This document shows positions 1-60,000 of a stretch of 60,000 nucleotides of DNA, in pieces (position 1 is the first letter of the stretch; every line of letters begins with the position of its first letter). The notes beneath the pieces were generated by a model. It saw only the letters and a program-made list of their open reading frames with translations. It made no database searches and was not told the origin of the DNA. A program made the translations under genes and the position numbers. Location: the NCBI GenBank assembly GCA_051294905.1, contig CM119373.1, positions 2,110,001 through 2,170,000 on the forward strand. The letters run 5' to 3'. Source of the stretch: Botryllus schlosseri (Eukaryota).

Positions 1-914
1 ACATCTCGAATTCTCCTCTACGATTGCCAATACGGTGAATAAAGTTGTATTCGTTTCGTTTTATTGCTTTGTGTGACCACTTAATCAACTGAGAATGTTG
101 TAGAGACTTGCTCACGTTACATTTAGCGCTGCTATTAAGTTCAACATGAATGCGGGAAACAACACTCAGCAGTATCATCCTTTATGATACGATTACGAAA
201 TATTCTGACGACATAATTTTGTAGCTCTCAAATACAAGTATATTTAGTTACTCGTTTTTGCCAGAAAGCTGCAAAACACCTTTAATGTACAAATGACATC
301 ACTCTCGAAAATTGATCAGTAGCCTTTAGCGCCTTTGCGATTTAGGCATGCAGTGCGCATCAGGATAAAATACCTAGTCAAAAATATTTTATGTAAAACA
401 ACCCGAGCTATCAGTATAAGTATCAATTTATTAATATTTTCATCATTTCAAAACACCACAAAACTTCGATACCATGAAAGGATAGGAAGATGTCAAAACT
501 ACTTGGAGTATAGCTAGCGTGACGGGGTTGTTATGAAGGGGAATAAGCAATCCAAAAGTACCCCAAATTCATTTTACATGATTTAAAATAAACCACTGCA
601 TTCATGGAATCATGAGTCGGTGGATATTTCGCGATGAGCGCGACTAAAAACGTTGTGATTTAACAGATTTTGTCGAATGTTAGTTTGCAATGAGAAACCA
701 GGAATAATCATATGTCCTTACTACACCATCTGCTGCGAGACCATTTTCTTCAGCGCCTCAACCGCGTCCAGAGCCAAGTGCCCTCTATTTCGCCCCCTGA
801 GCGTTTCCGCCCCTTCAAAATCCAAGTAGCTCCCTGGGAGGCGCTGGAGACAAGGTTAAGAACCACTGATCTAAATCATCACGAACTATATTGGTAAAAT
901 TACGTCTCCTCCAG

Positions 915-962
915 CTTCATAAACTGCTCATCTTCGACAGTACAATGCTCCCGGACGCATAG
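915..962 (+). pseudogene. Truncated pseudo-exon of LRR type A
   Basis: ctccag|LHKLLIFDSTMLPDA then TAG; similarity to 8076 ends there. Confidence 0.65.
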
Positions 963-2516
963 AAGAGTAGCGTACGACCAGTGTTGCTGATTATAAATTC
1001 TGTAGACGGAATTGGGCTCTGAGCTGTCGTAAGAAGTCGTCAGAAACAACATATACAAATGCGCGTGGACGTGTTCGTGTGGTTTTTGCGCTATCACGAA
1101 GCAACTAACGATCCAGATTAAACGTTTAAATTCTAATCTTTTCCAAGTCTATACCATGGTATCATGCTCAATCTTCTAGAATGATAGATACTTTTGTACT
1201 CAGCGCTTCTTTGGAAATTGTGTCAATCATCACACCCATCTCTGATCTGAACATATAAAGTGTCATCACCATGTTTGCATCTGCTTTAACAATAATCGAA
1301 TTTTTGAATTGTTCTTATGCTCTAATTTTAATTCCAATCTAATTCATGAATTGTTCTTATGCTCTAATTCTAATCTAATTTATTGTTTTCCTGAAAATGC
1401 CTATTTGACCGCGGCATGTTGAAGCGAGTCCATCTCGCAAAGGGATATCCTGAGCCAAGCCGCAATTGCATTACTTACACCGTACAGAAATAGTAGTTGT
1501 TGTGCGACGAATAATAGCCATACTGGAACAATTGTGACGCTTATCGCCGAATCATGTTATTTGTGCCATGAAAATGAATGTTGCAATGTTCATTGATCTT
1601 TGCCTTTGGAACTCTTTTTGGACTACTTCCAGTCACGTATATATTCATCATATATCTATCTCGTTTGCATACGACCTCTTCAGTGTCTTTTGCTGACGAT
1701 TTTCGAAGCTCGAGTTCAATTATTTAAACTGGGCTTTTCGTACGGCACTGCATACGCAGTGAGTTCAGCTACTAACGATTCGATATTAGGGCTATCCAGA
1801 CATGTTGCTAGGTGAAAGACTATCTCATCCTAAAGATTGGCTTTGGGGACGCCCTATAGCCCTAGTTTTCCAAGCGCCTCGGTGTCGAGTGCATTGTACG
1901 TCATGGCAATATCCCTATTCATGCCAGCTGACTCATCATCGATGGAATGCTGTTGCCTTCGTTGAAGCTATTTCCGCTATAGCGAGGAATAGTGTTGTTG
2001 AGGACAGACGAATAGGTTTATTTAATACAACAACAATAATTATTTGAAACTGAAATCAATTTTCGCATTTCAAAATGCTTTATTCGCGTTCTTCCAAATT
2101 CATAGATCAGATCGCCAGCCGCAAAATACGACTTCGCGGGCCGCCTATTGATGACCCGGGTATAGTGCAAAACGAGCGAAGCTTGATATACAGACGTTAA
2201 CCAATCTCTTTGTTATGAGACTCCACTGTGGTTTGATATGAACTGAACTTTTTGCTGTATTTATTTCTCATTCAGAATTTCATTCGATTTCCAAGTAGTT
2301 TTTCCGAATTCAGTAGCCAAATTCTAATTGTAAGTATAATCTAATTTGAAAATAACTGTGTTAATCTAATTCTAATTGTGATCTAATTTGAAAAAAATTG
2401 TATAGCTCTAATTATAATTCTAATCTAATTCGGAAATGCTAAAAATTTTCTAGTTGTCCTAGTCTGCCGCGTAAGTGGCGTCTTATAAAAGCTTATGAGT
2501 GGGCCGTGCTGCAGGT

Positions 2517-2714
2517 ATTGTTTGTTTGTTTTGGGGTATTCATGGTGTTTGTCGACTACGATGGTCATTTACACCAGGCCGACATTCTTTTTATTTTCCG
2601 TAACTGCCGACTTATAGCACGGCTCACCTCTAGGCTTTTGTAAGACACCGCTGACGCGGATGAGGTGGCGAGGAGGAGCCTAGGTAAACCTCCAACACTT
2701 GGGTATCGAGATTC
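2517..2714 (-). mobile_element. 5'-truncated SINE inserted antisense into another SINE copy
   Basis: (GTTT)n tail at the left; 13-bp TSD CCGTGCTGCAGGT (2504-2516, 2715-2727). Absent from paralogs at ~40900 and ~50780. Confidence 0.82.
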
Positions 2715-3165
2715 CCGTGCTGCAGGTCAGCAGCTACGAAATTTAAATGAAGCACATTGGCCTGGTGTAAATGACCATAGTAGTCGACAAACCCCATGAA
2801 TACCTCAAATCAAACAAACAGGCGACTAGAAAGGGAGCATAGAAATACGTCAACTGATATCGTCGTTAGTGCCACTGATTTAGCGCTCCATAACTGTACT
2901 CAACAGGCAAATCATCACAATTTTGCCAATTCCATTGTTCGCGAATAAATTCGTTGCTAGAATATAAACCCTATGATCCGTGATATGATTTAATGTACTA
3001 TTATGTATATATGATTGATAATAAAGTATTCAAGTGAAAATACGGACATGTGGCAAAACTTTGAAACGAGTTGACAGATGGTCGGGCCCGTGAGAAATTT
3101 GAAGATGTTAATCCTACCCGAGTAGCCATTTGAGTTTGACAACCGTTCTCTAAGCTTAATTGCGA

Positions 3166-3360
3166 TGACGAGATAGCATAATGGTATGATCCACGGCTGC
3201 AACACCAATTGGTTGCGGGTTCGAGTCTGACCGAGGTCGCCTCCAGAATTCCCAGCCAAGTGTTAGAGGTTTATATAGGGCTAGGCTCCTCTTCATTCAC
3301 CAGATCGGCGCTAGCGATTTCTTAAAAAAGGCTAGAAGTGGATTTTGCTATGAGTGCTCT
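3166..3360 (+). mobile_element. tRNA-derived SINE (head portion)
   Basis: A box TAGCATAATGG and B box GGTTCGAGTC. Related heads at ~12597, ~15130, ~39477 and ~41347; other copies end in (AAAC)n tails. Confidence 0.7.
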
Positions 3361-3654
3361 CAATATTGCAGGCCCTGAGTATTTTTCTGCACAGCGATCA
3401 ATGTATATTTTTAAAGTTAGATGCCTCTTGGCTCTGCATTCAGAACAAGTCGTTTTACATGCAATCTAAATTCAAATCATTGGTAAAACGGAGTATATAT
3501 CGCACGACATTAAAAGCTGGCGATTTCGTCTATTATAACATTTGAGATCGACCGAGACCGAGTGTCTCATTTCGATTTCCCAGAAGTGTTTATGAATACG
3601 GGCTGGGCACCGTTTAAACCCTAATATTGTCGTTATCGAGTGATCACATATTAA

Positions 3655-3972
3655 AATGGCTATCTGGACCACATATTGAAAAGCTCCATCTCTAGGGTAT
3701 TGAAAAAATCGGATACAGGTCCAAAATATGGCCCAGAAAAATGCCCGCCATTTTTGCCCCTACCTTGGCTAGGTAACGTGTCTAGCCGTTTTGAAAAGCT
3801 TATTAAATCGGCTGTTCACCGTTGCTATTACAGCGTTAACACGCATGTAGTGTACACGACGAAACCCTTGTTACCCAACTCTCGAAAAGATGTGCTTCCT
3901 GCCTTTGATGCAAGTAATGTTGTTTACCAATACAAGTACCACTGTGATAGTAGGTATGTAGGATGTACGACC
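3655..3972 (+). mobile_element. Penelope-like retroelement fragment (RT-linker and start of GIY-YIG endonuclease)
   Basis: Translation NGYLDHILKSSI...LPWLGNVSSRFEK...KDVLP...SNVVYQYKYHCDSRYVGCTT matches the PLE linker plus the VVY..YVGxT motif. Confidence 0.8.
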
Positions 3973-5168
3973 ACTCGCAATTTGGGTGCGTGTAGTAAGC
4001 GGATATGAAATAATATAGATAAGTCCGGAGCTCATCGGAAATGGACATGGATCTCTCAATATTGGTAGTTGGCGTCCAGCTAGTTCATCGCGACTAAGCT
4101 CTGGAATGCTGCCGTAGGCTACATGATTAATCGATATGCAGCCGTGAATAGTAAAAAGGTTGGCGACCCCTTGGAAATGAATTCCAGCTAAGCTTTTCAT
4201 TTAAGAGAGCTCGTTTCTCATGCACTTGAAATTCAAATCATTCAAACTTTTTTTTATAATGGTGTCGAAGCATATACACTTATACAATCTTCCAGCGATT
4301 TCAATACCAATTGACAATATATACCAGTATTTTAATAATCTGTAATATGTATTGTGCTGCATCCGGAATATTTCGCGATCGGTATTTTTCGTTACATGTC
4401 GCTACATCTCTAATCGCAAAACCATGTATTCCAAGGCGCCCATTGTAAAATGCCAACATGTAACAAGGTTTTTGTTATCGCTGGTAACGAAACGACCGGC
4501 GAACGGTCATATTATCAATATCTATTATAGGATAATAACTCATGGTATAAATCTAGCCGACTGAGTGAAGAAAATCGATTTAGTGTTTGATGCTTGACTC
4601 ATATGTACTCGGGATCCAATTTCCTAGTTTTTGATTACCCCGCTGGCCACAGCGTCAATATGGGTATGCAATGTATTTTTAAGTATGTCGTATTTGACGA
4701 GGTGAAATTGTTCGATTGAAGGTTAACCGAAATAGCAGACTGAGATTCCACAAATATCGTGACATTGTGATTTACTATTTTTTAGCAATTTATGCGTTGC
4801 ACGAATAAAAACCACATTCATAAATATTTGACTAGAACTGTCATTGTACTTGACAGGGAGTACGCATCATTTGTCAAAATTATGAGAAATAGGCAACATA
4901 GCCGAATCTAGTTTTAAGATATCATATTGATAAGTATAGGCTATTGATTATGTCATTGCCCAAGTCAAAATAAAACAGCGTTGGATTTAACTTCACTGGT
5001 GTTACAGCGGTGGAGCGTAGCACTACGGTATTCACCCTCTTAAATCGGCGATAAAGATATGGATAAAGGGGTCAAAGATGAAACTGACTACACATTCAGG
5101 GTGCAATAGAATGCTCACTGTTGTTATAACAACTTGCGTCGATAGCGAAATACCGTGTCACGAGCTTA
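3969..5168 (+). repeat. Recent near-identical duplication, paralog at ~20162-21361 (older copies near 17090, 36620, 43335)
   Basis: Nearly base-for-base match over about 1 kb. Confidence 0.92.
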
Positions 5169-5230
5169 ATTCCAATCAGTCGAAGCGGAGTTATTGCCGT
5201 CGCAAAATTTTGGATTTGAATAAAATTTAC

Positions 5231-6551
5231 GATTACCAGAGAACCCGTCCCTTGGGGAACCCGTCCCTACCAACTCGGCCCTCGGAGAACCCGGCCCTTG
5301 GAGAACCCGGCCCTCGGGAAATTTTGCATATCAAGCACGCGTGGTCTACTTGTTGTCGTATTTACGGTGTTTTTCGACTACTCTGGACCTCGGAGAATGC
5401 GGCCCGCGAATAATTTTGTATTAAAAATGCATTAAATGTGAAGCCGGCCCTCGGGAAATATTGTATTCACCGGCAACCCTAATATCCCACCTCCGGCAAC
5501 CCTAATATCCCACCTCCACCAACCCTAATATCCCACCCCCGGCAACCCTAATATCCTAACCCTAACCCTAATATCCTCCCCCTACCCTAATATCCCCCTC
5601 CCCCAACCCTAATATCCCACCTCCGGCAACCCTAATATCCCACCCCCGGCAACCCTAATATCCCACCCCCGGCAACCCTAATATCCCCCTCCCCCAACCT
5701 TAATATCCCACCTCCGGCAACCCTAATATCCCACCCCCGGCAACCCTAATATCCTAACCCTAACCCTAATATCCTCCCCCAACCCTAATATCCCCCTCCC
5801 CCAACCCTAATATCCCCCTCCCCCAACCCTAATATCCCACCTCCGGCAACCCTAATAACCCACCTCCACCAACCCTAATATCCCACCCCCGGCAACCCTA
5901 ATATCCCACCCCCGGCAACCCTAATATCCCACCCCCGGCAACCCTAATATCCCACCCCCGGCAACCCTAATATCCTAACCCTAACCCCAATATCCTCCCC
6001 CAACCCTAATATCCCCCTCCCCCAACCCTAATATCCCACCTCCACCAACCCTAATATCCCACCCCCGGCAACCCTAATATCCCACCCCCGGCAACCCTAA
6101 TATCCCACCCCGGCAACCCTAATATCCCATCCCCGGCAACCCTAATATCCCACCCCCGGCAACCCTAATATCCCACGCATGCCCTGACCTCCTTACAAGA
6201 CCGACAAATCAGTTGATAATAACATTATTACTTTATTAATTCATATTAATACTTGTGAATACACTTAATTTCTAAATTTCCCGAGGAATATTACTTTTCA
6301 TTCAGTGTGCATGCCTCTTATTTACTTCACCTAGGCTAAGGTGGGTGTCTGATCTTAATGGCTACTCCAAGTTGTTTCGACACCCTCCTATCTTTTCATT
6401 GTATCGCAGTCTTGTGATGTTTTGAAACGATGAAAATATTAATAAACCTGACTGACTGACTTCACCGAGGGCCGGGTTCTCCAAGGGCCGGGTTCTCCGA
6501 GGGCCGAGTTGGTAGGGACGGGTTCTCCAAGGGACGGGTTCTCCGGCAACC
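5231..6551. mobile_element. Foldback-like element with ~90-bp modular TIRs enclosing a satellite
   Basis: 5231-5320 (GGAGAACCCGGCCCT modules) is the reverse complement of 6461-6551. No clear TSD. Confidence 0.7.
5470..6177. repeat. ~21-23-bp C-rich minisatellite (GGCAACCCTAATATCCCACCCCC)
   Basis: About 30 imperfect tandem units, each containing AACCCTAA. Confidence 0.95.
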
Positions 6552-8075
6552 TTATTTACGGTGACCGATTCTTTAATCATTTATTACAATTGTGCCCACC
6601 GTAAATACTATTTTATGCAAATCCAAATTTGTCGACATCAATCACTACGCTACGGCTGGTTTGAATGGAGCCAAATTTGGTGGACATCGTTTCTATCGAC
6701 AACCTTACAATTTCATGGGTGAACAGAAAATTTTGAATTTTTTTTTATTAATTCTTATATAATAAATAAAAAAACTTTCTTCTCCTGCAGCAATGCGGCT
6801 ACTGGTTGGAATTGAACCAAATTTGGTGTGTAGGCTTCAATTCGGTAATCTAACAATTTTATCAAGTAGCCAGTAGAATTTGAAAGAAAAAGTCATTTTT
6901 GAACACCCCTACTGTACAGTGTACAGACATTTGCTATTCCCATGCGCATAAGATGAACTATGATTTGATATAACGGTGAGTATACACCATGGCACAAGAG
7001 ACCTGAACGTACCTCATACTTATACCGCGGTATAAATTGAGTGCAATATTTTAATCCAAATTTTGCATGCACGTAGGATATATGACCTCGATCTCATTAT
7101 GACTCAGGTTTTGTTTTCATGTACCACTCTTTTCGGCCCCTTAGGTGCAAATACACACTATTTTCGCTAAAAGTGCACTCGAATAAAATATGCATGTTAC
7201 GCATAAAACGCGTAGTATATTATGCCCATTAGAAATCGGTGTCTACTCTACCAGTTGTAAACCCAAATGTACGAACGGTCAGTGCATTCATCGATTCGAT
7301 ATCTCTAAAATTCCATTGTGAGTCAACAAACCTGACTAAAATACGAGGTCACTGCAAATTGGTCGATTGTCGCTTCATTGCGAAACATTCCTTATTTTCA
7401 ATGAAACATTCTTTCTTTGACGATATAATCAGTGTTTTTCCAAATCGTAACGACCGTAAAAGCATTTTAGCACTATTACACGCGGCATTTTTCATTTCAT
7501 CGCCGATATCCACTAATTGCATATTAATATGAAATTCGCTAAAATATTCATTTATGCGAATGAGAATCTAGAGTTAGTGATCATTATGCAAAGGTGAATT
7601 GCAAAATATGGTCGGAAGTTTCATCGCCCTTATTCTTGAATAGGCAACACAACTGTGAGAAGTCCATCCGTCTGAAGTATAATTATGCGATCGTTTTCAC
7701 AATAAAATATTTTAAATTGATAATAATACAAACATCAAGTCAAGTGTTTAGATGTGCAAATCTGAATTTATTAGCTATGAAAATTCTGTAACCGAAAATA
7801 TATAAAAAGGAACGATATTTATCATGTTCCCAGCTATATTCGGATGAACTCTCGCAACTTTCGTATCTGATATCTTAAATTGGCTCATTAAACAAACGCT
7901 CTGTACGAATTCACATTCATATGACGATAATCAACATATGCGACTCGTCAGTGCCTCCTGAAAGGATAGCAAAACGTCAAAACAGTAATACACCGTGTCG
8001 TGCGATACTGATATCTAATATAATGAAAATGTAAATCACTGTGAAATATTATTGTAGAAATTGTATCTCTTCCAG

Positions 8076-8243
8076 CTTCAGAAACTGGCCATCCTTGATA
8101 GTACGATGCCTGCGGACGCTTATCATGACGTGGCAGCCGTTGTCAAAGCCACCAAATGTACATGGGTGCATTTCGAACGATGCGATCTGTCAAAGGAGAA
8201 ATTGGAATGCTTGGGGATGGGCTGCAAAGAAAGCCAGGTCTTG
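8076..8243 (+). CDS. LRR exon type A (56 aa) of an NLR/RI-like LRR gene
   Basis: tcttccag|CTT...TTG|gtaagt, 168 nt, phase 0. Encodes LQKLAILDSTMPADAYHDVAAVVKATKCTWVHFERCDLSKEKLECLGMGCKESQVL, two ~28-aa LRR-like units. Confidence 0.75.
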
Positions 8244-11200
8244 GTAAGTTCGTACGATTTTTACGTCATCTATACTTCAATGAGGGGAAATCTAATTCGA
8301 AAACGAACATCTTTCGAAATCGAAAACAAAAAACGATTCACACAACGAGAGATAAATCCCATCAATATGAATGCATATGTTTGGCTGGCATTTTGATTTG
8401 ATCGATATGTGTTTAAAGCCACGGAATAGTGTGTTCTGTTCAACATTGGGTGGAATGGTATTGACGTCACGGCAAATATCAGACTCCTATTTACGCTATC
8501 AAACATATGACTGCAATTTCGTAAATACATGGTGTTTGTTGATATTTTTGTTTATTGAAAGAGGAATTTGGCGCTTATCACTTGGTCTTTTGCACCACGA
8601 TCAATAATGACGCAAGAAATGAAAAGCAGTCAATGATGGCCTACGTAATGGATAGGAGACATAATATTGAAAATAGCATTTCAGCAAGAAGTAAAAATGT
8701 CATAGCCAGAAAAAGGAAATTTCGGTGCGATGGGATAATAAAACAGTATTTCGCAAATGACGGTTGCAGAATCTGAATCTGGAGGGAAGCGGGCGCAAGA
8801 TGGTGCAATTCGAAATACAAACAGAAAGATAGAATATAAAACAGTCCAACAGAGCTTTCACTTCATCCAATTAGTCAAACGAATGCAGATTATATAAAAA
8901 CTACCATAAAATGATATGCAATTAATATCTCAGCCATGATGTTGTTTGTATTCCTCACGGATCACATACATTAAGGATAAGTTATCAATTATTATTTGTT
9001 TTCCTCCTAATTGTCAAAGTCGTGGATAAAATTTGGTTTTGTTTCTTCCGACACTTAAAAGACAATGCACATTTGAGTCGGTGAAAAACTACCTCTTGCA
9101 AGATTTATGAAGCCGCTTAAATTAAACTTCAGGACTCAGACCGTTTACAACAGCATCAAGAATAGATTCCGCATTCAGGAAAGACTTGCTATATTCGGTA
9201 ATTTTATTGTGGGATTCTGAGAAATAATTTGCCTCCATTACCTTCTTCTGTAAAGGGGAATTGACTTTTTGGTACAAGTCCTTTACTATTGCCTAAAGCA
9301 TTTGTTTCAATTTTGTTCTGTGTAGCAGCTACTAGATTTATAAATTCAACCTGTCATTGGTAGGTTTGTTTTCCAAGCGATGTGTCATATTGCATTCATT
9401 TAATGTATAACCATGCATATTGTATTATCTGCGACCCACGATCAGAATTATTTTTCTGCCCAATACTTATTGATTTTAAAACCTCAATCCTCATGATTCA
9501 GCTGGTTGAATTGATATCTCATAAGAGCGTACAGTTAAACCAATGAAACATGTCGTGAACAAATTTGCCCAGCACTGAAGTATTGATATGGTGTGATACG
9601 ATAAAATTATTCGTAATTCGAACTGCAGTAGTATGGAATTACAACACATCCCACCGCACAAGTAAATCATCGTAAGTCAGCTTTCCGCTGATGGGATCAA
9701 ACTACGAATGAATATTTTTGATCCCTTGTACCATTTTTTTTTGCAATAACACCACCAAGATATCGAAATAGGATTATAATATTCACCTGTATGCAGTGGC
9801 CCAGCCAAGGGCAAAAGAACTCGCGTCTCCTTCAGATTGTTTACTTGTTTCCGGTGACGCCATTTGTTCACACTGTCATAATATATATTCGTAAGGTCAC
9901 ATCGCTATTTAGTTTCTTTCAGAATGAAAATGAAAATTTTCATCTTGACTTCTCCTATGAATTGATGGTATTCAGAAAATATCATAAATCTCGTCAAAAA
10001 ATTATGCAGATTGTACATTTTAAGATATATATGCTACATCGTCATTTTAGGACCGAAGCGCTGGGGTAAATCTTGACTAGTTTGTAAAATTTTATGCCGC
10101 GGCTACGATTTATTAAAACAGGTAAATCAAATATATAAAATTTCCTTTATTGTTTTGACAATTGATATGGGTACACCTACGTCCATCGCGATAATAGAAC
10201 ATGGTACAGAAGTCATGGTCAAGTTTCAAAACAAATATAGCCTTTAGCGGGGCTATATCGTTACACCTATGTTATATATATGTTTATATATATGTGTGCG
10301 TAAAGTTTTGGATGTATCCTTCCAATTCATATTCCATAATACACGCAATCAAACTTTAACTATCATTTAGGCCTACACCTTATTTCAGGGGCGGGCAACA
10401 TACGGCCCGCGAAGGGATTTTGTCCGGCCCGCCGAGAGTTTTTATTCTGAAAGTGAAATTTTATTGTGAATGTATTGACAACTTTTCTGCGTCACAGAAT
10501 GAATCGGAGTTTGCGAACCTGAAAAAGATGGACATTAAACTATACTTGCTCGGTTCGGGTCTACTTACATCTTCTACCATCGAACCAGTGTTGGGATGAC
10601 TCGAGTCACCTTTTTCGTATGACTTGACTTGACTCGAGTCACCTTGGAAAATGACTTGACTTGACTTGACGCTTCAGAAATGTAGATTGATTCATGACTC
10701 GAAGCAAAATTTACGAGTCAAGTTAGAGTCATCAAGTAATTTTATGTTGACTAAGTCTCTGTAACTTGTACAAGTTCGCCAAACCATCATTGTTATATCA
10801 CAAATATATTGATTGCAAACGCAGTGATCGGAGCTTATACAACAGCTTACATTGTCGTAAACTTGCTTACCTCAACCAGCCCTCTTGTATATAATTTAAA
10901 TCAAACGAATATCGTTCATACGTTTATAATTGTATATCGTTGATAAGTAGGTGGGTAGGGTATTGAACTATATCAATTTTAAACATTCTGAGGTTTCGTA
11001 TGTTGTCCTCTATTTTGGCTGATATTTAAAGACTGGCTACATCGCCATACTTGCGTAGTTGAGCAGTTCTGCGTATGCGTGAGCGATACAGCGCCTCTTC
11101 ATTCCATTACTCCTCGCCACTTAATCCGCGTAAGCCGTGACTTGCGCAAAGTCTAGAAGTGGGCCGTGCTATAAGTCGGCAGTTGACGAATAAATATGAA

Positions 11201-11416
11201 TAATATTGGCCTGGTGTGAATGGCCGTAGTAGTTGACAAACACCATGAATATCTCAAAACAAACAAACAAACTATTTATTCGTTCGTCGATTCCGAATAA
11301 ATGGGTACTTCGTCTGTATTTAAAACAGTTACCAAAATGTAATGACTTTGAATCATGTCCAGTACGTTGAAATTCCAACTTGACTTGACTAGTGACTTGA
11401 CTCGTGACTTGAGTCG

Positions 11417-11670
11417 TGACTTGACTTGACTTGACTTGACTTGACTTGACTTGACTTGACTTGACTTGACTTGACTTGACTTGACTTGACTTGACTTGAC
11501 TTGACTTGACTTGACTTGACTTGACTTGACTTGACTTGACTTGACTTGACTTGACTTGACTTGACTTGTCTTGACTTGACTTGACCTGACCTGACCTGAC
11601 CTGACCTGACCTGACCTGACCTGACTTGACTTGACTTGACTTGACTTGACTTGACTTGACTTGACTTGAC
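11417..11670. repeat. (TTGAC)n/(CTGAC)n pentanucleotide microsatellite
   Basis: Directly visible. It lies in a GACTCGAGTC-family element whose left end CAGTGTTGGGATGACTCGAGTC is at ~10587. Confidence 0.97.
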
Positions 11671-12402
11671 CCGAGTCACCTTTGAAAATCAAGTGACTTG
11701 ACTTGACTCGAGTCAAAATGAATTGGCAACAAAACGTTTCCATGAATCTCGACGAAGTCACAAAATCAATGTAAATACAGGCCAATGGCACACAAAGGCA
11801 GACAAACGTTTACAGGGGATCCAAATATAAATAAGCAGTGGGACAGTATTGAATGCTTACACATCGGAATTGTATACTATATTGTTCCACATAATTCCAT
11901 CGTTAATAATACAACGGTATGAAGTGTATGCTCGAGCAGTATAGCTAACCCGTCGCTTCCACAATTGCATGTCTTAAATTGATATTTATCCAAACTTCAA
12001 GTCAAAAATATGGATGTGCGAACCTGAATCTAGTAGCTATGAAATTCTAAATCCGATATTGATCGAATGAACCCTGCAAGATGGATATCTGAAATCGGTT
12101 CATCAAACAAACGGTATGTGCGAATTCACAATCGTAATATCGAGAATCAACATATGTGACTTTTCAGTGTCTTCTGATGGGAGTGCAATTCTTCAAAAAA
12201 TATCACAAACCATAACGTATTCTTTATTGCAGTCTTACCATAGCGGTACCCTATATAAAAAGATTGATGTGGCAATTATACAATTCATTTTTTATGTCGA
12301 AACAATAATACACCGTGTCGACCGGCACTGATATCTTAATGTCTAATATAATGAAAATCGAAACCACTAAGAATAATATTGGTAAAATTTCGTCTCCACC
12401 AG

Positions 12403-12492
12403 CTTCAGAAACTGCCCATCTTCGACAGTACACTACTCCCGGGTTCTTATTATGACGTGGCGGAAATTGCAAAAGCCACCAAATGCGCCGAA
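12403..12492 (+). pseudogene. Half-length copy of LRR exon A
   Basis: ccag|LQKLPIFDSTLLPGSYYDVAEIAKATKCAE, then unrelated sequence. A gtgtgt follows, so a 90-nt exon is not excluded. Confidence 0.6.
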
Positions 12493-12737
12493 GTGTGTGT
12501 ACTTAACCCAATTCCAACGTCCACGTTTACGGTTTAATCTCTTGTATTCTTACCAACGCACACTCGGGGTCAACATCCAGTTACGACTAAAAAGAGTGGT
12601 GGGATAGCGTAGTGGTGTAATCCACTGCTGCAACACCTATGGGTTACTGGTGCGAGTGCGACCAATTTCGACTCTAGAATTCCTAATTAAGTGTTGGAGG
12701 TTTAGCTAGGCTCCTCCTCGCCATCTCATACGCGTAA

Positions 12738-14643
12738 CAGACTTGGACAACTAGATAATTCTAGTTGTCTAATTTCACTAAATTAGAGCGAAATAGCAGT
12801 AATCGAATTCTAATCTAATTTATAAAATTTTTCTATGCTCCAATTCTAATTCTAATTCTGATTCTAATCTAAATTGAGAAACGTTCTTATACTCTAATTT
12901 TAATTCTAATCTAATTCATTGTTTTCCTAAAAATGCCTATTTGACTGCGGCATGTTGCCGCGAGTCCCTCTCGTACAGGGAAGTCCAGAGCCAAGACGCC
13001 ATCGCATTACTTGCACCGTACAGAAATAGTAGTTATTGTGCGACGAATAAGAGCCATACTGGCATAGTAGCTTGTTTGTTGGTTTTCTTGAACAATTGCG
13101 AGGCTTATTGAATAAGCATGTTATATGCGCCATGATAAGAAATGTTGCAATGTTCATTGATCTTTGCCTTATGAACTCTTTTCGGACTACTTCCAGTCAC
13201 ACACCCATTCATCATTGATATCCATCTCGTTTGCATACGACCTCGTCAGTGTCTTTTACCGACGATTTTCGAAACTCGACTTTAATTGATCAATCTGGGC
13301 TTTTCTTACGGCACTGCATACGCAGTGACGTCAGCTACTAACGATTCGATATTCGGGCAAGCCAGACATGTTGCTAGATGAAAGACTATCTCATCCTAAA
13401 GATTGGCTGTGGGGACACCCTAGCCCGTTTTCCAAGCGTTTCGGCGTCGCGTGCATTCTACGTCATGGCAATATGCCTATTCATACCAGCTGACTCTCCG
13501 TCGATGGAATGCTGATGCCTCCGTTGAAGCTATTTTCGCTATAGCGAGGAATAGTGTTGTTCAGGACAGACGAATAAGTTTATTTAAAACTACAACAATA
13601 ATAATTTGAAACTGAAATCATTTTCGCATTTCAAAATGCTTTATTCGCGTTCTTCCAAATTCACAGATCAGATCGCCGGCCGCAAAATACAACCTCGCGG
13701 GCCGCCTGTTGATGGCCCCTGGTATTGTGCAAAACGAGAAAGATTGATATACGGACGTTAACCAATCTCTTTGTTATGAGACTCCATTGTGATTTGATAT
13801 GAACTGAACTTTTTGCTGCATTTATTTCTCATTCAAATTTTCATTCGATTTCCAAGTTTTTCCGAATTCAAATTCTGATGCTAATTATAATCTAATTTGG
13901 AAAAATTGTATAGCTCTAATTCTAATTCTAATCTAATTTGGAAAAAGCTGTGTAGATGTAATTCTAATTCTATTATAATCTGGAAAAAAAGCTGTGTAGA
14001 TTTAATTCTAATTTTAATTTAATTTGGAAAATATGCAGAGCTCTAATTCTAATTCTAATATAATTTGGAAAAAGCTGTGTAGATCTAATTCTAATTCTAA
14101 TCTAATTTGGAAAAAGCTGTGTAGATTTAATTCTAATTTCAATCTAAATTGGAAAAATTGTATAGCTCTAATTATAAATATAATCTAATTTGGAAAAAGC
14201 TGTGTAGATCTAATTCTAATTCTAATCTAATTTGGAAATAACTGTGTTGATCTAATTCTAATTCTATTCTAATCCGAAAAAAAGCTGTGTAGCTTTATTT
14301 CTAATTTGAATCTAATTTGGAAAAATTGTATAGCTCTAATTATAATTATAATCTAATTTGGAAAAAGCTGTGTAGATCTAATTCTAATTCTAATCTAATT
14401 TGGAAATAACTGTGTTGATCTAATTCTAATTCTATTCTAATCTGAAAAAAAGCTGTGTAGCTTTATTTCTAATTTGAATCTAATTTGGAAAAATTGTATA
14501 GCTCTAATTATAATTCTGATCTAATTTGGAAAAAGCTGTGTAGATCTAATTCTAATTCTAATCTAATTTGGAAATAACTGTATAGCTCTAATTCTAATTC
14601 TAATATAATTTGTAAAAGCTTAAAAATTCTTAGTTGTCCAAGT
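12738..14643. mobile_element. Paralogous copy of the TCTAAT hAT MITE with expanded internal minisatellite
   Basis: Same left TIR after CGCGTAA; the right end carries a small deletion. Further left-truncated copies end at 2466 and 50751. Confidence 0.8.
13870..14620. repeat. ~41-bp minisatellite (AATTCTAATTCTAATCTAATTTGGAAAAAGCTGTGTAGATCT)
   Basis: Many imperfect tandem units are directly visible. Confidence 0.93.
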
Positions 14644-16091
14644 AAGCGGTGTCATATAAAAGCATGAGTGGGCCTTGCAGCAAGTCAGCAGCTACGGATT
14701 TTAAATGAAGCACATTGGCCCGGTGTAAATGACCATAGTATTCGACAAATCCCAAGATTACCTCAAAACAAACAAACAAGCGACTAAAAAGGGAGCATAA
14801 AAATACGCCAACTTCTATCGTCGTTACTGCCACTGATTTAGCGATCCATAACTGTACTCAACAGGCAAATCATCGCATTTTTGCCAATTTCATTGTTCGC
14901 GAATAAAGTCGTTGCTAGAATATAAACCCTATGATCCGTGATATGTTCTAATGTACTATTATGTATGTATATAATGATAGATAATAAAGTATTCAAGTGA
15001 AAATACGGACATGTGACAAAATATTGAAATGAGTTGACTGATGGTCCGGCCTGTGAGAGATTTGAAGGTTTGCATCCGACCCGCGTCGCCTTTTCAGATT
15101 CACAATCCTGCTCTAAGCTGAATCGCCATGACGAGATAGCATAATGGTATGATCCACGGCTGTAACACCAATTGGTTGCGGGTTCGATGCTGACCGAGGT
15201 CGACTCCAGAATTCCCAGCCAAGTGTTACAGATTTATCTAGGGCTATGTTCCTCTTTATTCACCAGATCAGCGGTAGTGGTTTCTTAAAAAAGCCTAGAA
15301 GTGGATCGTGCTATGAGTGCTCTCAATATTGCAGGCCCTGAGTATCTTCTGCACAGCGATCAATGTATATTTTTATAATTGAATGCCTCTTGGCTTTGCA
15401 TTCAGGACAGTTTGTTTTACATGCAATCGAAATTTAAATCATTGGTAAAACAGAGTATATATTGCACACATTGTCTATTATAATATTTGAGATTCTATAT
15501 AGTTGCTGAGTGACGTAAAGACCGAGTGAGTGTCTCACTTCGATTTCCCAAAAGTGTTTATGAATACTGGCTGAGTGCCGTAGAAACCCTATAGTACTGT
15601 CTTTATTGAGTGATCATTAGTAAATTAGTAATCATAAAAACTGCATAACGGTATGCTTTAAAGTTGCCAAACACAGTAGACCTGCCGTCTCCGTGGATTC
15701 AATCGGACAGATTTACTTGCCGACATCCTGATGGCGACCACTTTTTGAAGGAGGAATAGATTGCTATTATTCCAGTTAACAGAATTCAACGTCGAAATCA
15801 GCCAACACATATTTTACTCAGAGGACCGAGTTTCCAAATAATGTCAGCCAAATAGCTCATAGGTAATTTTACAAATTTCTGTTGTGTTTGAGTGTATTCG
15901 ATCAAATGAAATCTAGAACATTCTACTCGACTCGAAGATCAATTCTCGTTTCGAAATCGTATCTTCCGAGCCCTCGATTTCGCCCAGTCACAGTTGCAAG
16001 ATTATGGTATTTTAAAGTCTACTGACAGTAATTTCGATTTCATTTTCGAAGCATAATAAAAGTCATTTTATCCGATATTTGATCATTTTAG

Positions 16092-16259
16092 TTGCAAAAG
16101 CTCGTTATCGTCGACAACTCAATGAAAGAAGATGGATATGAAATACTCGTTCACATTCTGAAGCTGTCAGATTGCAAGGAATTGGTGCTCGAAGATTGTT
16201 GTCTAACCAAGACTAAGTTGCAAGGAGTGTTGAACGGATGTCGGGATCAAAATATCCAG
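16092..16259 (+). CDS. LRR exon type B (56 aa)
   Basis: cattttag|TTG...CAG|gtgcgt, 168 nt, phase 0. LQKLVIVDNSMKEDGYEILVHILKLSDCKELVLEDCCLTKTKLQGVLNGCRDQNIQ fits the alternating LxxLxLxxN / LxLxxCxL RI-type pattern. Confidence 0.8.
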
Positions 16260-18074
16260 GTGCGTCATCATGAACAATCCGTGATATCCAAAAAGACATG
16301 TCATCTTACGATTCGAAATTGTTCGTCATCCTACTTCGCCTCAAATCCATGCAGCACAAAATCGTTCACCATTTATTCTATCGTTTACCAATACTCGTCG
16401 GAGGTAATTCGAATACCGCAGGGGTTTAGTATTTTGCAACACAGATTACTTTGGACATTTTTAAAATTGTTGACGACGCGACAGCGTAGATATCATCAAT
16501 ATAGGAATATTCATGACATAAATCTAGCCGAAAAGGCCGAAAGGGAGATAAAAATCGTTTTAGGGTTTGTTGGTGCGGTTCCATTCACCTGTTGTCATGG
16601 ATTAGAATTTGGGAATTCTAGGGAAATTGTTGGTGGTAGAAATGCGAAAAATAATTTGCAGCTTTGGTATGGCGTCCCTGATCTACTATGAGGTAATATG
16701 CAGAAACGAGCCGATGTTGCATTAAGGATTTCGGGCCGAAAATTGGGCACACTTTCATACTTTTACGTTGCCTATAAATTAGGGTGGATAGAGCTATGTC
16801 GATTAATGATTGTCAACTTGGGAGGTCAAGAAATAACAGCATGCAACAAAGTGACTGATAAAAATTGGCCCACAGCATGATGCACCATTATGCAAAACTT
16901 GCCCTCAGTTTTTGAAGACACCCCTTGATCAACTCTACCGGTGAATGCGATCACGGAGGCTGAAAAAGAATTAATGTTTGATAGGAATATGTGAAACTAT
17001 CAACAATAATGACGAAATTCATTAGTGAATCTGAAAGTTTTTCGCACTTCGCGCGATCATAACCGTTCCCGTGACATGACCAATTGACCACTCGCGATTT
17101 CGGTGCCGGTGCGTGTAGTAAGCGAATATGAACTAATAGATAAGTCTGGAGCTCACCGGAAATGGAGATGGATCTCTTAACATCGGTATTTTGCATCCTG
17201 ATAGTTCATCGCGACTATGCCATGGAATGTGACCGCAGGCTACATGATTAATCGTAATGCAGCCGTGAATAGGAGAAAGGTTTGCAACCACTGGTTCACC
17301 CCTTGGAAATGAATTCCAGCTAAGCTTTTCATTCAAGAGAGCTTGATTCTCATGCACTCAAAATTCAAATATTTCAATTTTCTTTTCATCCCGGTGTTGA
17401 AGCATTTACAATTTGCCAGCGACGTCTAAACTAGTTGACAATACGCAACAGTATTTTAATAATCTGGAATATGTAGGCTATTGTGCTGCATCCGGAAAAT
17501 TTCGCGAGCTTTATCTTTCATTACGTGTCGCTATATATCTGGCCGCAAAACCATGTATTCCATGAAGCTCATTGTAAAATGACAGCATGTAACGAAGTTT
17601 ATTTAAGCGCTGTTAACGAAACGACCGGCGGACGGTCATATTATCAGTATATATTATAGGATAATAGCCCACGTTAGAAATCTAACCACCAACGCCGACT
17701 GAGTAACGAAAATCAATTTAGTGTTTGATGTTTGACTCAAATGCACTCGGGGGCCAATTTCCAAATTTTTGACTACCCTGCGGAACACGACGTCAATATG
17801 GGTATTCAATGTATGTTCAAGTATGTCGTATTTGACGAGGTGAAATTGTACTATTGGCCGGAATAGCAGATTGAGATTCCGCAAATATAGTGAACTTATG
17901 ATTTACTACTTATTTTACCAATTTACGCGTGGCACCAATGAAAACCACATTCACAAATATTTGACTAAAATTGTCGTTGTACTAGGCAGGGAGCACGCAT
18001 CATTTGTCGCAATTATGAGAAATAGGCACCATGGCCGAATCTAGGTTTGGGGTCCCATATTGATAAGTGTAGGC

Positions 18075-19046
18075 CAGGGGTAGGCAAACCCCGGCACGCG
18101 TGCCATTTGTGCCACGTGAAATGATTTTTCATGGCATGCCAAATGATTTCACGCAAATGACATATTCATACCATGTTTTTGCAAAAAGTGAAACAGAAGT
18201 TTTCAAAACGTGAAATGCTCGTAGGCGATCCAAAATTATTATTATTATTATTTCACATTTTACAGTGGTGCTTCTCGCCTTTTTCAGGCTATGTGCACCA
18301 CGACACGAATATTTGTAATGTTCATAAGTCTTTGTCTTTGTGGCAATCTTGGGGACGACTTCTTCATTCTTTCGCACATCCAGACGTCAGTCTCTCTCGC
18401 ACTCATGCGTCCCCGTCGAGGTCTTTGCTGCCGACTTCTAGGACGGCTCACTTTCAATCTGGGCTTTTCAATGCACTGCAACTGCGGTGAGGTCGGCAAT
18501 GGGTAGCCCAGAGAAACCTCCGACACATAGAGCCTGATGTGTTAATTATGCTGTGGGAACCCCCACTAAATAGATAAATATATATGTTGTATTTATAAAA
18601 TGTTTTAAAAATCTATGCATAGTGTACAAAAATGAGTCAACCGTATTAGCAGTTGTGAAAGAACATCAACCAAACATCGTTTGAAAACGTTTGGATTCTT
18701 TAGTCTAGGAGTGTTATTCACTGTGTAGCCTGCGGGAGTGCAACTACTGAACCGGCATTACGACGCTGGGCATCTTCACGCTATATAATACATGACCTAG
18801 ATATAGAGTTTCGGACAATATCCGACCATGCGACTAACAGGCGGTCTATGCGTTGCCAAAGTGATTGGCGGCGATAAAACCTTGAAACAAAATAGCCGCT
18901 GCATCATGGACAAAACGTTAGACATTGATATGTCCACTGGCAAGGCGCCGAAGTGACCAGCGCCGAATGACCAGCGCCCGCACCCGCAGCTTGAACCGCA
19001 CGTATCAAATGAGATCTGCCAAGGAAAATAATCAGCCCCGTGTCGT
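18075..19046. mobile_element. Right-truncated paralog of the 44313 hAT element
   Basis: Same left TIR and body; similarity stops at GCCCCGTGTCG. Confidence 0.75.
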
Positions 19047-19948
19047 ACCTCGCCTCAGAAACCATATAGCATAGAATCATTCACCTGTTAATCTACCGTT
19101 TACCAATACTCGTTAGACGCAATTGGAATACCACAGGCAATTAGTACTTTGCAACACAGATTACTTTGGATATGTTTAAAATTGTTAACGACGCGACAGC
19201 GTAGATATTATCAATATATGAATATTCATGACTGTAATCTAGCCGACGAGGCCGAAAGAGTGATAAAAATAGTTTTAGTGTTTGATGATGCGGTACCATG
19301 CACCTGTTGTCAAAGCGTGGAATTTTGGAATCCTAGAATGATTGTTGCTGGTGTTAATGCTGAAAATAATTTGCAAGTTTGTTATGGCATCTCTGATCTA
19401 CTGTAAGGTAGTCGCCAGAAAAGGAACAATGTTAAATTTAGGATTTGGGCCGAAAATTAGGCACACTTTCGTACTTTTAGGTTGCTTATAAATTATGGTG
19501 GAGAGAGATATGCCGATCAATGATTGTCTAACTGGAAGGTCAAGAATTAACAGCATGCAACAAAGTGACTAAAAACTATTAGCCCAGAGCAAGATGCATC
19601 ATTGAGTATAAAACTTGCCCTCAGTTTTCTAAGATACTTCTTGTTCAACTCTTCCAAGGGTATTCGAATATTGCATGCGTTTAGTATTTTGAAACACAGA
19701 GGACCTTTTATATTTTCAAAATTGTTCACGGCGCGACAACGTAGATATTATCAATATAGGAATATTGAGGACAGAAATCTAGCTGACGCGGCTGAAAGAG
19801 TGAGGCAAATTGTTTCAGTGTTTGATGATACGGTTCCATGCACCTGTTGTCATGGCTTGGAATTCGGGAATTCCAGAAACATTGTGGCTGGTGGAAATGC
19901 AGAAAGTAATGTGCAGGTTTGGTATGACGAAATTCATTAGTGAATCTG

Positions 19949-20124
19949 AACACCTTCTTGGAGGTACATAACTTCAATATATAATTGAATAGTATATTCA
20001 TATTGCAATGAACCCGAATATTTTCGGCTGACACTCGTCAGGGTTGATCGTCAGCAACTAGTAGAGAATTCAAAAGAACAGCGTATATCAACACTCGTAA
20101 CACAAAATATGACGTCACCAGCAG
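19949..20124 (-). mobile_element. Short Penelope-derived terminal-repeat insertion with 14-bp TSD
   Basis: CATTAGTGAATCTG is duplicated at 19935-19948 and 20125-20138, with an empty paralogous site at ~17020. The insert is similar to 57181-57280. Confidence 0.7.
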
Positions 20125-23079
20125 CATTAGTGAATCTGGAAGTTTTTCGTTCCCATAACGTGACCACTCGCAATTTGGGTGCGTGTAGTAAGCGGATATG
20201 AAATAATATAGATAAGTCCGGAGCTCATCGGAAATGGACATGGATCTCTCAATATTGGTAGTTGGCGTCCAGCTAGTTCATCGCGACTAAGCCCTGGAAT
20301 GCTGCCGTAGGCTACATGATTAATCGATATGCAGCCGTGAATAGTAAAAAGGCTGGCGACCCCTTGGAAATGAATTCCAGCTAAGCTTTTCATTTAAGAG
20401 AGCTCGTTTCTCATGCACTTGAAATTCAAATCATTCAAACTTTTTTTTATAATGGTGTCGAAGCATATACACTTATACAATCTTCCAGCGATTTCAATAC
20501 CAATTGACAATATATACCAGTATTTTAATAATCTGTAATATGTATTGTGCTGCATCCAGAATATTTCGCGATCGGTATTTTTCGTTACATGTCGCTACAT
20601 CTCTAATCGCAAAACCATGTATTCCAAGGCGCCCATTGTAAAATGCCAACATGTAACAAGGTTTTTGTTATCGCTGGTAACGAAACGACCGGCGAACGGT
20701 CATATTATCAATATCTATTATAGGATAATAACTCATGGTCTAAATCTAGCCGACTGAGTGAAGAAAATCGAATTAGTGTTTGATGCTTGACTCATATGTA
20801 CTCGGGATCCAATTTCCTAGTTTTTGATCACCCCGCTGGCCACAGCGTCAATATGGGTATGCAATGTATTTTTAAGTATGTCGAATTTGACGAGGTGAAA
20901 TTGTTCGATTGAAGGTTAACCGAAATAGCAGACTGAGATTCCACAAATATCGTGACATTGTGATTTACTATTTTTTAGCAATTTATGCGTTGCACGAATA
21001 AAAACCACATTCATAAATATTTGACTAGAACTGTCATTGTACTTGACAGGGAGTACGCATCATTTGTCAAAATTATGAGAAATAGGCACCATAGCCGAAT
21101 CTAGTTTTAAGATATCATATTGATAAGTATAGGCTATTGATTATGTCGTTGCGCAAGTCAAAATAAAACTGTGTTGGGTTTAACTTCACTAGTGTCACAG
21201 CGGTGGAGCGTAGCACTACGGTATTCACCATCTTAAATCGGCGATAAAGATTCGGATAAAGGGTTCAAAGATGCAACTGACTACACATTAAGGTGGCAAC
21301 AGAATGCTCTATGTTGTGATAACAACTTGCTTCGATAGCGAAATATCATGTCACGAGCTTATCATCTATTACGATCCCCTGGACACGCGAATAATAATTT
21401 TTCCGTACATGGTTATAACCATGTCATGACGTTCCGACTTACTCGGAGGCAACTCAGTCATTTTCATCTTGTCACCGAGTCATTCCAAGTAACTCTGCGA
21501 GAGGTCGCCTGAAACTCCAAGTCACACTTTTCAGTCTCGAATCATGGATCATGCTTCATCATCATGATAAGGCTATTCCATGGAATAGCAGATCTTCCAC
21601 CGCATGGTACCGTTTGAAAGTGATGCCATAAAGCGAAGTTTGCTCAGTAATTTTATGATTTTTGAGCAAATTTAAAGTGAATGATAACTTCTGAAATCTG
21701 ACAAAAAGTAATGTTGCACATAACTGCTGCCAAGTATAGCTTACTTGGAAAACCAACGTTTTCACGTGTCAGCGCAAAATGTCCTCGCGGGTCGCGTGTT
21801 TGGTATCCAGGCTTAGACCATGCGGATTACTACTATGAAAACTATTGCTGGTGCAAATAGAGAAAAGAATTTTCAGATTTGGCATGACGTGATCGGTGTA
21901 TTGTGAATTAAACGCGAAATATGCGGCAATACAAAATTTAAGATATTAGACCCAAAAGTGAAGCATTTCAACCCACACAGGTCTCCTCTCTATGGTTGCT
22001 TGTAAAATGTAAATTATGACGGAGGGAGCTATGTCGAACAATAAAAGAGGAATCTAGCGTACACGCAGTGTGACCTAATGCTCATTCTTTACGTGGGATT
22101 TCGAGGCTGCTGATTACGAATATCACAATAGTAGTTAGATAAATGTGCACGACGCCCCCATTCGCGATTTATAATAAACAAACAAACATTATCAATATAA
22201 TAATTAATGAAAGAATTAGCTCATTCTCAGTTTTGCAGCAATACGCAAGGGGAATCCCCTTCTGACTGTGCGGCAATCAAAAAGGGGGAATAATTACCAA
22301 TAGAGAGAAAACAACAAAGAATCTGGATTGACCTTTGTACTCAGACATGAGACTGGAGTCATTCTACTTGTACTTTTCCACTCGCCTCCTGATTATAATA
22401 CATTGTAATTTTACTGTATTTTTCCACGATCCATAGCTGACCTCGGTCGTACACGACGGAGCTTGATAATAGTTGCCTGCCCTGACCCGTTGTTCCGTGG
22501 TCCAATTTCATGACCTGGGAGCAATAGCCCGTCAAACTGGTTGACTTATCGTTCCGCGGTTGATTCAATTTCGTGTACGGGGGGAGGGGGGGGGGTCATA
22601 GGAATAATTGTCGGTCGTGACGTCAGTATAGTTTTCTTCTGATCCATGAGATCCTGGTGCGTGTTTTAGGTGTCCATACGTTCGGCTGTGTAAGGTGACG
22701 CTTGTGGTCTGTCTCATACTGTCGTACTTGAACCCGCTTGCTTTGTTGTCCACCCAGACAGTAACGAGAAATGATCTGTTATTATTATAAATATGTGTGT
22801 CATTTCGAGTCATACCGAGAATCAGAATGAATGTCCTAGTAGAAATTTGTATTAGGCGACCCGACATAGATTAGCTTAAATAAAGTAACATTATGAATAT
22901 AATAAGTAATTAAACAAATAGCTGATTCTCAATTTTGCTCGCATCAACGTGTTAACCCCCGGTATTACGTACCTAGTATTCGGTGCAAGCAACAAATGTG
23001 GCTGTTCCATACCTATACCGCGTTCTAGCGTCTTAGGACAGACAGTCCCAACCAAACAATGTGATGGGTTCTTTTACTG

Positions 23080-24945
23080 CAGTGGTTCTTAACCTTGCCT
23101 CCAGCGCCCCCTCAGGGGGCGCTGGCGATTTTGAAAGGGGGCGGAAACGCTCAGGGGGCGATATGGGGGGCGCTGGGCTCAGGGGGGCGGTATGGGGGGC
23201 GCTGGAGAAAAATGGCTTCGCAGTAGATGATGTGGTGGTAGGACATATCCTTAATGAGTATTCAGAGAAAATGAACACCGAAAACTTCGTTATATATAGC
23301 CTACAAAAGACATATAGGTTTAATTGTCCATGGGCGCCTAAATGACTGGCACCGAATATTCCTGTGTTGGCAATCTGAACCCTAGAAGACGAATTCCATC
23401 CGGCAGGGAAAAATTATATGCTAGTGAAAAAATACCAATTTGAAATCGTGTTCGTCTTAGTGCGATTGGGCGACAGGGATATCTAAAACTAGATATTCTT
23501 GTTGGGCGATATCCCAGTTGGGCGATTCTATATTTTTTTATATAGCAGACAGGAGGTCACGAAATAACATCATGCAACGAAGTCATACCAATGGGTTCGC
23601 CCGCCCGAATATGTTTAATCATTAGTTACGGGCCTACAGTTTCCAAGACACCTCACATTGTTCGCTCCACGTTTTGATGAGTCTGCGCACTCTCAATAAA
23701 CTCACTGCCCAGACCCTTGGACAACAGTGCGTAACGACTAAAAAAGGGTCAAAACTTCGGATTAGTTGTGCGCAACGTAGATGTTCTGTGCACAGATACC
23801 ATGTCAGCACTGCGCACGTGAGCAGCTTAGACGGAGCATTGCACCTCACTCAGCTCTACCGGTAAATCTGGTAACGTGAGCAGAGAGGACAAGAAATTAA
23901 TAGCAATATATATGCAATTCACGATCTTACTGACCGATTTTATCATGAATTATCGAAAGTTTTCGCACTTCGCACTGGCTCGCTAAACAGTACAGCTGAT
24001 TTCGTGGCAAAACGAACAACGTGATGGGGGCGGTCGGGTTATCACCCTATGGGAGCCCAAGACCCAAGTTTTTTCGGGGGGCCTGGCGAAGTGCCGTTTC
24101 GTTCCTGCCAACGGGTATACGCCCGAAGATGTATAATTATTATTGAGGGGTCCTACCTTTTTAATCACACATCTTTCAGCTCTACCGGTAAATTTGTTTA
24201 CGTGAGCAGAGAGAGGATAAATTTGATATCAATATACATGCAATTCCCGATCATATTTACCAATTCAATCATCAATTATTGAAATTTGTCGCGCTTCGCG
24301 CGTCTAGGCGGGAATACCTGGCTCAGTAAATGGACACCCAATGTAGATGAATAGTATCAGCAAATAGTGGATAGCCGAAAGGGGGTCTGGGGGCGAAGCC
24401 TCCCGGAATTTTGGTTTATCACCCGATGGGGGGGGGGGCTAAGACCAACGTTTTTGGGGGGCTGACGAAGTGCTGTTACGGCCCTGGTAACGAATTAATT
24501 GTACCTACGAGCACGCCCGAATATGTTTAATTATTAATCACGTGCCCTCCATCTTCCCATACAACAGCTCAATCAGCGCTACTGGTAAATCTGATTACGT
24601 GGGCTGAGAGGATAAAAAGTTTATAGCGACTTATATATGAAATTACCACCTATTCATTCATGCATTATAGAAAATATTGTTACCTAGGGCGACCATGCCA
24701 CACAAACTTAGCTGACAATCGAAATCACGCTACGAGGTTCTTGGGGGCGAAGCCCTCGGAAGTTTGGTTTATCACGCTATGGGTGCGCAAGGCAATCATT
24801 TTTAGGGGGGATGACGAAGTACTGTTACGGCCCTCCCTCTTACGCATTGTCTTTATTAAATTCCTTACAATATGCGGTTGGGGGGCGCTGGAGCACGATA
24901 ATTTTTGAAAGGGGGCGCTGGAGGAAAAAAGGTTAAGAACCACTG
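23080..24945. mobile_element. Non-autonomous hAT (Charlie-like) element nested in the left palindrome arm
   Basis: TIRs CAGTGGTTCTTAACCTT / AAGGTTAAGAACCACTG. 8-bp TSD TTTTACTG (23072-23079, 24946-24953). The right arm has the empty site (~34586-34594). Confidence 0.92.
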
Positions 24946-27369
24946 TTTTACTGCTTCACGTCTTGTCAAGCGTAATCGTGCCGGTGCTTGTAAATGATAT
25001 ACAATTTACCGCGGCATATTATTTTTGTATAATGTACACGAGGTACAACTTGAATCGATCAGTTGGCGAACTAATGCTTTACCCGTCTGTACGATCGATC
25101 GCGAGCTCACCACGCACTTGTCGTTCGACAGCGACTCATTTCGCTATAGACAATCAGTTGTGTTCGCGTGTACCGTAACATATCCTCCACACTTGTTATA
25201 CCAACACCTCCAAGCATATTCACAATATCATACTAAGGATATATTGCTTCGGCAGCCACGCGCTGTCGTTCGAATTCGACTAATTTCGCTGCAGACAATC
25301 AGTTGTGCTCACGTTTACCGTAACATATCCCCAACACATGTTATGTCATATTTGCAGCATCATACTACGGATATATTAATTTTGGCGGAGTGTTACCATC
25401 AGAGAATTGCTGTGTCACGTCTTCGAGCCTCGCATTTCCCGTTCGAACTCGGTAACTGCGAGTAGGCCTACGATGTCAGATTCAGTGGTATAGTGACGAA
25501 TCCGGGTAGCTCACTTCATCGGGGATCAGTGGACTGACCTTATTTGGCTGAAACGCGCTCGGTGGTGCAATAATGGGAATGAATTGCGACAGATCATACG
25601 TGATGCGATCTATAGCCTGCTTTCGGCGAGGTGCAAAGATGAGTGGGAGATTTCGAAATCGGAATCCACCGCGACTAGGGTTGCCAAATAAAAGTCCAAA
25701 AAACCCGGCTGGCACGTAAAGTCCTGGTATTTCCATATATTGGGCTGGTAAAATGTGGCATAAATCCGACTCTCAAAGACACTTGGCCGCATCCGGTGTG
25801 GCTTTAACCAAAACTGATGAAATCTGCGCCGGGTCCAGAAACGAATCGTGACCAACCCCCCGTCCTGACAAAATAGTTCGGCTGGAATGTGGTTGTCGTT
25901 GTGCATTCATTTGCGTACAGCGAAACTTTGTATCGACTCATTGGCGGAATTCTGTTTGATTCGTCTGTACAGGTATTATTATAGTGCAATCAGATTTGGC
26001 ATCACAGGGAGTATATGGGTAAAATAGTATCCATAACACAACGATAATAACTCTACCCGTCAACAACTCCAACGGGATATATCTATGTATATTTCACTCA
26101 TAATAATATGAAAAGATAATTCACCACGTTCACACGATTGCTTATTTTTTCGACGGGAACGGTGATCACACTGACTGGTTGTCATCACTCGTCGTTCGAA
26201 TACTTGTAATTTTCGATGGGGTGTGATGAACGCCAATCAGCTGTGATCAATCGAGCGTGACACAATCGATGTCAGTCATCAATTCGCCTGTTTGACAAAA
26301 CTCGCGTCTTCGGGTTGACAGCAACACAATACGATACATTTGATGTCTCCATCGACCCTCCTAATAGGGTTACCATACGGCCTCATTTAGGGGAGCATAT
26401 GTCCTCATTTTCCCAGATATGTCACCCCTTCGCCCCAAATATACTCTCTTTCTGTCAATTTGTTCTCCTTGTTAGCTTAACATATCTAAAAAACACCACG
26501 AGTAACGCAAAATGCGGGCCTAGATTACGAAAGTCGGGGATTTAGGTAGCCAAATCGGAAAAAAAATGACGCTATGATGGCATCGTGCAGGCTATCACGT
26601 GGATACGGGGGGTTGTGTAATCATGTATAGGTGAATAGTAAAAGCGACCCAAACTACCGCTACATGAAAAAGATCGAGCGCACTCGACCACCCCTGTCGG
26701 GGTATGCCCACCTTAGTACAGCCAAATGATCCAATGTCGTACCGAGAATAGCCTGGGTGGTGGTATATCATTCTCACAAGATGTACTTTGGAATGCGTGT
26801 GAAATCGACATCGCCCGTTACTCGACTGAAGCAAGTCGCCACTGCAGCCCCTCTCTGTGTATACACAACGTGCTGAGCACTGCAGATCCAGACGAAACTA
26901 GGCATTCTGGCGAGGTTATCGAGATAGCTGGAGCGATTTACAACACATGCTAAATTTACTTCAAATGGAAGGACAAAATATAGCTTTGGAGTACTCAAGT
27001 AACTTTAAAATTAAACGTCGGTATAGTGAAATCGCTTTTCTATCCTAATTATAAAAGAGTAGGCTCCCATAAAACTGTCGAGCTCAAACACGTTGGTAAC
27101 TATGATGGTGCAAGTAGACAAAACTGACTCGAGTACCTCAGAAATAGTTACTGTATTTCGTTGCCGACCACGCGCCTGCTTATTCACACCGACTGACTCG
27201 CGTAGTAAGCAACTGCACCCCATCATCTTTTTATTGCTCAAATAATTTTGCAATTCACGAAATTCATTCTAATTTGCCGGTAGTGTTATCAGCACAAAGG
27301 ACACAGTTACACAAGTCTCGAAAAAAAAGGTGTCGATACACTACAATCGTTTTATCGCCACTATTCAAC

Positions 27370-28548
27370 TCATAGCTCGATCACACGACTGACGTTTCCG
27401 TAGATCAATTTTTGGCGTTTGATCAACTCTTGCCTGGTTATGGGGTTTCTAATCACAGGGCGATTGAGATTCGGGTGTGTCTTTTCGATACGTTGCGCAA
27501 ACTCGATACCTTTCGTTCGGAGTACGTATTCACACTGCGGAAACCATTTTGCATGTTCTGTCCAAACCTCGTCTTCATGGTCCCAACGAAGCCCGCCGTC
27601 ACAGTAAAAGCATTTGGTTCTGTCCGAATCGACGTAGTAAAACCCCGCTTTTGCTAACTGTTCAACACTAGCTCTAATTTTATTCGGTTCCCAGCCCTTG
27701 TCGAACGTTGCGATTCTTTTCGACAACGACGACATGCGAGGGTTCACGGGTTTAAGACAAGGAAATAGTTGCTCAAGACATCGCTTTTCGTCCTCGCAGG
27801 GTTCCTCTGGTTCTTGCAGATGTAAAGTGAGACGTCGTATTTTGTCGTCAAGCAACTTATCCAAATTGTCTCGTTCGTACTCGGTTAACGCCACATTCCC
27901 CGAATCGTCGCCACGTGCGAAACAACAATCCTGGCGATACGTCAAGTGTATTTCAGATATATCGTCTGTAGGCCTCCAATTGCGTAGAACGCCGGAGCAG
28001 TTGAAGCACTGCGTTCTGTCCAGGTCACCGAGGTAGAATAAACCTTGTTTTGCCAACTCGCCGACCGCCCGTGGTATGGGATAGCTGGGCCATTTCTCAA
28101 AGGTTTCGCGACGCTTCGACTCCTTTCGCAAGTCGAGATTCCTAACCCGATACTCGTGCTCTTGATCAACGATATTCGCAAAGTTGATGTTGGCGTTTCC
28201 AGCGGCTTCAAACTGTCTCAATAAACTTTTGAAATTCGATTTCACAATAGGTATGTTCAACGCGTCTCGTACACAATTCGCGTCATGACGCCGTACACTC
28301 GACCCGGTCCATCTTTCGAGGTACACACTGCATCCAAAGCATTTGATTTTGTCTTCAAATCCTAGCCAGTAGTATCCTTCAGACGCTAAATCGGTGCGTG
28401 TTCCGTATGATACTTTAGAGAATTTGGCGAACGTGGCGAGTCTGTACAATTCAGTGCGGTGAGAACCGGAAGCTATATACACGCGTTTCTGTCCGGGTGG
28501 ATCAGAGTATCTCTCCATTCGCGTAATGCCAAGCTCTTTCATAAACAT
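27370..28548 (-). CDS. Inhibitor of apoptosis (IAP/BIRC family), three BIR domains, no RING, intronless
   Basis: 392-aa ORF with three BIR motifs: RLATF..LASEGYYW..CFGC..H..C; RRETFEKWP..LAKQGLFY..CFNC-x16-H-x6-C; RIATF..LAKAGFYY..CFYCDGGLRW..EHAKWFPQC. Confidence 0.95.
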   Translation of the reverse strand: MFMKELGITRMERYSDPPGQKRVYIASGSHRTELYRLATFAKFSKVSYGTRTDLASEGYYWLGFEDKIKCFGCSVYLERWTGSSVRRHDANCVRDALNIPIVKSNFKSLLRQFEAAGNANINFANIVDQEHEYRVRNLDLRKESKRRETFEKWPSYPIPRAVGELAKQGLFYLGDLDRTQCFNCSGVLRNWRPTDDISEIHLTYRQDCCFARGDDSGNVALTEYERDNLDKLLDDKIRRLTLHLQEPEEPCEDEKRCLEQLFPCLKPVNPRMSSLSKRIATFDKGWEPNKIRASVEQLAKAGFYYVDSDRTKCFYCDGGLRWDHEDEVWTEHAKWFPQCEYVLRTKGIEFAQRIEKTHPNLNRPVIRNPITRQELIKRQKLIYGNVSRVIEL

Positions 28549-30080
28549 GGAGTACTAAGACAGGGCTTTTGTGTCTAAACGTGCCCCATAGGTCAACCGA
28601 GTCGGCTCACACATATATTCCTAGTTTATCCTTGAGAGCTGTATAGATTACCGGTAGCTGTACTTTTATGGCTGATTGACAACCGTTAGCTGTCGCTATT
28701 GCACCATTTACATATGTTTTTACCAGGAGCGGGCAACTTCTGCAATCCGCGGGGTGTGTATAGCTGAGTACCTTGGCGGTGCGTATTGCTGAATCGATGC
28801 ATTTTTCGACCACCGATCAACATATACGAGGAATAAATCGTATTCAATCAATGTATTTTAGCAACAGCAATGTCACTACAAAGTCATATCTCGCCGATAA
28901 TAACGAGGACAATGTGGATTTGAGAACCGTATTTTTATACAGGCACCGCCATGTCTGCTTCTCCCTAATCAATTAACACACGGTGCAATACTTAAATAAG
29001 ATTTCATAGTGGTCTATAAGCCTGATACCCTAAATTGACAGAGATATCAATTCATTACAGTTGTTTTGTAACGACGCTACAGACAAGTATCAGTAAACAC
29101 AAAACGAATTGTCACACTGTTGCGTCAATTCACCGACGACTCAGTATGAGACACGCTCGACCAACGAATGTGCATGGGACAACCGAAACAGGTGACCTTG
29201 CGTGGTGGGTATTTTCGATAACACCGATACGGCAACTTTATTCTCTCTACTGGCAATGTGATGGAGAGCGGCTTAATTCATCAGACAAAGGCTGGAAGCA
29301 ACAACTAGCAAAGACAAATCTAATGGCCACACTGACATTCACAGGTATTCGATAGACCCGATCATACCGAAGTCATCCCACTTCTGTAATGGCACGGGTA
29401 CGAAGCATTTTGAACGGTGTTGCTCGGTCGTGGTTTTTGGCCTTCCAAGACCTCTGTTAGCATCAGTCCATCCCCCGTATATTAATCGATGTAGTCAACT
29501 GGTTTGTGTTGTCCAATTTACTTTCTGCACCCGCTTCACTGCTCCACACCAGGTGTAAACTCGAGTAAACATATTTATTGAGGCGTATAGCACGCAGTGG
29601 GGTCCTTATGGATCAACACTGTATTGATGGGCACCCCAAAAGCCTACACAGGCGGTCATGTGACGTTGAAGGAATAACGAAATGACACGTTAGCGCCGGT
29701 GTTTTCACAGGTCATCTGCTTACCTATGAGTAAAAAGCGACGTTTATCGTATAGAAGGCGCGGTGAACGACCGGTTACGGTCCGGAATGAGATGTGGTAA
29801 ACGCGTATTGTGTTGAACGCATCAAATTTGTCCCCCTGTCTGTTTATGACCACACTCGACGATAACAAAAATTCAAAGACATGAAAGCACGTACGAGCGA
29901 ATATCGACGCTAACAAGAGAACGATCAATCAATATTCAACTTGGCAGTGACTTTCCGCTTTAGTAAGTTTACCAAAGCCATGAGGTCGTGCAAATAGTAC
30001 AGGCGTCAATTTCTATATTCTACACATGAGCGAGTGATCGCAATTACGACGTTTGACATTGGCACTCCAACAGTGAGATA

Positions 30081-33000
30081 GACTGATGCTAACAGAGGTC
30101 TTGGAAGGCCAAAAACCACGACCGAGCAACACCGTTCAAAATGCTTCGTACCCGTGCCATTACAGAAGTGGGATGACCTCGGTATGATCGGGTCTATCGA
30201 ATACCTGTGAATGTCAGTGTGGCCATTAGATTTGTCTTTGCTAGTTGTTGCTTCCAGCCTTTGTCTGATGAATTAAGCCGCTCTCCATCACATTGCCAGT
30301 AGAGAGAATAAAGTTGCCGTATCGGTGTTATCGAAAATACCCACCACGCAAGGTCACCTGTTTCGGTTGTCCCATGCACATTCGTTGGTCGAGCGTGTCT
30401 CATACTGAGTCGTCGGTGAATTGACGCAACAGTGTGACAATTCGTTTTGTGTTTACTGATACTTGTCTGTAGCGTCGTTAGAAAACAACTGTAATGAATT
30501 GATATCTCTGTCAATTTAGGGTATCAGGCTTATAGACCACTATGAAATCTTATTTAAGTATTGCACCGTGTGTTAATTGATTAGGGAGAAGCAGACATGG
30601 CGGTGCCTGTATAAAAATACGGTTCTCAAATCCACATTGTCCTCGTTATTATCGGCGAGATATGACTTTGTAGTGACATTGCTGTTGCTAAAATACATTG
30701 ATTGAATACGATTTATTCCTCGTATATGTTGATCGGTGGTCGAAAAATGCATCGATTCAGCAATACGCACCGCCAAGGTACTCTGCTATACACACCCCGC
30801 GGATTGCAGAAGTTGCCCGCTCCTGGTAAAAACATATGTAAATGGTGCAATAGCGACAGCTAACGGTTGTCAATCAGCCATAAAAGTACAGCTACCGGTA
30901 ATCTATACAGCTCTCAAGGATAAACTAGGAATATATGTGTGAGCCGACTCGGTTGACCTATGGGGCACGTTTAGACACAAAAGCCCTGTCTTAGTACTCC
31001 ATGTTTATGAAAGAGCTTGGCATTACGCGAATGGAGAGATACTCTGATCCACCCGGACAGAAACGCGTGTATATCGCTTCCGGTTCTCACCGCACTGAAT
31101 TGTACAGACTCGCCACGTTCGCCAAATTCTCTAAAGTATCATACGGAACACGCACCGATTTAGCGTCTGAAGGATACTACTGGCTAGGATTTGAAGACAA
31201 AATCAAATGCTTTGGATGCAGTGTGTACCTCGAAAGATGGACCGGGTCGAGTGTACGGCGTCATGACGCGAATTGTGTACGAGACGCGTTGAACATACCT
31301 ATTGTGAAATCGAATTTCAAAAGTTTATTGAGACAGTTTGAAGCCGCTGGAAACGCCAACATCAACTTTGCGAATATCGTTGATCAAGAGCACGAGTATC
31401 GGGTTAGGAATCTCGACTTGCGAAAGGAGTCGAAGCGTCGCGAAACCTTTGAGAAATGGCCCAGCTATCCCATACCACGGGCGGTCGGCGAGTTGGCAAA
31501 ACAAGGTTTATTCTACCTCGGTGACCTGGACAGAACGCAGTGCTTCAACTGCTCCGGCGTTCTACGCAATTGGAGGCCTACAGACGATATATCTGAAATA
31601 CACTTGACGTATCGCCAGGATTGTTGTTTCGCACGTGGCGACGATTCGGGGAATGTGGCGTTAACCGAGTACGAACGAGACAATTTGGATAAGTTGCTTG
31701 ACGACAAAATACGACGTCTCACTTTACATCTGCAAGAACCAGAGGAACCCTGCGAGGACGAAAAGCGATGTCTTGAGCAACTATTTCCTTGTCTTAAACC
31801 CGTGAACCCTCGCATGTCGTCGTTGTCGAAAAGAATCGCAACGTTCGACAAGGGCTGGGAACCGAATAAAATTAGAGCTAGTGTTGAACAGTTAGCAAAA
31901 GCGGGGTTTTACTACGTCGATTCGGACAGAACCAAATGCTTTTACTGTGACGGCGGGCTTCGTTGGGACCATGAAGACGAGGTTTGGACAGAACATGCAA
32001 AATGGTTTCCGCAGTGTGAATACGTACTCCGAACGAAAGGTATCGAGTTTGCGCAACGTATCGAAAAGACACACCCGAATCTCAATCGCCCTGTGATTAG
32101 AAACCCCATAACCAGGCAAGAGTTGATCAAACGCCAAAAATTGATCTGCGGAAACGTCAGTCGTGTGATCGAGCTATGAGTTGAATAGTGGCGATAAAAC
32201 GATTGTAGTGTATCGACACCTTTTTTTTCGAGACTTGTGTGACTGTGTCCTTTGTGCTGATAACACTACCGGCAAATTAGAATGAATTTCGTGATTTGCA
32301 AAATTATTTGAGCAATAAAAAGATGATGGGGTGCAGTTGCTTACTACGCGAGTCAGTCGGTGTGAATAAGCAGGCGCGTGGTCGGCAACGAAATACAGTA
32401 ACTATTTCTGAGGTACTCGAGTCAGTTTTGTCTACTTGCACCATCATAGTTACCAACGTGTTTGAGCTCGACAGTTTTATGGGAGCCTACTCTTTTATAA
32501 TTAGGATAGAAAAGCGATTTCACTATACCGACGTTTAATTTTAAAGTTACTTGAGTACTCCAAAGCTATATTTTGTCCTTCCATTAGAAGTAAATTTAGC
32601 ATGTGTTGTAAATCGCTCCAGCTATCTCGATAACCTCGCCAGAATGCCTAGTTTCGTCTGGATCTGCAGTGCTCAGCACGTTGTGTATACACAGAGAGGG
32701 ATGCAGTGGCGACTTGCTTCAGTCGAGTAACGGGCGATGTCGATTTCACACGCATTCCAAAGTACATCTTGTGAGAATGATATACCACCACCCCGGCTAT
32801 TCTCGGTACGACATTGGATCATTTGGCTGTACTAAGGTGGGTATACCCCGACAGGGGTGGTCGAGTGCGCTCGATCTTTTTCATGTAGCGGTAGTTTGGG
32901 TCGCTTTTACTATTCACCTATACATGATTACACAGCCCCCCGTATCCACGTGATAGCCTGCACGATGCCATCATAGCGTCATTTTTTCCGATTTGGCTAC

Positions 33001-35535
33001 CTAAATCCCCGACTTTCGTAATCTAGGCCCGCATTTTGCGTTACTCGTGGTGTTTTTTAGATATGTTAAGCTAACAAGGAGAACAAATGGACAGAAAGAG
33101 AGTATATTTGGGGCGAAGGGGTGACATATCTGGGAAAATGAGGACATATGCTTCCCTAAATGAGGCCGTATGGTAACCCTATTAGGAGAGTCGATGGGGA
33201 CATCAAATGTATCGTATTGTGTTGCTGTCAACCCGAAGACGCGAGTTTTGTCAAACAGGCGAATTGATGACTGACATCGATTGTGTCACGCTCGATTGAT
33301 CACAGCTGATTGGCGTTCATCACACCCCATCGAAAATTACAAGTATTCGAACGACGAGTGATGACAAGCAGTCAGTGTGATCACCGTTCCCGTCGAAAAA
33401 ATAAGCAATCGTGTGAACGTGGTGAATTATCTTTTCATATTATTATGAGTGAAATATACATAGATATATCCCGTTGGAGTTGTTGACGGGTAGAGTTATT
33501 ATCGTTGTGTTATGGATACTATTTTACCCATATACTCCCTGTGATGCCAAATCTGATTGCACTATAATAATACCTGTACAGACAAATCAAACAGAATTCC
33601 GCCAATGAGTCGATACAAAGTTTCGCTGTACGCAAATGAATGCACAACGACAACCACATTACAGCCGAACTATTTTGTCTGGACGGGGGGTTGGTCACGA
33701 TTCGTTTATGGACCCGGCGCAGATTTCATCAGTTTTGGTTAAAACCACACCGGATGCGGCCAAGTGTCTTTGAGAGTCGGATTTATGCCACATTTTACCA
33801 GCCCAATATATGGAAATACCAGGACTTTACGTGCCAGCCGGGTTTTTTGGACTTTTATTTGGCAATCCTAGTCGCGGTGGATTCCGATTTCGAAATCTCC
33901 CACTCATCTTTGCACCTCGCCGAAAGCAGGCTATAGATCGCATCACGTATGATCTGTCGCAATTCATTCCCATTATTGCACCACCGAGCGCGTTTCAGCC
34001 AAATAAGGTCAGTCCACTGATCCCCGATGAAGCGAGCTACCCGGATTCGTCACTATACCACTGAATCTGACATCGTACTCGCAGTTACCGAGTTCGAACG
34101 GGATATGCGAGGCTCGAAGACGTGACACAGCAATTCTCTGATGGTAACACTCCGCCCGAATTAATATATCCGTAGTATGATGCTGCAAATATGACATAAC
34201 ATGTGTTGGGGATATGTTACGGTACACGTGAGCACAACTGATTGTCTGCAGCGAAATTAGTCGAATTCGAACGACAGCGCGTGGCTGCCGAAGCAATATA
34301 TCCTTAGTATGATATTGTGAATATGCTTGGAGGTGTTGGTATAACAAGTGTGGAGGATATGTTACGGTACACGCGAACACAACTGATTGTCTATAGCGAA
34401 ATGAGTCGCTGTCGAACGACAAGTGCGTGGTGAGCTCGCGATCGATCGTACAGACGGGTAAAGCATTAGTTCGCCAACTGATCAATTCAAGTTGTACCTC
34501 GTGTACATTATACAAAAATAATATGCCGCGGTAAATTGTATATCATTTACAAGCACCGGCACGAGTACGCTTGACAAGACGTGAAGCAGTAAAAGAACCC
34601 ATTATATTGTTTGGTTGGGACTGTCTGTCCTAAGACGCTAGAACGCGGTATAGGTATGGAACAGCCACATTTGTTGCTTGCACCGAATACTAGGTACGTA
34701 ATACCGGGGGTTAACACGTTGATGCGAGCAAAATTGAGAATCAGCTATTTGTTTAATTACTTATTATATTCATAATGTTACTTTATTTAAGCTAATCTAT
34801 GTCGGGTCGCCTAGTACAAATTTCTACTAGGACATTCATTCTGATTCTCGGTATGACTCGAAATGACACACATATTTATAATAATAACAGATCATTTCTC
34901 GTTACTGTCTGGGTGGACAACAAAGCAAGCGGGTTCAAGTACGACAGTATGAGACAGACCACAAGCGTCACCTTACACAGCCGAACTTATGGACACCCAA
35001 AACACGCACCAGGATCTCATGGATCAGAAGAAAACTATACTGACGTCACGACCGACAATTATTCCTATGACCCCCCCCCCCCCCCCCCCCGTACACGAAA
35101 TTGAATCAACCGCGGAACGATAAGTCAACCAGTTTGACGGGCTATTGCTCCCAGGTCATGAAATTGGACCACGGAACAACGGGTCAGGGCAGGCAACTAT
35201 TATCAAGCTCCGTCGTGTACGACCGAGGTCAGCTATGGATCGTGAAAAAATACAGTAAAATTACAATGTATTATAATCAGTGAGTGGAAAAGTACAAGTA
35301 GAATGACTCCAGTCTCATGTCTGAGTACAAAGGTCAATCCAGATTCTTTGTTGTTTTCTCTCTATTGGTAATTATTCCCCTTTTTTGATTGCCGCACAGT
35401 CAGAAGGGGATTCCCCTTGCGTATTGCTGCAAAACTGAGAATGAGCTAATTCTTTCATTAATTATTATATTGATAATGTTTGTTTGTTTATTATAAATCG
35501 CGAATGGGGGCGTCGTGCACATTTATCTAACTGCT
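30081..35535. repeat. Right arm of giant inverted repeat
   Basis: GACTGATGCTAACAGAGG at 30081 mirrors CCTCTGTTAGCATCAGTC ending at 29468. The spacer 29469-30080 is unique. Confidence 0.97.
31001..32179 (+). CDS. Inhibitor of apoptosis (IAP/BIRC family), three BIR domains, second copy
   Basis: Mirror copy of 27370-28548. The proteins differ only at LIYGN vs LICGN near the C-terminus. Confidence 0.95.
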   Translation: MFMKELGITRMERYSDPPGQKRVYIASGSHRTELYRLATFAKFSKVSYGTRTDLASEGYYWLGFEDKIKCFGCSVYLERWTGSSVRRHDANCVRDALNIPIVKSNFKSLLRQFEAAGNANINFANIVDQEHEYRVRNLDLRKESKRRETFEKWPSYPIPRAVGELAKQGLFYLGDLDRTQCFNCSGVLRNWRPTDDISEIHLTYRQDCCFARGDDSGNVALTEYERDNLDKLLDDKIRRLTLHLQEPEEPCEDEKRCLEQLFPCLKPVNPRMSSLSKRIATFDKGWEPNKIRASVEQLAKAGFYYVDSDRTKCFYCDGGLRWDHEDEVWTEHAKWFPQCEYVLRTKGIEFAQRIEKTHPNLNRPVIRNPITRQELIKRQKLICGNVSRVIEL

Positions 35536-35760
35536 CACAATTGTTTTGCCAGATTGACACCAGAAAAGAAGATATTTAAACCCCTAAAAAAGAGCTTCAA
35601 ATAACTGTATTTAACCTTGAACTTTTCACTTGGTAGGAAATAAATCTTAGAATTTTTAATTTTATACCGCACATAAATATGCAATCGAATATGATGAACA
35701 TTCGTGTCGTTCTCAGTTATACCGTCAACAGCAACATGACCTGATGCGAGAACTTTGTTA

Positions 35761-36341
35761 CTGGGTTGTAACAAAGTCACAAGGCTCCGAGTCACAAGTC
35801 AATCCCACTTTTATGGTTTTAACTCGAGTCAAGTCGAGTCATTTCAATTCATCATCGAGTCAAGTCCGAGTCCAAGTCAGCGAGCCGAGGGTCGAGTCCG
35901 AGTCATGGACTTATGACCCGAGTCCCAGTCAAAGTCATTGAATAGACTGCTCAGTTTTCAGTTTAAGTCTTGGTAAATTCACTTTTTATACTTCTGTTTG
36001 GTGATATCAGATGTTTCGCATTTATAATATACCAATTTACCTCACTTTCATCAGTTTCTGGTCGCACATTCAAGTACCAGTACCAACAGACGAAATCCTA
36101 ATAGTGTGTTGGCTTCGGAATTACAATGAAATGGCGGTCTTGGCCGTCTGAGTCTCGAGTCAATGACTTGGTTCGAGTCATGCGCAATGACTCGAGTCCA
36201 AGTCGAGTCAATACACAGATTGACTCGAGTCGAATCATTTTCGTATTTTGAAAAACTGACTCGAGTCAAGTCGAGTCATCAAACAAATCGTGACTCGAGT
36301 CGGACTCGAGTCGAGTCATGACTCGAGTCATTACAACCCCG
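35761..36341. mobile_element. hAT-type MITE rich in GACTCGAGTC motifs
   Basis: Ends CTGGGTTGTAA / TTACAACCCCG. Flanks CTTTGTTA and CTTCGTTA form an 8-bp TSD with 1 mismatch. Confidence 0.75.
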
Positions 36342-39287
36342 CTTCGTTATAAAATAAATTGTCACACCTAAAAAATGTGCTTTTGCACAATGGTAATATA
36401 ATTTATCTTGTACCAATCGGTCATTCTACCAAGATGAAAGGGGAGTATGAAGCTATCAAGTTTGTCCCTGGAAAGCAATTTAAGAGGGAATTTTCAACTT
36501 TATAACTTGAAAAGACATATGTGATTCATATACATCGTCAAATTACTAAAAATCCGAAATGTCGTCGCGAGCCGCACAAAACGCTCTGGCGGGCCGCGTT
36601 TTTGAGACCTCTGTATTATATGATAATAACTCATGGTATAAATCTAGCCGACTGAGTGAAGAAAATCGATTTAGTGTTATGCTTGACTCATATGTACTCG
36701 GGATCCAATTTCCTAGTTATTGATCACCCCACAGCGTCAATATGGGTAGGCTATTCAATGTATTTTTAAGTATGTCGCATTTGACGAGGTGAAATTGTAT
36801 GACTGATGGTTAACCGAAATAGCAGACTGAGATTCCGCAAATATCGTGACATTGTGATTTACTATTTTTTTAGCAATTTATTATTTTTTTAGCAATTTAT
36901 GCGTGGCACGAATAGAAACCATATTTATAAATAATTGACTAGAACTGCAATTGTACTTGGCAGGGAGTACGCATCATTTGTCAAAATTATGAGGATTAGG
37001 CATAATAGCCGAATCTGGATTAGAGGTATCATATTGATAAGTATAGGCTATTGATTATGTCATTGGCCAAGTCAAAATAAAACTGTGTTGGATTTAACTT
37101 CACTAGTGTCACAGCGATGGAGCGTAGCACTAAGGTTTTCACCATCCTAAATCGGCGATAAAGATTCGATAAAGGGTTCAAAGATGCAACTGACTACACA
37201 TTAAGGTGGCAACAGAATGCTTAATGTTGCTATAACGACTTGCGTAGTTAGCGAAATACCATGTCACGAGCTTATCATCTATTACTATCCACCTGGACAC
37301 GCGAATAATAATTTTTATGTCCATGGTATAACCATGTCACGACGTTCCGAGTAACTCGGAGTTAACTGGAGTCATTTTCATCTTGTCCACGAGTCATTCC
37401 GAGTAATTCTGCGAAAGGTCGCCATGTTTTATCATAATGGAATGGCAGATCGTCCACCGCATGGTACCGTTTGAAAGTGATGCCATGTATAGCGAAATTT
37501 GATCAGTAATTTTATGTTTTTTGACCAAATTTAAAGTGAATGATAACTTCTCAAATCTGACAAAAAGAAATGTTGCACATAACTGCTGCCAAGTATAGCT
37601 GACTTGGAAAACCAACGCTTCGACGTGGCTGCGCAAAATGTCCTCGCGGGTTGCGTGTTTGTGATCCAGGCTTAGAGCAAAACTATGGCTGGTGTAAATA
37701 GAGAAAATAATTTCCAGATTTGGCATGACGTGACCGGTGTATAGCGAATTAATCGCGAATTCACTTTGAAGCTGAAGAGAGGCTTCTTCAGCATTTAAAA
37801 TGCATCTACCTAAAATGGGGCATATAAGTATCCTCCCAAGGCATTCAAAATGGCCTTGCACTTTCAAAAACACACCTGAAATCGCAAACGAAGACGTGCA
37901 AATTCAGAGTGAATTATAATTTTTCAAATTTGACAAAAGGAAATGTAGCATTTCACTGTCATCAATTACTTGGAAATCCAAAATTTCGACGCAAGCCGTA
38001 CTCAATGAACTCGCGGTCCTCCTGTTTCAGACCCTGGCTTAGATCATGTATATTACTATTGGTTGCCGGCGTGACAGTAACTTAAATTAGAGGATTTTGA
38101 AAAGAGGCCCCGAGCCCCTAACCTTTAACACGCCACTGTATTAACCTCTTAAAGACATGTTTATACTGCGACAAGAATAATTATACTGGCCGTGTAGAAG
38201 ATTTAATAACAAGTTACTGCAATATACATAAATTAATCACAAATATACAAATTTCGCAGATAGTCATATATTATGCCCAAATGAGCCATCCTTATATGGC
38301 TCGCGAGCCATAGGTTCCTGACCACTGAACTATAGAGTGTGTTTTCGAACCCGCGTACCACCCCTACTAAATGGGGTGTGAATATACACCAATGGCACAC
38401 GAAACCAGAACCCACCTTAAACTTATATCGCGGTATGAATCGAGCACAACATTTTATTTCAAATTTTGCATGCACGTAGGCAAGTAGGAGTTATGACCGC
38501 GATATAATTCTGAGTTAGGTCCTGTTTTCATCTATCACTCTTTTCGGCCTTTGGGTGTGAATACAAACTCTTTTCGCTAAGAGGAGACTTGAATAAGATA
38601 GGAAGTTTACTCACAAAACGCGCAGTTTACCATTCATATTAGAAATCATTGTATACTCTACCAGTTGTAAAGCAAAATATACGAAAGAACAGTGCATTGA
38701 TTGATTCGATATATGCGTGTAATTGCACTGTGAGTTAACAGCCTGACAAAAATTAAAGGCTACTGCAATGTGATCGATTGTCGCTTAATTACGTATTCAC
38801 GTCTATGCTCGAGCAGTATAGCTAACCCGTCGCTTCCACAATTGCATGTCTTAAATTGATATTTATGCAAACTTCAAGTCAAGAGTATCGATGTGCAAAC
38901 CTGAATTTATTAGCTTATGAAATTCTAAATTCGAAAATATATAAAACAGACCGATATTGATCGAATGAACCCTAGCAATTTTGATATCTGAAATCTGTTC
39001 ATCAAACAAACCGTTTGTTGGAATTCACAATCATATGTCGAGAATCAACATCTGTGACTTTTCAGTGTCTTGTGATGGGAGTGCAATTCTTCAAAAATAT
39101 CAGAAACCATACCGTATTCTTTATTGCAGTCTTAACATAGAGGAACCCTATATAAATAGATTGCTGTAGCAATTATACAATTCGTTTATTATGTCGAAAC
39201 AATAATACACCATGCGGCCCGATACTGATATCTTGATATATAATATAATGAAAAAGAATAATATTGTTAATATTTCGTCACCTCCAG

Positions 39288-39382
39288 CTTCAGAAACTGC
39301 TCATGCTCATCTTCGACAGTACAATACCCTCGGTGCCTATTATAGCGTGGCGGCTGTTGCATAAGCCACCAAATGCATCGAA
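39288..39382 (+). pseudogene. Frameshifted half copy of LRR exon A
   Basis: Paralog of 12403 with a 6-nt duplication, a frameshift and an in-frame TAA. Confidence 0.65.
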
Positions 39383-39619
39383 GTGTATTCACCGAACCCA
39401 ATTCCAACGTCCGAGTTTACGGTTTAATCTTTTGTATTCTTACAAGCGCCCAACACCCGGTTACGACTAAAAAAGAGTGGCTGGATAACGTAGTGGTATA
39501 ATCCACTGCTGCGTCACCTATGGGTTGCTGGTTCGTGTCCGACCAATTTTGACTCTGTAGAATTCCTACTTAAGTGTTGGAAGTTATCTACGCTCCTCCT
39601 CCCCATCTCATCCGCGTAA

Positions 39620-40865
39620 CAGACTTGGACAACTAGATAATTATAGTTGTCTAATTTCACTAAATTAGAGCGGAATAGCAGTCATCTAATTCTAATCTAA
39701 TTTATAAAATGTTTCTATGCTCTAATTCTAATTCTAATTCTAATCTAATTTGTGAATTTTTCTTATGCTGTAATTTTAATTCTATTCTAATTTATTGTTT
39801 TCCTGAAAATGCCTATTTGACCGCGGCATGTTGCAGCGAGTCCCTCTCGACCAGGGAAATCCACAGCCAAGCCGCCATCGCATTACTTACACCGTAAGAA
39901 TTAGTAGTTGTTGCGCGACGAATAATAGCCATACTGTCATAGTAGCTTGTTAGATTGTTTTCTTGAACAATTGTGACGCGTATCGCCTAATCATGTTATT
40001 TGCGCCATGATAATGAATGTTGCAATGTTCATTGATCTTTGCCTTTGGAACTCTTTTTGGACTACTTCCAGTCACGCGTTCATTCATCATCGATATCTAT
40101 CTCGTTTGCATACGACCTCTTCGGTGTCTTCTGTTGACGATTTTTGAAGCTCGACTTCAATTGATCTATTTTGGGTTTTCGTTCGGTACTGCATACGCAG
40201 TGAGGTCAGCTACAAATGAATCGATATTGGGGACATGTTACTAGGTGAGAGACTATCTCATCCAAAAGATTGATTGTGGGGACGCCCAGGGCCGTTTTCT
40301 AAGCGTCTTGGTCTTGGGCTTGGCGGTGTCGGGTCCATTGTACGTCATGGCAATATGCCTATTCATACCAGCTTACTCTCCATCGATGCAATGCTGTTGC
40401 CATCGTTGAAGTCATTTCCGCTATAACGAGGAATAGCGTTGTTGAGCACATACGAATAGGTTTATTTACAACAGCAACAATAATAATTTGAAATTGAAAT
40501 CAATTTTCGCATTTCAAAATGCTTTATTCAAGTTCTTCCAAATTCACAGATCAGGTCGCCGGCCGCAAAATGCAACCTCGCGGGCCACGTGTTGATGACC
40601 CCTGGTATGGTGCAAAATGAGCAAAGCTTGATATACAGACGTTAAGCAATCTCTTTGTTATGAGACTCCACAGTGATTTGATATGAACTGAACTTTTTGC
40701 TGTATTTATTTCTCATTTAGAATTTCATTCGATTTTCAAGTTTTTCCGAATTCAGTAGCCAAATTCCAATCGTAATTGTAATCTAATTTGGAAAAATTGT
40801 ATAGCTCCGATTTTAATTCTAATCTAATTCGGAAAAGCTAAAAAAATTCTAGTTGTCCCAGTCTG
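39620..40865. mobile_element. hAT-type MITE with subterminal TCTAAT repeats, inserted in a SINE
   Basis: TIR CAGACTTGGACAACTAGA / TCTAGTTGTCCCAGTCTG. Perfect 8-bp TSD CCGCGTAA (39612-39619, 40866-40873). Confidence 0.88.
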
Positions 40866-42360
40866 CCGCGTAAGCGGCGTCTTATAAAAGCCTATGAGTG
40901 GGCTGTGCTGCAGGTCAGCAGCTACGAAATTTAAATGAAGCACATTGGCCTGGTGTAAATGACCATAGTAGTCGACAAACACCATTAATACCTCAAATCA
41001 AACAAACAAGCGACTAAAAAGGGAGCATAAAAATACGCCAACCTAATCGTCACTGATTTAGCGCTCCATAACTTTACTCAACAGGCAAAGCATCGCATTT
41101 TTGCCAATTTCATTGTTCGCGAATAAAGTCGTTGCTAGAATATAAACACCATGATCCGTGATATGATTTAATGTGCTATTATTTGTATATGATCGATACT
41201 AAAATATTCAAGTGAAAAATAAAGACATGTGGCAAAATTTTGAACTGAGTTGTCTGATGGTCCGGCCTGTGACAGATTTGAAGGTTTGAATCCGACCCGC
41301 GTCGGGATTTGAGTTTGCCAACCCTGCTCCAAGCTGAATCGCCATGACGAGATAGCATAATGGTACGATCCACGGCTGCAACACCAATTGGTTGCGGGTT
41401 CCAGTCTGACCGAGGTCGACTCCAGAATTCCCAGTCAAGTGTTATAGATTTATTCAGGGCTAGGCTCCTCTTCATTCACCAGATCGTCTAAAAGTCTAAA
41501 AGTGGACCGTGCTACGGGTGCTCTCAATATTCCCGGCCCTGAGTATTTTCTGCACAGCGATCAATGTATATTTTTAAAATTAAATGCGTCTTGGCTTTGC
41601 ATTCAGGACAGTTTGTTTTACATGCAATAGAAATTTAAATCATTGGTAAAACAGAGTATATATTGCACGACATTAAAAGCTGGTGATTTTGTCTATTATA
41701 ACATTTGAGCTTCGATATAGTTGCAGAGTGACGTAAAGACCGAGTGAGTGTACCAATTCTATTTCCCAAAAGTGTTTATGAATACTGGCTGAGTGCCGTA
41801 CAAACCCTATAATACTGTCGTTATTGAGTGATCACTATTAAATTAGTAATCATAAAAACTGCATGTAGGTATGCTTTAAAGCTGCCAAACACTGTAGACC
41901 TGCCGTCTCCGTGGATTCAATCGGACAGATTTACAAGCCGATATCCTAATGGCGACAGCATTTTGAAAGAGGCAGAGATTGCTATTATTCCATTCATCAG
42001 AATTCTACGTCGAAATTGGCCCCACATATTTGTTACTCAGAAGACCGAGTTTCAAATATTGCCAGGGAACTAGCTCGTCGGTAATTTTACAAATTTCTAT
42101 TGTGTTTGAGTGAATTCGATCAAATGAAATCTAAAACATTCTATTCGACTCGAGGATCAATTCTCGATTCGGAATCGTATCTTCCGAGTTCTCGATGTCG
42201 CCCAGCCACGATTGCAATATTATTTTACTTGAAATGATGGCGAAGCAATCGTAGCACAGTAATGTGATACTAATAGTATTTTACAGTTTAATGACAGAAA
42301 TTTCAATTTCATTTCCGAAGGCTAATGAAAGTAATGTTATACGATATTTTATCATTTTAG

Positions 42361-42528
42361 TTGCAAAAGCTCGTAATCGTCGACAACTCAATGAATGAAG
42401 ATGGATATGAAATACTCGTTCACATTCTGAAGCTGTCCGATTGCAAGGAATTGGAGCTCTCACATTGTTGTCTCACCAAGAATAAGTTGCAGGGAGTATT
42501 GAACGGAAGTCGGGATCATAATATCCAG
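42361..42528 (+). CDS. LRR exon type B, second copy
   Basis: cattttag|TTG...CAG|gtgcgt, 168 nt, open frame. Paralog of 16092-16259 (KELELSHCCL vs KELVLEDCCL). Confidence 0.78.
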
Positions 42529-44312
42529 GTGCGTCATCATGAACAATCCGTAATATCCAAGAAGACATGTCATCTTACGATTCGAAATTGTTCGTCATCC
42601 TACTTCGCCTCAAAAACCTTGCAGCATAAAATCGTTCACCGTTCGTTCTAGCGTTCACCAATACTCGTCGGAGGGTATTCGAATACCGCAGGCGTTTCGT
42701 ATTCTGCAACACAGAGAACCTTGTACATTTTTAAAATTGTCAACGACGCGACAGAGTAGATATTATCAATATAGGAATATTCATGACATAAATCTAACCG
42801 GTAGGGCCGTTTTAGTGTTAGATAATGCGGTTCCATGCACCTGTTGTCGTGGCATGGAATTTGGGAATTCTGGACAATCTTTTGCTGATGGAAATGCGGA
42901 AAATTATATGCAGCTTTGGTATGACGTCCCTGATCTACTATGAGGTAATATGCAGAAACGAGCCGATGTTGCATTAAGGATTTCGGGCCGAAAATTGGGC
43001 ACACTTTCATACTTTTACGTTGCCTATAAATTAGGGTGGATAGAGCTATGTCGATTAATGATTGTCAACTTGGGAGGTCAAGAAATAACAGCATGCAACA
43101 AAGTGACTGATAAAAATTGGCCCACAGCATGATGCACCATTATGCAAAACTTGCCCTCAGTTTTTGAAGACACCCCTTGATTAACTCTACCGGTGAATGC
43201 GATCACGGGGGCTGAAAAAGAATTAATGTTTGATAGGAATATGTGAAACTATCAACAATAATGACGAAATTAGTGAATCTGAAAGTTTTTCGCACTTCGC
43301 GCGATCATAACCGTTCCCGTAACATGACCAATTGACCACTCGCGATTTCGGTGCCGGTGCGTGTAGTAAGCGAATATGAACTAATAGATAAGTCTGGAGC
43401 TCACCGGAAATGGAGATGAATCTCTTAACATCGGTATTTTGCATCCTGATAGATCATCGCGACTATGCCATGGAATGTGGCCGCAGGCTACATGATTAAT
43501 CGTAATGCAGCCGTGAATAGGAGAAGGGTTTGCAACCACTGATTCACCCCTTGGAAATGAATTCCAGCTAAGCTTTTCATTCAAGAGAGCTTGATTCTCA
43601 TGCACTCAAAATTCAAATCATTCAATTTTTTTTCATCCCGGTGTTGAAGCATTTACAATTTGCCAGCGACGTCTAAACTAGTTGACAATACGCAACAGTA
43701 TTTTAATAATCTGGAATATGTAGGCTATTGTGCTGCATCCGGAAAATTTCGCGAGCCTTATCTTTCATTACGTGTCGCTATATATCTGGCATGTATTCCA
43801 TGAAGCTCATTGTAAAATGACAGCATGTAACGAAGTTTATTTAAGCGCTGTTAACGAAACGACCGGTGGACGGTCATATTATCAGTATATATTATAGGAT
43901 AATAGCCCACGTTAGAAATCTAACCACCAACGCCGACTGAGTAACGAAAATCAATTTAGTGTTTGATGTTTGACTCAAATGCACTCGGGGGCCAATTTCC
44001 TAATTTTTGACTACCCTGCGGAACACGACGTCAATATGGGTATTCAATGTATGTTCAAGTATGTCGTATCTGACGAGGTGAAATTGTACTATTGGCCGGA
44101 AATGCAGATTGAGATTCCGAAAATATAGTGAACTTATGATTTACTACTTATTTTACCAATTTACGCGTGGCACCAATGAAAACCACATACACAAATATTT
44201 GACTAAAATTGTCGTTGTACTAGGCAGGCAGTACGCATCATTTGTCGCAATTATGAGAAATAGGCACCATAGCCGAATCTAGGTTTGGGGTACCATATTG
44301 ATAAGTATAGGC

Positions 44313-45807
44313 CAGGGGTAGGCAAACCCCGGCATTCGTGCCATTTGTGCCACGCGAAATGATTTTTCATGGCATGCCAAATGATTTCACGCAAACGACA
44401 TATTCATACCATGTTTTTGCAAAAAGTGAAACAGAAGTTTTCAAAACGTGAAATGCTCGTAGGCAATCCAAAATTATTATTATCATTTCACATTTTACAG
44501 TGGTGCTTCTCGCCTTTTTCCGGCTATGTGCACCACGACAGGAATATTTGTAATGTTAATAAGTCTTTGTCTTTGTGTTAATCTTGGGGACGACTTCTTT
44601 ATTCTTTCGCACATCCAGACGTCAGTCTTTCTCGCACCCATGCGTCCCCGTCGAGGTCTTTGCTGCCGACTTCTAGGACGGCTCACTTTCAATCTGGGCT
44701 TTTCAATGCACTGCAACTGCAGTGAGGTCGGCAATGGGTAGCCCAGAGAAACCTCTGACACATAGAGCCTGATGTGTTAATTATGTTATGGGAACCCCCA
44801 ATAAATAGATAAATATATATGCATTTATAAAATGTTTTAAAAATCTATGCATAGTGTACAGAAATGAGTCAACCGTACTAGCAGTTGTGAAAGAACGTCA
44901 ACCAAATATCGTTTGAAAACGTTTGGATGCTTTAGTCTCCGAGTGTTATTCACTGTGTAGCCTGTGGGATTGCAACTTCTGAACCGGCATTACGACGCTG
45001 GGCATCTTCACGCTATAGAATACACGACCTAGATATAGAGTTTCGGACAACATCCGACCATGCGACTAACAGGCGGTCTATGCATTGCCAAAATGATTGG
45101 CGGCGATAAAACCTTGAAACAAAATAGCCGCTGCATCATGGACAAAACGTTAGACATTGATATGTCCACTGGCAAGGCGCCGAAGTTACCAGCGCCGAAT
45201 TGCCAGCGCCCGCAGCTTGAGCCGCACGGAAGATAATGAGCCCCGTGTCGAAATGCGAATCGTGTTCGTCTCTCGGAAGTAGAGTCTGGTGTGCACGCGA
45301 TTCCATATCTTGAGCAACGACAATCTTTACCGTTCGACTGCGACCTTTGCCGACAAATCTAGTGTCAGACCGAACTTAATGTGACACCAAACCGATTTGA
45401 ATGAGACTGTGGGGAGGGGGGAAACACTTTTCATCATCATCAGACCATATCATCGTAGCTACACTGATTGACCCGCCACTTAATGGATATGGTAACAAAC
45501 ATGGAAACGATCCAATCAACCGCAGAAAATCGATCATTGCCCAATGGCGCGACAGAAAATAAATTATGTAAATGTCGCGTAGGCCTACATATAAGCGATA
45601 GGTCGGGTGTGGTAGTGTCCAAAATTCAATCCCTTCAAGACCAATCAAGAATTGCCGGCGTGACGAATGGCGTTGCCAGGTTGGTGATATTCCTTGCTGC
45701 TTGAAACGTTAAATAATAATAAATTCAATGTTTGGCACGGAAACTAGTAAAAAATTGACATTTTTTGACATTTTGGCACGCTGCACATAAAAGGTTGCCG
45801 GCACCTG
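44313..45807. mobile_element. Non-autonomous hAT element
   Basis: Imperfect TIRs CAGGGGTAGGCAA / TTGCCGGCACCTG. 8-bp TSD GTATAGGC (44305-44312, 45808-45815). Empty paralogous sites at ~4935, ~21127 and ~37041. Confidence 0.88.
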
Positions 45808-48800
45808 GTATAGGCTATTGATCTTGTCATTGCCCAAGTCAAAATAAAACAGCGTTGGATTTCACTTTACTGGTGTCACAGCGGTGGAGCGTGCCGCTGC
45901 GGTATTTGCCATCTTTAATCGGCCATAAAGCTATGGATTAAGGGATCAAAGATGCAACTGAGTGCACATTAAGGGGGCAACAAAATGCTAAATGTTGATA
46001 TAACAACTTACGTCGATAGCGAAATACCATGTCACGAGCTTATCATCTAATACGATCCCCTGGTCACGTGAAAAATAATTTTTGCGTCCAGGTTATAAAC
46101 ATGTCACGACACTCCGAGTTACTCGGAGTCGACTCGAGTCATTTTCACTTTTTATCACCGAGTCATTCTGACTAATTCAGCGAAAGGTCGCCTCCAACTC
46201 CAAGTCACATTTTTCAGTCTCGAATCATATACGGTTCATGTTTTATCATCAAGATTAGAATATTCTATGTAATAGCAGATCTTCCACCGCATAGTAGCGT
46301 TTGAAAGTGATGCCATATAGCGAACTTTAATCAGTAGTTGTATGTTTTTTTGGCAAATTTAAAGGAAATTATGACTTTTCAAATCTGACAAAAAGAAACG
46401 TTGCACTGAGCTGCTTCCAAGTATCGCCTCCTTGGAAATCCAAAATTTTGACGTGGCCGAGCAAAATGTCCTTGTGGGTCGCGTGTTCGGGACCCAGGCT
46501 TAGATCATACGGGTTACCACTATCAAAACTACTGCTGGTGTAAATAGAGAAAATATTGCCTAGCTTTGGCATGACGTTACTGGATTATTGCAAATTAATC
46601 GTCAAATATGCGGCAATACAAAATTGACGATTTTGGACCGAAAAGTTAGCATTTCACCACACGCATGTCCGTTCTCTAAGGTTGCTTGTAAAATGCAAAT
46701 TAAGACGGACGGAGCTATGTCGAACAATAGCAGAGAAATCTAGCGTACCGCCGTACATGCAGTGTGACATAATGCTTATTCTTTATGCGGAATGCGGTCA
46801 CTAAATGTCGCTAAAAAGTCGCTGGTAATAACAACATGTCAATGCCTACGCGCGAATTTGCGTGCTTTTTGTGCTACCAAGAAACATCATGTCGATCCAA
46901 AAAAACTCCTAAAACCGAACTAATCTCCATGCTAATATATTTTCATCATTTCTGGCCTTCAATATTATTCACGACACATCGCACCGTAGATATCTTGAAG
47001 ATTGCGTTCTGCAACGAACTATAGCACTGGTCAACAAAATGAAAAATAAAAAAAATTGGCAGAACATCTAGGAACTGCTATAGGGTTTTCAAGGTTGCTG
47101 ATGACGAATAGTACATTTGTTTTGCCAGATTGACTTGCCCACTAGACTTGAGTCTTTTCTCTGGGTCATTTGCTGTCATCATTCAAGAGTTCGGCTCTCT
47201 CTTTGTCTGAGCTTTTCAATGCACTGTATTTATAGCGGGATCGGAGATGAGGAGCCCAGATAAACCTCCGACACATAGAAACATGGCAGAGCCGAGACTC
47301 GACCCACCGTGACAGCAGTGTTTAACCAACTGCGCCACTCGCTTCCCCGTGACATAAATATATCCTTATTCTTATGACGCGGTCACATGTTAACGTATAG
47401 CTTATACAGACGTGGTGGTGTACTAGCGTTACAGCTATAGGGATCGCTCGCATGATTATAACGATAATGAAGACGTCATAGTTCAGTCGTAACAAATGAT
47501 CGATCGTGTTCTCTATTCTAACTCTAATCTTTTTAATGCTGTCTGTTGATTCGTGCGTAACCTGAATAATTCCGACTTTCAGCAGCATCGGTTTATTCGC
47601 ACGTTTCCATACCGCTGCTTCACACCTACAGAATAGTCTGCCGATCACTGTCGCAACAAGAACCACAATTATACTCATTTATACGTTCATTGTATTTATT
47701 ACTCTGAAATCAAACTCTTAACAAAAACACGTACAATCGTTTCATTAATTTTTTTATCGTCACCAAAATAATTCAGTTATTCCTTGGTTGAAAAATTTTG
47801 AGCTCGTTTCGTCAAGAATGTTATAGTATGATATTCGAACACATCTGATGTTTTACTCTGTAACTGTTTCCCAGTCACGGAAAATTCATCCGGTTCCATG
47901 AATTCGATTATCCGAGGTTTTAGTGGTCCGAAACCTAGTGAAACATGAAAATGAGTCTGGCGCCCCCTATTTTAAGGACTGTAGTAAAAACCAATGGGTA
48001 AGTGGTCGAAGTCCGCTTTCGGGTTAGGATTTCACTATTAGACCTCTCGACTAATTAACGATATAATTTTTCATGCTGTTTTCGAGATCTAATCCAGGTT
48101 GTTATAACAACCATCGGGTAAGGACTACGGGCTCATGGCATTTGGTTCGAGATCGATGGACACATCTCGAATTCTCCTCTGCGATTGGCAATACGGTGAA
48201 TAAAATTGTATTGGTTTCGTTTTATTGCTTTGTCTGACCACTTAATCAAATGAGAATGTGGTAGAGATTTGCTCACATTACATTTAGTGCTGCTCTTAGT
48301 TTCAACATGAATGCGGGTAACAACACTCAGCAGTATCACCCTTTATGATACGATGAAGAAATATTCTGACGACATAATTTTGTAGCTCTCAAATACAAGC
48401 ATATTTAATTACTCGTTTTTACCAAAAAGCTGCAAAACACCTTTATTGTACAAAGGACATCACTCTCAAAAGTTGTTCAGTAGCCTTTAGCGCCTCTACG
48501 ATTTAGGCACGCAGTGCGCTTCAGGATAAAATACCTAGTTAAAAATATTTTATGGAAAACAACCCGAGCTATCAGTATAAGTATCAGTTTATTATTATTT
48601 TCATAATTTCAAAACACCACGAAACTGTGATAAAATGAGGGGATAGGAAGATGTCAAAACGACTTGGAGTAGCTAGCGTGAAAGGAGTGTTATAACGGGG
48701 AATTAGCAATCCAAAAGTACGCCAAATTCATTTTACATGATTTAAAATTAATCACTGCATTCATGAAAACAGGGGTCGGTTGATATTTCGCGATGAGCGC

Positions 48801-49073
48801 AACGAAAAACGTTGTGAATTAGCAGATTTTGTCGAATGTTAGTTTGCAATGAGAAGTCAGCAATAATCATATGTCCATACTACACCATATGCTGCGAGAC
48901 AATTTTCTTCAGCGGCCCAACCGCCACCAGAGCCCAATGCTCCCTATTTCGTCCCCTGAGCGTTTCCGCCCCTTCAAAATTCAAGCCGCCCCCTGGTAGG
49001 CGCTGGAGACAAGGTAAAGAACCACTGATCTAAATAATCACGAACTATATTAGTAAAATTACGTCTCGTCCAG

Positions 49074-49121
49074 CTTCATAAACTGCTCATCTTCGACAGA
49101 ACAATGCTCCCGGGCGCATAG
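49074..49121 (+). pseudogene. Truncated pseudo-exon of LRR type A
   Basis: Paralog of 915-962 with the same TAG stop. Confidence 0.65.
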
Positions 49122-52100
49122 AAGAGTAGCGTACGGCCAGTGTTGCTGAATACAAATTCTGTAGGCGGAATTGGACTCTGAGCTGTCGTAGGAATTCGTC
49201 AGAAACAACATATACAAATGCGCGTGGTCTTATTCGTGTAGTTTTTGCGCTATCACGAAGCAACTAACGACCCAGATTAAACATTTAAATTCTAACCTTA
49301 TCCAAGTCTATATCATGGTCTCATGCTCAGTCTTCTAGAATGATAGATACTTTTGTGCTCAGCGCTTCTTTGGAAATTGTATCAATCATCACACCCATCT
49401 CTGATCTGAACATATAAAGTGTCATTACCATGTTTTCATCTGATATCAAACTAATTTAATTTGTGAATTGTTCTTATGATCTAATTTTACTCCTAATCTA
49501 ATTTATAAAATGTTTCTATGCTCCAATTTCAATTCCAATCTAATTTATGAATTGTACTTATTCTCTAATTCTAATTCTTATCTAATTTGTGAAATGTTCC
49601 TATACTTTAATTTTAATTCTAACCTAATTTATTATTTTTCTGAAAATGCCTATTAGACCGCGGCATTTTGCAGCGAGTCCCTCTCGAACAGGGAAATTAC
49701 GAGCCAAGCCGCCATCGCATTACTTACACCGTACATAATTAGTAGTTGTTGTGCGACGAATAATAGCCTACCGGCATGGTAGATTGTTCGTTTGTATTCT
49801 GGAACAATTGTGACGCTTATCGTCCAATCATGTTATTTGCGCCATGATAATGAATGTTGCAATGTTCATCGATCTTTGCCTTTGGAACTCTTTTCGGACT
49901 ACTTCCTATCACGCGTCCATTCATCATCGATATCTATCTCGTTTGCATGCGTCCTCTTCAGTGTCTTTTGCTGACGATTTTAGAAGCTCGACTTCAATAG
50001 ATCAATTTGGGGTTTTCTTACGGTACTGCATACGCAGTGAGGTAAAATACAAATGAATCGATATTGGGGCTGGATAGACATGTAGCTAGGTGAAAGACTA
50101 TCTCATCCTAAAGATTGATTGTGGGGAAGCTCAGGCCCGTTTTCCAAGCGTCTCGGTCTTGGGCTTGGCGGTGTCGGGTCCATTGTACGTCATGGCAATA
50201 TGCCTATTCATACTAGCTGACTCGCCATCGATGCAATGCTGTTGCCATCGTTGAAGCCATTTCCGCTATCGCGAGGAATAGTGTTGTTGAGCACAGACGA
50301 ATAGGTTTATTTAAAATAACAACAATATTAATTTGAAAGTGAAATCATTTTCCGCATTTCAAAATGCTTTATTCGCCTTTATTCAAATTCACAGATCAGA
50401 TTGCCTGCCTCAAAATACAGATTCGCGGGCCGCGTGTTGATGACCTCTGATATAGTGCAAAACGAGCAAAGCTTGATATACAGACGTTAACCAGTCTCTT
50501 TGTTATGAGACTCCACTGTGATTTGATATGTACTTAAATTTTGCTGCATTTATTTCCCATTCAGAATTTCATTCAATTTCCAAGTTTTTCCGAATTCAGT
50601 AGCCAAAGTCTAATTGTAATTATAATCTAATTTGGAAATAACTGTGTTAATCTAATTCTAATTCTAATCTAATTTGGAAAAATCGTATAGCTCTAATTAT
50701 AATTATAATCTAATTCGGAAAAGCTAAAAATTTTCTAGTTGTCCTAGTCTGTCGCGTAAGTGGCGTCTTATAAAAGCCTATGAGTGGACCGTGCTGCAGG
50801 TCAGCAGCTACGAAATTTAGATGAAGCACATTGTCCTGGTGTAAATGACCATAGTAGTCGACAAACCCCATGAATACCTCAAACCAAACAAACAAGCGAC
50901 TAAAAAGAGAGCATAGAAGTACGCCAACTTATATCGTCGTTAGTGCCACTGATTTAGCGCTCCATAACTCTACTCAACAGACAAATCATCGCATTTTTGC
51001 CAATTCCATTGTTCGGGAATAAAGTCGTTGCTAGAATATAAACACCATGATCCGTGATATGATTTAATGCACTATTAAGTATATATGATCGATACTAGAA
51101 TATTCACGTGAAAAATAAGGACATGTGGAAAAATTTTGAACCGAGTTGACTGATGGTCCGGCTCGTGACAGATTTGAACCATAGTAGTCGACAAACACCA
51201 TGAATACCCCAAAAACAAACCAATACTCGTCGGAGGTAATTCGAATATTGCAGACGTTTAGTATTTTGCAACACAGACAACCTTGTATACTTCTGAAATG
51301 ATTCACGACGTGACAACGTAGATATTATCAATATTAGAATATTCAGGACAGAAATCTAGCCGACGCGAATGTGAGAGTGAGTACAATCGTTTTTCATGGT
51401 GCGGTTCCATGCACCTGTTGTCATGGCTTGGAATGTGGGAATTCCAGAAACATTTGGGCTGGTGCAAATACTTTGCAGCTTTGGTATGGCGTCCTGATCT
51501 ACTGCGACGTAATTGGCAGAAAAACGGCCAAGGTAAAATTTAGGATTTTGGGCAAAAAATTGCGCACATTTTCATACTTTTAGGTTGCTTATAAGCAGAG
51601 AGCTATGTCGATCAATGATTGTCTAATTGGGAGGTCAAGAAATAACAGCATGCACCATAGTGACTTATATCAATTGGCCCATAGCATGATGTATCAATAT
51701 GTATTACTTGCCCTCAGTTTTCGAAGATACCCCTTGATCAACTCTGCCGGCGAATGCGATCACATGGGCTGAGAAAGGATTAATGTTTGATAGGAATACG
51801 TGATATTATTAAGTTTAATTACGAAATTCATGAGTGAATCTGAAAGTTTCTCGCACTACGCGCGATCATATAACCGTTCCCATAACATGACCACTCGCGA
51901 TTTCGGTGCGTTTAGTAACCGGATATGAGTTAATAGATAAGGTTGGAGTTCACCGGAAATGGACATGGACACTTGGACAGCTTAAAATCGGTACTTGGCG
52001 TTAATCTAGTTCATCGCGACTATGCCATCCAATGTGGCCGCATGATTAATCGAGATGAGGCCAGTCAAGTAGCCAGTACGATTTGAGAATAAAAGTCATT

Positions 52101-52869
52101 TTTGAAGAGCCCTAATACTCAGACGCCGAATGCATTTTCCGGTCTGGCCGTAAGCATATATTTACTTGTTAGTCGTCGTCGAAATTGTTGACAGAGCGAC
52201 GGAAGGTATTGATTTTATAGGATTATTATACCATATGATTGCCCTAGTTGACTTTGGATAAAATTTTGACATTTTTTGATCTAACGCTACAATTTTGCAA
52301 AAAATGTTGACTTTTTTTGACATGTCAAAGAAAATCTCCCTAGCTATAATCGAACTATATGAGGTCCATCCGCGAGCATTATATGTAACCTGACGTTTCC
52401 ACTATAGCATGTTTTAAGTGGATATTTATCGAAACATCAAGTAAAGTGTTTAGATATGCAAATCAGAATTTATGAGCTAGGAAAATTGTATAACCAATAA
52501 TATATAAGGCGGAACGATATTGATCATATTTGCAGCTATATTCGAATGAACTGTAGCAACTTTGACATCAAACGGTCTGGACAAATTCAAATTCAGAGTC
52601 TGATGTCGGGAATAGTCATACGCGAATCTTCAGTGTCTACTATGTGGAGTGCAATTCTTCAACAAATATCACAAATCATAACGTATTCTTTATTGTAGTC
52701 TCTGGAGATAGATGTATATAAATAGATTGGTGTAGCAATTACGCAATTCATTTAATATGCCGAAACAATAATACACCGTGTCTAGCGATACTGATATCTA
52801 ATATAATGAAAATCTAAACCACTGTAAATAATATTGTCATAATTTCATTGTCATAATTGTCTACTCCAG

Positions 52870-53037
52870 CTTCCGACACTGCACGTCTTCGATTGTACAA
52901 TGCCTCCAGACGCTTATTATGACGTGACGGCCGTTGTCAAAGCCACCAAATGTACATGGGTGCATTTCGGACAATGCGATTTGTCAAAGCAGAAATTGGA
53001 ATGCTTGGGGATGGGCTGCAAGGAAAGCCAGTTTTTG
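52870..53037 (+). CDS. LRR exon type A, second copy
   Basis: ctccag|CTT...TTG|gtaagt, 168 nt. Encodes LPTLHVFDCTMPPDAYYDVTAVVKATKCTWVHFGQCDLSKQKLECLGMGCKESQFL. Confidence 0.75.
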
Positions 53038-53893
53038 GTAAGTTCATCAGTTTTGAATTTTTATGTCTTCCTAATTATATAATAAGAAATCGATCCAAAA
53101 ACCGCAGTCGTTCAAAAATCAATCATTAAATGATTTCCCGTGATACGCTGCCCTGGGCAGCATAACGAGAAAACAAATATAGTAGTAGAGAGTTTCCGCG
53201 GATGGATCCACGAAAGTTCATGTTGGATTTACGACATTTTTGGAATATATAGGATTAGGAGTCCGTAAGGGAAGATAAAGTAATAATGAAGGTAAAGAAA
53301 TGATAAGGAAATAATAAAATACAAAATAACTTATATTGTAAGCATAGGGAAGTAATATAGTAGCATGAACATGACTCAGTCCAAAGCAACTCTACCGTAT
53401 CACTTCACACCGTCAGGGTTAGTAAATGTGCTGGTAGGACGTATTAGCCTCGCCTTTCCTGTAGCAAATACAGGTATTTAGCTAAAACCCGAAGGGGTAG
53501 TTGGAATGTTTTGTTTCGAAGACATGTCTTACCACTATATTACGAAGATGAGAATAAAATCTGAAGATATTATAAAAAGGAGAGAGCGCAAATTAAAGTA
53601 TATGTAATTAAACAGAAATTTCGAAAGTATGAAAGTATATCAACCGCTGAGAACTATAGCAGACACAAACCTTGTCCATTCGATGGTCTTACAGCGGAAG
53701 AAACACGAAGCACCTGACAATCCGTAGCCAGAATATATTCGTGTGTAAGCAAAAATAGTTTGAAATATCGAAGTGTTTTGTTTGTAGTAGTCGCTGACGA
53801 CAAGTCAAGTTCATAGTGTGACGCAATATATGCGTGCTTGGTATGCTGTGTGATGATGGCTCATGTAATTAAAAATACAAAATTGTCATATAC

Positions 53894-54148
53894 TAGGGTT
53901 ACCATATTTTGGAAATCTGAAAAGGGGACACTTTTTCAAAATTTCAAAATGGTCATTTCTTTCCTCAACTACCGAAAGGATCACCGACGCGTTACTTCAG
54001 GGCTTATTTACTGTATCTCAGACGAATTACACCCTGTATTTAACCGAAATTCCTAAAAAAGAGGACATTTGGACGTCATCTGAGGACACTTTCAAAAAAG
54101 TCGAAAAATAGGACAAATCCTCTTAAAAGAGAACGTATGGTAACCCTA
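53894..54148. mobile_element. hAT (Blackjack-like) MITE
   Basis: TIR TAGGGTTACCATA / TATGGTAACCCTA; perfect TSD TCATATAC. Confidence 0.92.
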
Positions 54149-54274
54149 TCATATACATATTTGCTAGGATTCGGGGTGGGTGGGTTATAGTATATAGTTA
54201 AACAAAATTATTAATATATATGTATGGGTTAGGGTTGGGATTAGGGTGTAGTATATAGTCGAATAAATAATAAC

Positions 54275-55129
54275 TAGGGCAAGTTTTTGTTGCAGTAAAA
54301 TCGCGAGAAAGTTGTATTTAATTTCAACAAAAGTTGCAGTGAAAAGTTGCATCCATGATTTTTGTTGAATTGTTATGGTATGAGATACTCGAAAGGTTCC
54401 GTTCCTTCAGAGCTGTCAATTTCAATTCAACGATGTGACGAAAACGCCACAAATTACATTTTTCACGGCACACAGCAAGATAATCACGCAATGCGGGAAT
54501 AATTTCCCCGAAAAAGTCAAACAGCATAGCGATAACCCACTCCCCCTAAAACAAGTCGAATAACACACCCGAAACCCCCTAAGGTCTGGAAACTTGACCC
54601 AAGGCATTATAGTAAAACTCACGCTTTACGACTTTAACAAAATCAATAGCCTGGAAAAGGTGACCCAGTGAAAATGTAATTTTCGGCGGTCTCGCCTGGG
54701 GGTTCGTGAAATGGGAAACGATTTCAAATTCAAACGACGGAATTAATAAAGCGATCTAATTACATATTGTTCGGGCACGGTCGTGTTTGGCAAGGGTAGT
54801 TGAACTTTTTGCTTGCAAGCCATTGAGTCATAGATAACAGCTGAGATGCAGCTAACCCATCATATAGCTCTTTGTTAAGCAAAGTAAAGAGAATAGAACG
54901 ATACTAGAAATAGTTTATATCATGTTTTATATTCACTCCTTCACATTTTGACGCCACATCTGATAAACGTTGCAGTAAAATTGACATGAGAAATTGAGAA
55001 AAGTTGCAAAAAGTTGCACTATAAAATCCCTCCAAGCACCTTAAAACATCATAGTACATTGATTCTGAGCATCTAGGAAGCCATTGGAAGCTGTAAAAAC
55101 AGTTGCAAAAGTTGCAAAAACTTGCCCTA
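54275..55129. mobile_element. hAT-type MITE
   Basis: TIR TAGGGCAAGTTTTTG / CAAAAACTTGCCCTA; perfect TSD ATAATAAC. Confidence 0.92.
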
Positions 55130-56509
55130 ATAATAACATATTATCTACATATCAAGGTGAACGGCGAGATTTGTGGAATTAAATTAAATGTAGAATAGTA
55201 ACAGGATCCAATCTGATAACCCAATCCATAAACTATATTTACAGAGTTACGATAGGACATCGTGATCCGGATCGAGCATGATATATTGAGGTGCCGTTAG
55301 ATGTTTGTTAGGAATATGCACAAGGAAAATAAAGGAAGTATACCACATTTACAAAGATATATAGATAAAAGGGGTAAGAAAAGAGATACAGATAAGAGGT
55401 GTTATCAGATTAGATGTTATATAATATCAATTGGTCTTGTAACTTAACCAAGTTAAGAATTGTACAGGCAAAGTGAGATCCAGAAGCGTGACCCGGGGTG
55501 ATATTCTCATCGATATAATATTAGGAATGCATTTAGTTTTTATCGATAAAAGTATAGTAATTTACGGAATAGTATGTCACAGAACGGCATTGATATCACA
55601 AATGGAGCGAAATTACTGGAAATATTGCGCTTCTGTTAGCGTCACCCAGCACATGACAGCAATTTAGCTAATAAATTGTGTCGTATTAGATTTCAGAGGA
55701 CAGAAATCAGGATACTCTGGGCAGAGAGTAGGCAGGTTTCGCCGTTCGCAGGATCGATTCAGTTTCTAAATCTCATGACGGATCACTACAGTGTAATTAG
55801 GATGATAAATAAATGCGTAAAATCCACAGTCATAAATAGTTTTCGCTTCATTCAAGTGGTCGGATAAATGGAGATTTTAGATAGGTAAAGCAATATGATA
55901 TGCAACAAATGAAACAAGCATCAAGTTATTTACGACACGCATAAGACACATGAATTGTATATCACCCTACGTAACAAAATTTCTGTTTGGCCACCTTTTT
56001 GATGCCACTAGATATATATGTTTTATGATAGTGCTAAGTTCGAAAATTCAAGTATTTTTTCGTATAATCGATACTTTCCTATACTTAACACCGTACTTGT
56101 TTTTTCTGACTTATTTATAAAAATACCTAGTTTCAAAAGAGTTAGTGTAGTACAATTTGGACCAATTGAGAATTAAATATTATTGACAAATAAATGTTTA
56201 TGGTTTTATGTCAATTTCACCATTAATATATACTAATACTTTGGGTCCCACAATACATTATACGATAAGTCTTCTTTTAGGCATCAGTTCAAATTGCCAA
56301 AGAGTTTCCTTGCGGCAATTGATATCAACTAATTGTGTTTGATAAGCGTTCCTTTAAGCTTTTCCCTCTAACGTTTCGGTATGCCACATGTTGAATATCG
56401 TACATTTGTTTTGCCGCGAACATATTCAGGTTCCTAACCACGTATGCATAACCTATTATGTAATATGATTTGCGAAGTACAATGCAAGATTTGTGCATGT
56501 TGGTTTCAG

Positions 56510-56680
56510 ATTCCGAAACTTACGATAGATTGGTCCCATTCGATTGCAACTGAAGATGATATATCAGCTCTGTGTGACTTGATGATGTTTGCTGTACAAG
56601 AAATGACTCTATGGGATTGGAATATTGATGCTAAAGGCAAGCAGAGACTACAGGATACACTTCAGCTCGAAAATTCAAAG
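56510..56680 (+). CDS. LRR-like exon type C (57 aa)
   Basis: gtttcag|ATT...AAG|gtcgga, 171 nt, phase 0. Encodes IPKLTIDWSHSIATEDDISALCDLMMFAVQEMTLWDWNIDAKGKQRLQDTLQLENSK. Confidence 0.7.
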
Positions 56681-57169
56681 GTCGGATTTGACATTCGAAA
56701 CTCGATATAATAGTTTCTTACTGCTACTACTTATTTATTGCTACAGTTTAGTTTCCATTTATCTCCAATCCACAGCTGCTGGCCCACGGGTCACATCTGG
56801 ATTGACATGTATCTCGCTTGGTTCTGAGGCGCTAATCTGTTACTTATATCCTTGGGATTGACGCGCACGCATCATTAAAATATCGTTTTTGAAAGCACAT
56901 GTGCACTGTGCAACGCTGCATTCCTAACGTACTATAGGAACAATAAATATGTCACACAAGGTAACTGTATCTTTCTTATTTGTCGACTTGTGAAATTCGT
57001 GGCCCTGTGTATTCCTCACATCACACTGGATCTGGGAGGTATGAACTTTTAGCGGAAAACGTTCTCACTCTCCAATTGTAATCACGGCTTTACTTATGAA
57101 AGTGTATTTGAGATGGTCTGGGTTTTGACATATTTATCGCCGTAGTAGAATTCCCACATCCATTGCAGA

Positions 57170-57430
57170 TATAAAATGAAACCCAAAGCTTTTCGAGCTG
57201 ACACTCTTCAAGGGCAATCGTCAGCAAATGGAGAATTTCAAAATCATGCATCTAGCTACATGCAACCAATTATGACGTGGTAGAAACAAATAACATGAAA
57301 TACAGGCAAACCGCGAGCGCAACTAGTGGCAAATTTTCAGATTGACTAGAAATTCCTTCTACTGACACAAGCGCGGTCGGTGGATTTTAATATAAATCGA
57401 TTCCAGTGCAGACAGATGGAAATGAGAGCG
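57170..57430 (-). mobile_element. 5'-truncated Penelope-like element 3' end with hammerhead-like motif
   Basis: Minus strand 57430-57323 reads RSHFHLSALESIYIKIHRPRLCQ*KEFLVNLKICH*, resembling a GIY-YIG C-terminus. A minimal hammerhead-like motif follows at 57215-57181. Confidence 0.7.
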
Positions 57431-58904
57431 TGTGAGTGAATATATTAATAAAATATTTATTAAAGTTCTGTACCTCAAAGAATCTCTTTAATTTCCATAT
57501 CGATATACAGTACTGGGACTGACACGATGATCAGAAGGTCGGCGATTCCGCTTATTGTTCATACACCATGCAAATGACTTTTGCGTATACGCTTACTCGC
57601 CTTGTATTGTAACTGCCAGGGATGATCCCGAATTCTAACCGGTACACGTACGATCACGAAAGATGTCACTTGGCGTCGTCATGATGATTTTTATAAAAAT
57701 GTGAATAACTAAAAGGAAATGATGTCATCCACAAACACCATATACATACATGATGGCATTGAAAATATGGTTTAAAAAAAAAAAAACTTTCAAAATAATT
57801 GTTTTTGATTCTGAACATTTTAACTTCGCGGGCCGGTGAACCCTCAAAAATCTGGATTAATCGTTAATCTATAATTACAACATATGTATGCAACCAAAAT
57901 GTAGTATGGGATATTTATAGGTGGTTCTATTGGACTTTCTGCAAGACGAAACTCACGATTGTGGCTGTTTAGGATTTATGATAGAAACGCGTCTCTGCTG
58001 TTTGCTATAACCTCTAATATTCTGCCAGAGGTCGAGATCTAGCGAATCTGTAATATGTATGTGTCATTAATTTTGTAAGTTAAGGCGTGGATCGAAATGC
58101 GATTTACGGTAACATTTGAGTTGATATCTTATTCTTGAAGGTGACGAAGAAACATTCTTCATTGGCTTGCTCTAGCTTAGATTATAGTGCAAAACAAAAC
58201 AAAATGACAAATTCGAGTTTTTGAGCGTATGTCTCATAGGTGGCTTGGTCATGTGACTTCGGACCCACCGGGTGGGGACCGATGATACGTTCGAGCAACA
58301 AATTTTGAACGTTAATAAATAGTTTTTGAAAAGGCGGATATTCATGTAAATGCCCACGATAGCTAGAGCTTTGGATCAAAGTGTTGATCAAGCAGAAGAC
58401 CTGCTATTTTCGGCTGAAGATTTGAGGACCAGAGATAATTTTAAATTTTTGATCCATCGGTACCACATCGCCCCTACATGCTGGACGTTTAGCAGTCAAC
58501 ATTGTTATATCCAAAATCATGGAATTCAATCTATGATGGTATGATTTTATACCAAGTGCACATCCCTGCCGTCTGATAGGGACATTGCTCGAGGATCGGG
58601 CGTCGGCGAAGTGCTAAAATAATCCGACAATACCAAGTATGGGCATTATGATGTTGACCTCGGCCGTACTTCAAACGGCAACTCACTAGTTTTACATCGT
58701 AAGGGAAAACCACGGAGTTAATCCTGATCCTATACAGTTGATGCCTATGTGATATGCGGTGTAGGAATATAAATGTTTTAGGTTTATATTGCCTTTTTAT
58801 TATTTGATTGATGCTTATTTTTCGCATTGTCTTGATTACTGATTTATTCTTCATTATACATACTGGGAATTTCTTTCGCGCGAGCAGTCATTTTTTCTTC
58901 ATAG

Positions 58905-59015
58905 GTTATTCGTCTCCAGCTTCCGAGTGGAGACGCCTACACCAAAAACCGACCGGTAATGGAACCAAGGGGACAAGCGTCTATTACAATAACACCAAAT
59001 CAAGAAAATCCATAA
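58905..59015 (+). CDS. Candidate terminal coding exon of the LRR gene
   Basis: Strong acceptor ttttttcttcatag followed by phase-0 VIRLQLPSGDAYTKNRPVMEPRGQASITITPNQENP-stop. No homology evidence. Confidence 0.4.
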   Translation, partial: VIRLQLPSGDAYTKNRPVMEPRGQASITITPNQENP

Positions 59016-60000
59016 AACGATGCAATGCAACAAAATCAGCAGCGTGGCGAACGCCAACGTAATCATAAAGAACGTTGCCTGTTGCAGTAAAAATCAATGC
59101 GCTACAGTAAATAATATTGCTGTACCAACATTTCACTACATCTCAAACTGCACCAACTTACTCATTACATGTGTATTGATTTTCTTGTATGGAGCGATCG
59201 TTTCTCACAACCAATTATTCGCATGTGGTTATAACCGTATCATAAGAGTAGAGTCATGACTGTGAAAAATGAATCATTTATTCATAATTTTTAAATTGAA
59301 TAGTCGGCGGCATTCTTGCGGCAGAGCAGGAGTCATCAATTCGCCGCATGTGACCATAGTCATGTTATATTCTGCGGCCGCGTTTGTTTTAGCCGTTAAA
59401 AACACGAGAACAAAGCATATTTAAATGCTGAGAATCATTGCATTTTTGTAACCGTGATAAAAATCACAATATTATCATCTCATACGCTCATCTCCATAAG
59501 CAGTCTTCCCAATATTAACATGTCGGTAACAGCAGCGTGCTCTACATGGCAAATGTCTGATAGTAATAAGTTAGCGACGGTTTCACGTGACAACGGACCA
59601 GAAGCAAACAATGACCGAGCCACCAGCAACGTTGCCCGTGTACTTTTCTCTCATTGGGTGCTTCGTAGTGCATGAGTAATCCGAATCAAGTGTTAGACAT
59701 CGAGTCGAGTGTCGGTCATCTCTGATTGGGACATCGAAACAGTGTCGATGACCTGGGAAGTTTGAATATGTACTTTTTATGCGACTACAAAAATAATGCA
59801 AGGTATACATTACATTGAAGATAATTTCGCATTCGACCAGATCGATTTAATGGCGCTTCGAAACTATAATTTCAATACACGGAAATATCGGTTTTTACTG
59901 CCTGACTCGAATCATGACTAGTGATACTTGATTCGGATTTGGGTAAACTCCAACAATTGTGCCCAACTCTAGTACTAGGTACTACTGAAGCTATTGCGTT

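Follow-up and report, generated by a model that had tools for sequence, protein, structure and literature searches.

The window, i.e. the whole 60,000-nucleotide stretch of Botryllus schlosseri DNA that we analysed, carries at positions 22130-35535 a 13,406-bp insertion with two long inverted arms, and each arm contains an open anti-apoptosis (IAP) gene. All positions are those of the window unless another contig is named. The features, with strand where there is one, are:

22124..22129, left copy of the target site duplication (TSD), CACAAT (6 bp), with the identical hexamer at 35536-35541
22130..29472, left arm, 7,343 nt, or 5,477 nt minus the nested element; starts AGTAGTTAGATAAATGTGCACG
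23080..24945, unrelated nested hAT-like non-autonomous element, 1,866 bp, in the left arm only; ends CAGTGG...CCACTG, 8-bp TSD TTTTACTG
27370..28548, minus strand, IAP gene copy 1, 392 aa, three BIR domains without RING (ORF and Pfam)
29473..30076, spacer, 604 nt, between the innermost arm blocks
30077..35535, right arm, 5,459 nt, terminating ...CATTTATCTAACTGCT; its end motif has one substitution, AGCAGT for AGTAGT
31001..32179, plus strand, IAP gene copy 2, 392 aa, one amino acid unlike copy 1 (ORF and Pfam)
32314..32319, plus strand, AATAAA, candidate poly(A) signal, 135 nt past the stop codon
35536..35541, right copy of the TSD, CACAAT (6 bp), by direct comparison with 22124..22129
47083..47134, uninterrupted paralogous target, in another copy of the host repeat (flank alignments)

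The left junction reads ...atatCACAAT followed directly by AGTAGTTAGATAAATG..., and the right junction reads ...CATTTATCTAACTGCT followed directly by CACAATtgtt. The original prediction of a 13.4-kb insertion with an exact CACAAT TSD, AGTAGT at the left terminus and AGCAGT (reverse complement) at the right one is thus confirmed at both junctions. It had also proposed an empty site within the window. The left flank (22095-22127) matches 47083-47115 at 27 of 33 positions and the right flank (35537-35558) matches 47113-47134 at 21 of 22, the two alignments meeting over one hexamer; while the target at 47083-47134 is indeed uninterrupted, it belongs to a paralogous host-repeat copy and is no allelic empty site.

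A repeat search found seven collinear arm blocks, from 22130-22383/35282-35535 through 26849-29472/30077-32700, each 99-100% complementary. The two inverted arms, ~5.46 kb net and ~99% alike, therefore stand as predicted, while the spacer measures 604 nt rather than 612; the palindromic structure of this copy and its relatives is known here from assembled sequence. Comparison of arm against arm gave 17 + 40 differing alignment columns (a separate count gave 40 mismatches over 5,478 aligned nt), unevenly spread: nine in the inner 2.6 kb versus ~48 in the outer 2.85 kb. The total of 13.4 kb exceeds 2 x 5.45 + 0.6 kb because the nested 1,866-bp element lengthens the left arm. This hAT-like element is flanked by its 8-bp TSD at 23072-23079 and 24946-24953, and a first look at the genome gave 10,194 candidates for it, 40 of which were scored, including full-length matches at 93-97% identity.

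The IAP gene is the sole long ORF of the element. Both copies are open and lie head-to-head, one per arm, and Pfam recognises three BIR stretches (PF00653, E 9.4e-46), in agreement with the two intact triple-BIR ORFs originally described. The closest PDB relatives of these BIR domains are cIAP1/XIAP BIR3 and XIAP BIR2, a resemblance from which we infer that the protein probably blocks caspases. The nearest cellular relatives, ascidian IAPs with 44% identity, bear a RING. The element’s ORF stops after BIR3, with no RING match among the further ORFs of the right arm, spacer and nested insert, and tblastn of five ascidian IAPs against the element gave no match past their residue ~488. In single-cell RNA data 24 reads map to the element, 12 of them sense-oriented at the IAP 3' end (31921-32137), just upstream of the AATAAA; since the base at 32089 is that of a paralog, the mapped reads derive from another copy.

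The genome holds at least 106 IAP matches, mostly as inverted pairs, which fits the earlier description of the element as an ‘IAP-delivery cassette’; all IAP pairs examined sit within a Maverick-ended element. The dN/dS of the IAP gene is 0.19-0.33, from only three independent copies, and purifying selection appears to keep the ORFs open. Among the full-length matches with at least 89% identity, 35 of 54 are stop-free and 19 contain stops; six matches, at no fewer than four loci, have a 401-aa frame marked ‘1 TGA’. Given such interrupted genes, spread may not depend on IAP function.

The 495-Mb genome carries dozens of copies of the palindromic IAP element, with a modal size of ~14.3 kb. We found at least 24 end-pairs on 13 contigs, 14 of the 24 spanning 13.4-14.9 kb (median 14.3 kb). 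All ten copies examined have the palindromic layout, and 10 of 11 begin with AGTAGT and finish with ACTACT. Where both ends are readable, the TSD is a perfect 6 bp in eight copies out of ten and matches at five of six positions in the other two, the targets being all different. Arms reach 4.5 kb or more in nine of ten copies, the remaining one being a 4.8-kb remnant; at 5.5-6.9 kb, the two arms together make up ~90% of each element. Arm identity is 98.3-100% inside one copy versus 85-96% from copy to copy. Standard-length copies carry the 604-nt segment in both arms: the ‘spacer’ of the window copy is the inner end of its right arm, minus its mirror copy and the family’s central segment. The window copy derives from the palindromic IAP family by internal deletion. 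Because the ten copies, at different loci, share plan and arm content, the palindromy was inherited and not created at this locus, and recurrence of the plan at many loci with different TSDs excludes chance as the source of the architecture. Related palindromic elements bear a Death-domain-only gene (at least 127 matches).

As to viral genes, we took 55 more ORFs (50 aa or longer) from the right arm, the spacer and the nested insert, and none reached a Pfam cut-off. Apart from BIR, Pfam recognised no family in the arms or among 58 ORFs from the centres of seven copies; neither set contains PF03175 or another polymerase, and no rve integrase was matched in either set or in the window IAP ORFs. 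Pfam, which covers capsids poorly, likewise matched no capsid, adenain-like protease or packaging ATPase in the 55 and 58 ORFs; the predicted lack of PolB, integrase, ATPase, protease and capsid ORFs is upheld within this search.

Polintons nonetheless reside in the same genome. There are at least 38 Polinton pPolB loci, with 38 long matches to a 1,212-aa ORF (35 without stops), the homologs of which (E to 1.6e-194) bear PF03175. The one Polinton examined of these (G000:C3:9620390-9637770, 17,381 bp) includes an ORF for an rve integrase (E 1.6e-16) and weakly matches an A32-like ATPase; it has terminal inverted repeats (TIRs) of ~660 bp, a 6-bp TSD (GTGGTT) and ends AGTAGTATAG... with the motif (AGT)2//(ACT)2. 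By these matches, the genome contains a potential helper encoding polymerase and integrase. The ends AGTAGTATAG... have 10 nt in common with IAP-element subfamilies C9a and C10a; among the IAP elements and the two Polinton ends compared, only the first 6-10 nt are common, and the case for ‘derived from’ a Polinton therefore comes down to the ends and the TSD. The expectation that related ends would be found across the genome holds for palindromic copies with different 6-bp TSDs but not for the Polintons examined, which share 6-10 nt rather than 300 bp. Blastn and tblastx detected no similarity of the IAP element to the interior or TIR of that Polinton. A search for an autonomous element with the family’s longer ends found none: the 27-nt end matches the genome at 28 places, which all resemble family members. 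No IAP match was located closer than 30 kb to any of the 38 pPolB loci, the one exception being a C15 neighbour that is a separate small palindrome, and the genomic IAP and pPolB matches include no autonomous Polinton with the family arm or IAP.

We consider it probable that the elements form a non-autonomous family that is mobilised by Mavericks and has giant TIRs with genes inside them, the window copy being an internal-deletion derivative of this family. For integration, rve integrase supplied in trans by resident Polintons would cut at the (AGT)2//(ACT)2 ends with a 6-bp stagger. For replication, the AGT-AGT terminal reiteration fits a protein-primed start with jumping-back, to which the reiterated ends of Mavericks have been tied (Barreat & Katzourakis 2021, PMC8097293). 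The displaced single strand would fold via its arms into a long hairpin or panhandle, which would renew both arms from one template every cycle. Such renewal would account for the close match between the two arms of a copy, against differences of 4-15% from copy to copy, although arm identity could equally reflect arm-to-arm gene conversion after insertion. The cargo would be two complete host-derived, RING-less triple-BIR IAP genes transcribed outward from the centre, and these may benefit the element and its helper by keeping the cell alive, or may benefit the host. The window copy would have lost the ~1.2-kb family centre and one 604-nt inner arm segment, with the hAT-like insertion into the left arm coming later.

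Three other origins can be weighed against this reading. Defective adenovirus genomes and incomplete particles contain large inverted duplications of one end, and the window copy could by analogy be a one-off copy-back (snap-back) Polinton, one end of which was duplicated by template switching in a single replication and integrated here. The palindromic shape and Maverick ends agree with such an event, which could also duplicate an end-proximal IAP gene, given that vertebrate Maverick accessory genes are described in accessory regions (PMC8097293). However, ten out of ten copies, each with its own TSD, share the layout and arm content, the 604-nt spacer is an arm segment duplicated in standard copies, and no autonomous Polinton with the family arm or IAP was found. 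As palindromy is family-wide, the snap-back alternative in the original prediction is unsupported for the window copy, in favour of the other, a non-autonomous family with giant TIRs; a one-off event here is quite unlikely, while the family as a whole may have begun by copy-back. Also rather unlikely is a DNA transposon with long TIRs that belongs to another superfamily (Foldback/MuDR-like, P/Galileo-like or with an unknown transposase), moves by cut-and-paste and has AGTAGT ends by chance. Foldback and Galileo are known for long, internally repetitive TIRs (PMC3573991). The element lacks similarity to the interior of the one Polinton examined, and the resident Polintons are candidate helpers only. 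Against this, the ends show precisely the (AGT)2//(ACT)2 motif published for Mavericks, resident Polintons with the same motif are abundant and the copy examined has the same TSD length, and simple cut-and-paste leaves unexplained why arms are far more alike within than between copies. TSDs are 9 bp for Foldback and 7-8 bp for P/Galileo, versus 6 bp in all ten copies with both ends (eight of them perfect), which does not fit a Foldback/Galileo-type identity.

Finally, the palindromes might be immobile host gene amplicons, i.e. IAP genes that host recombination or fold-back repair duplicated in inverted orientation, or else assembly artefacts. Palindromes in genomes typically undergo gene conversion between their arms, and in the window copy the outer arm is less uniform than the inner. 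We nevertheless regard this origin as very improbable: the elements have sharp common ends and 6-bp TSDs in unrelated targets, an uninterrupted paralogous target is present, the end-pairs (at least 24) are spread over 13 contigs, and one copy sits in Polinton TIR-like sequence with the TSD CGTAAG. Point changes and a one-sided hAT insertion between arms are not expected from a collapsed or duplicated assembly.

Within the preferred reading of a Maverick-mobilised family, a more tentative idea, possible but doubtful, is that the elements are an undescribed class of satellites of Maverick viruses. These palindromic mini-genomes would be copied by the helper’s protein-primed polymerase, with arms regenerated by hairpin or panhandle each cycle, size-selected near 14 kb for helper capsids, and equipped with an IAP lacking the RING and a decoy that has only a Death domain, both of which would let the cell survive while helper and satellite are copied; their germ-line integrations would inflate the host IAP and Death-domain repertoires. 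The presence of IAP and Death-domain-only genes on the same platform suggests selection at the level of the virus-like element, as with viral IAPs.

A survey from 2026 that covered 312 metazoans attributes most IAP expansion to dispersed duplication and probably to transposition, the available text naming no vehicle (PMC13159474); it also cites a report that the apoptosis machinery is reorganised in the host’s lineage (Krasovec et al. 2024). Palindromic IAP elements offer a defined carrier for such gene-family expansion and a concrete route to multiply cell-death-blocking genes genome-wide. They also widen the apparent range of the Polinton/Maverick machinery to elements that lack any viral gene, have TIRs 4-15 times longer than those known from Mavericks and carry whole, apparently functional host-like genes in duplicate. 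Arm identity within copies set against divergence between copies could serve as an LTR-like clock, and this pattern lends itself to testing the racket or panhandle intermediate that has been proposed for replication.

How do these elements compare with known systems? In the vertebrate Mavericks described, the commonest signature is 5'-(AGT)2//(ACT)2-3' with a 6-bp TSD, at lengths of 12.7-24.6 kb and with TIRs of 46-1,447 bp, mean 402 (Barreat & Katzourakis 2021, PMC8097293). The IAP elements are alike in ends, TSD and possession of TIRs, their median of 14.3 kb falls within that published range, and they co-reside with many Polintons of the same end motif; they differ in having TIRs of 5.5-6.9 kb, in lacking pPolB, integrase, ATPase, protease and capsid genes, and in having no interior similarity to the resident Polinton examined. 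Butterfly polintons are described with ~2-kb gene-bearing TIRs and with polB-less derivatives that are still apparently mobile (Pannagram preprint, 10.1101/2025.02.07.637071). They too carry cargo, place whole genes in TIRs, giving two copies per insertion, and apparently move without polB, but the genes duplicated there are core hexon and adenain, and other core genes are retained. The arms of the IAP element are three times as long as those TIRs, account for ~90% of its length and carry only a host-like apoptosis regulator. Defective adenovirus genomes are, as the IAP elements would be, a protein-primed linear replicon cut to a one-end palindrome, near helper length and helper-dependent, but are transient in infected cells, whereas the IAP elements are a stable germ-line lineage at dozens of loci with apparently selected cargo. 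Baculoviruses and other large DNA viruses encode viral IAPs, and here too an anti-apoptosis gene, with BIRs nearest to cIAP1/XIAP BIR3 and XIAP BIR2, rides on a virus-like element; unlike its nearest cellular relatives, the RING-bearing ascidian IAPs, the element IAP has three BIRs without RING, and its carrier is non-autonomous. As in Pack-MULEs and Helitrons, for which full-length gene capture is described as exceptionally rare (PMC6431247), a DNA transposon amplifies host-derived coding sequence, but the IAP element bears a complete gene, apparently under purifying selection, and bears it in duplicate.

The insertion at 22130–35535 is built as a long palindrome: in a repeat search of the window, seven collinear inverted blocks pair 22130–29472 with 30077–35535 at 99–100% complementarity. 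The original prediction of this insertion – its ends, its CACAAT target-site duplication (TSD), its inverted arms and its two triple-BIR open reading frames (ORFs) – is correct apart from small numbers: the spacer is present but is 604 and not 612 nt long, and while the size of 13.4 kb is confirmed, the extra 1.9 kb is a transposon nested in the left arm, which makes this arm the longer one.

Features of the window copy and its surroundings (window positions; the window is G000:C3:2110001–2170000 of the source genome)
22130–29472: left arm, 7,343 nt
23080–24945: nested hAT-like non-autonomous element, left arm only, 1,866 bp; ends CAGTGG...CCACTG; 8-bp TSD TTTTACTG
27370–28548, minus strand: IAP ORF copy 1, 392 aa, three BIR domains
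29473–30076: spacer between the arms (repeat search), 604 nt
30077–35535: right arm, 5,459 nt
31001–32179, plus strand: IAP ORF copy 2, 392 aa, three BIR domains
32314–32319: AATAAA
21630–22129, 37491–37759, 46319–46785 and 47083–47134: host-repeat stretches, one of them a paralogous uninterrupted target

The nested hAT-like repeat is very abundant (10,194 first-look candidates in the source assembly of 495.5 Mb and 219 contigs), with full-length matches at 93–97% identity among the 40 scored. On the left, CACAAT is followed directly by AGTAGTTAGATAAATG; on the right, CATTTATCTAACTGCT is followed directly by CACAAT. Both flanks belong to a repeat of the host; elsewhere in the window, a copy of this repeat has them joined over a single hexamer (22095–22127 aligns to 47083–47115, and 35537–35558 to 47113–47134). 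The empty site predicted within the window is therefore present as an uninterrupted target, but it is a paralogous copy of the host repeat, not an allelic one. The window contains at least three occurrences of this repeat, at 81–86% identity. The two IAP ORFs differ by a single residue, and no other frame in the 60 kb reaches 200 aa. A Pfam search of 55 more ORFs (50 aa or longer) in the right arm, the spacer and the nested insert gave nothing above the cut-off, in agreement with the lack of polymerase, integrase and capsid genes noted originally, and Tandem Repeats Finder detected no array in the right arm. Logan contigs, which are too fragmented, bridge neither the arms nor the 29472/29473 junction.

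Searches with the terminal 471 nt yielded 41 scored matches among 379 candidates in the genome, mostly in plus/minus pairs, and a 27-nt end motif gave 28 genomic matches as compared to none for its reversed control; all genome match counts are lower bounds. Pooling both end searches, we obtained 24 end-pairs spanning 4.8–23.4 kb (median 14.3 kb, 14 of them at 13.4–14.9 kb). When the window copy was compared with nine others, inverted arms of at least 4.5 kb were found in nine of the ten, the tenth being a 4.8-kb deleted remnant; palindromy, as assembled, is a trait of the family. Both ends are readable in 10 of 11 copies (C3a, on contig C3, has a truncated left end), and all readable ends are AGTAGT...ACTACT, with one substitution at the right end of the window copy. 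Eight of these 10 copies carry a perfect 6-bp TSD (CACAAT, CACATC, AGCAAT, AATACG, GGCCTT, CATTGT, GTGAGA and CGTAAG) and the other two match at five of six positions; further palindromic copies with TSDs of their own, which had been proposed as a check, thus exist, and the family has been mobile.

The centres of family copies measure 1.2–4 kb, and a core of ~1.05 kb is common to those of three copies at 90–98% identity. The 604-nt spacer sequence of the window copy is found, inverted, in both arms of standard copies; the window copy has therefore lost the centre together with one 604-nt segment, and is a deletion derivative of the family. Its two IAPs, 2.45 kb apart, lie closer together than those of any other pair listed, a distance of 4.3–5.1 kb being typical. 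The bigger copies are enlarged by nested repeats, such as a LINE in the centre of the 21-kb copy on contig C13 (stretch L032, 2196–6766, minus strand; ORF2 open, 1,099 aa, with endonuclease and reverse transcriptase; ORF1 of 427 aa). A Pfam search of centre ORFs recognised no gene in the 12.5-kb centre of the C3 copy or in that of the C1 copy.

Inside a copy the arms are 98.3–100% identical, with 0 mismatches in 4,499 aligned nt, 1 in 6,261, 6 in 6,619, 40 in 5,478 (window copy) and 106 in 6,213, whereas between copies the corresponding stretches of arm share 85–96% identity, with lower values mid-arm. The arms of the family behave like LTRs: alike inside copies and diverged between them, they must have been homogenised either during transposition or in the time between transpositions. 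Such an effect would be expected of protein-primed, strand-displacing replication through a hairpin or panhandle intermediate. Alternatively, gene conversion after insertion could make the arms alike, and in the window copy the differences are unevenly spread, with 9 in the inner 2.6 kb against ~48 in the outer 2.85 kb, a pattern in which conversion or selection may have had a part.

The closest relatives of the element IAP are ascidian proteins (best match 44% identity) of 574–675 aa, which end in a RING domain; by contrast, a Pfam search of ORFs and comparison with ascidian IAPs found no RING encoded anywhere in the element. Among proteins of known structure, its BIR3 comes nearest to the BIR3 of cIAP1/XIAP, and its BIR2 to that of XIAP. 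The genome holds at least 106 IAP matches among 453 candidates, mostly in minus/plus pairs; of these matches, 54 cover the full length with identities of 89% or higher, and stops are absent from 35 of the 54. With a dN/dS of 0.19–0.33 in a small sample of three independent copies, the IAP is conserved. No other ORF of the arms (177, 113, 109, 101, 98, 96 and 94 aa) is maintained as an open frame from copy to copy, the 101-aa frame alone being open in 10 of 17 arms; its likeness to RHS repeats in ESM Atlas clusters (0.94) was dropped, being below the recognition threshold and based on few shared features.

In ~3% of one single-cell RNA run, 24 reads map to the element, 12 of them in sense orientation at the 3′ end of the IAP ORF, upstream of the AATAAA. 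The mapped reads bear the base of a paralog, and so transcription is established for the family, not for the window copy. A splice at 30570, suggested by a loose-end string in the RNA reads, was rejected as a paralog variant of 30583–30594. Scanning IMG/VR with the IAP gave no match. In the bacterium Endozoicomonas, which the source's name ties to ascidians, two proteins (P0010 and P0061) combine BIR with RING domains; their alignments cover ~90% of the IAP, at 31–34% identity, and may point to a gene transfer from animal to symbiont. Separately, when 31-mers were sampled from the region that runs from one IAP through the spacer to the other, 35–51% of them were present in sequencing runs X3, X9, X14 and X15, which bear four other organism codes. 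Copies nearly identical to this region thus occur in data labelled as other species, which could reflect close relationship, mislabelling or transfer.

A second IAP group, ~70% identical to the window IAP in amino acids (407-aa frames, 18 of 26 matches open), is housed in palindromes that are far smaller and whose genes converge. The copy examined is ~4.9 kb long, and has ...ACTACT at its right end and a left end without AGTAG. The C2a copy holds a BIR remnant and, in each arm, a 95-aa ORF consisting of a Death domain only (Pfam E 2.3e-10).

Related palindromes and the second cargo (G000, source genome)
G000:C15:3434800–3440299 (L055): small palindrome examined, one IAP partly deleted
C4:18247008/18248736 and C10:5954647/5956664: further small-palindrome IAP pairs
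L039:4938–5249, minus strand: Death-domain-only ORF of C2a, with its mirror in L040

Genomic matches to this ORF number at least 127, mostly open and largely in inverted pairs 5–23 kb apart, one of them inside a family end-pair (C12:25165132–25183115). Its presence in each arm of a related palindrome indicates that the platform carries a second cell-death regulator; the Death-domain-only protein may be a decoy adaptor.

Searching the genome with the Polinton polymerase profile PF03175 gave sub-threshold matches only. The best was rejected, being the catalytic subunit of host DNA polymerase delta (L051:4080–7307, minus strand, on contig C5). This protein is encoded in one continuous frame of 1,075 aa that contains all four of its Pfam domains; the locus is a gene lacking introns or else a retrocopy. 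A lower match sits in a 1,212-aa ORF and led to a real Polinton: homologs of this ORF carry PF03175 (E to 1.6e-194, 33% identity, 90% coverage), and it is adjoined by an rve integrase ORF (E 1.6e-16) and a weak A32-like ATPase ORF.

Polinton sequences
G000:C3:9620390–9637770: Polinton examined, 17,381 bp; TIR ~660 bp with 58-bp repeats; TSD GTGGTT; ends AGTAGTATAGTCG...
L046:132–424 and L047:7278–7562: Polinton-TIR-like flanks of the IAP element on C12

With at least 38 long genomic matches to its polymerase, 35 of them without stops, in about three subfamilies (370 first-look candidates), possible helpers are present. The adenain profile PF00770 returned no candidates, the controls being equally silent, and single-sequence structure predictions for two Polinton ORFs (301 and 298 aa) were of low confidence (pLDDT 37.5 and 41.3). 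One IAP element, C12a, sits with TSD CGTAAG inside Polinton-TIR-like sequence of 58-bp repeats ending AGTAGTATAGTAG. The C9a and C10a subfamilies start AGTAGTATAGG, and therefore have 10 nt in common with these Polinton ends. Of the shared ends looked for in autonomous Polintons, it is these few terminal nt that agree; beyond them, no similarity of the family to the interior or TIR of the one Polinton examined was detected. Among the matches listed, no pPolB match lies within 30 kb of an IAP match, except for one neighbour on C15.

Taken together, the evidence best supports a non-autonomous family that would use Maverick/Polinton integration supplied in trans, and probably Maverick replication as well, with host-derived cell-death regulators as its only cargo, on giant gene-bearing TIRs. 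Of the two origins originally proposed, it is such a family that the palindrome, end motif and 6-bp TSDs recurring across copies favour; a one-off snap-back genome fails for the window copy, while a snap-back (copy-back) event may lie at the origin of the family. The 6-bp TSDs and the exact end motif speak against membership of another transposon superfamily, and also against palindromes of host or assembly making. For the non-autonomous family, protein priming with jumping-back could act at the ends, and the cargo might bring a biological benefit.

A 2026 survey of IAPs inferred transposition from dispersed duplicates, and its main-text passages name no carrier (PMC13159474); our literature search found no link of Polintons/Mavericks with IAP/BIR cargo and nothing on palindromic derivatives of these elements. 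Butterfly polintons have ~2-kb TIRs holding hexon and adenain, and their polB-less derivatives are still mobile (2026 preprint, 10.1101/2025.02.07.637071, which cites Widen et al. 2023 for cargo-carrying Mavericks). Going by the passages of these sources, gene-bearing polinton TIRs, mobile polB-less derivatives and cargo are already known, and the IAP cargo and palindromic derivatives appear to be new. Vertebrate Mavericks, as described in passages of Barreat & Katzourakis 2021 (PMC8097293), have TIRs of 46–1,447 bp (mean 402) and sizes of 12.7–24.6 kb; their reiterated ends are read there as a jumping-back substrate in protein-primed replication, and their commonest signature, 5′-(AGT)2//(ACT)2-3′ with a 6-bp TSD, is like that of the family in both end motif and TSD.
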